From: an uncultured Chloroflexia bacterium
GTDB taxonomy: Bacteria > Chloroflexota > Limnocylindria > Limnocylindrales > CSP1-4
Direction of reading: 5' to 3'
Length of the DNA: 64,000 nucleotides
Assembly (NCBI GenBank): GCA_963712745.1
Contig: CAVQJC010000004.1
Span: 1-64,000 of the forward strand
Both the position numbers and the translations under genes were made by a program. The notes beneath the pieces were generated by a model that was not told the origin of the DNA, searched no databases, and worked only from the letters and a program-made list of their open reading frames with translations. Positions 1 through 64,000 of this stretch are shown here, piece after piece (positions within the stretch are counted from its first letter, which is position 1; each line of letters begins with the position of its first letter).

Positions 1-30
1 CTCTGTTGTATCTGACTGGGAATAGTGCGC
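1..30 (+). repeat. Left terminal inverted repeat of the IS
   Basis: Perfect inverted match to 2202-2231. Confidence 0.93.
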
Positions 31-47
31 TGAGCGTGCCGCCCTAG

Positions 48-2180
48 GTGACACTACGGTCGTCCACATTCGTGTCGATGGCACGCACGAAGAAGGATCC
101 CAGCATCGTCCGTCCGCCGTGTCCGGAGCACCCGGGCAGCGTCGTGCGGCTGGATGGCTTCGAGCGGAGCCGATGGAGCGATGCGCACCGGCGGCCCCGG
201 TATCGCTGCGTGACGGTGCCGGGCACCAGGGGTCACTCGTTCAGCCTGCCGGTCGCGGTGCGCCAGCCGACCGAGCATCATCCCGACTCGGGAGCCGCGT
301 GCCCCACCTGCGAGCACGTGTATGCCCGCCACGAGGGTGTGAGGACCGGGCGGGGCTTCGTGTTCGGCCATCAGGAGATCGCCCGGCTCTTCCTTCGTGT
401 CGGCGAGGGCATGAGCCTGCGCGCGGCGAGCCGCGAGCTGCGCGCTTCGGTCTTCCGTCCCTGTCCCCGTCATCGCTCGGTGCGAGCGGCGACATCGATC
501 GGCCCGGGCGAGACGAGCCGCCAGGCCAACCTCGCGGTCGACTACCTCGACGCCTTCGCCCCGGCCGTCGTCGCTGCGCTCGGCCCGACCGCCTGGCCGC
601 GGGTCATCGTCCTCGACAGCCTGCCCTTGCTGACCCGTGGCTACCGACCGTCCGGGGGCGGGGACGGGGACGACCAGCGGCGGGTCGGCAACCTCAAGGC
701 CGGCACGATCCTCGTCGGGCTCGACGGGACGGTCGGCGGTACCCGACCCTGCCTGATACGGGTCGCCGGCGCCAAGGACGCCGAGAGCTGGAAGGACTTC
801 CTCACCACGCTCGGCGGGGCTCCCGAGGTCGTCGTGGCCGATCTCGACGCGGCCATCGCACGAGCCGTGCGCGAGACCTGGCCCGATGCGACCATCCAGC
901 CCTCGCGGCGCCACCTCGCGGCGCTCATGCGGGACCGCGCGCTCGACGACGGGGTGCCCGCGCGGATCCACGCCGGGACCCCCGAGCCGCTCGCCCGCCC
1001 GCTGCCCTGGACCGGCGAGCGAGTGAGGCGGTGGACCGATCATCCGCTCCACGCGGCCATGCTCACCGCCCTTCGCGGTCCCACCGAGTGGGCCGCCTTC
1101 GGAGCGCTCGTCGAGCGCCACGTCCCGTCCGACCAGCTCGCCCTGCGCGGTTGGATCGCGACGAACGAGCCGCTCATCGCGCGACAGTGGGCGATCGAGG
1201 AGCGCCACGGCGAGGTGCCGCTCTCGACCGGCGCCCTCGAGGGCGCCATCGGCGAGTGGCTCGCACCCATCCGGCGAGTGGCCGGGCGCTGGCAGAACGC
1301 CCGCCGGCTCGATCTCGTGCTCGGGCTCATCACCCTGCGCGCCCGGGGCGAGGCCCGCGAGGCCCGCTACACCGCGCTCGTCCGGGCCGCCTTCGAGGCC
1401 CGCTGCAACCGCTCGCACCTGCCGGGTGAGGACGTCCTGCCCGTCGAGACGTACCGCGGCCACGAGCGGCCGATGGGCTGGTGGCGGACCTGGAAGGATC
1501 GGGCCGAGCCGTCGCTGCCCCGGCTCGTGCGCGAGGCCGAGCGGCGCTGGCGGAAGCGCGCGAGCGACGACCACGCCGAGCGGGTCCGCGAGCGCCTGGC
1601 CCGATGCTACGCCGCGGAGACGGACCTGCGCGCCCACCTCGGCCTGCCGACACCGCCCTCGGGTCGACCCGAGCGAGCGATCCCGCGCCGGACCGGATCG
1701 GTCCGGGGCCGCAGCCTCGCCGACTACCCGGACCTGCTCCTCGAGTGGGCCTGGGACGCCAACGGCGGGCTCGACCCGCACCGGCTCGCGGCGGGCAGCC
1801 ACCAGCGGGTGGCCTGGCGTTGCCTTCTGGAGCCCGCCCACGTCTGGGAGACGAAGGTCGCCGACCGCACGTACCACGACTCCGCGTGCCCCTATCACAT
1901 GGGCACTCGGGTCCACCCCGCCGAGTCGCTCGCGGCCTACTTCCCCTGGCTGGCACGAGAGTGGCATCCGACCCGCAACGAGCTGCGGCCCGACCAGGTC
2001 AGCCGGGCCTCGGCCCGCATGATCGTCTGGCGCTGCGGGCACGGCCACGAGTGGTCCGCGGTCGTCTACCAGCGGACGCTCTCAGGCAGCGGCTGCCCCG
2101 AGTGCTATCGCCTCGAGGCGGCGGAGCGCTCCAAGGCCGGCAAGCGTCGCGCCCGCGAGAGGAGAGCCCGGGCGGCCTGA
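48..2180 (+). CDS. DDE transposase (IS256/Mutator-like core) with N-terminal Cys/His motifs, an HTH, and two C-terminal DUF4379-like zinc-ribbon repeats
   Basis: Motifs VIVLD / AESWKDFLTTL..PEVVVADLDAAIARAVRETWPDATIQPSRRH / STGALEG; HTH-like GMSLRAASREL; two repeats of the form SLA..P.L..EW...N...P..V...S...V.WRC..H.W...V..RT....CP; alternative start ATG 78. Confidence 0.8.
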   Translation: MTLRSSTFVSMARTKKDPSIVRPPCPEHPGSVVRLDGFERSRWSDAHRRPRYRCVTVPGTRGHSFSLPVAVRQPTEHHPDSGAACPTCEHVYARHEGVRTGRGFVFGHQEIARLFLRVGEGMSLRAASRELRASVFRPCPRHRSVRAATSIGPGETSRQANLAVDYLDAFAPAVVAALGPTAWPRVIVLDSLPLLTRGYRPSGGGDGDDQRRVGNLKAGTILVGLDGTVGGTRPCLIRVAGAKDAESWKDFLTTLGGAPEVVVADLDAAIARAVRETWPDATIQPSRRHLAALMRDRALDDGVPARIHAGTPEPLARPLPWTGERVRRWTDHPLHAAMLTALRGPTEWAAFGALVERHVPSDQLALRGWIATNEPLIARQWAIEERHGEVPLSTGALEGAIGEWLAPIRRVAGRWQNARRLDLVLGLITLRARGEAREARYTALVRAAFEARCNRSHLPGEDVLPVETYRGHERPMGWWRTWKDRAEPSLPRLVREAERRWRKRASDDHAERVRERLARCYAAETDLRAHLGLPTPPSGRPERAIPRRTGSVRGRSLADYPDLLLEWAWDANGGLDPHRLAAGSHQRVAWRCLLEPAHVWETKVADRTYHDSACPYHMGTRVHPAESLAAYFPWLAREWHPTRNELRPDQVSRASARMIVWRCGHGHEWSAVVYQRTLSGSGCPECYRLEAAERSKAGKRRARERRARAA

Positions 2181-2201
2181 TCGACCCCCGTCGCCCCTCG
2201 G

Positions 2202-2231
2202 GCGCACTATTCCCAGTCAGATACAACAGAG
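2202..2231 (-). repeat. Right terminal inverted repeat of the IS
   Basis: gcgcactattcccagtcagatacaacagag is the reverse complement of 1-30. Confidence 0.93.
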
Positions 2232-2259
2232 TGGACGCCATCCCAGCCTGCGGCAGCGA

Positions 2260-2916
2260 CTACATCTCCTTGACCGAGGCATACCAGACGCGGTCGGCGA
2301 CATCGACCAGGGCCTCGGCGATGCGCGACATGCGACGGTAGAGCTCGCGCCGGCCGATCATCTCGCGCACGTCGACGCCGCGCAGGACCTCGGGGTCCTC
2401 GAGGCGCAACAGACCACTCATGGCGTGGCGGTAGATCTTCTCCATCTTGCGAGCGGACTTCGTGGCTTCGTCTGCGGCTGCGGTCGCGGTGCGCCCGCGG
2501 TCGGGCCCGCCGTGGATGTCCAGCGCGCCGAAGGCACGTGACAGGTGGCGGACGCCCTCGTGGAGACGCGCAGCCATCTCGGCCATGCTCGCGTCGGGCA
2601 TCATGTCCATGACCTCGGCTTCGCGCACGGTGTCCTTCGACCAGTTGAGGATCTTGTCAAGGTTGCCCGAGAGGATGAAGATGTCCTCGGGGCTGATGGG
2701 TGTGATGAAGGCGTCGCGGACCGAGGCCCGGACCTCGGCCTTGGCCTCGTCAGCATCATGCTCATAAGATCGGACGCGATCCGCTGCGGAGGCATCGCCG
2801 CCGGCCCACGCCTCGAACGCAGCTACCCCCTGCACGGTGATGGCCATCTGCCGGCGCAACCCGCCGAGCGAGTCGGTGTCGGCAGGCAGGAACCAGTGCT
2901 TCGGGTGTCGCATCAT
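2260..2916 (-). CDS. DUF47 / PhoU-like phosphate transport accessory protein
   Basis: EHDADEAK...AFITPISPEDIFILSGNLD signature; start overlaps the pit stop codon. Confidence 0.88.
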   Translation of the reverse strand: MMRHPKHWFLPADTDSLGGLRRQMAITVQGVAAFEAWAGGDASAADRVRSYEHDADEAKAEVRASVRDAFITPISPEDIFILSGNLDKILNWSKDTVREAEVMDMMPDASMAEMAARLHEGVRHLSRAFGALDIHGGPDRGRTATAAADEATKSARKMEKIYRHAMSGLLRLEDPEVLRGVDVREMIGRRELYRRMSRIAEALVDVADRVWYASVKEM

Positions 2917-3935
2917 CAGACTCCAGCAAGGAAGCGCCACAAGGGCAGGGACAGGACGGCCACGATGGCTGCACCGGGCATGGTCGTCAACCAGGCCACG
3001 CCGATCTCGCGCACGATGCCCCAGCTGATGTGGCGCCAGCGGCGCCTGCCGGCGCCGATGCCGACCACCGAGGAGGACACGACCTGGCTCGTACTCACCG
3101 GTAGGCCACCGATCGAGGCGCCGAAGATGACGCCGGCCGAGCTGGTCTGGCTGACGATGCCATCGATGGTGTGAAGCGGGTAGATGCGTATGCCGATGGT
3201 CTTCACGATACGCCAGCCGCCGAGGGCGGTGCCGATGGTCAGGGCCAGCGAGCAGGCCACCACGACGATGACGCCCGAGTCACCGACCGAGGACGTGTAG
3301 CCAGACGCGACGAGCATGGCCCCGATGACGCCGACGACCTTCTGCGAGTCGTTGGCGCCGTGGCTGAACGCCAGCCAGGCCGAAGTCAGCCACTGCGCGG
3401 TACGAACAGGCCTGCTGGCCCGCGTCGTGGCCTGCCTCGCGAGCCGCAGCGCCACCCGTTCGAGGACCCAGGATGCGCCGAAGCCGAGGAGCGTGGCCAG
3501 CACGATGCCGATCAGGATGCCGAAGACGCCACCGATGTGACCATTCGCGAACGGACCCCAGAAGACGGCGTCCAGGCCCTCGGAGACGATGGCTGCTCCC
3601 ACGAGTCCGCCGACCAGGGCATGGCTCGACGAGGAGGGAATGCCGCGCTGCCAGGTAGCGAGGTTCCAGATGACCGCGCCGGTGAGCCCCGCGCCGATGA
3701 CCGGCACCATGATCGACGGGTCGACGGTGACGATCCTGGCTACGGTGTCCGCGACCGCGGCCCCGAGCAGGAACGGACCGAGTAGGTTCGCGACCGAGGC
3801 CATCGCGATGGCGGGCAGGGGCCGGGCCGCGCGAGTGGCGACCAGCGTGGCGATGGCGTTGGCAGCGTCGTGAAAGCCGTTGGTCAGCGCGAAGGCGAGC
3901 GCGACGAGAACGGCGGCGATGAGGACTGGATCCAC
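2916..3935 (-). CDS. pit: Inorganic phosphate transporter (PiT family)
   Basis: NGFHDAANAIAT, GIPSSSSHALVGG, HGANDSQK and PVSTSQ motifs. Confidence 0.95.
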   Translation of the reverse strand: MDPVLIAAVLVALAFALTNGFHDAANAIATLVATRAARPLPAIAMASVANLLGPFLLGAAVADTVARIVTVDPSIMVPVIGAGLTGAVIWNLATWQRGIPSSSSHALVGGLVGAAIVSEGLDAVFWGPFANGHIGGVFGILIGIVLATLLGFGASWVLERVALRLARQATTRASRPVRTAQWLTSAWLAFSHGANDSQKVVGVIGAMLVASGYTSSVGDSGVIVVVACSLALTIGTALGGWRIVKTIGIRIYPLHTIDGIVSQTSSAGVIFGASIGGLPVSTSQVVSSSVVGIGAGRRRWRHISWGIVREIGVAWLTTMPGAAIVAVLSLPLWRFLAGV

Positions 3936-4040
3936 GCGCCCCTCCTGCGGCGTTGGGCGTTGATGTCGCGAGTCTGGTCATCTTGCGCCAGTCGATGCAG
4001 CGTGGGCCCATCGTCGCCCTGACCCATCGATCTGCCCGTC

Positions 4041-4670
4041 TCAGATTCGGGATGCCCTGATGAGCCGCTCCGGGTCGGCGAGCACCTTGGTGATGCCCTC
4101 CACGTCGCCAGCCACGACCTCACGAGGCTGCACGAACAGTGGATGGCTTGCGTCGCTCACGCAGAGAGACGTGTCCAGCATCCGGAGGGCATCGGGGTAG
4201 TCGTCTGGCTCGTAGTCCACGGCCCGACTCGCTGGCGGCTGGGTCCAGGGGAAGCCGTTGCCGAGGCCTTCACGAGTCCGGAACAGGGGATCGGAGGTCA
4301 CCGGCGCGACGTGCCAGAGCATCGCATCGAGACCTTCGGCCAGCAGCGCCCGACCGAGGATGTCGCGGAAGGTCTGCGCTGGGACACTGAACCCCAGCAC
4401 CTCCGGATCGAACCTCAGGCGGTACAGGTAATAGACGGAGGTCCGATCATCGGGCACGCTCGGCGGGATGAGCCCCGGAATCTTCCCGAGGTGCTCGTTG
4501 AGGAACGCGGCGTTCGCCTGTGCGGTCTCGATGTAGCCCGGCAGGCGCTTCAACAGTGACCGTGCCAGGGCTGCGGGCATCTCCTGGTGGCGGTAGTCCC
4601 AGCCGATGCTGTGGGTCGTGTAGGGCCGGAACTCCCACCCGGACAGCTCCCGCAGCTCTTTGTCGTGATG
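4041..4670 (-). pseudogene. C-terminal fragment of a DegT/DnrJ/EryC1/StrS aminotransferase
   Basis: GWDYRHQEMPAALARSLLKRL...NAAFL...L.KIPGL..P......SVYYLY; the N-terminal PLP-binding half is not evident upstream. Confidence 0.7.
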
Positions 4671-4920
4671 GGACGATGGCACGCCAGGCCGAGGTTGGCC
4701 GACACCCCGACGGTCTGCCCCGGCCCGACGCACGAGGACGAGAGAGGACGTTCGTGCATTTCCGCTGGTCTACGGGCCGATTCGGTCGATGTCGAGCGAT
4801 GGGTCGGACGGGTGTTAGGGAAGTCGAACAGAAAGGGGATGCCACCGCGCATCTCGTCTAGACGTCTGCCCCCTCGCGGGACGGGACGAACTCGAATGCA
4901 TCCGAGACGGCGCGATGGTG

Positions 4921-5846
4921 CTAGTCGAGGAGCGCCATCACGGTCTCGGTTAGCAGCTCGGTCGGCACGGTGTGGCCACCCTCGAACGCGGTCAGCTCCA
5001 CGTCGTAGCCAGCCTCGACGAGCAGGGCCTCGAACAGGGCCGACTGCTCGAACGGGACGGTGTAGTCGGGGTCCGAGTGCAGGAGCCGCACCCGCAGCTC
5101 GGGATGCAGCCCCACCGTGGCCCAGAGCGTCTGCCAGAGGTCGGGCTGATCGTGCTCCAGCTAGGAAGTCCCGGCCGTACAGGCCCTCGATGCCCACGAA
5201 GGTGTCATAGGGGCCGCCGATGCCGACGAAGTCATCGACGCGGGTCGAGGCCTCACTGACCGTGCAGTCGTACTGCGCTGGTGGACCGTCCTCGGACGCC
5301 TCGTGCTCGTCCCACACTCGGTCGAAGTCCGTCCCGGCGAGCGCCACATGGGAGGCCACGCCGGCACCGAACGAGAAGCCGACCAGCACGAGCGGTGCCG
5401 TCTCGCTCCCGTACGCCGACCCACGGGCGAAACGGACGGCGCAGGCCACGGCCTCCGCCAAGGCCCGGTAGCCCTGGGCGTTCTCGCCGATCGCCGTCTC
5501 TGGACGCAGGTTCGGGCCGTCCACCACCAGCACCGTCGTTCCCTGCTCGGCCAGGGTCTGCGCCAGGGGCCCCCCGTCACGAGCTCCCATGAGGTATCCG
5601 GGCACGTAGACGACGAGTGGCGCGTCGTCACCCTCGCCACCCACGTAGGCATCGAGCCTCAGCTCCGTCGGCGCATCCGGCCCGCCGCCGGTCGCGTAGA
5701 CGAAGATCTTTGATGACCATCACCTCGCCGGGTGGGTCCGATGTCGTGTCGGCCGGATCGTCGCCCTGGGCGACCACCGACGCTGGCAGGACCGCCGCGA
5801 CCACGAGGCACAGCGGTCCTGCGAGCGAAAGCCTCATCGTTCGCAT
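4921..5846 (-). pseudogene. Secreted alpha/beta hydrolase interrupted by two frameshifts (~5700, ~5160), possibly assembly errors
   Basis: Signal peptide MRTMRLSLAGPLCLVVAA after RBS GGAAGGAG; GFSFG nucleophile, HSDPDYTVP (Asp) and EGGH (His) lie in different frames. Confidence 0.75.
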
Positions 5847-5859
5847 CAGTCTCTCCTTC

Positions 5860-7239
5860 CTACTCGCTGGCGGCCACGGCCTCGGGGGTGATGACGTAGG
5901 TCTCGTGATCGCCGTCACGGATCCCGTCATCGCCGCCTGAGCCCACCACCCAGACCGCACCGTCAGGGGCGATGTCGTAGGAGTCGATGCACGTGTCCGG
6001 CAGGTAGGACGCCCACGACTCCTCGTCGAAGCGCCCGAGACCACCGCATCGATCCCGAGCGGGGCCGGCGGCGACCACCCACGCGCTGCCGTCGGGTGCG
6101 ACCCGCACGACGTCGCCGAATGGCCACCCCGGCTCGCCCCACGGTCGGACGCCATCCGCCTCGCCGTAGATGGTCCAGCCCGGGCCGTCGTACCGAGCGA
6201 GGCTCCGGTGGGGTTCGCCGTAGTCCCACAGCGTCCACAAGGTGCCGTCAGGGCCGACATCGAACATCTCGCTGCTGGCCAAGGGGCCCGCCCAGAGAAC
6301 GTCGGGCGGCGACTCCGCGGGGACTGGCACGATCTCCCAGTCGTCGCCATCGAAGTGCAGGAAGACCTCGGCGGGGTACCGTCCTACTTCGGGTCTACCC
6401 ATCAGCCACGCATCACCGTCAGGCGTCACCGCCAGCCCACCGACCAGTCCGTCGTGGACGTCCTTCCAGGAGAAAGCCTCGGCGATACCGCCGAGGGAGA
6501 CACGGACGAGGCTCCCTCCATCGCGAAGGAGCCAGAGCGTGCCGTCAGCCTGTACCTCGATGGCCGAGACGCCGCCATCCAGGCCGAGTACCTCTGGTGT
6601 GGCGGACCGCGGCCCCAACAGGTCGGTCAGATCGTCAGAGCCAGTCACGAGGCGTCCATCGACGATGTCCATCAGCCTGAGGTCCGTCCCCTGCCCGATG
6701 GGCCACTCCTCCTCCGCGCCGAGACGGAAGTAGCGCTCGTCTCCCACGATGTACCAGACCGCCCCTGCCCCGTCCACCATGACAAGATCTTGCCTCCGGG
6801 ACTCACGCGCCAGATGGGCAAGGTCCCGGACGCCATCGTTCAGGATGTGCAGGACCCCCGGCTCGACCTCCTCGGTGACCATGCCCGAGAGCAGTTCGTC
6901 GGTCATCGTCGGCGCTGGCGACTCGGTCACCGCCGCCGGGGCCATATCGTTGCCTTGTGGCGTGGTGAGGACGCCTGCGAGTAGGAAGCCGCCGAACAGC
7001 GCCACGATGACGGCAGCGGCGATGAACTTGAGTGCGGAGAACATCGTGAACCCCCTTTCCCTCGGGGTCGGCGAGGTGCCACCCCGAAGTCGTCGAGTGA
7101 TGACTGTCCAGCGACCGGTGGGGGCCGAGGTCACGGTTGAGTGCACGATGGCTGCCACGTCGACCGGGAGCGACGCTCGCCCGCCCTGCTGCATCACGGT
7201 CGCGAGCTGCCGCTCGAAGGCGTCCAAGTCTCCCATCAC
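5860..7239 (-). CDS. Membrane-anchored protein with extracellular beta-propeller-like repeats; putative anti-sigma partner
   Basis: Short N-terminal cytoplasmic part, one TM helix, repeated V.PDG.LW units; start overlaps the sigma factor stop. Confidence 0.72.
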   Translation of the reverse strand: MMGDLDAFERQLATVMQQGGRASLPVDVAAIVHSTVTSAPTGRWTVITRRLRGGTSPTPRERGFTMFSALKFIAAAVIVALFGGFLLAGVLTTPQGNDMAPAAVTESPAPTMTDELLSGMVTEEVEPGVLHILNDGVRDLAHLARESRRQDLVMVDGAGAVWYIVGDERYFRLGAEEEWPIGQGTDLRLMDIVDGRLVTGSDDLTDLLGPRSATPEVLGLDGGVSAIEVQADGTLWLLRDGGSLVRVSLGGIAEAFSWKDVHDGLVGGLAVTPDGDAWLMGRPEVGRYPAEVFLHFDGDDWEIVPVPAESPPDVLWAGPLASSEMFDVGPDGTLWTLWDYGEPHRSLARYDGPGWTIYGEADGVRPWGEPGWPFGDVVRVAPDGSAWVVAAGPARDRCGGLGRFDEESWASYLPDTCIDSYDIAPDGAVWVVGSGGDDGIRDGDHETYVITPEAVAASE

Positions 7240-7650
7240 TCCAGTTCCCGCTTGAGTCCTGCCAGCAGGCGCTCGATGCGTGTGCGAGTGCCCGATGGGC
7301 TCAGGCCGATCGTCGCCGCGAGCTCTTTGGAATCGAATCCGGCGACGTAGCGCATCGCGAGCAGTCCCCGGTCCTCAGGCGCGAGTCGCCCGATGGCCGC
7401 CAGCATGTCCAGTGAGTCGATGCCGGTCGCCGGATCGATGCTTCCGGGCAAGCGGGAGGCATCGATGGTCACCTCCACTCGCGTGCGCCGACCCCGTTGC
7501 TCGAGGAGGCGCTTCGCCTCGTTGACGGCAACCCGCATCAGCCACGAGCGCAGTCGATCGGGATCGCGTAGGGAGGCCAGCTTCTGCCAAGCGATCGACC
7601 ACGCCGACTGCACAGCATCCTCGGCGAGACCGACATCGCCGGTGACCCAT
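7236..7650 (-). pseudogene. ECF sigma-70 factor lacking its N-terminus
   Basis: VTGDVGLAEDAVQSAW...LRDPDRLRSWL and region-4 MRYVAGFDSKELAATIG; in-frame TGA just upstream of VTGD. Confidence 0.78.
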
Positions 7651-7679
7651 CACCACAGCCATCGAGCCGTTTGCCCGTA

Positions 7680-8815
7680 TCAGGACGGCAGCGTGCCTCT
7701 AATCATGGCCAGAGGCAAGGATGACGCCGCTCGAGACGCCATCCGCGCGGTGACGTACGCTGCGTCGCGCCCCGCGCCCGCCACGAGCATCGAGGTGAAG
7801 GCGTACTGGAAGGGCAAGCCCAGGAAATACACGCCCGGCGCTGATTCGACCACGCCTCGATATTGCAGCGGCCAATCGTGCTCATCGAAGATCGGCAAGT
7901 CGATCCAGCCGTAGTCTGGGCGAAAACCCGTGCACCAGAGCACGTTCGCCACGTCGAGTTCCCGTCCGCCGTCTAGGACGGGTTTGCCATCCTTGGCGCC
8001 GACGACGCGGGCTTCGATGGATTCCACGCCGGCGCGATCCAAGTCGACGGCTCTGACGCGTAGCAGGGGGGCGCCCGACTTCCTGACTTCTGGCGCGACC
8101 TTGCGGCCGACGGGCGTCCCCAGGGTCAGGACGTTCGAGGCAAGGAACTCGAGCACGGGCCACGCCAAGCGCCCGGTCCGGCTGTCGACCGAGAATGGCA
8201 ACTGCCCGTGGCTGCGGCCCGACAAGATGGTGCGATGACCATTCCGCACCGCCTCGAGTGCGAGGTCAGCGCCAGAGTGACTCCTGCCTACCACCAGCAC
8301 GGGGCCGTCGGCGAACTGTGACGGATCCTGTAGTGGCCCGAGTGGAACTGCCGGATGTCCGGGTCCAGGTCGATGGCGAAGTCCGGCACATGGGGCTTCC
8401 TGTAGTAGCCGCCGGCGATGACCACCTGTGGGGCGCGGAACACGCCGCCAGCGGTCCTGACGAGGTAGCCGCCCGATCCAACCGTGTCTGCCTCGAGTGC
8501 TTCGACCTTGACGCTGGTCCGGACCGGCAGCTTGAACCGCTGTGCATACGCCTCGAGGTAGTCGGCCATCTGCTGGCCGGTGGGAAACACGTGACCCGGC
8601 AGCGGAAATGGCATCCCCGGCAAGGCATCCGCCTTGGCCGGACTGTACAGACGCAGCGAGTCGTAGCGCTTGCGCCAGGTGTCACCGACCCGTGCCGCAC
8701 TCTCCAGGACGACGAAGTCCGCGCCCTGCTGCGCTAGGTGGAACGCGGCTGCCAGGCCCGACTGGCCAGCGCCGACGATGATCGCGTCGTGATGCTCGCT
8801 CTGGATCCCATTCAC
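7680..8815 (-). pseudogene. Flavin-containing monooxygenase-family oxidoreductase with one frameshift (~8325)
   Basis: IIVGAGQSG, GDTWRKRYDSLRL, FHSGHYR, then VLVVG.SHSG and WCTGF in the next frame. Confidence 0.85.
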
Positions 8816-8936
8816 CGCTCGCTATCCTCCGCTTCCGGGATCGCCCCCATATGCCGACTGTGGGTGATGCTGTCGGGCGCCGATGATGCGGTCGAGTCCG
8901 AAAACAGAACTGGTGGACCGGGGCTGGCATGGGACA

Positions 8937-9674
8937 ATGCCCGGCATGGGACTGGGCACACAGGACGACTATTGCTCGTTCACGAAAGCCGTCGAGCACC
9001 TGGGCGACCGCTGGAGCTTCCTCATCGTGCGGGAGTTGGTGATGGGAGGTCCGCAAGGCTTCAACGCGTTGGCCACCGGGCTACCCGGTCACATCTCTCG
9101 ATCGGTGCTCACCGACAAGCTGCACAAGCTCGAAGACCTGGGCCTCATCTCGCGACAGGCGCGTTCGGGTCGTACCGAACCGTATCGACTGACCTCAGCA
9201 GGCGAAGCGCTCGTTCCGACACTGCTCTCCTTGCGGGATTGGGCCGAGGCGTGGATGCCCGACGATCCCGCCATGGTCGAGCGTGACCCCGAGATCATCT
9301 GGGGCTGGCTCGCAAATCGGATCGACCCCGCCCGACTGCCGGTCCGCCAGGCGATCATCGCGATCACGATGCGACGCGACGACGAGCGCCGCTCGTGGAT
9401 CGTGTTGCAGCAGGGCGTCGAGCCCTACGGGTGCCTGGAGGATCCGCTGCTCGACGAGAGTCGCTACGTCTATGTCGAGGCCGGTCTCGCGGTGCTGCTC
9501 TCGCTCGCGAGGGGCCACCGGAGTTGGCGCCATGCCATCGCAGACGGATCAGTGCACGTGTTCGGCGATCCCGACCTCGTGGCTGCCCTCCCGGATTGGT
9601 TCGTCGATGACCCACCCCCCGCAGGCTCGATGCCAAGCCCCATACCGGAAGCTGGAGTCCCCGCGCTCGCCTGA
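8937..9674 (+). CDS. HxlR-family winged-helix regulator with SCP2-like C-terminus
   Basis: YCSFTKAVEHLGDRWSFLIVREL...GFNAL...ISRSVL; divergent from the monooxygenase; start uncertain. Confidence 0.88.
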   Translation: MPGMGLGTQDDYCSFTKAVEHLGDRWSFLIVRELVMGGPQGFNALATGLPGHISRSVLTDKLHKLEDLGLISRQARSGRTEPYRLTSAGEALVPTLLSLRDWAEAWMPDDPAMVERDPEIIWGWLANRIDPARLPVRQAIIAITMRRDDERRSWIVLQQGVEPYGCLEDPLLDESRYVYVEAGLAVLLSLARGHRSWRHAIADGSVHVFGDPDLVAALPDWFVDDPPPAGSMPSPIPEAGVPALA

Positions 9675-9917
9675 CGACGACGAACGGCGGTCTCGCGTTC
9701 AGATCGGCGGACACGGAGCTGCCTCGTTGCAGATGTGTCCTCGTTGGGTAGGACGAGCCGCCATGACTCGACTACGCGGCCCACTCAGCCCGCGGAGATG
9801 TCCCGCCTCGGTCGCGCCGCAGAGGATCTGGCCAACGGGTGGCACTGGGGGAGCGGTACCGGGGTGCGGTTCGGCCATGAGGGAGCCTTGGTGGGGCTGT
9901 GGCGCCGCTGGCGGACG

Positions 9918-9958
9918 CACGAACCCCCCGGCGTTTGCCGTGTCACCGGGGGGTCGTG
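9918..9958. terminator. Stem-loop in a long intergenic region
   Basis: cacgaaccccccgg ... ccggggggtcgtg, near-perfect inverted repeat; no clear U-tract. Confidence 0.4.
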
Positions 9959-10330
9959 AGTGGTTGGAGTCGAGTCCGTACCCTGCCGGGCCTGCGAGTG
10001 GGCGGATATGGCCAGATAGTCCTGGTGCGCAGGTGTCGCGGCAGAGTGCGTTGTAGAGCGAGGACGACGCGACGATGCTGCGGGGCACGCCGCTGGAGGG
10101 TGACACCCTGCCTTGACCACGGCGATATCGTCTCTGGGCAATGGGCCACCCGCCGGTCAAAACCCAGGACGTGGTGTCACACCGTCGTCCTCGCGTCCGA
10201 TCGGTCAGCTCGCCATTACTCGTCGCCGACGCGGTGGTGGTCGATCGACCACATCGTTGTGAACGGTCAAGACCCAGCGCGTGCGATACTCCCGCGGGGG
10301 TTCTCCTGTCGTACCCAAGGGAGACAACTC

Positions 10331-11031
10331 GTGATCGGTATCCGCCCCGCGATCTCCGTCTTCGGCTCTTTGCCCCGGTTGGGCCTTCTTGCCGCCGCGC
10401 TCTTGACAGTCGCGGTCGCCTGCTCGGGCGGGGATGATGGGGGCGACGCGACGGCAGCACCTGCCGAGCCCGTTGCCAGCGACGCGCCCGAAGCGACCGA
10501 GGCGACCGACGAGCCCGAGGCACCCGAAGCGACCGACGCTCCAGATGCCGGCGACGCAGCACCGACCGACGCCGTCGCAGCGGCTGCCTCATCGGCAGCC
10601 ACGCTCGACTTCGGCTCCGGGACCGGCTCGATCACCCTCGGTGGCGAGACGTTCGAGTTGGCCATCGGCCCTGGCACCGGCCTCTGCCGGGACGTCTTCG
10701 GGATCATCCAGGCTGGGGGCCAGGTGGGCTGACGGCCGGGATATCGAGGGCAGCTTCATGATCCCGCCTCTCGATTGGGAGACGTATGCCGACGGTCGCT
10801 ACGACCCGCCCTCGGTGGAACTGGAGATCGACCTCCACAAGTGACGACAACGCACGCTGGCGTGCTGATGCTGCCTGGGCCCAGGAGAACGACAAGGTCG
10901 GCATGAGCCAGGTCGACTCGTACGAGAAGGAGGGGCTTGTCGCGTCCGGCTCTGCTACCTTCGCCAACGCCTGGAACAGCGCGGCGGACTCGGTCCAGGG
11001 CAGCTTCGAGATTAGTTGCGCCGAGGGCTAG
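10331..11031 (+). pseudogene. Lipoprotein with Ala/Pro/Thr/Glu-rich linker, split by two frameshifts (~10725, ~10838)
   Basis: Lipobox VAVAC, RBS AAGGGAGA; coding-like sequence continues across three frames to ...SFEISCAEG. Confidence 0.65.
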
Positions 11032-11179
11032 ACGCACCTGAGGTATCGACGGCTGACACCGTCGATAGAGACGGCGTAGTCCGCCGGCCGGATGGAGTGC
11101 CCCCGGGTGCTGGGTCTGGGCAGCGGCGCTGAGATTCTGCAGCGGCACTGAGGTCGCGCAGCGACCGAGCATCGGTGCA

Positions 11180-11217
11180 AGGGTCGAGCCGTCGCGGTTC
11201 CTGGTCGACTCGACCCT
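11180..11217. terminator. Stem-loop between convergent genes
   Basis: agggtcgag ... ctcgaccct. Confidence 0.4.
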
Positions 11218-11235
11218 CAGGCCGCCGAGGAGGGA

Positions 11236-11916
11236 TCAGCGGATGTCGATCTCGATGAAGTCGTCATCGCCCGCAGGGGAGGAGCCAGTGGCGGCGATGT
11301 ACTCGCCCGCGCCACTCCCCCCGTTCGCCTGGATGGTGAGAATGTCCATGGAGCCGAAGCTGTCCCACATCGATGTCAGCTCCAGGTCAGTCTCCTGGTA
11401 GTACTCCTTGCTGGCGTCAGAGCTGAACATATGACGGCCCGCGGTGCTGCGCACATAGAGGAGGGGCCTGCCGCTGTCCGGCGCACGGTAGGCATGCACC
11501 TCCTTGACCTCGTGACTTGGAGAAGCCCAGGTCCCGAACTCGAAGGGCGGCTGCGCCGTCCGCGGGTAGCGACCCATCTCGATGCTATCGCCCGGGGTGG
11601 GCGTGCCACTGCCGTCGGCATCGACGAACTTGGCGATGGCGACATCGTTCGCACCGAAGCCGCTCACGCCGTCGAGGTCCGTGTAGGCGATCGCCAGGAC
11701 CACCTTCCCGCACTTGCCGAGGTAGTCGCCGTGCTTCATGTGGCCCTTGAGGAGTGCGGGCTTGGCGACCTTCAGCGTCTTCTCGGCCTTGGTGTCGTGC
11801 TTGTGGCAAATGGTGACCCTGTCCTGTTTCGCCCCCACCGGTGCGGCCAGCGCGGTCATCAGGAGTGCAGAGGACGCAGCCACGGCCACGGCGCAGCGGA
11901 GCTTGTCAGCATTCAT
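11236..11916 (-). CDS. Secreted hypothetical protein with a VTICHK...GHMKHGDYLGKC module
   Basis: Signal peptide, RBS AGGGAG, small His/Cys module. Confidence 0.7.
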   Translation of the reverse strand: MNADKLRCAVAVAASSALLMTALAAPVGAKQDRVTICHKHDTKAEKTLKVAKPALLKGHMKHGDYLGKCGKVVLAIAYTDLDGVSGFGANDVAIAKFVDADGSGTPTPGDSIEMGRYPRTAQPPFEFGTWASPSHEVKEVHAYRAPDSGRPLLYVRSTAGRHMFSSDASKEYYQETDLELTSMWDSFGSMDILTIQANGGSGAGEYIAATGSSPAGDDDFIEIDIR

Positions 11917-12076
11917 CTGAGCGGTATCTCCCTGTGTCGGTTCGCTCGGATCGTGCTGACCTAACGGTGCCCCGGGCGATAGGCCCATGTCCATGACACA
12001 TTCGGGTGAGTCACGCCGCTGAGGTGACCATGCGGCAGTACCCCGCATCGATGTGGACCGACCGAGACTGCCTCGC

Positions 12077-13084
12077 TCAGGTGGCGGCGACGGCAGCCTT
12101 GAAGGCGGGGATGATGGTGGAGCCGTAGGCCTCCAGCTGGGCCTCCTCATCGCCGCTCATGAGGTAGAGGTTGAACTGGTCGACTCCGGCGTCGGCGAGC
12201 TCCCGGAGACGCCGCACATGCTCCTCGGGCGGCCCGATGACGGCGAAGCGGTCGATGACCTCGTCCTCGATGTAGTCGGCGTTCGACGAGCCGACCTCCG
12301 CGTGGTGACGGTAGTCGTAGTCCTCGCGGTCCCTGATGTAGGCGGTGAGCGACGCGGGCAGCTCCTCGCGCGGGTACTTGTTGACCAGGTCGACGACGTG
12401 GTTGGCGACCATGGCCGGGAACCAACGCACCCGCTCGCGGCATTCCTCGACCGGTCCCACGTGCGCCGGCGCCGCAGCCTGGATCATGATCGAGTCGGGA
12501 TCACGGCCGGCGTTCTCGGCCGCCTCGCGCATGGTGCCGGCCATCCAGCGGATGAGGTCGGGGTCGGCCAGCTGCAGGACCAGCCCGTCGGCCACGCGCC
12601 CCGTCATCGCCAGCGCCATCGGGCCATAACCGGCGACCCATACCGGCAGCTTCCACTTCTCAGACCAGGTCAGATCCAGCTGGGCCCCCTTGTATTCGAC
12701 CACGCGCCCCTCCACGAGCTCGCGGATGACGGTCACCGCCTGCTCCATCGTCTTGAGCTTGGTGGGCGGCATGCCCAGCATGCGGACCGCTCCGTCGCCG
12801 CGACCCATGCCCAGGTCCATGCGCCCACCGGAGACCTCTTCCAGCGTGGCCAGGACGCTGGCCGTCACGCTGGGGTCGCGCGTGGTCGGGTTCGTGACGC
12901 AGGCCCCGAGACGCATGTCCTTGGTGTGGGTGGCCATGAGCGTGAGGAGGGGATAGACCTCCATCCACAGCACGTGGTTGTCCCAGAGCCAGCCGTAGCT
13001 GAAGCCGGCCGCCTCCGCCTGCTGCGTGAGTGCGATGGTGCGATCGATGCTGTGCTCAGCCTTGAGGGTGAAGCCGAAGTCCAT
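12077..13084 (-). CDS. LLM-class F420-dependent oxidoreductase (TIGR03842-like)
   Basis: MDFGFTL...GFSYGWLWDNHVLW.E.YP...CVTNPTTRDPSVTAS...GMGRGD. Confidence 0.88.
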   Translation of the reverse strand: MDFGFTLKAEHSIDRTIALTQQAEAAGFSYGWLWDNHVLWMEVYPLLTLMATHTKDMRLGACVTNPTTRDPSVTASVLATLEEVSGGRMDLGMGRGDGAVRMLGMPPTKLKTMEQAVTVIRELVEGRVVEYKGAQLDLTWSEKWKLPVWVAGYGPMALAMTGRVADGLVLQLADPDLIRWMAGTMREAAENAGRDPDSIMIQAAAPAHVGPVEECRERVRWFPAMVANHVVDLVNKYPREELPASLTAYIRDREDYDYRHHAEVGSSNADYIEDEVIDRFAVIGPPEEHVRRLRELADAGVDQFNLYLMSGDEEAQLEAYGSTIIPAFKAAVAAT

Positions 13085-13149
13085 GACGGGGCAGCCTACA
13101 CCGTGGCCGGCTTGTCCGGGTCCCCGCCTGTGCCAGCCCCGGTGCCGCG

Positions 13150-13400
13150 CCGCGTTCACGGCGAACCTGGGATCGAACTACGACATCTGCGTCGCGAACG
13201 CCGATGGCAGCGGGCAGACGCTGCTGACGGCGCATCCGGCCGATGACGAGCTCCCTTCCTGGGCGACCGATGGGTCCGTGTCAGCCTTCCATTCGTGGCG
13301 TCACGGTGGTGTCTCGCCCTGGCTCATGCAGGCTGAAGGCAGCGAAGCATCGGATCCCACCGGCCTCGCTCCGGTCGGCTGCGCGATGTTCTCGCCGGTC
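13150..13400 (+). pseudogene. Remnant of TolB/PD40-like repeats
   Basis: AFTA...NYDICVANADGSGQTLLTAHPADDELPSWATDG, with no plausible start. Confidence 0.55.
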
Positions 13401-13591
13401 GGGAATCACTGGGCGCAGCGGGCCTCCCAGGGCTCGAACGAAGGTACCCCGGTCCCCCTACCTTCGTACTGCCGATGCTCCAGATCCGTGCTCAGGAGTC
13501 TTGACAGAAGTCAACGCTGGTGGGGTTAGGTCCATTCCGTCAGCGGAGGGGCGCTGATAGGTTCAAGGGGATCGGGGAAGGAGGGGTCGGA

Positions 13592-13616
13592 GGAAACGTG
13601 ATGTGGGCTGAACCGT
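13592..13616 (+). promoter_or_regulatory. Possible ECF-type promoter (autoregulatory)
   Basis: GGAAAC-N16-CGT directly upstream of the ECF sigma gene. Confidence 0.3.
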
Positions 13617-13644
13617 GCCGGCACGTGACGGAGCAGAGGTAGCC

Positions 13645-14268
13645 GTGTCCGCAGCGATCTCCATGCCGCCACGCCCAGGTCCGTCTGGGAGCAAGCCACC
13701 TGCGCCCCCGGCTGTCGCCCCAACGGATGACGTGCTCCTCACCGCTGCTCGCGCGGGCGACCTGCGTGCCTGGGAGATGCTGGTACGGCGCCACCAGGGC
13801 TTCGCCTTCCGCTATGCCTACCTCACGACACGCGATGCGACGGTCGCGGAGGACGCCACCAAGCTCGCCTTCGTGCGCGCCTACCGGACCCTGCCATCGT
13901 GGCAGGCGGAAACCGAGTTCCGCCCGTGGCTCATGCGCATCGTGGCCGGTGTGTCGCGCTCCAAGAAGCGTGAAGCCGGCGAGAAGCAGGACCGCAGGTA
14001 TGTCGAGCCCGAGCACAGTCCGCGGCTTCCCGCCGATCTGTTCGGGCCCTCGGGCGCCCTGCCACCACTGACGCCCCTCGAGCGCGAGGCCCTGGTCGCC
14101 GCCTTCGACCGCCTGGGCACCGACGAGCGCGAGATCGTCGCGAGCCGCTACGTCCTGGGACTCACGCGCCGTGAGATCGTCGCCTACCTGGGAACCTCGG
14201 GCGAAGAGGTGGACGAGCGACTCCGAAGGGCTCTCGCGCGCCTCCGCGCCTACCTGGCCGACGGCTGA
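13645..14268 (+). CDS. ECF RNA polymerase sigma factor
   Basis: AARAGDLRAWEMLV...AEDAT...FRPWLMRIV and a region-4 HTH. Confidence 0.9.
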   Translation: MSAAISMPPRPGPSGSKPPAPPAVAPTDDVLLTAARAGDLRAWEMLVRRHQGFAFRYAYLTTRDATVAEDATKLAFVRAYRTLPSWQAETEFRPWLMRIVAGVSRSKKREAGEKQDRRYVEPEHSPRLPADLFGPSGALPPLTPLEREALVAAFDRLGTDEREIVASRYVLGLTRREIVAYLGTSGEEVDERLRRALARLRAYLADG

Positions 14269-15469
14269 TGGATATCAGCGCCAACGGCCCCGTGAGCGAC
14301 CGTGGTCGATACCGCGTGTCCGAGCTGCCAGCCCACCATTTCGCCTCGCTCGACGACGACGCCATCGGCGACATGGCCAGCCGCGCCGCCGCATCGGAGG
14401 TGCCCTGGATCCCGGACGTCACTGCGGCCGTGACCGATCGGCTGGCTCGCGATGCCGCGGCCTATCCGGAGGTGTTCGCGCCCGGCAGTCGGCCGCCCCC
14501 GGCCGCGACGCAGATGACTTCGGTGACGAGCGCGTCCGGGCTCAGCCAGACACGTGGCACGCGACGGTCGGGTCGTCTCCCGCAGCTGGCGCTCGTAGCC
14601 GGGGTGGTTGCCGTCTGCGTGGTCGGGGCCGCCGTCCTGCTTGGAGACTGGATCGGACGTCGCCCACGGCTGCGGAGCCTGGGGGCCGCCCCCCGGAACT
14701 GGCTCTGCAGCTCAGCGCTTCGTCGGCGCCACTCGCCCAGCCGGCGGCTGGGTTCGTCGAACCGCTCACCCTGGCCCCGGCGGGGGCAGACACAGAGGCT
14801 CGCGAGGCAGTCGAGGTCGCTCCGCTCATGATCACGGCGGCCCGTCCGCTTCGGGATGGGCGACTGGGCGCAAGGGTGGCGTTCGGGGCGACTGCCGCAC
14901 GTGCCGTCGCCGAGCCGCATCGAACGCAGCTGCTGCGGAAGAGGAACGGCCGCACGTGGAAGCTGGTGGGATGGGCCGAGCGAGAGGGTCCGGTCGAGAC
15001 CACGCTCGTCCCGGGCAAACGCTACGAGTTCAAGGTGCGGACCCTCGACGAGGCCGGGAACGTGCTCACCTCGGAGCGCCTCCGCGCGGTGCTGACGGTT
15101 CGCGACTGGGCTTCCAGGCAGCTTCGCCGGACCCCGGGTGACTGGACCACCACGACCGGAGATCCGCGGCGCGGCGAGCCGGTCGATGGCGCGCTCGCCT
15201 CCAGGACGGCGGACGCGGCCATCACGACCTCGTTCCAAGGAGACGGCGTGGCGCTCGTCGCTCCCGTAGGGCCGGCCGGAGGCGCCATGCGGGTCCGTCT
15301 CGACGGCGGTGACTGGGTACGGGGTGAGTTGAGTCACGCTGAGCCGGCCGAGCGGGCGATCGTCTTCAGCCGATATCTGCGCGGTGGCGCGCATTCCCTC
15401 GACATCGGGGTCGCCGACGGCGTCATCGCGCTCGACTCGATGATGATCCTGCGCATCCCCAGGGCGTAG
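14268..15469 (+). pseudogene. Membrane protein / putative anti-sigma with FN3-like extracellular part, frameshift near 14650-14700
   Basis: Start coupled to the sigma stop, TM helix LALVAGVVAVCVVG; C-terminal frame has YEFKVRTLDEAGN and a beta-sandwich-like domain. Confidence 0.6.
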
Positions 15470-15606
15470 CCGGCTCGGGCCGGCGTAGTACTGAAGCTGG
15501 GTATCCGCCCGCGGGGCGAGTGCTACCGTCGGGTCGGAAGCCAGCGAGCATAGCCAGTGCTCATACCCCTGTGATGACCACCATCCTGGCCGGTGGCTGC
15601 AATGGA

Positions 15607-15819
15607 GTGACCAAGGTGCAGAAGTGGGAGTACGCCAGGATCCTCGTTGACCGGGGGGACGTGAGCGTGTCATACAGCCACCAGGACGTGGCCTCACAGA
15701 CATGGCCCCGCGTGATCATGGCCATGCGCGAGATGGGCGATGCCGGCTGGGAGCTCGTGACCGCGAGCAACCGCGACGGCAACGAGATCCTCCACTTCAG
15801 GCGGCCGCTCGAGCGATAG
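15607..15819 (+). CDS. DUF4177-like small protein
   Basis: KWEY...MGDAGWELV...HFRRP. Confidence 0.8.
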   Translation: MTKVQKWEYARILVDRGDVSVSYSHQDVASQTWPRVIMAMREMGDAGWELVTASNRDGNEILHFRRPLER

Positions 15820-15983
15820 CCGACGCCCGCGGAGGGTGAAGGCCCGAGACCGGGTATGCTTGTCACTCACCTCGACGGGCGCCTCCGGTCCGCGCCCTGG
15901 TTTCTCACCACGACCATCCCCCGAGTCCTCATGCCCTGGCCGGCCCTCGCGATGACGCGAGATGGGCCCTGTCAGGAGACGCC

Positions 15984-17387
15984 TTGTCCTTCTCTACTCT
16001 CGGGCTGCGCCCCGATTCACTGCGTGCCGTAGCCGACCAGGGCTACACGGAACCGACCCCGGTTCAGGCACGCGCCATCCCCATCGTGCTCAGTGGCCGC
16101 GACCTGCTCGCCGGGGCACAGACGGGCACGGGCAAGACCGCGGCCTTCGTCCTGCCCATGCTGGACGGGCTGCGCGCCCGCCGCGAGTCCGGTCAGCGCA
16201 AGGTGCGCGCCCTCGTGGTGGTTCCGACGCGTGAGCTCGCCCTCCAGGTCGAATTGGCGGTACGCACCTACGGTGGCCGCCAGCCCGTCCGCTCGGTGGC
16301 CATCTACGGCGGTGTGCGCATGGACCGGCAGGTCCGCTCGCTGCGCCAGTGGCCCGAGATCATCGTGGCCACGCCCGGCCGCCTCCTGGACCACGTGCGC
16401 CAGGGGACGGTCGACCTGCACCAGGTGGAGATCCTCGTCCTCGACGAAGCCGACCGCATGCTCGATATGGGCTTCATCCACGACATCAAGCGGATCCTCG
16501 AGCAGCTGCCGGTCGAACGGCAGACGTTGCTGTTCAGCGCCACCTTCTCGACCCGTATCCGTCATCTGGCGGCGGACCTGCTGCGCGACCCCGAGTCGGT
16601 GGACGTGGCACCGCGAAACGCCACGGCGGCACCCATCCGACAGCTCGTCCATCCGGTCGACAGGGCTCGCAAGCGGCACCTGCTCGCGCACATGGTCCGC
16701 GACCGCGACATGGGCCAGGTGCTTGTGTTCACCCGCACCAAGCGCGGTGCCAATCGCCTGGCCGAGCAGCTGGGCAAGGACGGCATCCGGGCCGCGGCGA
16801 TCCACGGCAACAAGAGCCAGTCCCAGCGTGTCCGTGCCCTGGCTGCGTTCAAGCGCGGCGAGGCCCAGGTCCTCGTGGCAACCGACATCGCGGCCCGCGG
16901 GCTCGACATCGACGCTCTTCCCCACGTAGTCAACTACGAGCTGCCGACGGTGCCGGAGGACTACGTCCATCGCATCGGGCGCACGGGTCGGGCGGGCCTG
17001 GAAGGTACCGCCATCTCGCTGGTCTCGGGCGATGAGCGTGAGCTCATGACCGGGATCGAGCGCCTGCTCAAGAAGTCCATCGAGCGCGAGGTCGTGAAGG
17101 GATTCGAGCCGAGCGTTGCGTATCGGCCCGAGCCGATCATCACCACGCGTCCGCCACGCGGACGCAACCGACAGGGACCGCCGGCGTACGCGGGAGGGTC
17201 CGGGGCGCGGGGCTCACGCCCCTCAGGTCAGCAGCGTAGTCGGCATCACGGCGGGGCACGGCCGATGCCCGGCGAGCGTCTCTCTGGCCGGGGCGCGCCC
17301 GCCCACGTGGCGCAAGGTCGAGAGGCCCGACCCGCTACTCCCGAGGCGGGTGCCGGTCGACGACGTGGTGGTGCACGCAGCAGCTGA
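15984..17387 (+). CDS. rhlE: DEAD-box ATP-dependent RNA helicase (RhlE-like)
   Basis: [38 protein letters not shown]. Confidence 0.95.
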
Positions 17388-17489
17388 CCTCAAGCGCATC
17401 TGACGCCAAGCGGCTGACCGGTTGGCCGGGCGGTCCCGAGGGTCGCACTCACCCGCTACGCTTGGGTCCCCACAGTCCAGAGTCCCGAG

Positions 17490-17993
17490 GTGCCCGTGAC
17501 CATCTACGCCGAGTACACGCCCGAGGAGCAGGATGTGCTCCGAGCCGGTATCCAGGCTGCAGCCGTCGCTATCTCCGCCGCCAGTCCCGGCCGCAAGGAG
17601 GAGACCGTGAGCGAGGGCTACGCTGCGGCCGAGTTCATCATGGAGAGCGGCCCACGCTACGTGGCCAACACGCTCGTTACTTCCATCCTCGCGGAGCTGC
17701 AGCGACGCCTCAAGAGTGAGCAGGTGTTCCCCGATTACGTCAAGGTCGCGTCTGCGCCCGGGGCAGGGGAGCAGGCCATGGCCAACCTCCGCGCCGTGGC
17801 CGCCCTGCTCGACACGAAGGCCACAGCCGAGGAGGCGGCCGGCTTCAAGGGCTGGCTGCTCGACATCTCGCAGGTGGTGGCCAAGGCCGGCAAGGAGGAC
17901 CAGGGTTTCCTGGGCATGGGCGGTGTCGAGGTCAACGACGCGGAACGAGTTGCCCTGGCCGCCATCGCCCAGGCACTCGGCGTGGAGACCTGA
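17490..17993 (+). CDS. Hypothetical protein
   Basis: Clean ORF with RBS; C-terminal FKGWL...VAKAGKE..GFLGMGG.EV...E motif. Confidence 0.8.
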   Translation: MPVTIYAEYTPEEQDVLRAGIQAAAVAISAASPGRKEETVSEGYAAAEFIMESGPRYVANTLVTSILAELQRRLKSEQVFPDYVKVASAPGAGEQAMANLRAVAALLDTKATAEEAAGFKGWLLDISQVVAKAGKEDQGFLGMGGVEVNDAERVALAAIAQALGVET

Positions 17994-18014
17994 GCCAGCC
18001 GCGATCCCTGCAGC

Positions 18015-18869
18015 TCAGCGGAAGAGGCGGTTGAGCCAGCGCCATCGGCGTCGCGCACCCGGCGGGTCGACCGTCCCCGGGTAGGCCTGCTCAAGCACGG
18101 CTGCCAGTCGGGACTCGAGCGCACGCGTTAGCGCGTGGGCCTGGCGCAACTCGTCCCTGGTCCCCGGTTCGGCCGGTCCGCCCCAGCGGGTCCCCAGCAG
18201 CTCCGCAGGCGAGGTCGGCGGCAGGACCGTGGCCTGCATGCGCTTGCCGCGGTACAGCTCCTCCGCGCCACAGATGGCCATGGGCACGATCGGCGCTCCG
18301 GTGCGCAGGCAGAGCAGGGCAGCGCCAGAGCGCATGTGGGCGGGACGGTCGGGAGGACCGCCGATGCGGCCCTCGGCGAAGAGGCTCAGCACCGCACCGG
18401 CGTCGACCACGGCTTCGGCCGACCGCACATGCACGGAGACGTCGGTACCCCCTCGCCACACGGGCAGGAGGCCGCCGGTACGCCGGAGGAGACGCTCCTT
18501 CCAGCCACGGTCGAACGCCGTTGCGCCCGAACCCATGAACCAGACACGCGGCTCGGTCGGCAGGGCATGAACGACGAGGAGAGGGTCGATCCAGCTGCGG
18601 TGGACCGCACACACCGCGATGTAGCCCCGCGCAGGGAGGTGCTCGAGGCCTTCGACGGACACGCGCAGGCGGCAGATCCGGAACAGCAGCCAGCGGGCCA
18701 GTCCCAGCAGGGCGCGGTACAACCGCGGCGCTTGGGGCCCGGGGACTCGACCGAGCCAGTCGATGCCTTCCAGCGGCGGCGCCTCGAGGCTGGCCGCCAG
18801 TTCCTGCGGGCGTTGGGCACGGGCGATGGCTTCGTCTCCGCCCCCGACGATCCTGTTCCAGAGTCTCAT
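18015..18869 (-). CDS. Lysophospholipid acyltransferase (PlsC family)
   Basis: HRSWID (HX4D), FAEG, PIVP. Confidence 0.9.
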   Translation of the reverse strand: MRLWNRIVGGGDEAIARAQRPQELAASLEAPPLEGIDWLGRVPGPQAPRLYRALLGLARWLLFRICRLRVSVEGLEHLPARGYIAVCAVHRSWIDPLLVVHALPTEPRVWFMGSGATAFDRGWKERLLRRTGGLLPVWRGGTDVSVHVRSAEAVVDAGAVLSLFAEGRIGGPPDRPAHMRSGAALLCLRTGAPIVPMAICGAEELYRGKRMQATVLPPTSPAELLGTRWGGPAEPGTRDELRQAHALTRALESRLAAVLEQAYPGTVDPPGARRRWRWLNRLFR

Positions 18870-18959
18870 GCCCCCAGCTTGACCCTAAGACTGCCCGCCC
18901 GGCACCGGTGGCTGCCGTATCCGCGGACTCAGCCTGAGCCGGGAACGTATCCTCGAGCC

Positions 18960-20393
18960 ATGAGACCTCGCGTGCTGTCCGCCCTCCTGGCCCTCACCGT
19001 CATCAGCTCGACCACCGCGGTCGTGGTCGACCCGGCAGTCGCCCTGGCCGGCGGCCCCTCGCTGGTCGTCACGGGTTCACCCTTCGACCCCAACGGCGAT
19101 GGCAAGCGCGAGACCTTGCGCATCGAGGTGGTCACCGCCGTTCCGGCCACGGTGGACCTGGTGGTGCGTGATTTCGACGGCCGCACCGTGCGTAAGCTGG
19201 CGAGGGCGCAGCAGGTGGATGGCAAACGCGTGTGGACGTGGAATGGGCGGGACCGGGAGGGCCGCCGCGTGCCGCCCGGTCCGTATCGCGTGAAGGCCGT
19301 GATCGACCCTGCTGGCGGGGCCGCAGTGACGCGGCAGCGATGGGTGACCCGCGCCAGACGAGTGCCGTATCCGGAGCGGCCGGGCGCAGTCCTGGTAGCT
19401 CTCGATGCCGGTCATGGGGGCCCCGCAGACGGCGCGGTCTCGAAACGGCTCAGGGAAGACGCGGTCAACCTCGACATCGCGCTGCGTCTCGGGGCCATGC
19501 TCAAGGGAGCCGGTATCGGTGTGATCATGACCAGGAGGACCGACCGCAACGTCAGCCCGGTCGGCCTGGACCTGAACTTCGACGGGAAGTACACCCGCCT
19601 TGACGAGCTCATCGCACGCAACGATGTCGGCAACCGGGCCCGCGCCGGCCTCCACATCGCGCTGCACAACAACGCCAACCCCTGCGGGTGCACCCGTGGT
19701 ACGGAGATGTACACCCACGACAAGCGCGGCTGGTCACCGGAGGGTCGCAGGCTGGCGAAGTTCGTCCTGGAAGAGCACATCCGCCACCTGTCTCGAGTGC
19801 CCGGCTACACGCCGAGGAAGCGTGGGGTCAAGTACCACGACTTCAAGGCGCTCAGGCCCTTCCACAAGCGACTGATGCCACGACCTTCGCTCCAGCCCTC
19901 CATCCTTGGCGAGTCGCTCTTCATCGACTGGCCCTCGGAGCGGCGCCTGCTGTCCAAGCGAAGCGGCCGGACCACCATCGCGGCCGGGTACTTCGACGGC
20001 ATCGCTCGCTATCTCGCCTGGCGACCCTTCGGCCTGCGGTACGACGTCCTGGAAGCTCCGCGCAGGGCCCCGGTCGGGAGCACCGCCAGCGTGCGAGTGC
20101 GTCTCACCAACACCGGCAACCGCACCATCGCTGGATGGAAGCTGGTGGCCCGGGTCGTGACCAACCGGGCCCGCTACGACGGACAGCCCAAGCGAGGCTC
20201 GATCGATGCGAAGGCGCCCATCCCCGATGCTCTCCGCCCCGGTCAGTCGACGACGGTCACGCTACCGGGTATCCCCCTGCCGGAAAAGGTCGGTCCGTGG
20301 CTGCTCAAGCTCGACGTCATCAAGGCTACTGACTCGCTCTCGAAGCACGGCGTGGTCGGCCCACAGCTGCGCGTGGATACGACCGCCCCCTAG
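18960..20393 (+). CDS. Secreted N-acetylmuramoyl-L-alanine amidase with N-terminal FlgD-Ig-like and C-terminal Ig-like domains
   Basis: Signal peptide; SPFDPNGDG...WNGRD; LDAGHGG, LRE..VN, ALHNNA and ILGE Zn/catalytic residues intact. Confidence 0.9.
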   Translation: MRPRVLSALLALTVISSTTAVVVDPAVALAGGPSLVVTGSPFDPNGDGKRETLRIEVVTAVPATVDLVVRDFDGRTVRKLARAQQVDGKRVWTWNGRDREGRRVPPGPYRVKAVIDPAGGAAVTRQRWVTRARRVPYPERPGAVLVALDAGHGGPADGAVSKRLREDAVNLDIALRLGAMLKGAGIGVIMTRRTDRNVSPVGLDLNFDGKYTRLDELIARNDVGNRARAGLHIALHNNANPCGCTRGTEMYTHDKRGWSPEGRRLAKFVLEEHIRHLSRVPGYTPRKRGVKYHDFKALRPFHKRLMPRPSLQPSILGESLFIDWPSERRLLSKRSGRTTIAAGYFDGIARYLAWRPFGLRYDVLEAPRRAPVGSTASVRVRLTNTGNRTIAGWKLVARVVTNRARYDGQPKRGSIDAKAPIPDALRPGQSTTVTLPGIPLPEKVGPWLLKLDVIKATDSLSKHGVVGPQLRVDTTAP

Positions 20394-22405
20394 GCTGTCG
20401 CGACGCGGCACTCCTCCAGGATGGACGCGGCCCTGGCCCGCGCCTCGGGCGCGCCGGCCTCGAGCGCGTCCAGCGCGTCGTAGTAGTGGTCCCAGGCTCG
20501 CCGTTCGACCGCCAGCTCATCGGCCACCAACATGGGATGGCCATGCGTCTGGAGTATCTCGGCTACGCGTCGCGGAGCGTCAGCCGCGTACTCGCGGGCT
20601 TCGCCGGCCAGGCCTGAACCGAAGAGCCGCAGCGTCCTGAGTGCGACACGTAGCAGCACCAGCGTCTGGGGCATGGGCGAGGCGAAGCAGCCCGTGAACG
20701 GGTCGAGCAGCCGGTGCACGGCCGCGCGCTCCGCACCGCCCATCCCGAGGGCCTCCACGTAGGCTGAGAAGACGAGGATGCGTACGTCGTCGCCGATGAG
20801 CTTGCCGACCTTGGCCGCGGCCATCGATCGTCCTGCGAAGGCCTCCTTGTCGTGGCGCATGATCAGCCCGGCCCCGTGCGCGTAGCCGAGCCGGGCGCCG
20901 GAGCGACCCAGCACCGACAGCAGGTAGGCCTGGTCCTCGGCACGGCCGACCCAGGTCGGCGTGAATGGCCGGTGCCTGCGCAATGCGTCGATGCGGATGC
21001 CGTTGGTCCCGCCGGTCACGTGTACCCGTTGGAGGGCCCGTGTCAGGCCGTCCACGACCAGCCCGTCGTAGCGCTCCATCATCTCGGCGCGGGTGGATAT
21101 GGCCTGTGGCAGGCCGCTGAAGAAGACGTGCTCGTCGAGGGCCGGCATCCGCTCGGGGATGGGCACGTCAGGGGTGAACAGCCCCTTCTCGATGTCCCGC
21201 TCGTTGACGAGTGCGCCGGCCAGCATGCCCAGCTCCAGCTCGGTGTCGTCCTGGGCCCGCGCGGTCGCGCCCCAGAGCGGAGTCCGCAGATGCCCGAACA
21301 TGGTCTTGCCGGTCTCGGCCAGCAGCGCCCCCTGCGGGAAGACCTGGTCGAGGTCGATCTTGAACGTGGCCCGCACCGCCGGGTCGACGGCCACCTGCCA
21401 GAGGGCCGCCACCGCCTTCAGGAACGAGTAGTGACGGCCGTAGTGTCCGTTGACGCCGAAGACGCGCTGCAGGCCATCGGCCGACTCTGATCCGGCGCTG
21501 CCCAGTGCTGGAACGAGCACCTCTTCCACAAGCCGCCGGGTCTCGTCCTCGGTCACCACGATGACCTCGACGTGCTGCAATCGGCCGTCGCGGGCGAGTT
21601 CCGCCTCGACGTAGCGGCGGGCGGTGGGAGCGAGGCCGTCGTGGGTCACGCTCACCGAGAGCAGGCAGGTGACCCGCCCGGAGTCCGGCTCGGCGGCGAT
21701 GGCATCGTCCAGGCCGCGCAGGCCGTAGAGCAACTCGTTGGCCGCGGGCTCAACGCCGATCTGGATGGGATGGTCGAACCAGTAGCGCTGCGGTTCGTGC
21801 ATGGCAGCACGGATGGCGTCGCGCAGATCCGCGGGGTAGGGGAGTGCCTCGATGTCGGTCGTGGCATCGGGCACCGTCAGCAGGACGTTGGAGGTAAAGA
21901 GCACCTCGCTCGACGGGTCAACGATAGGGTCGTCGGCGAGCTGCTCGATCTCGACGGTGCGGTCGTGGCGCAGCGCGGCCACGTGGGTGTTCTCATGCCC
22001 GCGCATGCCGACGGCCTGGGGGAAGAGCGCGAGCCAGATGGCCTCGCTCGCGTCTGTCGCGCTCGATGCCGTCTCGAGCATCCCGACGGCGGAGTCCCAT
22101 CGGGCCGCGGCCGCGGGATCCGCGTCGAACAGGCGGCGCAGTTCGCCTTCCATCCGCTCCAGTCCGTCGCGATAGAAGCCGGCCTGCTCGGCCGCCTGCG
22201 GCGGTGGGTCCGCGAGGATGGCCCGGGCTCGATCGTGGTCAGGGTGGGTGGGACCGCCAGCGATGACCAGGAAGGCTGCCGCTACCTGTGCCATGGGCTC
22301 GGTGTCGTCCGCCAGCCATCTCGCGGCATTGAAAAGCGGCAAGCCGGGAGCGGTGGCTTGCGGGTCGAGCGCGTGGCTGAGCAGGGCGGTCAGTCGGGGG
22401 TCCAT
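20390..22405 (-). CDS. Large hypothetical protein, possibly GT-A fold
   Basis: Long ORF with enzyme-like motifs YGRHYSFLKA, FKIDLDQ, HVTGGTNG, GRAEDQAY, IMRHDK. Confidence 0.75.
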   Translation of the reverse strand: MDPRLTALLSHALDPQATAPGLPLFNAARWLADDTEPMAQVAAAFLVIAGGPTHPDHDRARAILADPPPQAAEQAGFYRDGLERMEGELRRLFDADPAAAARWDSAVGMLETASSATDASEAIWLALFPQAVGMRGHENTHVAALRHDRTVEIEQLADDPIVDPSSEVLFTSNVLLTVPDATTDIEALPYPADLRDAIRAAMHEPQRYWFDHPIQIGVEPAANELLYGLRGLDDAIAAEPDSGRVTCLLSVSVTHDGLAPTARRYVEAELARDGRLQHVEVIVVTEDETRRLVEEVLVPALGSAGSESADGLQRVFGVNGHYGRHYSFLKAVAALWQVAVDPAVRATFKIDLDQVFPQGALLAETGKTMFGHLRTPLWGATARAQDDTELELGMLAGALVNERDIEKGLFTPDVPIPERMPALDEHVFFSGLPQAISTRAEMMERYDGLVVDGLTRALQRVHVTGGTNGIRIDALRRHRPFTPTWVGRAEDQAYLLSVLGRSGARLGYAHGAGLIMRHDKEAFAGRSMAAAKVGKLIGDDVRILVFSAYVEALGMGGAERAAVHRLLDPFTGCFASPMPQTLVLLRVALRTLRLFGSGLAGEAREYAADAPRRVAEILQTHGHPMLVADELAVERRAWDHYYDALDALEAGAPEARARAASILEECRVATA

Positions 22406-22589
22406 GCGGGATCCTGTGGTGGCGGTCGAGGGCGAGGTGTGAATCGGGGAGCCGGGGTCAGGATGCCATGGTTCCCCGTTGACTCGCGACAACAGAACGG
22501 ATGCCACCTCGGTGCACTCTGGTGTGAAGATAGGCGAGAAGTCCCGGCGCTTCGGGACCACCGGCCCTGTGTGACAGGGCAACCACCAG

Positions 22590-22626
22590 TCGCCTGCCGA
22601 AGTACCAAGAATCGCCTGCCGAAGTA
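22590..22626 (+). repeat. 15-bp direct repeat tcgcctgccgaagta (period 22) just before an RBS
   Basis: Copies at 22590-22604 and 22612-22626. Confidence 0.85.
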
Positions 22627-22644
22627 GCAGGAGGAGAGACTATC

Positions 22645-22983
22645 GTGCGCAGGATCATCGCGATCGCCGGAGCGGTCGCACTCACAGCAGCAGTGGCAGC
22701 GCCGGCCGTGGCTACCCCGCCGGACGAAGACGGTAACCACAAGGTGCTCGTCTGTCACGCCACTAGCCGGAACAGCGACGACTACTACAACCGGATCATC
22801 GTGGACATCGCGGCGACTTCCGAGAAGGACGAGCGTGTGATCGCCACCCACTTCCTGCACACCGCGGAGGGCGCGCCGAACAAGCACGACAAGGACGGCA
22901 ACCTGCGGTTCGACCTCATCTTTGAGGGCTGGTGGGAAGACGGCGACGAGCCTGAGTGCACGTCCAACGAGCCCCCCGGCTGA
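22645..22983 (+). CDS. Small secreted protein with a KVLVCHATS...H...H module
   Basis: Strong RBS AGGAGGAG, signal peptide. Confidence 0.8.
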   Translation: MRRIIAIAGAVALTAAVAAPAVATPPDEDGNHKVLVCHATSRNSDDYYNRIIVDIAATSEKDERVIATHFLHTAEGAPNKHDKDGNLRFDLIFEGWWEDGDEPECTSNEPPG

Positions 22984-23010
22984 GCACGCTCCCGTAGCGG
23001 CAAAGTGGAC

Positions 23011-23040
23011 GAGACGCCCTTCCGGTCGGAAGGGCGTCTC
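23011..23040 (+). terminator. Strong stem-loop after the small secreted protein
   Basis: gagacgcccttccg-gt-cggaagggcgtctc, perfect inverted repeat. Confidence 0.7.
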
Positions 23041-23059
23041 GCATGGTGCTCCCCGTCGA

Positions 23060-23509
23060 CCCGATGTCAGAATCGCTACCAGCGATACCGGGAGATGCCG
23101 GAGCGATGTCCGACTCCCACCCCGTGGCGATGTCTGCGACCTACGATTCCCATCGGCGCACTCCGAGCCGGAGGTTTGGGCCCGGTTTGCCACGCGACCT
23201 GGTCAGGAAGCTCGAGATGTGGGTAGCGACTGAGGACGACGAGATCGTGGGCTTGGTCGCTTCCTCGTCGACCATGGTCGAGCCGCCCTACGTCGACCCC
23301 GATCACACGGGGCAGTCATCGGTTCCCGCCTGCTTGAGCACGCGAGGGCGCGTCGGCCCGACGGTCTCGAGCTCTGGACCTTCCGGGTCGATGATTGTGT
23401 TGGCCGCCTCCAAGTACGGCACGGCTTCGAAGCCGTAGAGTTCGGGGACGGCAGTGCCAATGAGGAGGGCCAGCGGGACGTGAGCTACGTATGGAGGTCA
23501 GGGTCGTGA
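23060..23509 (+). pseudogene. Degraded GNAT acetyltransferase
   Basis: WVATEDDEIVG...YVDPDHTG, then after a frameshift IGSRLLEHAR...LELWTF...RHGF....DGSANEEG..D..YVW; 5' boundary approximate. Confidence 0.7.
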
Positions 23510-24088
23510 GGCTTCGCATGGCCATCGGGGTCCTGGGGCTGTCGCTCCTCGCCGCCGGCTCGAGTCGCAGCGGCGTCTTCGCCGAGGACGAGGAGATCCA
23601 CCCCGTCGTCGGGCGCTGGAACGTGGTCGCTGAGACCGGTGGAGCGGTGTGGACGTTCCAGCCGGACGGGCAGCTCCTCCTCATCGGGCCGGGCGAGATC
23701 GATCTCTGACGGCACGTGGACACCCGCGACTGCCGAGCGAGGATTCGACGCCGAGGTCGCCGTCGAGATCACCGGGCAGCAGCTGGCCGTCACCGGCGAG
23801 GTATCGCCGGATCTGCGCCAGGTCACCCTCCGTGTCGCCGCGACGGAGCCGGTAGACCCGTCGGCCTGGACGCCGTGGCCGCCCGAGTCGCACCTCTGCG
23901 GCGAGCGGTTCAGCATGCTCCTCGAAGCAGAGCCGCCGTCGAGCGCAGACCCGACGCCCGGCGCGGACCCGACGCCCGGCGCGGAGCCGACCCTGACCGC
24001 AGCTCCCGCTCCGGGTAGCCCACTGGCAGCACCGACGCTCAAGCCGGATCTGTGCGACCAGACGGAGCCCCAAGGGGAGCAGAACTGA
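23506..24088 (+). pseudogene. Secreted hypothetical protein with one frameshift (~23705)
   Basis: Signal peptide, HPVVGRW...WTFQPDG continuing into DGTWTP in another frame; 18-bp tandem repeat at 23948-23991. Confidence 0.6.
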
Positions 24089-24094
24089 CGGATC

Positions 24095-24239
24095 CCCGTT
24101 CAACGGGTGAACGCGACGCGCCGGGCGCTGGGTACGCGGGAACGTGCCGCTGAGTGGGACGCCGTGACAGTCCTTCCCGTTGACCGGGCAGAACGCGGCA
24201 TCAGCGGGTCCGGCCTGTCGCACTGTCCCGCTAAGCGGC
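24095..24239. repeat. BIME/REP-like palindrome array, copy 1
   Basis: Four CCGYTNARCGG-like palindromes at 24096, 24147, 24177 and 24228; homologous to 28123-28266. Confidence 0.85.
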
Positions 24240-24324
24240 TAACGCCCTGACCTTGGCACGCTCGACATCGGAGCCGTTCCGTCCTGGCGCCTGGCCCCTT
24301 GCAGCGGCTGCTACACTTGGGCAG

Positions 24325-24957
24325 ATGACTAAAACAGATGCCCAACACGCCCAAGAGGATGGCGTACGGCCGGCCAGCGGCGAGGTCACGCGAGCGCGGC
24401 TCATCGATGCTGCCGCGTCGCTCGTCGCGGAGCGCGGCTGGGGCTCGGTCACCACGCGCGCAGTCGCGGAGCGCGCCGGAGTCAACCAGGCCCTCGTGCA
24501 CTACCACTTCGGCAACATGGAGAACCTGCTGGCAGAGGCAGTCCTGTCGCGCCTGCAGCCGGTCATCCAGGACCTGGCCGCTGAGCTCCTGGACGATCGC
24601 CCCTTCCCCGACGGCATCGTCCGCACCATGCAGCAGCTCGACCAGTTCGACCTCGAATCGGAGACCGGCGTGCTCATGGCCGAGGCGCTGCTGAAGGCCA
24701 CCCGCGATGAACGCGTGGCGGAGGCCATGAGCGGCGTCGTGGGGTCGTGGACCGAGATGCTCGAGCCGCGCGTCCTCACCGCCCAGGAACGAGGCACCAT
24801 CCGCGCCGACATCCCGGCCGGCGCCATCGCCCGTGTCCTGGCCGCCGTGTTCGACGGGTATCTCATCCAGCGCATGGCCGACCCGACCACCGACTCCGCC
24901 GCCGCCGCGGCCACCGTCATCAAGATGCTCGCACCCATGGAGGAGGGGACCACATGA
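24325..24957 (+). CDS. TetR/AcrR family regulator
   Basis: TRARLIDAA...VTTRAVAERAGVNQALVHYHFG. Confidence 0.92.
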   Translation: MTKTDAQHAQEDGVRPASGEVTRARLIDAAASLVAERGWGSVTTRAVAERAGVNQALVHYHFGNMENLLAEAVLSRLQPVIQDLAAELLDDRPFPDGIVRTMQQLDQFDLESETGVLMAEALLKATRDERVAEAMSGVVGSWTEMLEPRVLTAQERGTIRADIPAGAIARVLAAVFDGYLIQRMADPTTDSAAAAATVIKMLAPMEEGTT

Positions 24958-25706
24958 CCGCCACGGCCACAGCCCAGGATGCCCCGACAGCGCCCGGGGT
25001 CCTGCCGGTCATCAGCCTCGAGGACGTCGACAAGACGTTCGGCGAGGGCGAGCTGGCGGTCCACGCGCTGAGCGGCGCCACGCTCCAGATCGAGCGCGGC
25101 CAGTTCGTGGTCGTGCTGGGCCCGAGCGGCTCGGGCAAGACCACGCTGATGAACCTGATCGGCGGCATCGAGCCCGCCACGGCGGGACGGATCGTGGTCG
25201 ACCAGCAGGACGTCACCGGTCTGGACGAGGCCGCGCTGACCGAGTACCGCCGCACGCACGTGGGCTTCGTCTTCCAGTTCTACAACCTCATCCCCACGCT
25301 CACGGCCATGGAGAACGTGGCCCTGGTGGGCGAGCTGGTGGGTGCCGGCGAGGACGCTGCGGCCAAGACGCTCGAGGAGGTCGGGCTGGCCGACAAGGCC
25401 GATCGCTTCCCCAGCCTGCTGTCGGGTGGAGAGCAACAGCGTGTGGCCATCGCGCGGGCGCTGGTGAAGCACCCCACCGTGCTGCTGCTCGACGAGCCCA
25501 CCGGCTCGCTCGACCTGGAGACCGGCCGGGCCGTCCTGGGAGCCCTGCGCAGCGCGGCCCGGTCGTTCGGCTCCACCGTCCTGCTGGTGACGCACAACTC
25601 CGCCATCGCCAGGATGGCCGACCGGGTCATCCATCTCCACTCGGGGTCGGTGGTCGAGGACCGGCTCCAGCCGGAGCCTCTCGACGCCTCGGAGTTGCAG
25701 TGGTGA
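24954..25706 (+). CDS. ABC transporter ATP-binding protein (LolD/MacB-like)
   Basis: GPSGSGKT, GFVFQFYNLIP, LSGGEQQRV, DEPTG. Confidence 0.93.
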   Translation: MTATATAQDAPTAPGVLPVISLEDVDKTFGEGELAVHALSGATLQIERGQFVVVLGPSGSGKTTLMNLIGGIEPATAGRIVVDQQDVTGLDEAALTEYRRTHVGFVFQFYNLIPTLTAMENVALVGELVGAGEDAAAKTLEEVGLADKADRFPSLLSGGEQQRVAIARALVKHPTVLLLDEPTGSLDLETGRAVLGALRSAARSFGSTVLLVTHNSAIARMADRVIHLHSGSVVEDRLQPEPLDASELQW

Positions 25707-28094
25707 GCATCCTGTCGCGCGCGCTGTGGCGCGAGATCCGACGTCGCCCGGCGCAGTTCATCTCGGTGAGCCTGGTCATCGCCCTCGGTGTGGGACTGTT
25801 CACAGCCTCGTTCGACGCCTTCCTGAACCTCAGTGACTCGTACGAGCACATGTACCGCCAAACGAACCTGGCCCACGTCACGGCCATCGGCGGGGCCGAC
25901 CGATGCGGTCCTCGCCGCCGGCGACGAGATGCCCGAGCTGGAGGCCTCGCGGGCCCGCACGGTGGCCGACGTGCCCTTCCGGCCACGCGAGGGCCACACC
26001 CTGATCGGCCGCGCGGTGGGCCTGCCCGCGACCGGCCATGCGCCGGTCAACGACGTCGTCATCACCCAGGGCACGACGCTCGATCCGTCAGTGCCCGCCG
26101 GCGTCGTGGTCGAACAGCACATGGCCGCGCACTTCGCCCTGGAACCCGGCGACAGCCTGGAGGTCTCGACGCCCGACGGCTGGACCGAGGTGGAGGTCCT
26201 CGGCGTGGCTGCCTCGCCCGAGTACCTGTGGCCGGCCAAGAGCCGCCAGGAGGTCCTCGTCCTGCCCGACGACTTCGGGGTCATCTTCGCGGCCGAGGAG
26301 TTCGTGGGCGGGCTGGCGCCCGCAGCCCAGCGCCATGAGACCCTCTTCCGGCTGGCCGACGATGCCTCCGGTGCGGCGGTCGAAGACGCGCGCAGCGCGG
26401 TGCTGGCGGCGGGCGCACGGGATGCCTACATCCTCGATGAGCAGCCCTCGAACGCGGCCCTGCAGGAGGACGTCTCCGGTTTCGCCGAGATGTCGGTCAT
26501 GTTCCCGGCGTTCTTCCTCGTCGCGGCCGCCTTCGCCACCTACGTGATGCTTGGCCGCATGATCGCCGGCCAGACGGCCAACATCGGCACATTGCGCGCT
26601 TCCGGCTTCAAGAGCCGCACGATCGTGTGGCACTACGCGGCGATCGGAGTCGTCGTGGGGATCGTGGCTTCGGCCATCGGTATCGTCCTGGGAGCCCTGC
26701 TGGCCGAGGCCATCACGCGCCTGTATACCGGTGCCCTCAGCATCCCCGCGGCCATCATCGAGGTTCGCCCCACCACCATCGCCATCGGCTTCCTCACGGG
26801 TGTGGCCACGGGCTTCCTGGCGGCCTACTTCCCGGCGCGCAGCGCGGGCCGCATCACGCCGGCCGTGGCCATGCGTGGTCAGCTTCCGCCAGGGGGTGGC
26901 GGTGAGTCACTCCTGGAGCGGATCATCCCGCCGCTGCGGAACCTGCCGGTACGCTGGCTCTCGGCCATCCGCGGCCTGGGTCGTGCCCGTCGTCGCAGCG
27001 TGGCCTCGATCGTAGGCGTGATGCTGGCGACGATGCTGGTCATCGTCTCGTGGGGCTTCATCGACAGCATCCAGGTGCTGCTCGACCGCCAGTTCGTCCA
27101 GATCCAGCACTATGACGCTCAGCTGCACGTGGCCGGGCGCCCCGCCGAGGACGTGATGGCGGACGTGATCGCCGTCGAAGGCGTGGACGAGGCCGAGCTG
27201 GGCCTGGTGGTGCCGGTCTCGGTGGCCGGACCGGATGGTTCGTACACGACGACGCTCACGGCACTCCAGCCCGGCTCGGACATGCACGTGCTCATCGGGC
27301 CCGATGGCTCAAGCGACTGCCTGTCCCGCCCGAGGGCGTGGTCCTGGGCGAGATCGCTCGAGTCCGAACTGGGGGTGGCAGGCGGGGACAGTGTGTCGCT
27401 CGATGTGGCGGGCATGCTCGAGCTGCCGGACGTGGCCGTGGCCGGTTTCGTCAAGGAACCGCTGGGGACGTATGCCTACGCCTCGCTCCCATATGCCATC
27501 GGCTTGGTGCGCGAGACGCTCGGGCCACTGCTGGCGGCCGGCGAGAGCCCGGCCAACCTCATCATGCTCACCTTCGACGAGGGCATCGACGGGGCAGCCA
27601 TGCGGGCCCCCCTGAGCGCGGTCGAGGGCGTGGAGGCCTACGTCGACTCCGACGCGCTGTATGAGCTGGCCCAGGAGTACATGAGCCTGTTCTACGTCTT
27701 CGTGGGGGTCATGGTCGTGCTGGGCGGCATCCTGGCCTTCGCGCTCATCTACAACACGATGTCCGCCAACATCTCCGAGCGCCAGGGCGAGCTCGCGGTG
27801 CTGCGCACGCTGGGCCTATCGCGCCGCATGATCGGCTCGATGGTCACCGCCCAGAACCTGCTGCTGACCGTCATCGGCCTGGTGCCAGGGCTGATCTTCG
27901 GCTGGCTCCTGGCCTGGGTCTTCATGTACGCGTTCAGCTCGGACATGTTCACCTTCGAGCTCTATATCCGACCCCTGACGTTCGTGCTCACGGCGGCGGC
28001 CATCGTCATCGTGGGTCTGCTCTCGCAGTGGCCGGCACTGCGAGCGGTGGCCAGGCTCGACCTTGGCCTGATCATGCGCGAGCGTTCGTTCTGA
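25703..28094 (+). pseudogene. FtsX/MacB-like ABC permease with a frameshift (~25895) and apparently compensating indels (~27310-27355)
   Basis: N-terminal ILSRALWREI...FISVSLVIALGV in one frame; rest in ORF 25833-28094 with IGTLRASG and ELAVLRTLG motifs. Confidence 0.8.
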
Positions 28095-28122
28095 CCAGCC
28101 TCCGCGCACGGTTTGCCGGTTG

Positions 28123-28266
28123 CCGTTCAACGGGTGAACGTGACGCGTGGGACCTTCGACGGGTAGGACCTTGCCGCTGAGCGGCAGACGGTGACCGCGA
28201 TTCCCGTTGAACGGGCAGAACGCGACGCCGACGGCGTCCGGCTGGTCGAACTGGCCCGCTGGACGG
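28123..28266. repeat. BIME/REP-like palindrome array, copy 2
   Basis: Palindromes at 28123, 28174, 28204 and 28256; colinear with copy 1 (offset 4027-4028). Confidence 0.85.
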
Positions 28267-28554
28267 CAGATGCCCAGACCAGGCACCCCTCACCAGCACC
28301 GTCGCCACTGCCCCGAGCACGCCGCCCATTGCCCTCGTTCCATGCCGCGGCCGCCGGTATCAGCGCTCAAGCGCCCTTGAGGGCGCCGTGCCGGGGGACC
28401 TGCTTGGGACGCGACCAACGGCCCGGGGGTGCCGCGGGCCCGGCCTGATACGCTCGGACACGACAACCCGCATCGGTGGTCTGGAGGCGCGCGTTCACCC
28501 GGGCCTGGAGGGGCAGCCGCGATGCGCTCTCGACGCTGTCCGCCAAGGAGTTCG

Positions 28555-29574
28555 ATGCTCTCCATGACTGCCGTCCCCCGCCGCGACTTCGTGCTCGCGA
28601 CCGCCGTCGCGCTGCTCACGTCCCTGAGCCTGGCCGCCTCCATCGTCGGAGCTGAGCCGAGCGCGGATCCCGCCGCTCCTCCCGTCGCCGGCTCGGTCAC
28701 CGTCTACACCTCGGTCACCCAGGACACCGTCGATGCGGTGCTGGCAGCACTCGGCGAGACGCATCCCGACCTGGTCGTCAAGATTCTCCGGGCACCGACC
28801 GGTGAGCTCGACGCGCGCATCGCCAGCGAGCAGCGCAGCGGGGGCATCGGGGCCGACGTGCTCTGGATGACCGACCCCCTGTCCGTCCAGCGATACGAGG
28901 CCGAAGGTCTGCTGGCGCCGCTGCCGGCCGAGGGCTTCGAGGACGTGCCGTCCGAGTACCGCGGGGAGACGTTCGTGGGTACTCGTCTGTTGAACCTGGT
29001 CATCGTGGCCGGTTCCGAGCTCGACCCCATGCCCACCACGTGGAGCGACCTGGCAGATCCAGCCTACAGCGGTCGCGTGGCCATTCCCGACCCCGGGTTC
29101 GCCGGCTCGGCCTTCGCCGCGCTGGGCTACTTCGGCACCTCCGACGAGTACGGCATGGACTTCTATGCCGCCATGGCGGACAACGGCGCGGTGCAGGTGC
29201 AGTCGCCGGTCGACGTCATCACCGGTGTGGCCGAGGGCAACTACGACGCGGGCATCTCACTCGACAACATCGTGCGGGCGACGGCTGCCAAGGGCTCGCC
29301 CATCGAGCTGGTGTGGCCGGAGTCCGGCGCCATCGCCGTGTTCAGCCCGGCCGCAGTGGTGGCCTCGACAGACGATCCTGCCGCGGCGGCCGCGTTCACC
29401 GAGTTCCTCGTCTCCCCGGCAGGCCAGTCGGCCATCGCCAGCACCGGCTGGCAGCCCGTCCGTGACGATGTCGAGTGGCCCTACGAGGCCGCAGTGGTCA
29501 CGCCAGACTGGAGCGAGCTCTACGGCAGCCAGGAGCAGCTGCTGGAGGATTACTACGCCATCTTCGGTGACTGA
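28555..29574 (+). CDS. ABC transporter substrate-binding protein (Fe3+/thiamine-type, AfuA-like)
   Basis: VTVYTS, TGEL..RI..E, ADVLW, PTTWSDL.DP.Y.G. Confidence 0.88.
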   Translation: MLSMTAVPRRDFVLATAVALLTSLSLAASIVGAEPSADPAAPPVAGSVTVYTSVTQDTVDAVLAALGETHPDLVVKILRAPTGELDARIASEQRSGGIGADVLWMTDPLSVQRYEAEGLLAPLPAEGFEDVPSEYRGETFVGTRLLNLVIVAGSELDPMPTTWSDLADPAYSGRVAIPDPGFAGSAFAALGYFGTSDEYGMDFYAAMADNGAVQVQSPVDVITGVAEGNYDAGISLDNIVRATAAKGSPIELVWPESGAIAVFSPAAVVASTDDPAAAAAFTEFLVSPAGQSAIASTGWQPVRDDVEWPYEAAVVTPDWSELYGSQEQLLEDYYAIFGD

Positions 29575-31303
29575 CACGGACCGGTCCGCGCCCGCCTCCT
29601 CGCCCCTGAGCAGTGGCGCCGGCGGGGCGCGCGACCCGCAAGCCTTCGCCCGGCGCTGGGCACCGGCCGCCGCGCTGCTCGTGGCCGCGGGCGTGCTGGT
29701 GGTGGTGCCGCTGGCCGTCCTGCTGCGGACCGCGCTCGAAGAAGGCCTGCGCCCGATGCTCGACGCGGTCGCGTCCGCCGCTCCGGCCATCTCGGCCTCG
29801 GTCTGGACCAGCCTGGCCGCGACCGTCATCGCGGTGCTCATCGGGGTCACCATCGCCGTGCTCACCGAGCGGACCGATGTACCCGGCCGCCGGGCGCTGC
29901 GCCTGGCCATGCTGCTGGCCTTCATCGTGCCCGGCTACGTGGCCGCGCTGGGCTGGCTCAACGCCTATGGGCCCGGTGGCCTGCTCGACGACACGCTCGG
30001 CCTGGCTGCGCCGGCGCTGGTCGGCCCGCTCGGGGTCGTCATCGTGCTGGGTGTGGAGGCCGCCCCCATCGCCTACCTCCTGGTCGTGGCCGGGCTGGCC
30101 ACCCGCGCAGAGCCGGACCTCGAACGGGCCGCTCGCGTCTCGGGCGCAGGGCCGGTGGAGGCATTCCGCTCGGTGACGCTGCCGCTGCTGCGCCCGGTCA
30201 TCGCCGGAGCCGGCGCCATCGCCTTCGTCCTGAGCGTGACCTCGTTCGGCGTGCCGGCGGTGATGGGCCTGCCGGCGGGCTTCACGACCATGACCACGCG
30301 CATCTACCGGGACCTCGCCTTCTCCTCGGACCCGGCCTCATTCGCGCGGGCGGTCGGGCTGGCGGTGGTGCTGGCGGTGGGAGCCGCGCTCGTCATCGCG
30401 CTGGCCGACTGGATGCTGGAGCGACGGCGCTCCGATCGTTCCGGCGCCTTCGCGGGTCCGGTGGGACGGATCGGACGGCCGCCGGGCGGTCCGCTCGAGG
30501 AGGGTGGAGGCCGACGCGGCGTCCGCCCGCGTGCCCTGGCCGGCGGAGTGCTGGCCTGGGGCGTGGTCACGCTCACGGTGATCCTGCCCCTGATCGGCCT
30601 GCTGGTAACCGCGCTCACGCGGGCGCCCGGGCTGGCACCCGTGCCGGCCAACTGGTCGCTCGACAACTTCCGTGCGGTGCTCGACCCGCGCACGCTGGAG
30701 GCCGGCCTTAACAGCGCAGTGCTGGCGGCGGCAGCGGCGGTCGGGGTCATCCTCCTGGCCGGACTCGCCGTGCTCGCTCGCCGGGGCCGCCGGGCCGGAG
30801 TCACCGGCGGGCTGCTGAGCCTGACCTTCGCCTTGCCCGGCTCGACGCTGGCCGTAGCCGTGCTGCTGGCCTACGGGGTGGCCCTGCGCGACACGCTGCT
30901 CATCATCCTCGTGGCCTACCTGGCCAAGTTCTGGGCCCTCGGATATCGGCCGGTGGCGGCGGGCCTCGAAGGCATCCCGGCCGACTCCTATCGGGCCGCG
31001 CGCGTCTCCGGCGCCACCGCCTGGACCACGACTCGTACCATCGTGCTGCCGCTGCTGCGGCCGATGGTCATCGCCGGGGCACTCATCGTGTTCATGTTCG
31101 GGCTGCACGAGGTGACCATGTCGAGCCTGCTCTACGGTCCGGGGTCGGCCACACTGGCAGTCGTGGTCCTCAACCTGCAGCAATACGGCGACAACGGCAT
31201 GACGGCGGCGTTGGCGCTCATCCTGGCACTCATCGTGGCGCTGGCCGCGCTGCCGCTGGCGAGCCGTACCGGCGTGCTCGAGCGCGTCGGCTGGCGTCGA
31301 TGA
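29567..31303 (+). CDS. Iron(III)-type ABC permease (two EAA-like motifs)
   Basis: LERAARVSGA and YRAARVSGA, multiple TM helices. Confidence 0.88.
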   Translation: MTDTDRSAPASSPLSSGAGGARDPQAFARRWAPAAALLVAAGVLVVVPLAVLLRTALEEGLRPMLDAVASAAPAISASVWTSLAATVIAVLIGVTIAVLTERTDVPGRRALRLAMLLAFIVPGYVAALGWLNAYGPGGLLDDTLGLAAPALVGPLGVVIVLGVEAAPIAYLLVVAGLATRAEPDLERAARVSGAGPVEAFRSVTLPLLRPVIAGAGAIAFVLSVTSFGVPAVMGLPAGFTTMTTRIYRDLAFSSDPASFARAVGLAVVLAVGAALVIALADWMLERRRSDRSGAFAGPVGRIGRPPGGPLEEGGGRRGVRPRALAGGVLAWGVVTLTVILPLIGLLVTALTRAPGLAPVPANWSLDNFRAVLDPRTLEAGLNSAVLAAAAAVGVILLAGLAVLARRGRRAGVTGGLLSLTFALPGSTLAVAVLLAYGVALRDTLLIILVAYLAKFWALGYRPVAAGLEGIPADSYRAARVSGATAWTTTRTIVLPLLRPMVIAGALIVFMFGLHEVTMSSLLYGPGSATLAVVVLNLQQYGDNGMTAALALILALIVALAALPLASRTGVLERVGWRR

Positions 31304-32310
31304 CGGCGCCGCCCAGGGCGAGTGTGCCGTTCGCGCTCGACGCGACCGGCGTCAGTGTCGACTACGGCGCTACCCCGGCGGTCCGTGGCCTCGATGTGCA
31401 GGTCTCACGGGGCGAGACCGTGGCCCTGCTGGGACCGTCCGGCTCGGGCAAGACCACGCTGCTCTATGCCATCGCCGGGTTCCTGCCGCTATCCGGGGGC
31501 GAGGTCCGGCTCGAAGGGCGCCTCGTGGGCTCGGCCACGGTGAGCGTGCCCCCAGAGCAGCGTCCGGTGGCCATGGTCTTCCAGCACTATGGCCTGTGGC
31601 CGCACATGGACGCGCGGGAGACCGTGGCCTATCCCCTGAGACGCAGCGGGGTGTCGCGCTCGGAGGCTCGGGCCCGGGCCCACGAGCTGCTGGAGCAGAT
31701 GGGCATCGGCCACCTCGGCGGCCGGCGGCCCGCGGAGCTCTCGGGCGGCGAGCAGCAGCGTGTGGGCCTGGCCAGGGCGCTCGCCCGGCGCCCCGCGGTC
31801 TACCTGCTCGACGAGCCCACCGCCCATCTCGACACCGTGCTGAAGGCGGAGCTGCAGTCGGAGCTGGCGAGGCGCATGCATGCCGACGGCGCAGCGGCCA
31901 TCCATGCCACCCACGATGTGGAGGAGGCTCTGGCCGTGGCCGACCGGGTCGTGCTGCTGCGTGACGGCGGCGTGGTGCAGGTGGACCGACCCAGAGACGT
32001 CTACGCCCGGCCGGTCGATGAGTGGGCGGCACGTCTGACCGGTCCCGCCACCTTCATCGAGGGTACGGTCCAGGCGCAGGGAGCAGACGGGCCGGGACGC
32101 TACCTGGTCCGACCTGACTGGGTCCGCTTCGACGGGCCACTCGCCGCGACCGTCGATGACGTGCGCTATCGCGGCACGCACACCGACTACCGGCTGCGGA
32201 CCGACCTTGGTCCGCTCCTGCTGCGACAGCCGGGCCCGGCCCGGTTCGAGACCGGGGACGAGACGAGCTGCGTCATCGACCGCGTCTGGCGCATGCCCAC
32301 GCCTCGATGA
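31300..32310 (+). CDS. ABC ATP-binding protein (FbpC/PotA-like, TOBE domain)
   Basis: GPSGSGKT, MVFQHYGLWPHM, LSGGEQQR. Confidence 0.92.
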   Translation: MTAPPRASVPFALDATGVSVDYGATPAVRGLDVQVSRGETVALLGPSGSGKTTLLYAIAGFLPLSGGEVRLEGRLVGSATVSVPPEQRPVAMVFQHYGLWPHMDARETVAYPLRRSGVSRSEARARAHELLEQMGIGHLGGRRPAELSGGEQQRVGLARALARRPAVYLLDEPTAHLDTVLKAELQSELARRMHADGAAAIHATHDVEEALAVADRVVLLRDGGVVQVDRPRDVYARPVDEWAARLTGPATFIEGTVQAQGADGPGRYLVRPDWVRFDGPLAATVDDVRYRGTHTDYRLRTDLGPLLLRQPGPARFETGDETSCVIDRVWRMPTPR

Positions 32311-32344
32311 GAGAGCGTGACGCCTATCCTGTAGCGAGACCACG

Positions 32345-33065
32345 ATGACACGCGAATCGACCGAGATCTCCGCCGCCGAACAGGCCTATCTGCTGGCCAT
32401 CCGCCAGTCCCGCGGGGGTCAGCGCCTGTGCCGCAGCCGACCTCGCGCGTCGGATGCGCGTGTCGCCCCAGGCCACGAGCGAGATGCTGCGCCGGCTTTC
32501 GAGCGGGGGCCTGGTGACCATCGGCGAGGGGCGCGACGTGGAGCTGAGCTCACGCGGCAGTGCGGAGGCGGACGCCATCTATCGTCGTCACGCACTGGCC
32601 GAGTGGTTGCTCAGCTCGGTCCTGGGCATCCCCTGGGCGGAGACCGATCCGGAGGCCATCCGGCTGCAGTCGCACATCTCGCCACGCGTGGAGGCGGCGC
32701 TCGATGAGCTCCTGGGCCACCCCGAGATCTGTCCGCACGGCAACCCCATCGACGAGGCCACCGCCAACCGGCGGCCAGCCGGCGTGCCGCTGAGCGACGT
32801 CGAGTCGGGTGCCCAGGTCACGATCTACCGCATCACCGAAGCCGCCGAGGACGACAGCGGGCTGGTCTCGTACCTGGAGGCCCGGGGCCTGCGGCCCGGT
32901 GCCCACGTGACCATCCTGGCCCGCTCGGAGTCCACCGATTCGCTGACCCTCGAAGGTCCCCTGGGACGTGCCACGCTGGGCCTTCGTCCGGCCAGCCTCA
33001 TCCGCGTGCTGTCGGGCGACCCGGATCCGGCCCTGTTCCACCAGGTGCCCGCGCGCGGCGCTTGA
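32345..33065 (+). pseudogene. DtxR/MntR-family metal-dependent repressor with FeoA domain, frameshift near 32410
   Basis: EQAYLLAI in one frame; [21 protein letters not shown] and CPHGNPI in another. Confidence 0.85.
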
Positions 33066-33120
33066 GCCCCCCGCTCGCACTCTTGAGCCCCCCACCCACA
33101 CTGACGAAGGAGTCGACCGC

Positions 33121-34155
33121 ATGCTGGTCGTGATGTCGGTCGGAGCGACCGAGGAACAGATCGCAGAGGTCCGTCGGCACATCGACGCCGATGGCATGAC
33201 GCCGCACGAAAGCCGCGGCGAGCAGCGCGTGATCATCGGAGTCGTCGGCGACGTGGGGCCACGCAAGGAACAGGTGATGAACCACCTCGCGTCGTTGCCT
33301 GGGGTGGATTCGGTCACACCCATCAGCAAGCCCTTCAAGCTCTCCTCGCGCGACTTCCATGCGGAGGATACCGTCATCAGGGTCGGCGACACCACCATCG
33401 GCGGAGGTTCGCTGACGGTCATAGCCGGGCCCTGTGCCATCGAGAGCCGGGACCAGCTGCTGCGCACCGCCGACGCGGTGGCAGAGGCAGGCGCCACCAT
33501 CCTGCGCGGCGGTGCCTTCAAGCCGCGCACGAGCCCGTACAGCTTCCAGGGCCTGGGCATGGACGGTGTGCGCTTCCTGACCGAGGCCCGGGAGCGGACC
33601 GGGCTGCCCGTCGTCACCGAGGTCATGGAGCCCGGACAGGTCGAGCAGGTCGCGCTGCACGCGGACATCATCCAGATCGGTGCGCGCAACATGCAGAACT
33701 TCCCGCTGCTGATGGCGGCCGGCCGGGTGCAGCGGCCGGTCATGCTCAAGCGCGGCATCTCCGCCACCATCGAGGAGTGGCTGATGGCGGCCGAGTACAT
33801 CGTCAGCTCGGGCAACCCGCAGGTCATCCTCTGCGAACGCGGCATCCGCACCTTCGAGACCTACACTCGCAACACGCTCGACCTCACGGCTGTGCCGCTG
33901 CTGCACAAGCTCACCCACCTGCCGGTCATCGTCGATCCCTCCCACGCCACGGGCAAGCGCTGGCTGGTGCCGCCCATGGCGGTGGCAGCGGTGGCCGGCG
34001 GTGCGGACGGCATCATGGTCGAGGTGCATCCGCAGCCGGACGACGCCCTGTCCGACGGGGAGCAGTCGCTCACCCTGGAGATGTTCGCGGAGATGGCGCC
34101 GGTGCTGCGCACGGTGCACGACCAGGCGGCCGCACTGGTCATGCGCGACCTGTAG
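33121..34155 (+). CDS. aroF: 3-deoxy-7-phosphoheptulonate (DAHP) synthase, type I-beta
   Basis: [39 protein letters not shown]. Confidence 0.96.
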
Positions 34156-34218
34156 CTCTCCGGCCCGACTGACCAACTCGCGCGGCCTCCGCGCGCAGAC
34201 GCGCGCAGGCCGGCGGCG

Positions 34219-35181
34219 CTAGTGGCCGCGCTCGCCCCTGACGTACGCGGTGCCCAGTGCGGCCGGCGCTCCGATGCGCTTGCGGTTGGCCTCACGCGCG
34301 GCCACGATGAGCACGAGGATGACCATGGCGTAGGGCAGCATGCCCAGGAAGAATGTCGACGGCTGGTACTCGTAGAAGATGTTGGGGATGCCGAAGAAGT
34401 CCTTGGGGCCCTGCAGGTCGAGCGCAAGCCGGAAGATGAAGGCCACCATGTAGGCCCCGAAGGCAGTGCGACCCGGACGCCACTGGCCGAAGATGACGAG
34501 GGCCACGGCGATCCAGCCCTGGACGACGAACGTCTTGTCGGCGTGCCACCCCGGCGCCAGCGACATGGTCATGAAGGCCCCCGCCAGGCCGGCCAGCGCG
34601 CCGCCGAGCATGACGTACACATAGCGCTGGCGGTAGACGTTGACGCCAAGGGCGTCAGCCGCGCTGGGCTGCTCGCCCACTGCGCGCAGGTGCAGGCCGG
34701 GACGGGTGCGGAAGATCCAGACCGAGGTCAGCGGCACCAGCAGGTAGCCCACGTAGACCAGGATGGAGTGGTCGGCGAAGAAGACCGGGCCGATGAAGGG
34801 GATGGCCGAGAGCAGTGGGATGCTCAGCACCGGCAGGAGGGGCGCACTGCCCGAGGGCAGCCCTTCACCCAGGACCAGGGCCAATCCGGTGCCCAGGAAC
34901 GTCAGCGCCAGACCGGACACGATCTGGTTCGCTTGCAGGTGGATGGTCACGATGCCGTGCAGGCCGGCCAGCGCGGCGCCGGCGACCATGGCCAACAGGA
35001 CGCCCAGCCAGGGATCGACCTCATAGCCGATCCAGAAGCCGATCACCGCACCCATGAACATCATGCCCTGCACGCCGAGGTTGAGGACCCCCGCGCGTTC
35101 GGCGAAGAGTTCGCCGATGGCGGCGAGCAGGAACAGGGTGCCGCCGGCGATGCCGGCGTAGAGGGCGAGCTCGAGATTCAT
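34219..35181 (-). CDS. Nucleoside/sugar ABC permease
   Basis: [26 protein letters not shown]. Confidence 0.92.
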
Positions 35182-36290
35182 CGTCGGACCACTCGCACGC
35201 GGTAGCGCAGGAAGACGTCGCTGGTGATGACGCAGAACAGGACCACGCCCTGGATCATGGCTGGGATGCCTGCCGGCTGGATCTCACGACCGGCCAGGAT
35301 GAGCGCGCCGAAGGCGATGGCCGCGAAGATCACCCCGATGGGGTTGAAGCGCGCCAGGAAGGCCACGATGATGCCGGTGAAGCCGTAGCCGGGCGAGAAG
35401 TTGTCCTGCAGCCGATGTACGACGCCACTGATCTCCGCCGCCCCGGCCAGTCCGGCCAGGCCGCCGGAGATGAGCATGACCAGGATGATGGTGCGTCCGA
35501 TGTCGATGCCCGCGTACTTGGCTGCCCGCGGGTTGTCGCCGATGAGCCGGATCTCGTAGCCCTTGCGCGTGCGGTTCAGGAAGGCCCATAGCAGGAGCGC
35601 AGCCACCACCGCCAGCACGAAGCCGAGGTGGACGGTCAGACCGGCGAAGTCGTCGACCAGGTCGCTGTGGTCGGTCAGGCGCGGTAGCCAGGCTTCACGC
35701 GGGAAGCGGGGTGACATCTGGAAGCCACCATCGCTCCAGGGGCCAAAGACCCAGAACTTGATCCACTCGATGCTGATGTAGACCAGCATCAGCGTGGTGA
35801 TGATCTCGTTGACGTTCAGCCGCGCCCGGAGCCAGCCGGCGATACCTGCCCAGGCGGCCCCGAGTGCGATGCCGGCCAGCATCATCAGCGGCAGGAAGAT
35901 GAAGCTGGGCGTGCCCTCTGGCAGCCAGCCCACCAGCACGATGGCGCTGGCACCCCAGGCGCCCATCATCAGCTGGCCTTCGGCACCGATGTTCCACAGG
36001 CGCATACGGAAGGCGACTGCGCAGGCCAACCCGGTGAAGATGAGCGGGGTGGCCTTGACCAGCGTGTCCGAGAGCACCCCTACGCTGCCGAGGGAGGAGC
36101 GCACGATGTGGGCGTAGGCGTCGAGCGGGTCGCCGCCGATGAGCCAGATGATCACGGCCGAGATGAGCAGGGCTACGATGAAGGCACCGATGGTCGTGGC
36201 CACGCCCAGGCCTCGCGGCGTCTCCAGCCGCCGCTCCATCTGGAGCGTGAACGGGATCAGGTGACGCCGGCTGGGGTTGGCCGCGCTCAT
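35178..36290 (-). CDS. Nucleoside/sugar ABC permease
   Basis: WNIGAEGQ, NEIITTLML, GYGFTGI. Confidence 0.92.
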   Translation of the reverse strand: MSAANPSRRHLIPFTLQMERRLETPRGLGVATTIGAFIVALLISAVIIWLIGGDPLDAYAHIVRSSLGSVGVLSDTLVKATPLIFTGLACAVAFRMRLWNIGAEGQLMMGAWGASAIVLVGWLPEGTPSFIFLPLMMLAGIALGAAWAGIAGWLRARLNVNEIITTLMLVYISIEWIKFWVFGPWSDGGFQMSPRFPREAWLPRLTDHSDLVDDFAGLTVHLGFVLAVVAALLLWAFLNRTRKGYEIRLIGDNPRAAKYAGIDIGRTIILVMLISGGLAGLAGAAEISGVVHRLQDNFSPGYGFTGIIVAFLARFNPIGVIFAAIAFGALILAGREIQPAGIPAMIQGVVLFCVITSDVFLRYRVRVVRR

Positions 36291-37843
36291 GGCCGGGGTG
36301 CCGGTTCCACGGCTGCATCGGCCATCGAGCCGGTCATCATCAGGCCCAGTTGCTCGACCTTGGCCTCGCCGGCCGGGATGGAAGCGCTGATGTGACCTTC
36401 GTAGATGACCGCTACCCGGTCCGCCAGCATCAGGATCTCGTCGAGGTCCTCGCTGATGAGCAGCACGGCCATCCCGGCCTCGCGCTGCTTGAGCAGCAGC
36501 TTGTGCACGGTCTCGATGGCGCCGACATCAAGGCCACGCGTCGGCTGGACCGCCACCATCAGGCCTGGCTCGGAGCTGATCTCACGGGCCAGGATGAGTC
36601 GTTGCAGGTTGCCGCCCGACAGCAGCCGGGCCTCCGTGTCGATCGACGGCGCGGAGACCTCGTAGGCGTCCTTCAAGCCTTGCGCCTGGACCCGCGCCTC
36701 GCTGCTGTCGAGCGACCAGCCGTGCCCGATGGGCGCGTTGCGGTACGACTTCATGATGAGGTTGTCGGTCAGCGACAGGTTCGGGGCGGAGCCGGTGCCG
36801 GTGCGGTCCTCCGGCACGTGGGCCACGCCGGCGTCGATGGCCTCCAGCACCGGGCGATTAGCCAGCTCCTTGCCATTGACCACGATCGAACCGGTGCACT
36901 CCCGCAGCCCGGTGATGACCTCGGCCAGCTCTGATTGGCCATTGCCGGCAACCCCGGCGAGGCCGATGATCTGGCCTGAACGGATGCGCAAGTCCACACC
37001 GTCAAGGGCGGTGAGGCCCCGATCGCTGATGGCGCTGACGCCCCGCATCTCGAGCACGATCTCGCCCTGGGGTACGGCGGCCTTGTCGAGGCTCTCGAGG
37101 ACTTCCCGGCCGACCATCAGCTGGGCCAGGTCGCGCTTGGTCTTGCCGGCGGCGGGCACTCCCGCGGCGGTGACGACGCCGCGACGCATGACGGTCACGC
37201 GGTCGGCGATGGTCAGGACCTCGTCGAGCTTGTGGCTGATGTAGACGATCGAGGCGCCGGCCTTGGTCATCCGTCGCAACGTGCCGAAGAGTTCGTCGAT
37301 CTCCTGCGGCGCGAGGACGGCTGTCGGCTCGTCCATGATGAGGATGTTGGCGCCGCGGTAGAGCATCTTGAGGATCTCTACGCGCTGTTGTTCGCCAACG
37401 GACAGCTGCCAGACCTTGGCTGAGGGGTCGACCGCCAGGCCGCTCTCTTCGGCCAGAGCCCCTACCTTGGCCTCAAATCGAGGCATGTCCAGCCAGAAGC
37501 GCGGCTCGTCGAGGCCGAGCAGGATGTTCTCGGTGACGGTCAGCGAATCCACCAGCGTGAAGTGCTGGTGGACCATGCCCAGGCCGACCTCGATGGCGTC
37601 ACGCGGGGAATGGAACTCGACGGCCTCGCCGCGCACGTCGATGATGCCCTCATCGGCCTGGTAGAGGCCGGCGAGGATGTTCATTAGAGTGGACTTGCCG
37701 GCGCCGTTCTCGCCGAGGAGGGCATGGACCTCCCCGACGCGCAGATCGAAATCGACGCGGTCGTTGGCGACCACGCCGGGGAATCGCTTGACGATCCCTC
37801 GCATCGCGACTGCGAGAGCGGTGTCGGTCATTCGGGTAGGCAT
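36287..37843 (-). CDS. Nucleoside/sugar ABC ATP-binding protein (tandem domains)
   Basis: GENGAGKSTL, GMVHQHF, LSGGNLQR, QPTRGLD. Confidence 0.95.
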   Translation of the reverse strand: MPTRMTDTALAVAMRGIVKRFPGVVANDRVDFDLRVGEVHALLGENGAGKSTLMNILAGLYQADEGIIDVRGEAVEFHSPRDAIEVGLGMVHQHFTLVDSLTVTENILLGLDEPRFWLDMPRFEAKVGALAEESGLAVDPSAKVWQLSVGEQQRVEILKMLYRGANILIMDEPTAVLAPQEIDELFGTLRRMTKAGASIVYISHKLDEVLTIADRVTVMRRGVVTAAGVPAAGKTKRDLAQLMVGREVLESLDKAAVPQGEIVLEMRGVSAISDRGLTALDGVDLRIRSGQIIGLAGVAGNGQSELAEVITGLRECTGSIVVNGKELANRPVLEAIDAGVAHVPEDRTGTGSAPNLSLTDNLIMKSYRNAPIGHGWSLDSSEARVQAQGLKDAYEVSAPSIDTEARLLSGGNLQRLILAREISSEPGLMVAVQPTRGLDVGAIETVHKLLLKQREAGMAVLLISEDLDEILMLADRVAVIYEGHISASIPAGEAKVEQLGLMMTGSMADAAVEPAPRP

Positions 37844-37845
37844 GG

Positions 37846-37875
37846 AACCTCGAGGGCCTGAAGACCCCCGAGGTT
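37846..37875 (-). promoter_or_regulatory. Intercistronic stem-loop after the BMP gene
   Basis: aacctcgaggg ... cccccgaggtt; typical position for an mRNA-stabilising or attenuating hairpin. Confidence 0.55.
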
Positions 37876-37893
37876 GCCGTGTATTCCGGTCTG

Positions 37894-39138
37894 CTAGTTC
37901 TCGGGGGGAGCGGCGTTGACTCCCTCAGCCCACCAGTTCATGCACGTCTCGCACACCGCGCCAGTGAAGTAGCTGAACGCGTCGAGGTCTTCCTGCATGA
38001 GGGACTCGCCCTCCTCGAGGACCACGTTGCCCTGGTTGTCCATGATCGGGCCGGAGAAGACGTCGAAACGGTCGATGTCGCCGGCCAGCATGGCGGCCAG
38101 GGTGTCCTTCACCAGCTGGACGTCCTCTTCGGGAAGGTCGGCGATGCCGGGCTGCGGCTCCTCGCCGTCCATGAAGCCGTAGAGGCCCATACCACCGGAG
38201 TCGGCGTCGAAGTACACAGATCCGGGGACGTATGTGCCGGCCCGGATCTCCTCGGCGATGCGAGTGTATTCGGGGCCCCACAGCCAATAAGGGGCCGTCA
38301 GGCAGGCTGGGCTCGTGCACGAGCCGGCCCAGTCATAGGTGATGCCCCACTTGTCGCCGAGCTCTTCTGCCACTGCTGCCGGCGCGGGCGTGTCGGCGCC
38401 GGTGAAGACGACCTGGGCGCCGGCATCGAAGAGGGAGGCCGCTCCATCACGCTCGACCTGGGGGTCGTGCCAGGTGTTGATCCAGCGTACGTCCATGGTG
38501 CACTCGGGACAGGTCTGCCGTGCGCCGAGCATGAACGCGTTCCCCAGGCGCAGCTCTTCGGGGATGGGGAAGGTCGCGATGTACCCGAGCTTGGGGTTGC
38601 CGTCGACCTTGGCGCGCGACCCGGCGAGCATGCCGGAGAGGTACTTGAAGTCCTCCATGGCGCCCATGATGTTGCCGAAGTTCTGGTCGTTCGACATGAA
38701 GCCGGACACGTGAAGGAACTGCTGGTTGGGGAATTCCTCGGCGACCGCAGACATCGAATCCATGTAGCCGAAGGAGGTGCCGATGATGTAGTCGAAGCCC
38801 TTGCGGGCGAGGCTGCGGAACGCCTGCTCGGCGTCGGAGCCCTCGGCCACGTTCTCCACGTAGGCCACATGGACGCCGTCCATGTTCTCGCACATGTACT
38901 GCAGGCCCTCGAAGTGGGCCTGGCTCCAGCCGCCATCGTTGTGGGGGCCGATGAGGACCATGGCGATGTTGAACGCGCCCTCCATGGTCTCAGGTAGCTG
39001 TACGCCGCCGGAGATGGCGGAACAGTCCGTCTCTTCCTGTGCTGCGACGAGTGGGGCTCCGCTGACCCCGATAGCGCTCGCCAACAGCGCGCCCGCAAGG
39101 GTCACGCGTGCGAGCTTCGCCCACGGCTGCATGCTCAT
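37894..39138 (-). CDS. BMP family ABC substrate-binding protein (nucleoside/purine)
   Basis: GPHNDGGWSQAH, IIGTSFGYMD, YDW; RBS AGGAGG. Confidence 0.93.
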   Translation of the reverse strand: MSMQPWAKLARVTLAGALLASAIGVSGAPLVAAQEETDCSAISGGVQLPETMEGAFNIAMVLIGPHNDGGWSQAHFEGLQYMCENMDGVHVAYVENVAEGSDAEQAFRSLARKGFDYIIGTSFGYMDSMSAVAEEFPNQQFLHVSGFMSNDQNFGNIMGAMEDFKYLSGMLAGSRAKVDGNPKLGYIATFPIPEELRLGNAFMLGARQTCPECTMDVRWINTWHDPQVERDGAASLFDAGAQVVFTGADTPAPAAVAEELGDKWGITYDWAGSCTSPACLTAPYWLWGPEYTRIAEEIRAGTYVPGSVYFDADSGGMGLYGFMDGEEPQPGIADLPEEDVQLVKDTLAAMLAGDIDRFDVFSGPIMDNQGNVVLEEGESLMQEDLDAFSYFTGAVCETCMNWWAEGVNAAPPEN

Positions 39139-39517
39139 CCGATAGGTCCCTCCTGGTGCATCCGCCGGGAGACCGATTAGCCCGCCCCCGGTCAACCCGA
39201 CGATACGCTACACGGCAACCCGAATCAGGGCCGTTTAGGCAACACTCGGGCACCCATTCGGCACCAAGAGGGCTACCCGGCCGGCCGATCCCAGCGTGGG
39301 CGGCGGCGATACCGGCGGTGAGCCCCGCCGGTGCGCGGCCCGCGTCGGCGCGCGGCGCTCACCAGCGCGCGGCGGGTGTCGGCGCGGGGCATACTCCGTG
39401 CGTCGCCCCTGGGCTTGCGCCAACGCGACCTGGACACGGTTTGTAACAACGGGGAAGCGGCGGCCCCCACGATGGCCCCGCCGTCACCCGCTGACCACCC
39501 TCAAGGAGGAGACCTAC

Positions 39518-41155
39518 GTGGCCACGAGCGAACATGCCGGACAGCCCGCGGAACCGTCGATGCTGGTCGATCTCGACACGCTCACGGCTGCCTACTACCA
39601 ACGGACCCCCGATCCGGGCGAGCTCACGCAGCGAGTGGCCTTCGGGACCTCCGGCCACCGCGGCTCGTCGCTCACGACGTCGTTCAACGAGGCCCATATC
39701 GTGGCCACTACCGCGGCCATCTGCGCGTTCCGCCGCGAGAAGGGGTTCACGGGGCCGCTGTTCATGGGCCGTGACACCCACGCCCTGAGTGAGCCGGCCT
39801 TCCTGACGGCGCTGGAGGTGCTGGTGGCCGATGGCGTGGACGTGCGCATCGACAGCGCCGACGGCTACACGCCGACGCCCGGCGTGTCCCACGCCATCCT
39901 GACCTGGAACCGGGAGCACCGCGACGCGCTCGCCGACGGCATCGTGGTCACGCCCTCGCACAACCCGCCTGCGGACGGCGGCTTCAAGTACAACCCGCCC
40001 AGTGGGGGCCCTGCCGACGCGGACATGACGCGGGCCATCCAGGACGCTGCCAATGCGCTCCTCAGCGAGGGCCTCGATCGGGTCGCGCGAGTGCCGGCTC
40101 CGCGAGCCAAGGCCGCAGCCACCGGCTACGACTTCATGGGCAGCTATGTGGCCAGCCTTGATGATGTCATCGACATGGACGTCATCGCGGCCTCCAGCCT
40201 GCGCATCGGGGTCGATCCCCTGGGCGGTGCCGCGGTCGCGTACTGGGGCACGATCGCCGACGTTCACGGCATCGACCTGATTATCACCAACGAGACCGTC
40301 GACCCCCGCTTCGCATTCATGACCCGGGACTGGGACGGGAAGATCCGGATGGACCCTTCCTCGCCCTTCGCCATGGCCCGCCTCATCGGGCTGCGCTCCG
40401 AGTTCGACCTGGCCCTGGGCAACGACGCGGATGCCGACCGCTTCGGCGTGGTCACGCCTGGTGCTGGGTTGCTCAACCCCAACCACTATCTCGCGGCCGC
40501 GGCCTCCTACCTCTTCGGTGGGGCCCGGGATTGGGGCTTGGACGCCGCCATCGGCAAGACGCTGGTGTCGTCCAGCATGCAGGACCGCATCGCGGCCTCG
40601 CTGGGCCGGCCGCTGTACGAGGTGCCGGTCGGCTTCAAGTGGTTCGTGGACGGGCTGCTCGATGGAACGGTCGCGTTCGGAGGGGAGGAGAGTGCGGGCA
40701 TGTCCTTCCTCCGCCGCGACGGCCTGCCCTGGTCCACCGACAAGGACGGCATCATCGCCTGCCTCCTGGCCGCCGAGATGACGGCCAGGGCCGGCCGCGA
40801 TCCGGGCGAGTCGTACGCAGCACTGACAGAGCGCTTCGGGGCGCCCGTGTACAAGCGCATCGACGCCCCCGCCACGCCGGAGCAGAAGGCCGCGCTGGGA
40901 GCGCTCTCGCCTGGGGCCGTGACCGCCACCGAGCTGGCCGGGGAGCCGGTCACGGCCAAGCTGACCGCGGCCCCGGGCAACGGCGCCGCCATCGGAGGCC
41001 TCAAGGTCGTCACCGAGCAAGGCTGGTTCGCAGCCCGTCCATCGGGCACGGAGAACGTGACCAAGCTCTATGCCGAGTCCTTTGTCGACGAGGCACACCT
41101 GGAGCGCATCATCGAGGAGGCGAGGGCCATCATCGAGGCGGCCCTCGACAGCTGA
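39518..41155 (+). CDS. pgm: Phosphoglucomutase (alpha-D-glucose phosphate-specific)
   Basis: FGTSGHRGSS, TPSHNPP, DADADR, GGEESAG. Confidence 0.96.
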   Translation: MATSEHAGQPAEPSMLVDLDTLTAAYYQRTPDPGELTQRVAFGTSGHRGSSLTTSFNEAHIVATTAAICAFRREKGFTGPLFMGRDTHALSEPAFLTALEVLVADGVDVRIDSADGYTPTPGVSHAILTWNREHRDALADGIVVTPSHNPPADGGFKYNPPSGGPADADMTRAIQDAANALLSEGLDRVARVPAPRAKAAATGYDFMGSYVASLDDVIDMDVIAASSLRIGVDPLGGAAVAYWGTIADVHGIDLIITNETVDPRFAFMTRDWDGKIRMDPSSPFAMARLIGLRSEFDLALGNDADADRFGVVTPGAGLLNPNHYLAAAASYLFGGARDWGLDAAIGKTLVSSSMQDRIAASLGRPLYEVPVGFKWFVDGLLDGTVAFGGEESAGMSFLRRDGLPWSTDKDGIIACLLAAEMTARAGRDPGESYAALTERFGAPVYKRIDAPATPEQKAALGALSPGAVTATELAGEPVTAKLTAAPGNGAAIGGLKVVTEQGWFAARPSGTENVTKLYAESFVDEAHLERIIEEARAIIEAALDS

Positions 41156-41844
41156 TGCCGGAGAGCGCCCAGGAGGCCATGCGCCGGATGCCGGTCATCC
41201 GTCCGTGGCGCAACATCGAGGTAGCGGCGACCGAGCCCTACGGACGGAAGATGTACCTGTACGTGCAGGCGGCCCCGGTCTTCGAGGAGCACGGCTACAA
41301 GGGCGCGACCATCAAGGCGCTGGCCCACGCCTGCCACCTCAGCCCGGCCTCGCTCTACCACTACTTCGGATCGAAGCGGGAGATGGCGACCTATCCGCTG
41401 ACGAGCCCGGCCATCGACTGGGACAGCGCGTACGTGGACCCGGACATCGACCCGCTGGTCCAGTTGCGCGTGATGCTGGACATGGCGGTGGCGATGTATC
41501 CGATCTGGGCGCTCGCCCTGCGCATGCACGAGGAGATCAACGGCGCTATCGACGACCGCATCCGTGCTGATGGCTGGAGGCAGGGCGAGGCTGTCTTCGG
41601 GCGGCTGCTGGTGGCTGCTGCCCCGGGCATGGACCGCCCCGGGGCCGAGCGCGTGGCACGTGACGTGCTGGCATCACTGGCCGGCACGGCCATGACGGCG
41701 CTCGACTCCGATGTGATGACTGTCCAGCAGGAACGGATGCGCTCCGTGCTGAGAGCCAGCCTGGTACCGGACCACCTTGACGGCCAGCGCTTCGACACCA
41801 TCATGGAGGCTCCTGCGCCGACCGAGCCGCCGACTTCCGAATAG
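41155..41844 (+). CDS. TetR-family regulator
   Basis: GYKGATIKALAHACHLSPASLYHYFGSK; TGATG coupling to pgm. Confidence 0.85.
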   Translation: MPESAQEAMRRMPVIRPWRNIEVAATEPYGRKMYLYVQAAPVFEEHGYKGATIKALAHACHLSPASLYHYFGSKREMATYPLTSPAIDWDSAYVDPDIDPLVQLRVMLDMAVAMYPIWALALRMHEEINGAIDDRIRADGWRQGEAVFGRLLVAAAPGMDRPGAERVARDVLASLAGTAMTALDSDVMTVQQERMRSVLRASLVPDHLDGQRFDTIMEAPAPTEPPTSE

Positions 41845-41864
41845 AACGGCCGACTGATTCGGTC

Positions 41865-41916
41865 AGGTATCCCATACCTTCTGGCTGCATCTTTCGCAGC
41901 CAGAGAGGTATCCCAT
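41865..41916 (+). promoter_or_regulatory. RBS-sequestering hairpin with an alternative pairing
   Basis: 41874-41888 pairs with 41896-41911; aggtatcccat occurs twice. Confidence 0.55.
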
Positions 41917-42550
41917 GACCGAGGGAATGTCCCAGGCAGTCGACTACCGGGCGCGGTCGCGCACAGGCCCCAAGGGCCCCAGTCCGCGGGCCGCGAGCCG
42001 CGCCCTCTATGCAGCCGTGGTGACGATGATCGCCTCGATGGTGGCTATCTCGCTCTTCTTCGGCGGCGCCGGAGCCTTCTGGGGCCCGGTGAACGACCTG
42101 TTCGTGGTAGCCACCGTGCTCCTGTTACTGCCGGCCATGGCCGTGCTCTACCGCCTGGCCGGTGGTCGCGCTGGCACGTGGTTCAAGATCCTGACGGTCG
42201 CCGCAGCCGCTGGCGTGCTGCTCATCGCCGTCGGCCAGTTGGCGCTGGTGGCTGGCCTCATCACGCTCGACGCGTCGTTCACGACCGGTGGCCTCGGCGT
42301 GCTGCCCGTCATCGCGTGGATCGGCGGGACGGGTCTGCTGGCCCGGCGCACGCCCATACTCGGCCGGGCTGTGGGCTGGTGGGCCCTGGCCTTCCTGGCC
42401 CTCATCGGCCTGACCATCGTGGTCGTGCCCGCCACCGGCCTCGACATGGCCACGATGACGTTCTTCCTGGGCGGGCCCTTGATGATCGCGCTCTTCGGCT
42501 GGATGGTGAGCCTGGCCCGGGACCTCGCCCGGGCCGAGAGGCCCGCCTGA
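41915..42550 (+). CDS. Membrane protein (~6 TM)
   Basis: Hydrophobic segments, GPVND motif. Confidence 0.8.
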   Translation: MTEGMSQAVDYRARSRTGPKGPSPRAASRALYAAVVTMIASMVAISLFFGGAGAFWGPVNDLFVVATVLLLLPAMAVLYRLAGGRAGTWFKILTVAAAAGVLLIAVGQLALVAGLITLDASFTTGGLGVLPVIAWIGGTGLLARRTPILGRAVGWWALAFLALIGLTIVVVPATGLDMATMTFFLGGPLMIALFGWMVSLARDLARAERPA

Positions 42551-42556
42551 GGCTCG

Positions 42557-42935
42557 CTAGCTGAAGAACTCCGTGATGCGGGCGGTGTCATCCGAGAAGG
42601 CCCACCGCTCGCTGATCTTGCCGTCCTTCAAGTGGAAGATCTCGGCGGTGTTGTAGTCGAGAGACTGATCGCCGCGAGTGGCGTGGGCCTTCACCAGGGC
42701 CACGACGTGATCGATCGCTGGCGGTGACATCATGGAGCTCGACGGTGATGGTGAAGTCGCTGCTCCCGCCACCGAGACCTTCCGCCATCGCGGCCTTGCC
42801 TCGCACCGGTTCCGAGGCGCCGATGACGTGCCACACGACATCGTCGGCGATCATCTCCCCGAACCCGTCGTAGTCCTGCCGGTTGAGTGCCTCGATGCTC
42901 GTGCGGATCATCTCGGCGTGTGGGTGTTCGGCCAA
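42557..42935 (-). pseudogene. NTF2/SnoaL-like protein with a frameshift (~42715)
   Basis: EHPHAE...ADDVVWHV...ELHDV, then DHVVALV...IFHLKDGKISERW in another frame. Confidence 0.8.
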
Positions 42936-43021
42936 CGTCTGACCCTCCCTAGGGCGAAGTCTGAGCCCCCGCTCGCCGCCATCAGGATAGGGGGCGTGAC
43001 AAGAGTCTCTCGCGACCCAGC

Positions 43022-43987
43022 CTAGCCCTCGGCCACGAGTTCACGCAGGCGGGGCAATCGCTCGATGGTCTCGCGGTCGAATGGAGCCGGCAGGTCGACC
43101 ACCAGATGGGTGAAGCCGAGGTCCAGGAAGCGGCGCCACTGCTCGGCCACATGCTCCTCGCTGCCGACGAAGTCGACCTCCGGGTCGACGACATGTTCGC
43201 TGCCGTTGGCGTCCAGCCCGGCCTGCAGTACGCGCGCGGCTTCGTCGGCGTCGTCACGCAGGACGAGCAGGCCCACCATCGTGTGCTCGATCTCAAGCGG
43301 GTCGCGCCCGACCGCATCGCAGTGTCCACGCAGCACTTCGACCTTGCGCGCGAGCTTGTCGTACGTGCCGCCCACGTTCCAGCCCTGTGCGTGCCGCGCC
43401 ACCGTCCGCAGCGTCTTCCTCTCGCCGCCACCGCCGATCATCAGCGGAAGTCGCCCGGCACCGAGGTAGGGCAGGGGATGGTGCTCGAGCTGGCTGAAGC
43501 CATAGCGCCCACCAGGCTCACTCGTGGCGGTCTCGCCCGCCAGCACGCGGCTGATGCCGCTGACAGCCTCTTCGAGCCAGTCGAGGCGCTGGCCGAAGCC
43601 GGATCCGAAATCGATGCCATGGGCCGCGTGCTCGTACTCGAACCATGCTCCCCCGAGCCCCAGCCAGGCCCGGCCGGCGCTGATGTGATCCAGCGTCACC
43701 GCCGACTTGGCCACAAGGCCGGGATTGCGGAAGGTGTTGGCACCGACCATCAGGCCGAGCTGGATGCGCTCGGTCGCTGCCGCCCACGCGGCCAGCGTCG
43801 TCCAGCCCTCGAAGATCGGTTGCAGCGGATCGCCCACGATGGCGTGGAGGTGGTCCCAGGTCCAGAGGGAGTCAAGGCCGAGCTCATCGGCCAGGCGGGC
43901 ATGCTCGAACAGGCCGGTCCAGTCGGTCCGCTGGGGCCAGAGCAGGGCGCCGACGCGGACCGGGTATCGGTCGCGGTGTGTGGTCAT
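43022..43987 (-). CDS. LLM-class F420-dependent oxidoreductase
   Basis: DSLWTWDH, EGWTTLAA, FRNPGLVAK.A.TLDHIS.GR, IGGGGERKTL. Confidence 0.92.
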   Translation of the reverse strand: MTTHRDRYPVRVGALLWPQRTDWTGLFEHARLADELGLDSLWTWDHLHAIVGDPLQPIFEGWTTLAAWAAATERIQLGLMVGANTFRNPGLVAKSAVTLDHISAGRAWLGLGGAWFEYEHAAHGIDFGSGFGQRLDWLEEAVSGISRVLAGETATSEPGGRYGFSQLEHHPLPYLGAGRLPLMIGGGGERKTLRTVARHAQGWNVGGTYDKLARKVEVLRGHCDAVGRDPLEIEHTMVGLLVLRDDADEAARVLQAGLDANGSEHVVDPEVDFVGSEEHVAEQWRRFLDLGFTHLVVDLPAPFDRETIERLPRLRELVAEG

Positions 43988-44012
43988 GGCCCCGAGGCTA
44001 TAGCATCCGTGG

Positions 44013-44696
44013 GTGCCTTGGACTCGAAACGCGAAGATCGCCTTCATCGGCTCGCACGGGATCCGCAAGACGACCGCTGCGCTGGCGTTCGCGAGCGTGG
44101 TCCAACGGGCCGGCCGCTCGGTCGAGTTCGCGCGCGAGGTCGTTCGCGACAACCCCCTGGGCATCAACGAGGGCGCGACCTCAGAGGCGCAGCTGTGGGT
44201 GCTGACGTCTCAGATCCGGCGCGAGCTCGAGCTGTCGCGCAAGGCCGAGTGCCTGGTCACCGACCGAGGCGTGATGGACAACTTCGCCTACTACTTGCGT
44301 GCCGGTGGCGGCGAAGATCGCTTCGATGCCGAGCCGCTCGTGCGGCAGTGGTCTCGCACCTATGATCTCGTCGTCCGGCTCACGCCGGATGTAGAGCTTC
44401 GGGCTGATGGCGTTCGCTCCACCAACGACCGCTTCCGCGATGAGATCGAGGCCATCCTCGACGCTCGCCTGCCGCGCCTGGTGCCCCGCGATCGCCTGGT
44501 CGTTCAGCCCGCCTCGGGCATCACGGAGAACCACGACTGGTGGCCCCTGGCGGAGCAGCTGGCCGGCCGCCTCGACGAGCCATTGCTGGCCGAGGGAGTC
44601 ACTCGGCCGCTGCGCCCGCCCCGCGCGGCCGCGAGCAGGAGCCGGCGAAACCGGCCCGCGCCCAAGGATCAGCTGGCGCTCGACCTGGGGCGCTGA
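44013..44696 (+). CDS. AAA_28 / NadR-like P-loop protein
   Basis: KIAFIGSHGIRKTT, VTDRGVMDNFAY, DGVR. Confidence 0.8.
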   Translation: MPWTRNAKIAFIGSHGIRKTTAALAFASVVQRAGRSVEFAREVVRDNPLGINEGATSEAQLWVLTSQIRRELELSRKAECLVTDRGVMDNFAYYLRAGGGEDRFDAEPLVRQWSRTYDLVVRLTPDVELRADGVRSTNDRFRDEIEAILDARLPRLVPRDRLVVQPASGITENHDWWPLAEQLAGRLDEPLLAEGVTRPLRPPRAAASRSRRNRPAPKDQLALDLGR

Positions 44697-44780
44697 GCGC
44701 CACTTCTGCCCGAGCCGGGTACAGTCAGCGCGATGCCATCCTCCTCGGGCCCCGGTTGGGGCAACGCCTCCTCCTCACCC

Positions 44781-46238
44781 ATGTCTGACCCGGGCCGGCC
44801 CGGGCCCCTGGACACCGACGTCGCGGTCACGCTACTGCAACGTGGCCAGGTCCTCGCCGACCAGGGCGATTGGGATCTGGCCGCGGGCACGTTCGCTCGG
44901 GTCGTCGGCAGCGAGGACCCGGCACTTCACACTGCAGCCTTGCTGGGCCTCGCGGAGTGCCGCTACCGTCTCGACGAGGAGCCGGCTGCCCTGCAGGCCT
45001 GGATCACTGCCACCCAGGCGCCGGAGAACGAGCTGACCTGGCGGGCCTGGAAGTCGCTGGCTGCGGCCCGCGTGCGGAACGATGACGTAGCCGGGGCAGC
45101 GCGGGCCTACCGCGAAGCCGCTCGCCGGGCGCCGACCTCCGAGCAAGCGGAGCTCCAGTCGCGCATCGGCTGGCTGAGCAAGGAGATGGGCGACGATCGC
45201 AGCGCCGAGCGCGCCTTCAGTCGTACGCGTGCGCCCGGCGTGGCCCAGCCCTACGTCACCTACGGCATCCTGGCCATCACCTCCATCCTCAGCCTGCTGA
45301 TCCTGTTCGGCTTCGAGGAGCTCGGGCTATCGCTGCGGCTGGACAAGGGCGCGGTCTACTACGACGCGGAGTTCTGGCGTCTGTTGACGGTGGCGCTGGT
45401 GCACGGCTCGATCATCCACCTGCTCTTCAACATGTACGCGCTGTGGATCATCGGGCCCATCGTCGAATCGCTCTATGGACCGTGGCGGTTCCTGGCCATC
45501 TATCTCATCTGCATCGCGGCCGGGTCTGCCGCCAGCTACGCCACCTCAGCCAACCCCGGGGTCGGTGCCAGCGGCGGCGTGTTCGGCCTCTTCGGTGCGT
45601 TACTCGTGGCCGACCGGGTGCACAAGCCGGCCCTGACCCGGAACGCCCGCAACCTGACGATGCAGATCGGGTTGCTCATCGTCATCAACCTGGTCATCGG
45701 CTTCACGGTGCCCAACATCGACAACGCCGCCCACATCGGCGGCCTGTTGGCCGGTGCCGTGCTCGGCTTCCTGCTGGTCCCCCAGGGGGCGCTGCTGGGC
45801 TCGTTCTGGTCGCGGCCGTCGACCGGCCCACAGTCCCCGACCGCTCGTCCGGCGGCCCCGGCCGTGCGCACCAGGCCGCTACGTGTCGCCGGCGTGGCCG
45901 CCATCGTCGGAGTCGTGGTCGTGCTCGTGGCTATCGGGCCCATCACCTACGAGCCGCCCATCTGGTGGCTGCTCGCCGGCCAGCCAGGGGCGGTCACGGA
46001 ACGCGTGGGCGATGCGGTAGTTGTCGCGGCGAGCGCGTCGAGCGTGGTCCGCCGGCAGTTCGACCTCGTCGCGCCGAACCGGCAGGTCGACGGCCATGGC
46101 CCGCCGGGGTCCGGGCCCGGGTCCCACGTCGCGGAGTCGCAGGCCGAGCCAGGCAGCCAGGCTGCCGGGCAGGTTCAACCTTGGGTCGAGGGTCCCCAGC
46201 GCCTGGGCGTCGCGGCGCCGGAAGCCATAGCAGCCTGA
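44781..46238 (+). CDS. Rhomboid intramembrane serine protease with N-terminal TPR-like repeats
   Basis: WRLLT..LVH...HLLFNM, GASG, AHIGG; 3' end overlaps the convergent gene. Confidence 0.88.
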   Translation: MSDPGRPGPLDTDVAVTLLQRGQVLADQGDWDLAAGTFARVVGSEDPALHTAALLGLAECRYRLDEEPAALQAWITATQAPENELTWRAWKSLAAARVRNDDVAGAARAYREAARRAPTSEQAELQSRIGWLSKEMGDDRSAERAFSRTRAPGVAQPYVTYGILAITSILSLLILFGFEELGLSLRLDKGAVYYDAEFWRLLTVALVHGSIIHLLFNMYALWIIGPIVESLYGPWRFLAIYLICIAAGSAASYATSANPGVGASGGVFGLFGALLVADRVHKPALTRNARNLTMQIGLLIVINLVIGFTVPNIDNAAHIGGLLAGAVLGFLLVPQGALLGSFWSRPSTGPQSPTARPAAPAVRTRPLRVAGVAAIVGVVVVLVAIGPITYEPPIWWLLAGQPGAVTERVGDAVVVAASASSVVRRQFDLVAPNRQVDGHGPPGSGPGSHVAESQAEPGSQAAGQVQPWVEGPQRLGVAAPEAIAA

Positions 46239-46871
46239 TCGCACGGTCGTCGCATCGCCGGGGCCCACTGGGCCATAGCGGCGCAGGTCGACCGATACGA
46301 GTCCCTCGATCCCGGCCACGGCCACGTCGTCATCCTCGAGTGCGTCACACAGTGGGCCCACGATGTCGCCCTCGACCCGGCGATCCGTGTCGAGCACGAT
46401 CACGACCGTGCCGCTCGCGCGGCGGAGCGCGGCCGAGAGGGCGTCACCAGGGCTGAACGCCTCCACGGTGCGGATGACTTCATCGCTGTGGGCCTCCACG
46501 CTCACCGCGCGGTCCGCCACCACCAGCACCTGCGAGTCTACGGGCAGGTGCTGGGCCAGGGACCGGAGCGCGGGATCAGGCGAGGCGCCGTCGCCGGCCA
46601 TGACCACGACGGTGGCCACGGTGGGCGGCGCCTGCTCCGGCCGCCAGGGCACCGAGTCGACTGCGCCGTACACGGTGTTGCCGTCTTCGACCAGGTCTGC
46701 CGGCCTGGCCTGCAACAGCTCGAAGTCGATGCCGTGGTCGACGACTCGCCAGCCCGCGGCCTCGATGCGAGCGCGCAGCTGGTCGGCGGCGGCCCAGTCA
46801 CGCGCGGCACGCGCGGCCGAGCGTTCCTCGGCCAGCGTGGTGATGTCCGGGGGCGGTGACGGGTCCGACAC
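45879..46871 (-). CDS. CysRS C-terminal-like helical domain fused to a GT2-like domain
   Basis: ERSAARAARDWAAADQLRARIEAAGWRVVD, then ALRRASGTVVIVLDTD. Confidence 0.7.
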   Translation of the reverse strand: MSDPSPPPDITTLAEERSAARAARDWAAADQLRARIEAAGWRVVDHGIDFELLQARPADLVEDGNTVYGAVDSVPWRPEQAPPTVATVVVMAGDGASPDPALRSLAQHLPVDSQVLVVADRAVSVEAHSDEVIRTVEAFSPGDALSAALRRASGTVVIVLDTDRRVEGDIVGPLCDALEDDDVAVAGIEGLVSVDLRRYGPVGPGDATTVRSGCYGFRRRDAQALGTLDPRLNLPGSLAAWLGLRLRDVGPGPGPRRAMAVDLPVRRDEVELPADHARRARRDNYRIAHAFRDRPWLAGEQPPDGRLVGDGPDSHEHDHDSDDGGHAGDT

Positions 46872-46915
46872 GGTCCGAGCATATCGCGTCCTCCAGCGGG
46901 TACCCTTCGCCGGGC

Positions 46916-48355
46916 ATGGAACGAAGCGTCTGGACGGTGACCGTCGCCACGTTCGTGCTGCGATTCGCCACCGGCCTGACCGGGGCGCTGCTCATCTTCC
47001 TGCTCGCGGACTATCCCCAGTACGGCGGCCCGGAGGTCGGCCCGTTCGTCATCGGCCTGTTCACGGCCCTCTTCTTCGCGGCCGAGCTGGTCCTCTCGCC
47101 GCCGTTCGGACTGCTCTCCGACCGGATCGGGCACAACCGCGTCATGCAGGTCGGCCCGCTCTTCGGCCTGGTGGCCGTGCTGGTGACGGCCCTGACAGCC
47201 GAGATCGAGCTGCCGGGAGGCATGACCCTGGCCATCCCGCTCCTGCTGGGGAGCCTCGTGCTGCTGGGCATGACCCGCCTGCTCGAAGGCGCCTCGACCG
47301 CCGCTAGCGTGCCCTCGGTGCTGGGCTTCCTGGCCGTCATCACCAGCGGCGACGAGGATCTGCGGGGCAAGGCTGCGGCTCGCTTCGAGGCCGCCACCAT
47401 CGCCGGGCTCACACTCGGCTTTGCCGCGGCGGGCGCGGTCTGGACCCTGCTGGGCCCGGCCGGTTTCGTGGCCAACGCTGCCGTCTACGTCGTGGCCTTC
47501 GCTCTCTACCGCTGGAACGTGCCCGCCGTGGGCATGCCAGTCATGCAGGGCGCCTCCATGTCGCTCGACTGGCTCCGCTATCGCCGCCTGCTACGACGGA
47601 CACGTGTCTGGCTCCTGGCGCCGACCTGGATCGCGCTCAACGCGGCTCTCGGGCTGTACACCTCACAGACGCTCTTCCAGCTGGTGCGGGTGCCCGATGA
47701 GCGGTTCGCCAACCAGTGGCTGGTGGGCGGCTTCGACGCACTGCTGGTGACCCTGGTGTTCCTGGTGGGTGGTGCCGTGTTCCTGCTGGGCCTGCTCTAC
47801 TGGGGCGGACGCTTCAGGTCGCTGCGACGCACCACCATCATCTTCTACGGCATCGTCGGCGGGGCGGCGTTCGTCGTCTCCGCCCTGCTGCTCAACCACA
47901 CCGTCGAGGAGGCTGCCCTCACCCGGATGCTCTGGCTGGGTGGGCTGCTGGCGGGACTGTTCATGCTGGCCGGGGCCACTCCGGCGGCCCTGGGCCTGCT
48001 CGCCGACATGTCCGAATCGTTCCCGTCTGACCGCGGCGCCGTGATGGGTCTCTACAGCGTGTTCCTCGCGCTGGGTCAGATCATCGGAGCCCTGGTCGGT
48101 GCCGCTGCCGCTGAAGCCTGGGCCTTCGATGGCATCCTGCTGGCCACTCTCGTGCTGCTGGCCATCGCCCTCATGCCACTGGCTCGTCTGCGTCGTTTCG
48201 AGTTCCAGTTCCAGCCGAACCCTGCCAGCGGCCCTGATCGCGCGGCCACCGTGGTCGATCTCTCGGTGACGCGCGCCTATCAGCACGCTGATGCCGAGGC
48301 CTCAGCTGCGGGCCGCGAGGGCGGTGAGGGCGGCGGACCCGGGCAGGGCGCCTAA
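46916..48355 (+). CDS. MFS transporter
   Basis: GLLSDRIG motif A, about 12 TM, RGAVMGLYS. Confidence 0.92.
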   Translation: MERSVWTVTVATFVLRFATGLTGALLIFLLADYPQYGGPEVGPFVIGLFTALFFAAELVLSPPFGLLSDRIGHNRVMQVGPLFGLVAVLVTALTAEIELPGGMTLAIPLLLGSLVLLGMTRLLEGASTAASVPSVLGFLAVITSGDEDLRGKAAARFEAATIAGLTLGFAAAGAVWTLLGPAGFVANAAVYVVAFALYRWNVPAVGMPVMQGASMSLDWLRYRRLLRRTRVWLLAPTWIALNAALGLYTSQTLFQLVRVPDERFANQWLVGGFDALLVTLVFLVGGAVFLLGLLYWGGRFRSLRRTTIIFYGIVGGAAFVVSALLLNHTVEEAALTRMLWLGGLLAGLFMLAGATPAALGLLADMSESFPSDRGAVMGLYSVFLALGQIIGALVGAAAAEAWAFDGILLATLVLLAIALMPLARLRRFEFQFQPNPASGPDRAATVVDLSVTRAYQHADAEASAAGREGGEGGGPGQGA

Positions 48356-49969
48356 GAGTCCGACTCGGGCTCGGCTCCCAGTGATTCGGGCACGAAACGC
48401 ATGATGGCGCGGGTACCACGCAGCAGGCGCAGCGAGTCATCGAGCACGATGTAGCTGTCCGTCGCCGGCAGGGTCTTGAGGTACTCCCGCTGCTGCTTGC
48501 ACTTCTTGCTCTTGGCCTTGTTGCCGGCGCAGGCCCGGCCCTGCGGCGTCGGTTTGCCGATCTGGAGGCGCGTTGCCGCAGGGGTGCGGTAGTCGGCCGT
48601 GTAGACGTTGACCTCGTTCCGGTCGACCGCACCGGTCTCCCCGAGCACGACCTCGATGTCCTCGAACGAGGCCGTGATTGTCGTGCCCTCGATGGGACGT
48701 CGGATGGTCGATTTGCCGGACTTGGGCGAGACGTCCATCCAATCGAGCACCCAGGTGGGGCCCACCAGGTCGGCCTGGGGCCGCAGGCGCATCAGGGTGG
48801 CGCCGCTGACGCCCTTGAGCTCCAGTTCGTCGCCGCGCAGGGCATGGGATGCGGCTTCCCGCAGGGCGCCGAGGAAGTCGTCCTCGATGTCCTGGAGTGG
48901 GGTCGGGTTCTTGGCCCTCGATACGGGGCAGGCGCCCTTGTTGGCGAGACGGATGTCGGACACGTTGACGGCCAGGCCCGAGCGCAGGCTCTCCGCCTTG
49001 AAGGCGCGGCAGATCGTCCGGCCCTCGGCCGCTGTGCCGGTGAACTTCACCGCGGACGTGTTCAGCTCACTCTCGCCCCAGGCGATCTCACCATCGACAT
49101 CGTAGATGGCCACCGGTGTCCAGGTCCGTCGCCCCAGGTCGACGTCCGGGATCAGGGCCAGGCGCGTCGTGCCCAGGTCATCCTGGAGGGCCAGGCCGGC
49201 CGGCAGCACCTTGAAGTCGGTGATCTCACCGAGCGTGTCGATGAGGCGAGCAGCCTGCGCCCGAGCCTGCTCGCTGCATGACTCGAGGCGGTAGGCCAGG
49301 TCCGAGATGCGGACGGTGCCGTCGTTGACGACGTATGAGCCCAGGAACGCGCCGCAGCCGGTGTTGCCCACCAGCCGACCGCCGCGCAGGAACTCGACCC
49401 ACGGGTCGAGGCCCTGGATGACCGGGTCCACCGACCCATCGGCGTCGGCGATGCGGGCCAGGTCCCAGCGGGCCACCGTCGGGTCGTCCTCGATGACCGC
49501 GCGGGTGAGCGTCATGATCGGGTCGCCGATAGCGTCCTGCAGGACCAGGATCGAAATCTGCGCCGGTGAAGGAGGCAGCTTGGTCGATGTTGGCGTAGAA
49601 GGCCTCGTCGAAGGCTTGGGCGCTGGGGTCGCAGTCGAACCGCTCGACTGCCGGCGGGTCGATGAAGATCGTCTGCTGGGAGACCGTGTAGTTCGTTTCG
49701 AACGTGCTGCAGGCAGCCTCGCCGAACGCGAGTCCGGCAAACAGCGACAGGGTCGCTCCCACGCCCGCGGGCACGGGCACCACGTCGCCATTGGTGTCGC
49801 GGTACTTCAGGAGTTGCCATTCCCACTCGATATCACGTGCCTGAAGCTCATCCTGGGCGGAGGCCATGGCCGGCAGGGCCAGCGCGAACGCCAGGAGCAG
49901 GACCGATCCAAGCCCGACGATGCGGACCACAGGGTGCTGGCTGAGGGTGGAGGTGTTGCGACGACTCAT
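48352..49969 (-). pseudogene. Secreted multi-META (HslJ-like) domain protein, frameshift near 49555
   Basis: Signal peptide; about four repeats of W.L...G..GC..F...Y...C...E..F. Confidence 0.75.
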
Positions 49970-50178
49970 ACGACCTCTGGTTCTGGGGCTCCGCGGCTCG
50001 CCTTCGGCAGGATGGCGGGGCGAAACCTGCCCTTCGGAGCGTAGCCTCGCACATTCTCCGAGATTCCGATGCGGGGCCGGCGTAAGGGCAGCTCGGACGT
50101 GGTGTCCTCCCGTGCTGGTGCGGGGTGGAGGGGACTATTGCTGGTTCTTGCGAACCTTTGCTACAGTTGCCGTATCGC

Positions 50179-50253
50179 GGGCCGCTAGCTCAACGGTAGA
50201 GCAAGTGACTCTTAATCACTAGGTTGAAGGTTCGAATCCTTCGCGGCTCACCA
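50179..50253 (+). tRNA. tRNA-Lys (anticodon CTT)
   Basis: GGGCCGC/GCGGCTC acceptor stem, agtga-ctCTTaa-tcact anticodon arm, GTTCGAATC, encoded CCA. Confidence 0.97.
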
Positions 50254-50266
50254 TCCCGACCACAAC

Positions 50267-50293
50267 GACCCCTCCGAACCGTTCGGAGGGGTC
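50267..50293 (+). terminator. Stem-loop after the tRNA
   Basis: gacccctccgaac / gttcggaggggtc. Confidence 0.7.
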
Positions 50294-50358
50294 CAGTCTT
50301 GTCCGGTCGGTGCCTGCGTGCACCCACGCGATGGTACTAGTGCGCTGAGCGGCGACGC

Positions 50359-50490
50359 TCAGCGGCAACGACCCCGTCGCAGGATGAGGCGAGCGACGGC
50401 GTCCATCCGGCTGGCTGGTGCTGAGGTCAGGTCGGGGAACGCATCACCGTCGCCAGCCACGGCCGCCTCGGCCAGGGTCCGTCTGCCACG
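50359..50490 (-). pseudogene. N-terminal remnant of an ECF sigma factor
   Basis: RTLAEAAVAGDGDAFPDL...MDAVARLILR. Confidence 0.55.
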
Positions 50491-50570
50491 GTCGCCCGGC
50501 CCGGGGGCCATCCTCCGCCATCCGCGCCTGGCCACAGGCCGCACCACAGCTCACTGGTGCGCTGGACGCA

Positions 50571-50608
50571 CAGAGAAACCCCCGGCCTGAAGGGAGTCAG
50601 GCCGGGGG
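50571..50608 (-). terminator. Intrinsic terminator
   Basis: cccccggcctga / tcaggccggggg followed by tttctctg on the minus strand. Confidence 0.7.
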
Positions 50609-50712
50609 AGTGAACAGCTCGCCGGAGCGGGCTGCGATGAGTTCGATCGGGGCCGGCGGAGGAGGTGGAGGAAGACCGACCCCGGTCGCACTCGTATGTG
50701 GTTGTGGAGTCC

Positions 50713-50991
50713 TCAGCCCTGGCTCGGGAGCTCCATGATCAGGCTGCGCGTGTGACTGAAGGCCGTGAGTCGGCCGACCAGCCCGGAGAGCCCGGTCTTG
50801 TCCTCGCCGCGGCTGGAGCACTCGAGCCAGACCGACCCGCTGTCGGCGACGGCGAGCATGTGCCGGCCGCAGTTGCAGTAGGGCGCGGAGCGTTCCGCCC
50901 TCTCGATGAGGTCGACCGCGCGCTGGTTCTCGCGCTCGGTCAGGAAGGGTCCCGGACGGGCGGCGAGCCCGGGGACCTGCGTGTGGGTCAT
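50713..50991 (-). CDS. Small Cys/His-containing hypothetical protein
   Basis: RBS AGGAGG; YCNCGRHM...WLEC...H. Confidence 0.75.
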   Translation of the reverse strand: MTHTQVPGLAARPGPFLTERENQRAVDLIERAERSAPYCNCGRHMLAVADSGSVWLECSSRGEDKTGLSGLVGRLTAFSHTRSLIMELPSQG

Positions 50992-51062
50992 GTCGCTAGC
51001 AACCTCCTGGTTGGCTTGGCTGTTCGATCGGGTTTAGCGGATCTCGCCACGGCTCTGTGTTT

Positions 51063-51164
51063 CGATCCGGTCCGTATCGTACAACGACTGGCAGAGCATT
51101 GCAAGACGGTCCGTGTCGTTATTTCTTAACCGAGTGCAGGGTTGCCAATGAGACGGACCGTCTC
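51063..51164. promoter_or_regulatory. Three TetR-type palindromic operators
   Basis: gagacggaccgtctc (51150-51164, perfect), aagacggtccgtgtc (51103-51117), cgatccggtccgtatcg (51063-51079). Confidence 0.75.
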
Positions 51165-51180
51165 GTAGGATGGTCGGTAT

Positions 51181-51876
51181 ATGACAGTCGAGGCAAAGGA
51201 CGCCGCGGCCGCGGGCGACCCGCTGGACGAGCTCATCGCGCAGGAAGCACCGTCCGATGCCGTGAGGCGCACCGCCAAGCTCGGACGGCCACGCAGCGAC
51301 CGGGCCCACCGGGACATCACGCAGGCCTTCCGGGAACTCCTCATCGAAGAGGGTTTCGGCAAGGTACGCATGGAGCACGTGGCTGCGCGGGCCAACGTGG
51401 GCAAGGCCACCATCTACCGCCACTGGCCCACCAAGGAGGCCCTGGCGCTGGAGGTGTTGCTGCAACTGGCGACGCCTCACCTCGCTGTCCCGGACGTGGG
51501 CGACACCAGGATCGAGCTGCTGGCGACCGTGCTGGCCCCGATGCGGGCCCTGACCGAAACGGACTTCGGGCCGGTCATCCGCGCGCTGCTCTCGGAGATC
51601 GCGCGAAACCCCGAGCTGGGCGATCCCTTCAGGGCCACGGTCGTACAGGCCCGGCGCGATGAGGTTGCCCGGGTCATCGCCCGAGGCGTCAGGCGTGGCG
51701 ATCTGCGGCCAGACGTGCACCCGGAGGTGGCCACGGAGATGCTCGTCGGCCCGGTGTACTGGCGGCTGATGTTCGGTGGCGCCCTCGACGCCGAGTTCGC
51801 CGAGCGCATCGTCGACGACGTCCTGCAGGGCTGGTCGATGCGCGGCTGGGGTGAGGTCGCCACCAACTGGCTGTAG
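51181..51876 (+). CDS. TetR/AcrR family regulator
   Basis: GRPRS...VAARANVGKATIYRHWPTKEAL. Confidence 0.93.
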   Translation: MTVEAKDAAAAGDPLDELIAQEAPSDAVRRTAKLGRPRSDRAHRDITQAFRELLIEEGFGKVRMEHVAARANVGKATIYRHWPTKEALALEVLLQLATPHLAVPDVGDTRIELLATVLAPMRALTETDFGPVIRALLSEIARNPELGDPFRATVVQARRDEVARVIARGVRRGDLRPDVHPEVATEMLVGPVYWRLMFGGALDAEFAERIVDDVLQGWSMRGWGEVATNWL

Positions 51877-51946
51877 CGGGCGCCCGCGGCGCTTCAGCTG
51901 GCGCCCCGGCACCGGGTCGGGTGCCGACAGCGGAGCCTGGGACGCC

Positions 51947-52669
51947 CTAGTCGCCGAGAGGCAAGCGCTCCATGAGCACGAGGAACGGTGTCGTCTGCGC
52001 CGACGGCGACTCGATCACGGGCAGGCGCAACCAGGTCTCGCCCGCGGGTCCGCTCTTCCAGCGGGCGTCCAGCCTGCGAGCGGAGATGGCCGGCAGGCCG
52101 AGCGAGGCCACCGCTCGTCCGAGCATCCGTCCCTCGCCCACGATGCCGCGGTTCAGGACGCAGTGATCGGAGTCCTCGAGGGCAGCGGCCAGGCGTCGTC
52201 GTCGTTCCACGAACGGCATCCGCGCTAGCGACTCGCCTTCGAGATAGGGCAGGTCGGTCGCCACGAAGGCGCCTTCGGCAGGCTCGTCGGTGACGGCGCC
52301 GGCTCGCAGGCGCCGTCGCAACAGCCCTTCATCGGGCCGTCCTTCGTGGTCGAGGGCAAGGATCACCCCTTCCACGATCAGGCCGTCCGCCGACAGATGA
52401 GCGCGGAGGGCGGACAGCTCGGGAAAGGCCGAGAGCGGGTCGGCCAGGTGTTCGGTGGCGAGGACCAGGCTGTTTCCTTCACGCCGGATGGAAGCATGGG
52501 CGCCGGGCCACCAGGGCTCGAAGAAGTAGCCCTCATCGTCGAAGGGTCCGTGTCCATCGCTCGGCTCCGGCAGTGCGATGCGCGCGGGCAAGGCCCCATC
52601 CCGGGGGCCTGCCTCGGCCGCGAACGACAGCGGCAGCTGTCCCTCGGCCGCACGGTCCTTGGCCGTCAT
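51947..52669 (-). CDS. ATP-dependent DNA ligase adenylation-domain homolog with degenerate catalytic motifs
   Basis: FFEPWWPG, FPEL, IVEGVI, ATDLPYLEGESL..MPFVERRRRL, ISARRLD..W..G.....WL. Confidence 0.8.
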   Translation of the reverse strand: MTAKDRAAEGQLPLSFAAEAGPRDGALPARIALPEPSDGHGPFDDEGYFFEPWWPGAHASIRREGNSLVLATEHLADPLSAFPELSALRAHLSADGLIVEGVILALDHEGRPDEGLLRRRLRAGAVTDEPAEGAFVATDLPYLEGESLARMPFVERRRRLAAALEDSDHCVLNRGIVGEGRMLGRAVASLGLPAISARRLDARWKSGPAGETWLRLPVIESPSAQTTPFLVLMERLPLGD

Positions 52670-52700
52670 CGTGGCCGGCTCCCCCTCGGCTGGCTGCGGG

Positions 52701-53651
52701 TCAGGCGGTCTTGCGGCGCGCTGCCGGGGCGGCCGTCTTGGACTTCGAGCGGGACTTGGACCCGCTGGTGGCCTTGGCCTTGGTGGCCCTGGGCTGGCGC
52801 GCACGGGCCTTGCGCGCCTTCTCCACCGACACCGGCTCCCCGGCCTTCGTCGCGGGAGCGCCGACCCCTTCCGCCCGGGCGGCGGCCACGCTGGCTTCGA
52901 GCACGGCCATGAGGTCCGTGAGCCTGCTGGTCTCGGGTTCCGGTGCCGGCGCCTCCACTGGCTGGCCGGCGACCTTGCTGTCGATGACCTTGAGCAGCGC
53001 CTCGCGGTACTCGTCCTTGTAGCGCCCGGCGTCGAACTCGCCGGTAAGCGCGTCTACCAGTTGGCGGGCCATCTCGAGCTCGGCCGGCTTGAAGTCGGCT
53101 TCCCCTTGGGGGATGTCCAGGTCGGCAGTGTCCCGCACCTCGTCAGGCCAATAGAGCGTCGACAGCAGCATGGTGGGGCCGAACGGGTCGAGGGCCGCCA
53201 GCTGCTCCCTGTCCTTGAGCACGATCTTGCATACCGCCTGCAGCTGGCTGTCAGCCAGCACGCTCTTGAGCAGGGCGAAGGCCTTGCGTCCGACCGGTTC
53301 AGGCTCGAGGTAGTAGGACTGCTTGACGAAGCGCCCCCCGGCGTCCTCGCGGCGCGCCGGCACGAACTGCTCGATCTCGATGGAGCGGACGGTCTTGAGT
53401 GGCACGGCTTCGAAGTCGCTCTCCTCGAGGACGACGTACTGGCCCTTGGACCACTCGTAGCCGCGCACCGTGTCGGAGCGCTTGATCTCGCCGTGGTCGG
53501 GACAATGCACCTTCATCCCGATGCGCTTGAGGTCCTCGGCGTGAAGCATGTTGAAGGAGAGGCCCCCACGCGACTCGGTCGCGAGGTAGAGCCGGACGGG
53601 GATGGTGACGAGGCCGAACTGGATGGCGCCGCGCCACATCGCGCGTGGCAT
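52701..53651 (-). CDS. ku: NHEJ Ku protein
   Basis: MPRAMWRGAIQFGLVTIPV, GYEW.KG.YV, LYWPDEVR, YKDEYRE, DLM.VLEAS, basic tail. Confidence 0.96.
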   Translation of the reverse strand: MPRAMWRGAIQFGLVTIPVRLYLATESRGGLSFNMLHAEDLKRIGMKVHCPDHGEIKRSDTVRGYEWSKGQYVVLEESDFEAVPLKTVRSIEIEQFVPARREDAGGRFVKQSYYLEPEPVGRKAFALLKSVLADSQLQAVCKIVLKDREQLAALDPFGPTMLLSTLYWPDEVRDTADLDIPQGEADFKPAELEMARQLVDALTGEFDAGRYKDEYREALLKVIDSKVAGQPVEAPAPEPETSRLTDLMAVLEASVAAARAEGVGAPATKAGEPVSVEKARKARARQPRATKAKATSGSKSRSKSKTAAPAARRKTA

Positions 53652-53780
53652 GTGCGTACTCCTTGCGGTGCGGACGAGCGGCGTCCGCCAGGGGCGAAAG
53701 CATAGCGCCGCGCTCGGGGTATGCCTAGCCGCCCCCCCACAGCGGGGTCGAGCGCCGAGGAACGGTATCCTCGCTCGACG

Positions 53781-54554
53781 ATGAGAAGGTTCGCCGTTTG
53801 GCCGCTGGTCGCCGCCCTGGCCGCGGGTGCGTGCGCCGCGGACGGTCCTGCCGCGCCCTCCCCGGATGCCTCGGCCAGGTCTGCGACCACTGCCGTGGAG
53901 GAGCCGGTCGACGGGACCAGTGCCAGTTACGAGGAGCGAGGCGAACCGCTGCGGATAGTGACCCTCGGAGACGCCTACACCCGAGGCACCGACACCGCCG
54001 CCCCGCGTCGCGACAGCTGGCCATCGCAGCTGGTCGAGTCGCTCGAGCGCAGCGGTCTGTCACTGTGGCTGTGGAACCTCGCGGAGCCCAGCCACACGAG
54101 CAGTCAGCTCATCGAGGAGCAACTGGGCCAGGTCGCCTCGCTCGAGCCGGACGTGGTCACGCTGCAGGTCGGCGTCAACGACATCATCGCGCACGAGACC
54201 GACTGGTACCACGACAACGTCGAGATCATCCTCGATGAGTTGCTGGCGATCCTGGGGCCCGACCGGATCTTCGCGGTCACCACGCCTGACCACACGTTGA
54301 CCGAGTGGGGCGACGCCTTTGGCCCGCGCGAGGACGGCAGTGTGGCCGTGGCCGAACTGAACGCCACCTTGGCCGAGGTCGCCGCCGCGCGTGATATCGA
54401 GGTCGTCGACATCGGCCAGGTCAACGACCTCGCCCTGGCCGACCGGAGCCTCGTGGTCGGGGATGGGCCGTACCCCACCGCCAAGCAGTACGCGGGCTGG
54501 GTAGAGGTCATCGGCCCCCGCGTCTACCAGGCTCTCGTCGCGATCGGGAGGTAG
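53781..54554 (+). CDS. SGNH/GDSL-fold lipoprotein with catalytic Ser and His replaced
   Basis: Lipobox LAAGAC; GDAYT, GVND, DGPYP. Confidence 0.85.
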   Translation: MRRFAVWPLVAALAAGACAADGPAAPSPDASARSATTAVEEPVDGTSASYEERGEPLRIVTLGDAYTRGTDTAAPRRDSWPSQLVESLERSGLSLWLWNLAEPSHTSSQLIEEQLGQVASLEPDVVTLQVGVNDIIAHETDWYHDNVEIILDELLAILGPDRIFAVTTPDHTLTEWGDAFGPREDGSVAVAELNATLAEVAAARDIEVVDIGQVNDLALADRSLVVGDGPYPTAKQYAGWVEVIGPRVYQALVAIGR

Positions 54555-54565
54555 TACGCTTGGCG

Positions 54566-54625
54566 CCTCTTGCGAACCCGGTCCCGTGAGGCCGGGATCC
54601 CGGTCCGGTGAGGCCAGCAAGGAGG
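54566..54625 (+). promoter_or_regulatory. Tandem PyrR-binding-loop-like elements with anti-SD pairing
   Basis: ggtcccgtgaggcc and ggtccggtgaggcc resemble the PyrR loop ARUCCNGNGAGGYU; cctcttgc can pair with gcaaggagg. Confidence 0.7.
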
Positions 54626-54636
54626 ATGCCCGAGCC

Positions 54637-55812
54637 ATGACTCGCGAGGCGCTGCAGCCGGCGCCGACGTTGCCGCTCCCCGCCGACGCCGTCGTCGATC
54701 CCCGCATCGGCAGCAGCGGCCCCTGCCTGCTGGCGTTGGAGGACGGGGCGATCTTCCGGGGGGTGGCCTTCGGAGCCACCCGTTCGGGTGGAGGCGACCT
54801 CGTGGTCAACACCTCCCAGACGGGCTACCAGGAGGTTTGCACCGACCCCAGCTACGCGGGTCAGGTGGTGGTCATGACCTTCCCGCTCATCGGCAACCAC
54901 GGCCGCTTCGCGGATGACGATCAGTCGGAACGCCCCTGGCTGAACGGACTCGTGGTGGGCCACGCCACCGCGGGTGTGCTGGGCCGGGCGCGCCAGATCG
55001 TGCATCTGCTGCGTTCCGAGGGCGTCCCCGCCATCGCCGGGCTCGACACGCGCACGCTGGCGCGGCACCTGCGCGAGAGTGGCTCCCTGCGCGGGGTCAT
55101 CACCGCCCCCGGCGAGACCGACCCCGATGCAGCCGTGGCCGCGGCTCGGGCGGTGCCGGCCTGGGAGGCCCAGGACTTCGTCTCGAAGGTGTCGGCCGCC
55201 GCGCCCTACGAGGTCGGCGACCGCGGGCCCGTGGTGACGGTGGTGGACCTCGGCCTCAAGACGAGTATCGTGCGCTCCCTCCGCCGACGGGGTGCGCGCG
55301 TCCGCGTATTGCCCCATACCGCGGGCGCCGAGCTGGTCCTTGCCCCCGACGTGGATGGGGTCGTCATCTCGCCCGGCCCGGGCGACCCCGGCATGCTCGA
55401 CGAGCAGGTAGCCCTGGCGCGCGCCATCGTGGCTGACGGCCGGCCGCTGCTGGGCATCTGTCTGGGCCACCAGATCGTCGGGCGCGCGGCCGGGGCCAAC
55501 ACGCGGCGCCTGCGTTTCGGGCACCACGCCGCCAACCATCCCGTCCGCGACGAGACGTCTGGCCGGGTGATGGTGACGGCGCAGAACCACGAGGTCGAAG
55601 TCGTGGGCGAGTCCCTGCCCGGGGCGTCCGGCTTCTACGTCAGCCAGCGCAACCTCAACGACGGCACGGTGGAGGGGCTGCGCCACCACTCGCTGCCGAT
55701 CGAGACGGTGCAGTACCACCCCGAGGGCTCTCCCGGGCCGCTCGATGCGGCCGAGGTCTTCGACCGCTTCCTGGGTCACGTGCGTGCCTACGCCAGTCTG
55801 ACGCACCCGTGA
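54637..55812 (+). CDS. carA: Carbamoyl-phosphate synthase small subunit
   Basis: TGYQE.CTDPSY.GQ, SPGPGDP, GICLGHQ, QYHPE. Confidence 0.96.
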   Translation: MTREALQPAPTLPLPADAVVDPRIGSSGPCLLALEDGAIFRGVAFGATRSGGGDLVVNTSQTGYQEVCTDPSYAGQVVVMTFPLIGNHGRFADDDQSERPWLNGLVVGHATAGVLGRARQIVHLLRSEGVPAIAGLDTRTLARHLRESGSLRGVITAPGETDPDAAVAAARAVPAWEAQDFVSKVSAAAPYEVGDRGPVVTVVDLGLKTSIVRSLRRRGARVRVLPHTAGAELVLAPDVDGVVISPGPGDPGMLDEQVALARAIVADGRPLLGICLGHQIVGRAAGANTRRLRFGHHAANHPVRDETSGRVMVTAQNHEVEVVGESLPGASGFYVSQRNLNDGTVEGLRHHSLPIETVQYHPEGSPGPLDAAEVFDRFLGHVRAYASLTHP

Positions 55813-58800
55813 CCGCCCAGGTCCGCTCGGTCCTCATCATCGGCTCTGGCCCGGTCGTCATCGGCCAGGCCGCGGAGTTCGACTACGCCGGCACACAGGC
55901 CTGCCGGGCGCTCCGCGAGGAGGGCATCCGCACCATCCTGCTCAACTCCAACCCGGCCACCATCATGACCGATCCCGGCGTGGCCGACGTGGTCTATCTG
56001 GAGCCACTGACCGTGGCCTCCGTAGAACGGATCCTCGAGATCGAGCGGCCGGACGGTATCCTGGCGGGCCTCGGCGGTCAGACCGGGCTGAACCTGGCCA
56101 TGGACGTGGCGCGGGCAGGCGTGCTCGAGCGCACGGGCGTCCGGCTGCTGGGCACCCCCATCGAGGCCATCGAGATGGCCGAGGACCGCGAGCGCTTCCG
56201 CGATCTGCTCGACTCCATCGGCCAGCCCTATGCGCCGTCGGTCATCATCGAGGGTGGTACCGAGCAGGAACGGACGGCCGGACTCGAGCGCGCCTTCGGT
56301 GATATCGGCCTGCCGGCCATCGTCCGGCCCGCTTTCACGCTCGGCGGCACCGGCGGTGGCATCGTCGACACTCGCGAGACGTTCGAGGAACGCGTGCGGG
56401 CCGGCCTGCGCCTGAGTCCTATCGGCCAGGTCATGGTCGAGCGCTACCTCACCGGCTGGCAGGAGATCGAGTACGAGGTCATGCGTGATGGGGCCGACAC
56501 CTGCATCGCGGTGTGCTCGATGGAGAACGTCGACCCGCTCGGCGTGCACACTGGCGACTCGGCGGTGGTGGCGCCGGTACAGACCCTGCCCGATCCGGTG
56601 CATCAGCGGCTGCGCACAGCGGCGCTCGACATCATCCGCGCGCTCGGCGTCGAGGGCGGCTGCAACGTCCAGTTCGCCCTGTCCCCCGATTCGACCGACT
56701 ACGCGGTCATCGAGGTCAACCCGCGCGTGAGCCGCTCGTCGGCGCTGGCCTCGAAGGCCACCGGCTACCCCATCGCCCGGGTGGCCGCCCAGATCGCGAT
56801 CGGGCGGCGCCTTGACGAGATCCCCAATGCCATCACCGGCACGACCGTGGCTGCCTTCGAGCCCGCTCTCGACTACGTGGTCGTGAAGCTGCCGCGATTC
56901 CCGTTCGACAAGTTCCCCGGCGCCGACCGCGGGCTGGGATCGCAGATGAAGGCGACCGGTGAGGTCATGGCCATCGAGCGTACCTTCGGCGCGGCCCTCA
57001 ACAAGGCCCTGCGTGGTCTCGAGCAAGCCGGAGCCGGCTTCCTCGCCGAGGATCCAGCCTGGTGGCCGACGCTGGAGGTGCTGGCCGGCTGGGCGGCCGG
57101 CGGTCGTGGCGAGCACGCCCCCATCCCCGAGGCGCCCATGAGCCAGGTCGAAGCGTTCGCCGACGTGCTCATGGACGACGATGGGCTCATCGTGAGGCGA
57201 GGGGAGGGAGCCGTACCCGCCTCGCGGGCCACGCTCCTGACCCGCTTCCTGCGCCCCTCCGACTCGCGCCTGTGGCGACTCCTCGCGCTGCTGAGGCGAG
57301 GGGTGCCCGCGGCGGACCTGCAACGGATCACGGGCATGGCGCCCTGGTTCCTGTCCGAGATGGAGCGGCTGGCCGAGCTCGAGCATCGCCTGCGGGTCGA
57401 GGGTCCGGCCGTGACCGACGAACTGCTCGTGCTGGCCAAGCGCGCCTGTTTCAGCGACCATGACATCGCGGCCGTCAGCGGCATCCCCGCGCGGGAGGTC
57501 AGGGCCAGGCGGCATGCCCTGGGCTTGCGACCCGGCTTCGCCATGGTCGACACCTGTGCCGCCGAGTTCGCCGCCGAGACGCCCTACTTCTACGCTACCT
57601 ACGCGGCGGCCGGCTCCGAGCCTGAGGCTGCCCCGGTGGAGCGCCCGGCCGCGCTCGTCATCGGCTCCGGTCCCGTGCGTATCGGCCAGGGCATCGAGTT
57701 CGACTATTGCGCGGTGAAGGCGGCACAGACCTTGCGCGAGGACGGTGCCTCGGCGGTGATGATCAACTCCAACCCCGAGACCGTCTCGACCGACTTCGAC
57801 GCCTCCTCGCGGCTCTACTTCGAGCCGCTCGACGAGGAGAGCGTGATGGAGGTCATCGACGCCGAGACCCGCGACGGCGAGGAGCGGCTTCCGGCCCTGA
57901 TCCAGTTCGGTGGCCAGACCCCGCTCAACCTGGCGGTCGCGCTCGAGGAAGGCGGCGTGCCCCTGCCGGGCATCGACGTCGACGCCATCGACCGGACCGA
58001 GGAAAGGACCCGCTTCGCGGGCATGATCGAGGCGCTGGGCATCCCGCAGCCGCGGGGCGGGATGGCCACCTCGCTCGACGAGGCCCTGGCCGTGGCCGAG
58101 GAGATCGGCTATCCGGTACTGGTGCGGCCGAGCTTCGTCATCGGGGGGCTGGCCATCGACTTCTGCTACGGGCCCGACGACCTGGCGCGCCAGCTGGCCG
58201 CAGCCACCGTCATCACCGCGGACCGTCCGGTGCGCATCGACGCCTACCTCGAAGGCCTGGAGGTCGATGTCGACGCGGTCACCGACGGTACCGACGTGCT
58301 CATCCCCGGACTCATGGAGCACGTCGAGCGCGCCGGCGTGCACTCCGGCGACAGCACCGCCTTCTTCCCGCCGCAGCAGCTCTCGGCGGCCGATCAGGGA
58401 CTCATCGTGGGATCCATGCGCCGGGTCTGCCTGGAGATGGGCGTGCGCGGCCTGGTCAACGCCCAGTTCATCGTGCGTGAAGACGGCGTCTACATCCTCG
58501 AGGTCAATCCCCGAGCCAGCCGCACGGTGCCCTTCCTGTCCAAGGTGACCGGCGTGCCGATGGTGGCCCTGGCCACGCGCGTCGGCGGCGGGGCCACCCT
58601 GCGGGAGCTGGGCTGGCCCGACGGCCTGCTGCCAGAGCCGCCCTTCGTGGCCGTGAAGGCCCCGGTGTTCTCGACGGCCAAGTTGCGCGGAGTCGATCCC
58701 TCGCTGGGGCCGGGCATGCAGTCGACCGGCGAAGTCATCGGCCTGCATGACGATGCTCGTGTGGCCCTGGCCAAGTCGCTGCTCTCGGCTGCGCTCCATC

Positions 58801-59249
58801 CGCCGCTGCCCGGGCCCGAGGGAGCGGAAGTGGTCATCTCTGTGGCGCCGCGCGATGTCGGGCGCATAGGCGAGCTAGCCGGCGCGCTGGCCTCCGCCGG
58901 CTACCATTTCACGGCCACACCCGGCACCGCTGCTGCCCTCCGCGAACACGGCCACGAGGTGCGCGAGGTGGCCATGGCCGGCGACGACCAGGCCGATCTT
59001 CCGGGCATCCTCGATGTCATCGCCGGGGGTGGCGTCTCGCTCATCGTGAACACGCCCATGCCGCGCTCCGGCGCCGTGCTCGACGCGGCGGCCGTGCGTC
59101 ACGCGGCCATCGCCGAGGGCGTGCTCTGCATGACCACCATGGAAACTGCCATCGCAGCGGCTCACGCGCTGGAGCCGGCGGCGCAGACACGCATCGGCGA
59201 TGTGCGCTCGCTCGAGTCGTGGCTCCTTCGCGGTCGCGGGCATGGCTGA
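55809..59249 (+). CDS. carB: Carbamoyl-phosphate synthase large subunit
   Basis: GSGPVVIGQAAEFDYAG, NSNPATIMTD, EVNPRVSRSSALASKATG, MGS domain. Confidence 0.97.
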   Translation: MTAQVRSVLIIGSGPVVIGQAAEFDYAGTQACRALREEGIRTILLNSNPATIMTDPGVADVVYLEPLTVASVERILEIERPDGILAGLGGQTGLNLAMDVARAGVLERTGVRLLGTPIEAIEMAEDRERFRDLLDSIGQPYAPSVIIEGGTEQERTAGLERAFGDIGLPAIVRPAFTLGGTGGGIVDTRETFEERVRAGLRLSPIGQVMVERYLTGWQEIEYEVMRDGADTCIAVCSMENVDPLGVHTGDSAVVAPVQTLPDPVHQRLRTAALDIIRALGVEGGCNVQFALSPDSTDYAVIEVNPRVSRSSALASKATGYPIARVAAQIAIGRRLDEIPNAITGTTVAAFEPALDYVVVKLPRFPFDKFPGADRGLGSQMKATGEVMAIERTFGAALNKALRGLEQAGAGFLAEDPAWWPTLEVLAGWAAGGRGEHAPIPEAPMSQVEAFADVLMDDDGLIVRRGEGAVPASRATLLTRFLRPSDSRLWRLLALLRRGVPAADLQRITGMAPWFLSEMERLAELEHRLRVEGPAVTDELLVLAKRACFSDHDIAAVSGIPAREVRARRHALGLRPGFAMVDTCAAEFAAETPYFYATYAAAGSEPEAAPVERPAALVIGSGPVRIGQGIEFDYCAVKAAQTLREDGASAVMINSNPETVSTDFDASSRLYFEPLDEESVMEVIDAETRDGEERLPALIQFGGQTPLNLAVALEEGGVPLPGIDVDAIDRTEERTRFAGMIEALGIPQPRGGMATSLDEALAVAEEIGYPVLVRPSFVIGGLAIDFCYGPDDLARQLAAATVITADRPVRIDAYLEGLEVDVDAVTDGTDVLIPGLMEHVERAGVHSGDSTAFFPPQQLSAADQGLIVGSMRRVCLEMGVRGLVNAQFIVREDGVYILEVNPRASRTVPFLSKVTGVPMVALATRVGGGATLRELGWPDGLLPEPPFVAVKAPVFSTAKLRGVDPSLGPGMQSTGEVIGLHDDARVALAKSLLSAALHPPLPGPEGAEVVISVAPRDVGRIGELAGALASAGYHFTATPGTAAALREHGHEVREVAMAGDDQADLPGILDVIAGGGVSLIVNTPMPRSGAVLDAAAVRHAAIAEGVLCMTTMETAIAAAHALEPAAQTRIGDVRSLESWLLRGRGHG

Positions 59250-59754
59250 CCCGTTCGTCGACGGCCTGCCCGACGACGCGCTCGTTCTGCTGGTCGGTCC
59301 CGCGGGCGCGGGCAAGTCGACGTGGGCGGGAGCACGGTTCGCGCCCGCGGCCGTGCTCTCAGCGGATGCGTTCCGAACACTCGTGGCTGGCGACGCCTCC
59401 GACCAGTCGGCCACGTCCGATGCCTTCAAGGTCCTGCACACCGTGGCGTGGGCTCGCCTCCGGCGCGGCCTGCTGACGGTGGCCGACGCCACCAATCTGA
59501 CCGCGGGGGCGCGGCGCTCGCTGCGGCGCATGGCGGGGGAGGCTGGGCGCCCGACGGTCGTGGTCGTCTTCGACATCTCGCTCGACCGGTGCCTGCAGCA
59601 GAACGCCGCTCGCCCAGGACGCTCGGTGCCCGAGGCCGTCGTGCGGCGGCATCGAGAGGCGCTGCCGGATGTCCTGGCGCGCCTGCCCCGCGAAGGATAT
59701 GCCGCCATCCTGCACCTCCGAGACGCCGACATGGACGGGACCCCGCTATGGTGA
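59242..59754 (+). CDS. AAA_33 / polynucleotide kinase-like P-loop protein
   Basis: GPAGAGKST, LSADAFR, DATN; overlaps the carB stop. Confidence 0.85.
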   Translation: MADPFVDGLPDDALVLLVGPAGAGKSTWAGARFAPAAVLSADAFRTLVAGDASDQSATSDAFKVLHTVAWARLRRGLLTVADATNLTAGARRSLRRMAGEAGRPTVVVVFDISLDRCLQQNAARPGRSVPEAVVRRHREALPDVLARLPREGYAAILHLRDADMDGTPLW

Positions 59755-59800
59755 GCCGCAGCCTGGTCCGCAGTGCGCGAGGCAAGTCGGAGGTGCGAAT

Positions 59801-60847
59801 GTGGTGATCGAGATCCGTGATGCACTGGGCGACCTTAGCGCCGTCGGCATCATCATCATCGCGGTGCTCATCGGCCTGGCCATCCACTGGGTGGGTTGGC
59901 AAGTCGCGCTCCGTCTCATCCGCCGCACGCCCTCTCGGCTCGATGAGTTCATCGTCCACCGCACGGTCAATGCGATGCGCCTGCTCGTGGTGCTGGCCAC
60001 GGTCCTGCTGTCGACCCTCCTGATGGGCGACGAGGCTGCCGACTGGGTCCGTCGAGCGGTCATCTTCATCGGCATCCTCGGTCTCGGCTGGCTGGCGGTC
60101 TCCCTCACACGCGTGGGCGAGGACATTGCGAGCGAGCGCTTCCCGGACGAGGTCGACGACCTCGAGGCGCGACAGCTCCGCACTCAACTGGCGGTCCTGC
60201 AGCGCTTCGGGTCGATCATCATCTGGCTCATCGCGGTGGCCATCGCTCTGCTGACCATCCCTGGTGTCCAGCCTCTCGCCGCCAGCCTGCTGGCTGGTGC
60301 CGGGGTCGTGGGCATCGTGCTCGGTGTCGCCGCCGGCCCACTCATCGGCAACCTCATCGCCGGCGTCCAGATCGCCTTCACCCAGCCCATCAAGATCGGT
60401 GACGTGGTCGTCATCGAAGGGGAGTGGGGCACCATCGGCGAGATCACCGCGGCCTATGTGGTGGTCTACATCTGGGACAAGCGCCGGCTCATCGTGCCGC
60501 TCTCCGACATCGTCAACAAGCCCGTCGAAAACTGGACGCGGCAGACGACCGACCTGCTCGCGACGGTGAGTCTCCGCCTTGACTACCGCGCGCCCGTCGA
60601 AGCCATCCGTACCGAGTACAAGCGCATCCTCGACGAATCGGGCTTGTGGGACGGGGAGGCCTGGTCCGTGCTGGTGACCGACAACGACGACCGTTCCATG
60701 GTGGTGAGGGCGCTCTTCAGTGCACCCGACTCGGGCAATGCCTGGGACTTGCGCTGCCTCGTGCGTGAGAAGCTCATCGCCTTCCTGCAAGAACAGCATC
60801 CGTACGCGCTGCCGGCGGCGCGCGAGATCCAGTACCAGCCGGAGTAG
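59801..60847 (+). CDS. Small-conductance mechanosensitive channel (MscS family)
   Basis: NLIAGVQIAFTQPIKIGD, WDKRRLIVPL, ENWTR. Confidence 0.92.
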   Translation: MVIEIRDALGDLSAVGIIIIAVLIGLAIHWVGWQVALRLIRRTPSRLDEFIVHRTVNAMRLLVVLATVLLSTLLMGDEAADWVRRAVIFIGILGLGWLAVSLTRVGEDIASERFPDEVDDLEARQLRTQLAVLQRFGSIIIWLIAVAIALLTIPGVQPLAASLLAGAGVVGIVLGVAAGPLIGNLIAGVQIAFTQPIKIGDVVVIEGEWGTIGEITAAYVVVYIWDKRRLIVPLSDIVNKPVENWTRQTTDLLATVSLRLDYRAPVEAIRTEYKRILDESGLWDGEAWSVLVTDNDDRSMVVRALFSAPDSGNAWDLRCLVREKLIAFLQEQHPYALPAAREIQYQPE

Positions 60848-60910
60848 GGTTACGTGACCGCTTCCCCGCTAGGATTGGGCGATGCCCATCAACCCCATCG
60901 CGATGCCGTC

Positions 60911-62197
60911 GTGAGCGGCACCTCGCACGTCCGCTTCAGCCAGCACACGCTCTCGAACGGCCTGCGCGTCAACATCGCGCCCGACCGCGTGGCGCCGGTG
61001 GTGGCCGTCAACCTTTGGTACGACGTCGGATCCAAGCACGAACAGGCGGGTAAGACCGGCTTCGCTCACCTGTTCGAGCACTTCATGTTCCAGGGCAGCC
61101 GGCACGTGGCCAAGGCCGAGCACCTGGCCATCGTGCAAGGCGCCGGCGGGGTGCTGAACGCGACCACCTACTTCGACCGCACCAACTACTTCGAGACGCT
61201 GCCCAGTCACCAGGTCGAGCTGGGCCTGTGGCTGGAAGCCGACCGCATGGCCACCCTGCTCGATGCCATGTCGCAGGAGAACCTCGACAACCAGCGTGAC
61301 GTGGTCAAGAACGAGAAGCGCCAGTCGTACGACAACCGCCCGTATGGTTCGTTCTACGAGAAGCTGATGGCGGCCGTGTTTCCGCCGGGTCATCCCTATC
61401 ACCACACGCCCATCGGCTCGATGGAAGACCTCGACGCGGCCGGCCTCGCCGACGTGGAGGACTTCTTCCGCACCTACTACGTGCCCAACAACGCTGTGCT
61501 CACGGTGGCCGGCGATGTCGACGAAGCTCCGGTCATCGAGGCGGTCGAGCGCTACTTCGGGCCCATCGAGCCGAACGAGGAGTTGCCGGCGTTCCGGCGG
61601 CCGCCCGACGCGCCTGTCGCGGCGCATCAGGAGGTGGTGCCCGACGATGTGCCGCTCGAGCGGGTACACGTGGGCTACCGCAGTCCGGCCTACGGCACCC
61701 GCGAGTTCGACGCGCTGGAGGTGGCTGCCCAGATCCTGGCAGGCGGTCGGGGTAGCCGCCTGCACAAGCGCCTCGTCCGTGAGGAGCGGGCAGCGCAGGA
61801 CGTGGCCTTCTTCGCCCTGCCGCTGGTGGCTGGCTCGTCCATCGCTGCCGGCTGGGTCACCGCCCGGCCGGAGTCGGACGCGGCGTCCGTGGCGGCCCTG
61901 CTCGACGAGGAGCTGGCACGCATGGCGCATGAGGCGGTCACCGACGACGAACTGGCCCGCGCCCACGCGCTCATCGAGTCGTCGGAGCTCTCAGCTCTCT
62001 CGCGCATGGACGAGATCGCCGACCGACTCTCGATGTACACCACCTACTTCGACCGCCCGGAGCTCGTCAACGAGCAGCTGGGCCGCTACCTCGACGTCGA
62101 CGTCGAGGCCGTGCGCGATGTCTGTGCCCAGGTCTTTGGCAGGGAACGCGCGACCATCACCTACGTGCCCCGCGACACCGCCGAGGCCGCAGCATGA
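60911..62197 (+). CDS. M16 (pitrilysin) family Zn peptidase, catalytic subunit
   Basis: GFAHLFEH (HXXEH), NATT.FDRTNY; start 60854 or 60911. Confidence 0.94.
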   Translation: MSGTSHVRFSQHTLSNGLRVNIAPDRVAPVVAVNLWYDVGSKHEQAGKTGFAHLFEHFMFQGSRHVAKAEHLAIVQGAGGVLNATTYFDRTNYFETLPSHQVELGLWLEADRMATLLDAMSQENLDNQRDVVKNEKRQSYDNRPYGSFYEKLMAAVFPPGHPYHHTPIGSMEDLDAAGLADVEDFFRTYYVPNNAVLTVAGDVDEAPVIEAVERYFGPIEPNEELPAFRRPPDAPVAAHQEVVPDDVPLERVHVGYRSPAYGTREFDALEVAAQILAGGRGSRLHKRLVREERAAQDVAFFALPLVAGSSIAAGWVTARPESDAASVAALLDEELARMAHEAVTDDELARAHALIESSELSALSRMDEIADRLSMYTTYFDRPELVNEQLGRYLDVDVEAVRDVCAQVFGRERATITYVPRDTAEAAA

Positions 62198-63624
62198 GCG
62201 GCGATCCGCTGGCAGTCCTCGACCGGCGCCCGGGGCCAGGTGAACCACGCGCCTACGACTTCCCTGACTTCGAACGTGACTCGCTGGCCAACGGCCTCAC
62301 CGTCCTGCGAGCCCATGTGCCCGGTCGGCCGCTGCTGCAGGCGCAGTTGATCATCCGCGGTGACGCCGGTGGCGGTGAGACCAGCCAGGATCCCGAGTAC
62401 GCGGGGGCGACCGTGCTGACAGCGCGCGCGATGTCCGAGGGCACGGAGCGGCGAGATGCGGTGGCCTTCATCGAGGCCTCGGAGCGCCTCGGAGCGGAGA
62501 TGGGCGCGGCGGCCGGCTGGGACAGCCTTGCGGTGCACGTCGAGGTGCCACGTTCACACCTGGCTGATGCCATGTCGCTCTTCGCTGAGCTGGCTCTGCA
62601 GCCCAGCTTCCCGGCCCACGAGGTGGAGCGCCTCCGCGATGAGCGACTGAATGACCTTCAGCAGGTCATGGCCGATGCGCGGCGCCGGGCGGAAAAGGCC
62701 TTCCCGGCGGCCATCTACGCGGAGGGGGCGGCCTACGCGCGGCCGCTCGGCGGCGTGGAGGCGACGGTCGCTCCCATCGACCGTGACGTGCTCGCCGCCC
62801 GCCACGCTGCGCTGCTGCGGCCCGACGCCGCCACGCTCATGATCTGCGGGGACATCCAGGACCTCCCGCTCGACGGCATCGTGACGGCGGCTTTCGGCGA
62901 TTGGAGCGTCGCCCACGATCTCGGCGTGACGCTCCCGGATGCCCCCGACGAGGCGGCAGTAGGACGTCGTGTCGTGCTGGTCGACCGACCCGGGGCGCCG
63001 CAGTCGGAGATCCGCGTGGGTCACGTTGGCACCAAGCGGCGGATCGAGGACTTCCACGCCTTGGCGGTGGCCAACGCCCTGCTGGGCGGGCTCTTCAACT
63101 CCCGGCTCAACATGCTGCTGCGCGAGGAGCACGGCTATACCTACGGGGTGCAATCGAGCTTCGACATGCGTCGGGCAGCGGGGCCGTTCGCGGTGCGATG
63201 CGCGGTCGAGTCAGCGGTCACCGCTCCGTCGGTGGCGGACATCCTGGCCGAGCTCGAACGGATCCGTGAGGCACCGGTCGAGCAGGCGGAACTCGATGCT
63301 GCCCGCGACTACCTCATCGGCGTGTTCCCGCTGCGGTTCGAGACTTCGGCCCAGGTCGCCGGCGCTCTGGCCGGCCTGGTCGTCCAGGGGCTACCCGACG
63401 ACGAGCTCGACCGCTACCGGCCCAGCATCGCGGCCGTGACGGCCGAGGACGTGCAGGCGGCCGCACGAGCGCATATCGACCCCGATTCCGCTTCCATCGT
63501 GGTGGTCGGTGACGTCTCGGTCTTCGAGCCGGCTCTGCGCGAGGCCGGCTACGGCGACATCGAGGTCGTCCGCGACGAGGGGTTCAGCGATGGGGGAGGG
63601 AGCGCCGGGGACAGCGCACGATGA
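62194..63624 (+). CDS. M16 family peptidase, non-catalytic partner subunit
   Basis: No HXXEH; SRL...LREEHGYTYG. Confidence 0.92.
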   Translation: MSGDPLAVLDRRPGPGEPRAYDFPDFERDSLANGLTVLRAHVPGRPLLQAQLIIRGDAGGGETSQDPEYAGATVLTARAMSEGTERRDAVAFIEASERLGAEMGAAAGWDSLAVHVEVPRSHLADAMSLFAELALQPSFPAHEVERLRDERLNDLQQVMADARRRAEKAFPAAIYAEGAAYARPLGGVEATVAPIDRDVLAARHAALLRPDAATLMICGDIQDLPLDGIVTAAFGDWSVAHDLGVTLPDAPDEAAVGRRVVLVDRPGAPQSEIRVGHVGTKRRIEDFHALAVANALLGGLFNSRLNMLLREEHGYTYGVQSSFDMRRAAGPFAVRCAVESAVTAPSVADILAELERIREAPVEQAELDAARDYLIGVFPLRFETSAQVAGALAGLVVQGLPDDELDRYRPSIAAVTAEDVQAAARAHIDPDSASIVVVGDVSVFEPALREAGYGDIEVVRDEGFSDGGGSAGDSAR

Positions 63625-64000
63625 TCGTCGTGCTGGGTCGACCGCGGGTCTACCGACCCGAGCCCGACGGTCAGCTTGCCCCCGGCGGGCTGGCCGTGGA
63701 GCTCGCTCTCGCGGCCGCACGCGCCGGGGTCGCTGTCGAGCTCGTCGGCGCCATCGGCGACGATCCCGAGGGGGACCGCATCGTGGTCGAGCTTGGGCGC
63801 GCCGGCGTGGGCCATGCTGCCCTGCTGCGAGACCCGGCCACGCGCACGCCCATGGTGGGACAGTCTCCCGGCGATCGCCCGCTGCCGCGCCTGGAGGCGG
63901 CCGACGTAGAGTTGGGCATGCGCTACCTGCCCGAGTGCCGGGTCCTGATCATCGGGGCCGAGCTCGATCCCGAGGCCCTCCGCATGGCGCTCGAGGCGGC
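63621..64000 (+). CDS. PfkB/ribokinase-like protein (partial, runs off the window)
   Basis: MIVVLG...GG....ALAAARAG.AVELVGAIGDD.EG. Confidence 0.7.
   Translation, partial: MIVVLGRPRVYRPEPDGQLAPGGLAVELALAAARAGVAVELVGAIGDDPEGDRIVVELGRAGVGHAALLRDPATRTPMVGQSPGDRPLPRLEAADVELGMRYLPECRVLIIGAELDPEALRMALEA

What the first reader, a model, noticed from the sequence alone, without database searches (positions are those of the whole stretch)
51947..52669. Catalytically dead ligase-fold protein in an operon with Ku
Seen: an uninterrupted 240-aa ORF that keeps the scaffold of an ATP-dependent ligase adenylation domain. Motif I reads EPWWPG instead of E.KxDG, motif IV reads LPAISARR instead of EG...K, and motif V reads WLRLP instead of W.K.K. 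There is no OB domain. Established: the KxDG lysine is the adenylated residue and is essential. Inference: coordinated loss of catalytic residues with no stop codon fits a conserved pseudo-ligase acting as a Ku adaptor, scaffold or NHEJ inhibitor.
Basis: partly seen in the sequence, partly recalled or inferred. Interest (0 to 1): 0.7.

Follow-up and report, generated by a model that had tools for sequence, protein, structure and literature searches.

The report
Dead ligase partner gene of Ku
Next to the DNA-end-binding gene Ku, this soil and sediment bacterium keeps a conserved copy of a DNA ligase domain that has lost every residue needed to join DNA, which suggests that bacterial end-joining repair has a third, non-enzymatic helper protein.

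Summary
Window 51947-52669 (- strand) encodes a 240-aa protein with the nucleotidyltransferase (NTase) fold of an ATP-dependent DNA ligase. Motif I reads EPWWPG where the nearest real ligases read EPKWDG. Motifs III, IIIa, IV and V have also lost their nucleotide-contacting residues, and there is no OB domain. It starts 31 nt after Ku, on the same strand.

It is not decay. EPWWPG is conserved in 115 homologues (41-71% identical). dN/dS to the nearest relatives is about 0.2, like Ku. Ku lies directly upstream in 74 of 80 related loci. The genome has an intact three-domain LigD elsewhere.

New findings:
- The protein belongs to a larger lysine-less clade. A second, OB-containing subfamily also sits directly after Ku (57 of 58 loci).
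- Two conserved, apparently disordered terminal peptides flank the dead core. The N-terminal QLxLx[L/I] matches the hexameric beta-clamp-binding motif. The C-terminal RPxLVLLxxLP[L/F] tail is shared with intact Ku-adjacent ligases of a sister family.

Best reading: a non-catalytic accessory subunit of end joining that docks through its termini. Binding to Ku, LigD or the sliding clamp is inferred, not shown.

The parts
51947..52669 (-). Gene for the 240-aa lysine-less ligase-fold protein (called PL here), stop codon included
   Evidence: ORF and translation. Ligase NTase homology. Fold. Conserved family.
52622..52639 (-). N-terminal hexapeptide QLPLSF (residues 11-16). Family consensus is QLxLx[L/I], which fits the hexameric beta-clamp-binding motif.
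   Evidence: Q11 in 111 of 113 sequences, L12 in 113 of 115, L14 in 107 of 115, position 16 L79/I31/F2, flanked by variable columns. 110 of 114 complete N-termini hold the pattern. No secondary structure in the model, pLDDT about 62. Motif definition from PMC12309361 and PMC4564189. Binding itself is not tested.
52502..52519 (-). Degenerate motif I, EPWWPG (residues 51-56). The adenylated Lys is replaced by Trp and the Asp by Pro.
   Evidence: Alignment to solved ligases. Conserved in 115 sequences: E51, P52, W53, W54 and G56 invariant, P55 at least 90%. The nearest real ligases read EPKWDG.
52073..52096 (-). Motif IV equivalent, LPAISARR (residues 192-199). The Glu and Gly are lost and the Lys is replaced by Arg.
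   Evidence: Aligned under EGLMAK. S196 and R199 invariant, R198 at least 90%.
52019..52033 (-). Motif V equivalent, WLRLP (residues 213-217). Both Lys are lost.
   Evidence: Aligned under WLKIK. W213, L214, R215 and L216 at least 90% conserved.
51950..51988 (-). C-terminal tail PFLVLMERLPLGD (residues 228-240). Family consensus is RPFLVLLE[RK]LPLGD.
   Evidence: P228 and L236 invariant, F229-L233, P237 and L238 at least 90%. Model pLDDT about 49, no secondary structure. The same tail type is found in intact Ku-adjacent ligases of family f3 and, as LP[LIF], in subfamily 2.
52679..52687 (-). Shine-Dalgarno-like GAGGGGGAG in the 31-nt Ku-PL spacer, 9 nt before the ATG
   Evidence: Read from the sequence. 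Function is inferred.
52701..53651 (-). Ku gene (316 aa), the first gene of the two-gene unit and the only Ku found in the genome
   Evidence: PF02735 E 1.2e-37. TIGR02772 255.8 bits, above the 150 cut-off. One Ku match in the whole assembly.

Best explanation
The gene encodes a non-catalytic paralogue of the ligase (nucleotidyltransferase, NTase) domain of LigD. It is kept by selection as an accessory subunit of Ku/LigD end joining.

It cannot form the lysyl-AMP intermediate, because the nucleophile and the other nucleotide-contacting residues are gone. It also lacks the OB domain that closes a ligase around DNA.

Three things are conserved:
1. the folded NTase core, with its remodelled pocket (EPWWPG, SARRLD, WLRL);
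2. an N-terminal disordered peptide, QLxLx[L/I], that fits the hexameric beta-sliding-clamp-binding motif;
3. a C-terminal disordered tail, RPxLVLLxxLP[L/F], inherited from an active Ku-adjacent ligase.

I read it as a tethering or scaffolding protein. It would dock through its two terminal peptides and its dead ligase core to the repair machinery at a broken end (Ku and/or LigD) and probably to the sliding clamp, while the unlinked three-domain LigD does the chemistry.

Shown: loss of catalytic residues, fold, conservation, purifying selection, Ku linkage, an intact LigD elsewhere, and the presence and conservation of the motifs.
Inferred: all binding partners, and whether the effect on end joining is positive or negative.

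Rough odds:
- conserved non-catalytic NHEJ-linked protein: 0.85
- direct Ku or LigD contact: about 0.5
- clamp binding through the N-terminal motif: about 0.4
For: Catalytic death. Lys to Trp and Asp to Pro in motif I, plus losses in motifs III, IIIa, IV and V. No OB domain. Scores fall under all curated ligase cut-offs.

Fold. The AF2 model with 115 sequences has pLDDT 82.6 and pTM 0.76. In Foldseek, run on the first 27-sequence model (pLDDT 68), all the best matches are ATP-dependent ligase NTase domains (9df9 E 2.9e-11, 1vs0 1.3e-7; 68 matches at E<=0.001).

Selection.
- E51, P52, W53, W54 and G56 are invariant in 115 sequences that are 41-71% identical to the window protein.
- dN/dS against the six nearest relatives is 0.18-0.33, against 0.18-0.24 for Ku.

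Ku linkage.
- 74 of 80 loci have Ku directly upstream on the same strand. Five of the six exceptions are cut by a contig end.
- In the class sample, every genome with the protein also has Ku.
- In two genomes of one genus (G194, G125) the order is Ku-PL-LigD.

Catalysis is available elsewhere. There is an 867-aa LigD with PE, ligase, OB and Prim-Pol domains on contig C14.

Deep conservation of the arrangement.
- A second lysine-less subfamily (F[SG][VI][DE]W[DE]G, with OB) follows Ku in 57 of 58 loci, with LigD upstream of Ku in 31 of 31.
- In 4 of 4 genomes of family f3, the gene after Ku is an intact-motif ligase with the homologous tail RPRL[VI][VL][LM]xSLPF.
- An LP[LFI] tail was found in 15 of 29 lysine-less sequences and 2 of 83 lysine-bearing sequences of the representative list.

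N-terminal motif.
- 110 of 114 sequences hold it, against about 1% expected from composition.
- Five sequences read exactly QLSLPL, the tight-binding clamp motif of Hda (passages of PMC12309361).
- The hexameric consensus is QLxLxL (passage of PMC4564189).

Precedent. In M. tuberculosis the Ku C-terminus contacts the LigD ligase domain at D522, K579 and L580 (PMC13717202, abstract and section 25). By my mapping through, K579/L580 fall in the PL helix E155-L160, where R156, R157 and L160 are invariant. That helix is conserved in ligases generally, so this is weak support.
Against: No physical interaction has been shown for any partner.

Ku-positive genomes without this protein are common in the same class: family f3, and most of f1. 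End joining therefore does not generally need it.

One relative (L012) keeps the gene in the same synteny, but Ku is missing from the locus, and no Ku was found in that assembly, whose completeness is unknown. Paralogues with EPWWGG or EPSWGG lie away from Ku, beside ABC-transporter genes, in G170 and G086. The family can therefore exist without an adjacent Ku.

The window's own hexapeptide ends in Phe (QLPLSF), which only 2 of 115 sequences share at that position. The N-terminal peptides of subfamily 2 and of the f3 ligases lack the Gln. The clamp reading is therefore strongest for only part of the clade.

dS is near saturation (median about 1.05), so the dN/dS values are rough.

The strict invariance of the replaced pocket residues could mean that a ligand-binding function is hidden there, rather than pure scaffolding.
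Confidence: 0.6

Rival explanations
1. Competitive regulator (decoy). The dead ligase domain occupies the site on Ku, or on the DNA end, that LigD's ligase domain would use. It thereby delays or gates ligation, for instance while sliding clamps mark replicating DNA and recombination is preferable.
For: It derives from the LigD ligase domain: its best paralogue in the genome is LigD, at 35% identity. In M. tuberculosis the Ku C-terminus binds that domain (PMC13717202). It is co-transcribed in position with Ku. A clamp-type motif could couple it to the replication state.
Against: Nothing distinguishes inhibition from activation. The ancestor-like gene in the same position in f3 is an intact ligase, which points to a helper that acts in repair rather than against it.
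Confidence: 0.15
2. Reader of a DNA end or of a nucleotide. The remodelled pocket (Trp-Trp, with Arg in place of the Lys of motifs IV and V) binds a 5'-phosphate end, a flipped base or a nucleotide without catalysis. The protein would act as an end sensor or protector.
For: The replaced residues are themselves invariant rather than drifting. Positive charges are kept as Arg at the motif IV and V positions. The NTase domain of ligases binds the 5'-phosphate side of a nick (established knowledge, recalled).
Against: Without the OB domain and without any DNA-binding domain, isolated NTase domains bind DNA weakly (recalled). No ligand is indicated by any tool result.
Confidence: 0.12
3. Activating partner of LigD (a 'prozyme'-type pair). 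The dead paralogue heterodimerises with LigD, or with its ligase domain, and switches it on or stabilises it, with Ku only co-regulated.
For: Operons of the orders LigD-Ku-PL2 (31 of 31) and Ku-PL-LigD. Dead paralogues that activate their live counterparts are known (PMC5201418, search listing and abstract only).
Against: In the window's genome LigD is on another contig. No interaction data exist.
Confidence: 0.08
4. A still-active enzyme that uses another nucleophile or substrate.
For: The fold is intact and the pocket residues are strictly conserved.
Against: All five NTase motifs have lost the residues that contact ATP or AMP. There is no OB domain and so no motif VI. Sister groups put Arg, Ser, Asp, Asn, Glu or Leu at the lysine position, which fits no common chemistry.
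Confidence: 0.03
5. A decaying pseudogene or a strain-specific accident.
For: None beyond the loss of the catalytic motifs.
Against: An open frame, conserved length and invariant motifs in 115 homologues. 134 related stretches in species-representative genomes. dN/dS about 0.2. Found in 99 of 103 genomes of one family.
Confidence: 0.01

Closest known systems
Ligase (NTase) domain of bacterial LigD, e.g. M. tuberculosis LigD LigDom (PDB 1vs0, 6nhx)
   Same: Same fold (Foldseek E 1.3e-7). Sequence homology. The closest paralogue in the same genome is LigD (35% identity). Both belong to the Ku/NHEJ gene neighbourhood. The nearest real ligases read EPKWDG where this protein reads EPWWPG.
   Different: No adenylatable lysine (K481 in M. 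tuberculosis; PMC8656161 passage). Motifs III, IIIa, IV and V are degenerate. No OB, PE or Pol domains. It carries N- and C-terminal peptides that the genome's own LigD lacks.
Intact stand-alone ligases encoded directly after Ku in sister family f3 (uncharacterised; seen in G016, G082, G088, G097)
   Same: Same position after Ku and a homologous C-terminal tail: RPRLVVLxSLPF against RPFLVLLERLPL.
   Different: Those keep FELKWDG, EG[IV]VAK, WLK and an OB-sized C-terminal half (357-445 aa frames). The window protein has lost all of these.
Non-catalytic roles in eukaryotic NHEJ: the structural role of catalytically dead DNA ligase IV, and the scaffolds XRCC4, XLF and PAXX (recalled, not read here)
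   Same: The idea that a ligase-shaped or scaffold protein helps to hold ends and partners together without doing chemistry. A Ku-centred assembly through short terminal peptides.
   Different: No homology to XRCC4, XLF or PAXX. Here the dead ligase is a separate, naturally evolved gene beside a live LigD. Bacterial NHEJ is described in print as a two-component system (abstracts listed).
Clamp-binding motif of Hda (QLSLPL) and the hexameric CBM QLxLxL of bacterial polymerases
   Same: The same hexapeptide pattern, near the N-terminus and in a region without predicted structure. Five family members read exactly QLSLPL (PMC12309361 and PMC4564189 passages).
   Different: No other similarity to Hda or to polymerases. 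Binding to DnaN is untested. The window's copy reads QLPLSF.
N-terminal PIP box of eukaryotic and archaeal DNA ligase I binding PCNA (recalled)
   Same: A ligase-fold protein with a sliding-clamp-binding peptide at its N-terminus.
   Different: A different motif class and a different clamp, and Lig1 is catalytically active.

Membership tests
ATP-dependent DNA ligase (PF01068 / NHEJ ligase domain TIGR02779) | Nucleotidyltransferase fold | tested here: met
AF2 model pLDDT 82.6.
ATP-dependent DNA ligase (PF01068 / NHEJ ligase domain TIGR02779) | Motif I KxDG with the adenylated lysine | tested here: not met
   EPWWPG aligned under EIKYDG. W at the lysine position in 115 of 115 sequences.
ATP-dependent DNA ligase (PF01068 / NHEJ ligase domain TIGR02779) | Nucleotide-contacting residues of motifs III (Glu), IIIa (aromatic), IV (EGxxxK) and V (WxKxK) | tested here: not met
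   EGVIL, TDLPY, PAISAR and WLRLP aligned under EGELV, FDILY, EGLMAK and WLKIK. The motif roles are recalled.
ATP-dependent DNA ligase (PF01068 / NHEJ ligase domain TIGR02779) | OB-fold domain (PF04679) carrying motif VI | tested here: not met
   No PF04679 hit. The protein ends 23 residues after motif V. The model has no further domain.
ATP-dependent DNA ligase (PF01068 / NHEJ ligase domain TIGR02779) | Score above the curated family cut-off | tested here: not met
   PF01068: 23 bits against 26.2. TIGR02779: 59.7 against 227.75. NF007210: 69.7 against 989.
Pseudoenzyme (conserved catalytically dead paralogue) | Catalytic residues lost, yet the gene is under purifying selection and widely conserved | tested here: met
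Bacterial NHEJ gene module (Ku with LigD-type genes) | Conserved adjacency to Ku on the same strand | tested here: met
   74 of 80 loci. 57 of 58 for the sister subfamily. 31-nt spacer in the window.
Bacterial NHEJ gene module (Ku with LigD-type genes) | Physical or functional participation in end joining | not testable with these tools
Needs biochemistry.
Beta-sliding-clamp-binding proteins | Pentameric QL[SD]LF or hexameric QLxLxL peptide in an exposed, flexible region | tested here: met
   QLPLSF at residues 11-16. The family pattern is present in 110 of 114 sequences. The region has no secondary structure in the model. Motif definition.
Beta-sliding-clamp-binding proteins | Binding to the hydrophobic cleft of DnaN | not tested
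   DnaN is present in the genome (C6). No binding test was run.

The most novel reading that the evidence does not exclude
In Limnocylindria and related lineages, bacterial end joining is a three-component system. A naturally evolved dead ligase bridges Ku (and LigD) to the beta sliding clamp. The tail RPxLVLLxxLP[L/F], shared by live and dead Ku-adjacent ligases, is a previously unrecognised docking peptide for Ku. The repeated loss of the lysine within this lineage would show that the structural role of the ligase in end joining can be separated from, and can outlive, its chemistry. This would parallel the non-catalytic role of ligase IV in eukaryotes.
Probability: 0.25. Interest if true: 0.85.

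Novelty: new variant of a known kind. Interest (0 to 1): 0.7.

Why it matters
Bacterial non-homologous end joining is described as a minimal two-protein machine, Ku plus LigD (abstracts listed). Here a third gene is conserved in the operon. It is a ligase domain stripped of chemistry but keeping two docking-type peptides. It is present in 99 of 103 sampled genomes of one family, and a sister subfamily shows the same gene order.

If it is an adaptor, three things follow:
- It gives a natural experiment on the non-catalytic role of ligases in end synapsis.
- It gives a candidate link between end joining and the replication clamp.
- It gives a new peptide motif to test on Ku.

It also matters for annotation. 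Sources name these proteins 'ATP-dependent DNA ligase' or 'LigD'. Genome surveys that count ligase domains will therefore score them as active NHEJ ligases.

Tried and rejected
Complex prediction. Two Ku chains plus the protein, each with an alignment, gave 'no answer': median score 0.19 against a mark of 0.32, and the controls were not run. This is neither support nor evidence against binding.

Expression. One metatranscriptome run holds a single 214-nt contig identical to part of Ku (53259-53470). Nothing was laid on the pseudo-ligase gene. An RNA library can contain DNA and contigs prove no transcript, so nothing can be concluded.

Promoter and terminator scan of 51700-53900. No promoter-like site was found, and one terminator-like site lies inside the gene at the chance rate.

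Apparent Ku-PL fusion in L056. On translation, the Ku frame runs into the PL frame and the PL frame also runs past its usual stop. I take this as assembly indels, not as a real fusion. L010, L055 and L063 show similar frame anomalies.

Ku's invariant extreme C-terminus, RRRK[TSA][AS], as a PL-specific partner site. Rejected as a discriminator: it is also present in a Ku that is followed directly by LigD without PL (L107), and in f3 Ku.

Mapping of the M. tuberculosis Ku-contact residues D522, K579 and L580 onto the protein. They fall on A94 and R158/R159. The helix is conserved in all ligases, so the mapping does not discriminate.

Earlier findings of this scan were not open.

Literature searches and passages of PMC7719229, PMC10140301 and PMC8656161 gave no description of a lysine-less Ku-linked ligase paralogue. 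Subscription-only papers and supplements were not seen.
Full report
**The object**

On the - strand of the window, Ku (52701..53651, 316 aa) is followed after 31 nt by a 240-aa ORF (52669..51947). The spacer holds a GAGGGGGAG run 9 nt before the ATG. A TetR-family gene converges on the pair from downstream (51181..51876, +). A GDSL-lipase gene diverges upstream (53721..54554, +), followed by carA and carB. The unit therefore looks like a two-gene operon. A simple promoter and terminator scan added nothing.

**What the protein is**

Sequence searches place it with ATP-dependent DNA ligases, but under every curated threshold:
- PF01068: 23 bits against 26.2.
- TIGR02779: 59.7 against 227.75.
- phmmer against solved structures: Thermococcus and Pyrococcus ligases (E 1.4e-16) and the M. 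tuberculosis LigD ligase domain (E 4.3e-7).

An AF2 model built on 27 homologues reached pLDDT 68. With 115 homologues it reached 82.6, pTM 0.76.

- Motif I: EIKYDG becomes EPWWPG.
- Motif III: EGELV becomes EGVIL.
- Motif IIIa: FDILY becomes TDLPY.
- Motif IV: EGLMAK becomes PAISAR.
- Motif V: WLKIK becomes WLRLP.

The chain ends 23 residues after motif V, and there is no OB domain. The adenylated lysine is K481 in M. tuberculosis LigD (PMC8656161, passage). Without it, and without the other contacts, ligase chemistry is not credible.

**It is conserved, not decayed**

- The word-indexed search found 922 proteins at E<=1e-3 among 8000 scored. The best 120 are 57-100% identical and 204-297 aa long. 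They are named 'hypothetical protein', 'ATP-dependent DNA ligase' or 'LigD' by their sources.
- In 27 aligned homologues EPWWPG is invariant.
- In 115 homologues (41-71% identical to the window protein), E51, P52, W53, W54 and G56 are invariant and P55 is at least 90% conserved.
- Nei-Gojobori dN/dS between the window gene and its six nearest relatives is 0.18-0.33, against 0.18-0.24 for the adjacent Ku. Medians over all usable pairs are 0.43 and 0.41. dS is near saturation, so these figures are rough.

**Where it sits on the ligase family tree**

The exhaustive profile search of 1.84 billion representatives gave 8411 hits at E<=1e-3, but only 23 at E<=1e-30. Every top hit that covers the motif I region reads EPWWPG. 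The next layer is real ligases that read E[PVI]KWDG. So the difference from the nearest enzymes in motif I is two substitutions, K to W and D to P.

The same list of 149 proteins holds many other ligase-like sequences without the lysine. Examples are FEIRWDG, FEPSWDG, FEIDWDG, FSVDWDG, FEVLWGG and EPWWGG.

A quick maximum-likelihood tree was built from 130 NTase domains. It dropped 7 of 137 rows that had under 150 matched profile positions, among them the genome's other two ligases, so the root is midpoint only. One branch (SH-aLRT 96) unites 35 rows, none of which has the lysine. The EPWWPG family forms a 21-row subclade (SH-aLRT 99). A few further losses are scattered among the 81 lysine-bearing rows. 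Named members are from Chloroflexota, Dehalococcoidia and Dormibacteraeota MAGs.

**Linkage to Ku and LigD**

Of 134 related stretches in species-representative genomes, 80 were kept. Almost all are Limnocylindria or other Chloroflexota MAGs.

- Ku lies directly upstream on the same strand in 74 of 80 loci.
- The six without Ku are L008, L022, L032, L051 and L058, which start 11-679 nt from a contig end, and L012.
- In many loci the Ku stop and the PL start abut or overlap.

The window's genome (84.6% complete) has:
- one Ku;
- a full LigD on another contig, with PE, ligase, OB and Prim-Pol domains, 867 aa;
- two further ATP-dependent ligases.

The protein's best paralogue in the genome is LigD's ligase domain (35% identity, E 1.4e-11).

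The class was sampled with 301 genomes. These tallies include 11-12 genomes flagged as unpublished, and leaving those out does not change the picture.

| Family | PL profile matches | Ku found |
|---|---|---|
| f4 | 99 of 103 at E<=1e-25; 98 at E<=1e-40 | 101 of 103 |
| f1 (own family) | 18 of 91 at E<=1e-40, plus two split copies | 85 of 91 |
| f3 | 65 of 92, all weaker than 1e-33; where rows are listed they lie in 810-850-aa LigD-type frames | 86 of 92 |
| f2 | 0 of 12 | 0 of 12 |
| f5 | 0 of 2 | 2 of 2 |

By my cross-reading of the two tables, every genome with a strong PL match also has Ku. The reverse is not true.

Gene orders vary:
- Ku-PL, with LigD elsewhere (the window).
- Ku-PL-LigD (G194, G125).
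- Ku-LigD without PL (G170).

**A second dead subfamily, and a live relative, in the same slot**

A scan of metagenome contigs used the F[SG][VI][DE]W[DE]G subfamily. These proteins are 333-369 aa, keep an OB-sized C-terminal half, and have Asp, Asn or Glu in place of the lysine. The scan found 76 loci. Ku is directly upstream in 57 of the 58 loci that have at least 1100 nt of upstream sequence. A LigD lies upstream of Ku in 31 of the 31 loci with enough sequence, giving the order LigD-Ku-dead ligase.

In 4 of 4 genomes examined from family f3, the gene directly after Ku is a ligase with intact FELKWDG, EG[IV]VAK and WLK.

The slot after Ku is therefore filled by a live ligase in f3, by a lysine-less ligase with OB in the second subfamily, and by a lysine-less ligase without OB here.

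**Two conserved terminal peptides**

The C-terminal 13 residues (consensus RPFLVLLE[RK]LPLGD) are as conserved as the core, yet they have pLDDT about 49 and no secondary structure.
- The f3 live ligases end in the homologous RPRL[VI][VL][LM]xSLPF.
- Subfamily 2 carries PTVLxxLP[LIF] or [MVL]PLPLGD.
- In the representative list, an LP[LFI] tail occurs in 15 of 29 lysine-less sequences against 2 of 83 lysine-bearing ones. The lysine-less count includes some fragments.
- The tail survived the deletion of the OB domain, so it is probably the functional anchor of the lineage.

At the N-terminus, an island of conservation sits in otherwise variable sequence (column entropies 2.2-3.4 bits). Q11 is present in 111 of 113 sequences, L12 in 113 of 115 and L14 in 107 of 115, and position 16 is L, I or F.
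- 110 of 114 complete N-termini match Q[LIVM]x[LFIVM]x[LFIVM], against about 1% expected from composition. Only 1 of 115 has the pattern elsewhere.
- In the genomic loci, 67 of 80 match by my count of the rows. Most of the 13 misses are contig ends, frame breaks or near-misses such as QLPLPA.
- The pattern is the hexameric beta-clamp-binding motif QLxLxL (PMC4564189, passage). Five members read exactly QLSLPL, the tight-binding motif of Hda (PMC12309361, passages).
- The genome has dnaN, and its LigD has neither peptide.
- The unlinked paralogues in G170 and G086 (EPWWGG and EPSWGG, beside ABC-transporter genes) also start with QLSLPL or QLNLSL and end in RLPL or RLPF.
- The N-terminal peptides of subfamily 2 (PLPF, PLLF, LPLxLP) and of the f3 ligases lack the Gln. 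The clamp reading is therefore a hypothesis that fits part of the clade best.

**Mechanism**

Shown: a folded, catalytically dead NTase domain; selection on it and on both termini; Ku linkage; a live LigD in the genome.

Inferred: the protein is an accessory subunit of end joining that works by binding. Its tail and core would dock to Ku and/or LigD, and its N-terminus to the sliding clamp.

In M. tuberculosis, the Ku C-terminus contacts the LigD ligase domain at D522, K579 and L580 (PMC13717202, abstract and section 25). The corresponding helix (E155-L160) is present and conserved here, but it is conserved in ligases generally.

Whether the protein promotes synapsis and recruitment or competes with LigD cannot be told from sequence. 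Both readings are listed as explanations. The strict invariance of the new pocket residues leaves room for a ligand-reading or end-reading role.

**Evidence that cuts the other way**

- Ku-positive genomes without the protein are common.
- L012 keeps the gene in the same carA-lipase-[Ku]-PL-TetR synteny, but Ku is gone from the locus and was not found in that assembly. Its tail is the most divergent seen (VPLRDLLARLPVRE).
- Paralogues exist away from Ku.
- No binding has been demonstrated.

**Novelty**

Five full-text searches found no description of a lysine-less ligase paralogue in Ku operons, nor of a clamp link for bacterial NHEJ. Nor did passages of a comparative NHEJ survey (PMC7719229), a metagenomic repair-enzyme survey (PMC10140301) and a LigD review (PMC8656161). 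Subscription-only literature and supplements were not seen.

I file it as a new variant of a known kind: a pseudoenzyme offshoot of the LigD-type ligase domain. It is not a member of the ligase family in the functional sense, because the defining catalytic features were tested and not met.

Noticed in passing
L012:4047-5690 (genome handle G301): Same synteny as the window (carA, GDSL lipase, PL, TetR), but Ku is missing between the lipase gene and PL, and no Ku was found in that assembly. This PL copy has the most divergent C-terminal tail (…VPLRDLLARLPVRE) and departs from the family at several otherwise near-invariant positions. It may be a first step of decay after loss of Ku (n=1).
   Followed up: partly
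L106:4028-4885 (G170) and L105:4021-4791 (G086): Unlinked OB-less paralogues that read EPWWGG or EPSWGG. They keep a motif III DGE, start with QLSLPL or QLNLSL, and end in RLPLDD or RLPFDD. They lie next to ABC-2 transporter genes, not next to Ku. G170 also has a Ku-LigD operon without PL.
   Followed up: partly
L185:2727-4736, L188:3586-5530, also L186 and L187 (family f3 genomes): Ku is followed by an intact-motif stand-alone ligase (FELKWDG, EG[IV]VAK, WLK) that ends in RPRLVVLxSLPF, the same tail type as the dead ligases. LigD is divergently transcribed upstream of Ku.
   Followed up: partly
window 52704-52721 (Ku C-terminus) and the Ku genes of L001-L184: The extreme C-terminus of Ku is nearly fixed as RRRK[TSA][AS], after a variable basic or acidic linker. 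This holds in PL-linked, subfamily-2-linked and LigD-linked Ku alike (24 of 73 read RRRKTA, 27 of 65 read RRRKAS). Its function is unknown.
   Followed up: partly
L056:4053-6011; also L010, L055, L063: The Ku and PL reading frames run together, or run past their usual stops, in several long-read MAG contigs. In L056 the PL frame also overruns its stop. These are most likely assembly indels rather than true Ku-PL fusions.
   Followed up: partly
own genome, C1:504405-508443 and C2:195644-196235 (L100, L099): Extra LigD-type pieces: a ligase NTase match split over two frames (C1), and Prim-Pol domain matches split over two adjacent frames (C1 and C2). They may be broken paralogues or assembly frameshifts.
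   Followed up: no
window 50713-50991 (-): A 92-aa ORF between the META-domain gene and the TetR gene, with no Pfam match at E<=1. It carries a CNCG…C pattern. It is unexplained and may not be a gene.
   Followed up: no
window 53259-53470: One 214-nt contig of an estuary metatranscriptome run (X20) is identical to part of Ku. DNA runs from estuary and sediment samples hold up to about half of the sampled words of the Ku-PL stretch.
   Followed up: partly
P0189, P0191 (representative library): Lysine-bearing ligases (FEVKWDG) that start with DQLQIEL or DQLSIEL. The N-terminal QLxhxL-type peptide is therefore not confined to the dead forms and may predate the loss of the lysine.
   Followed up: no
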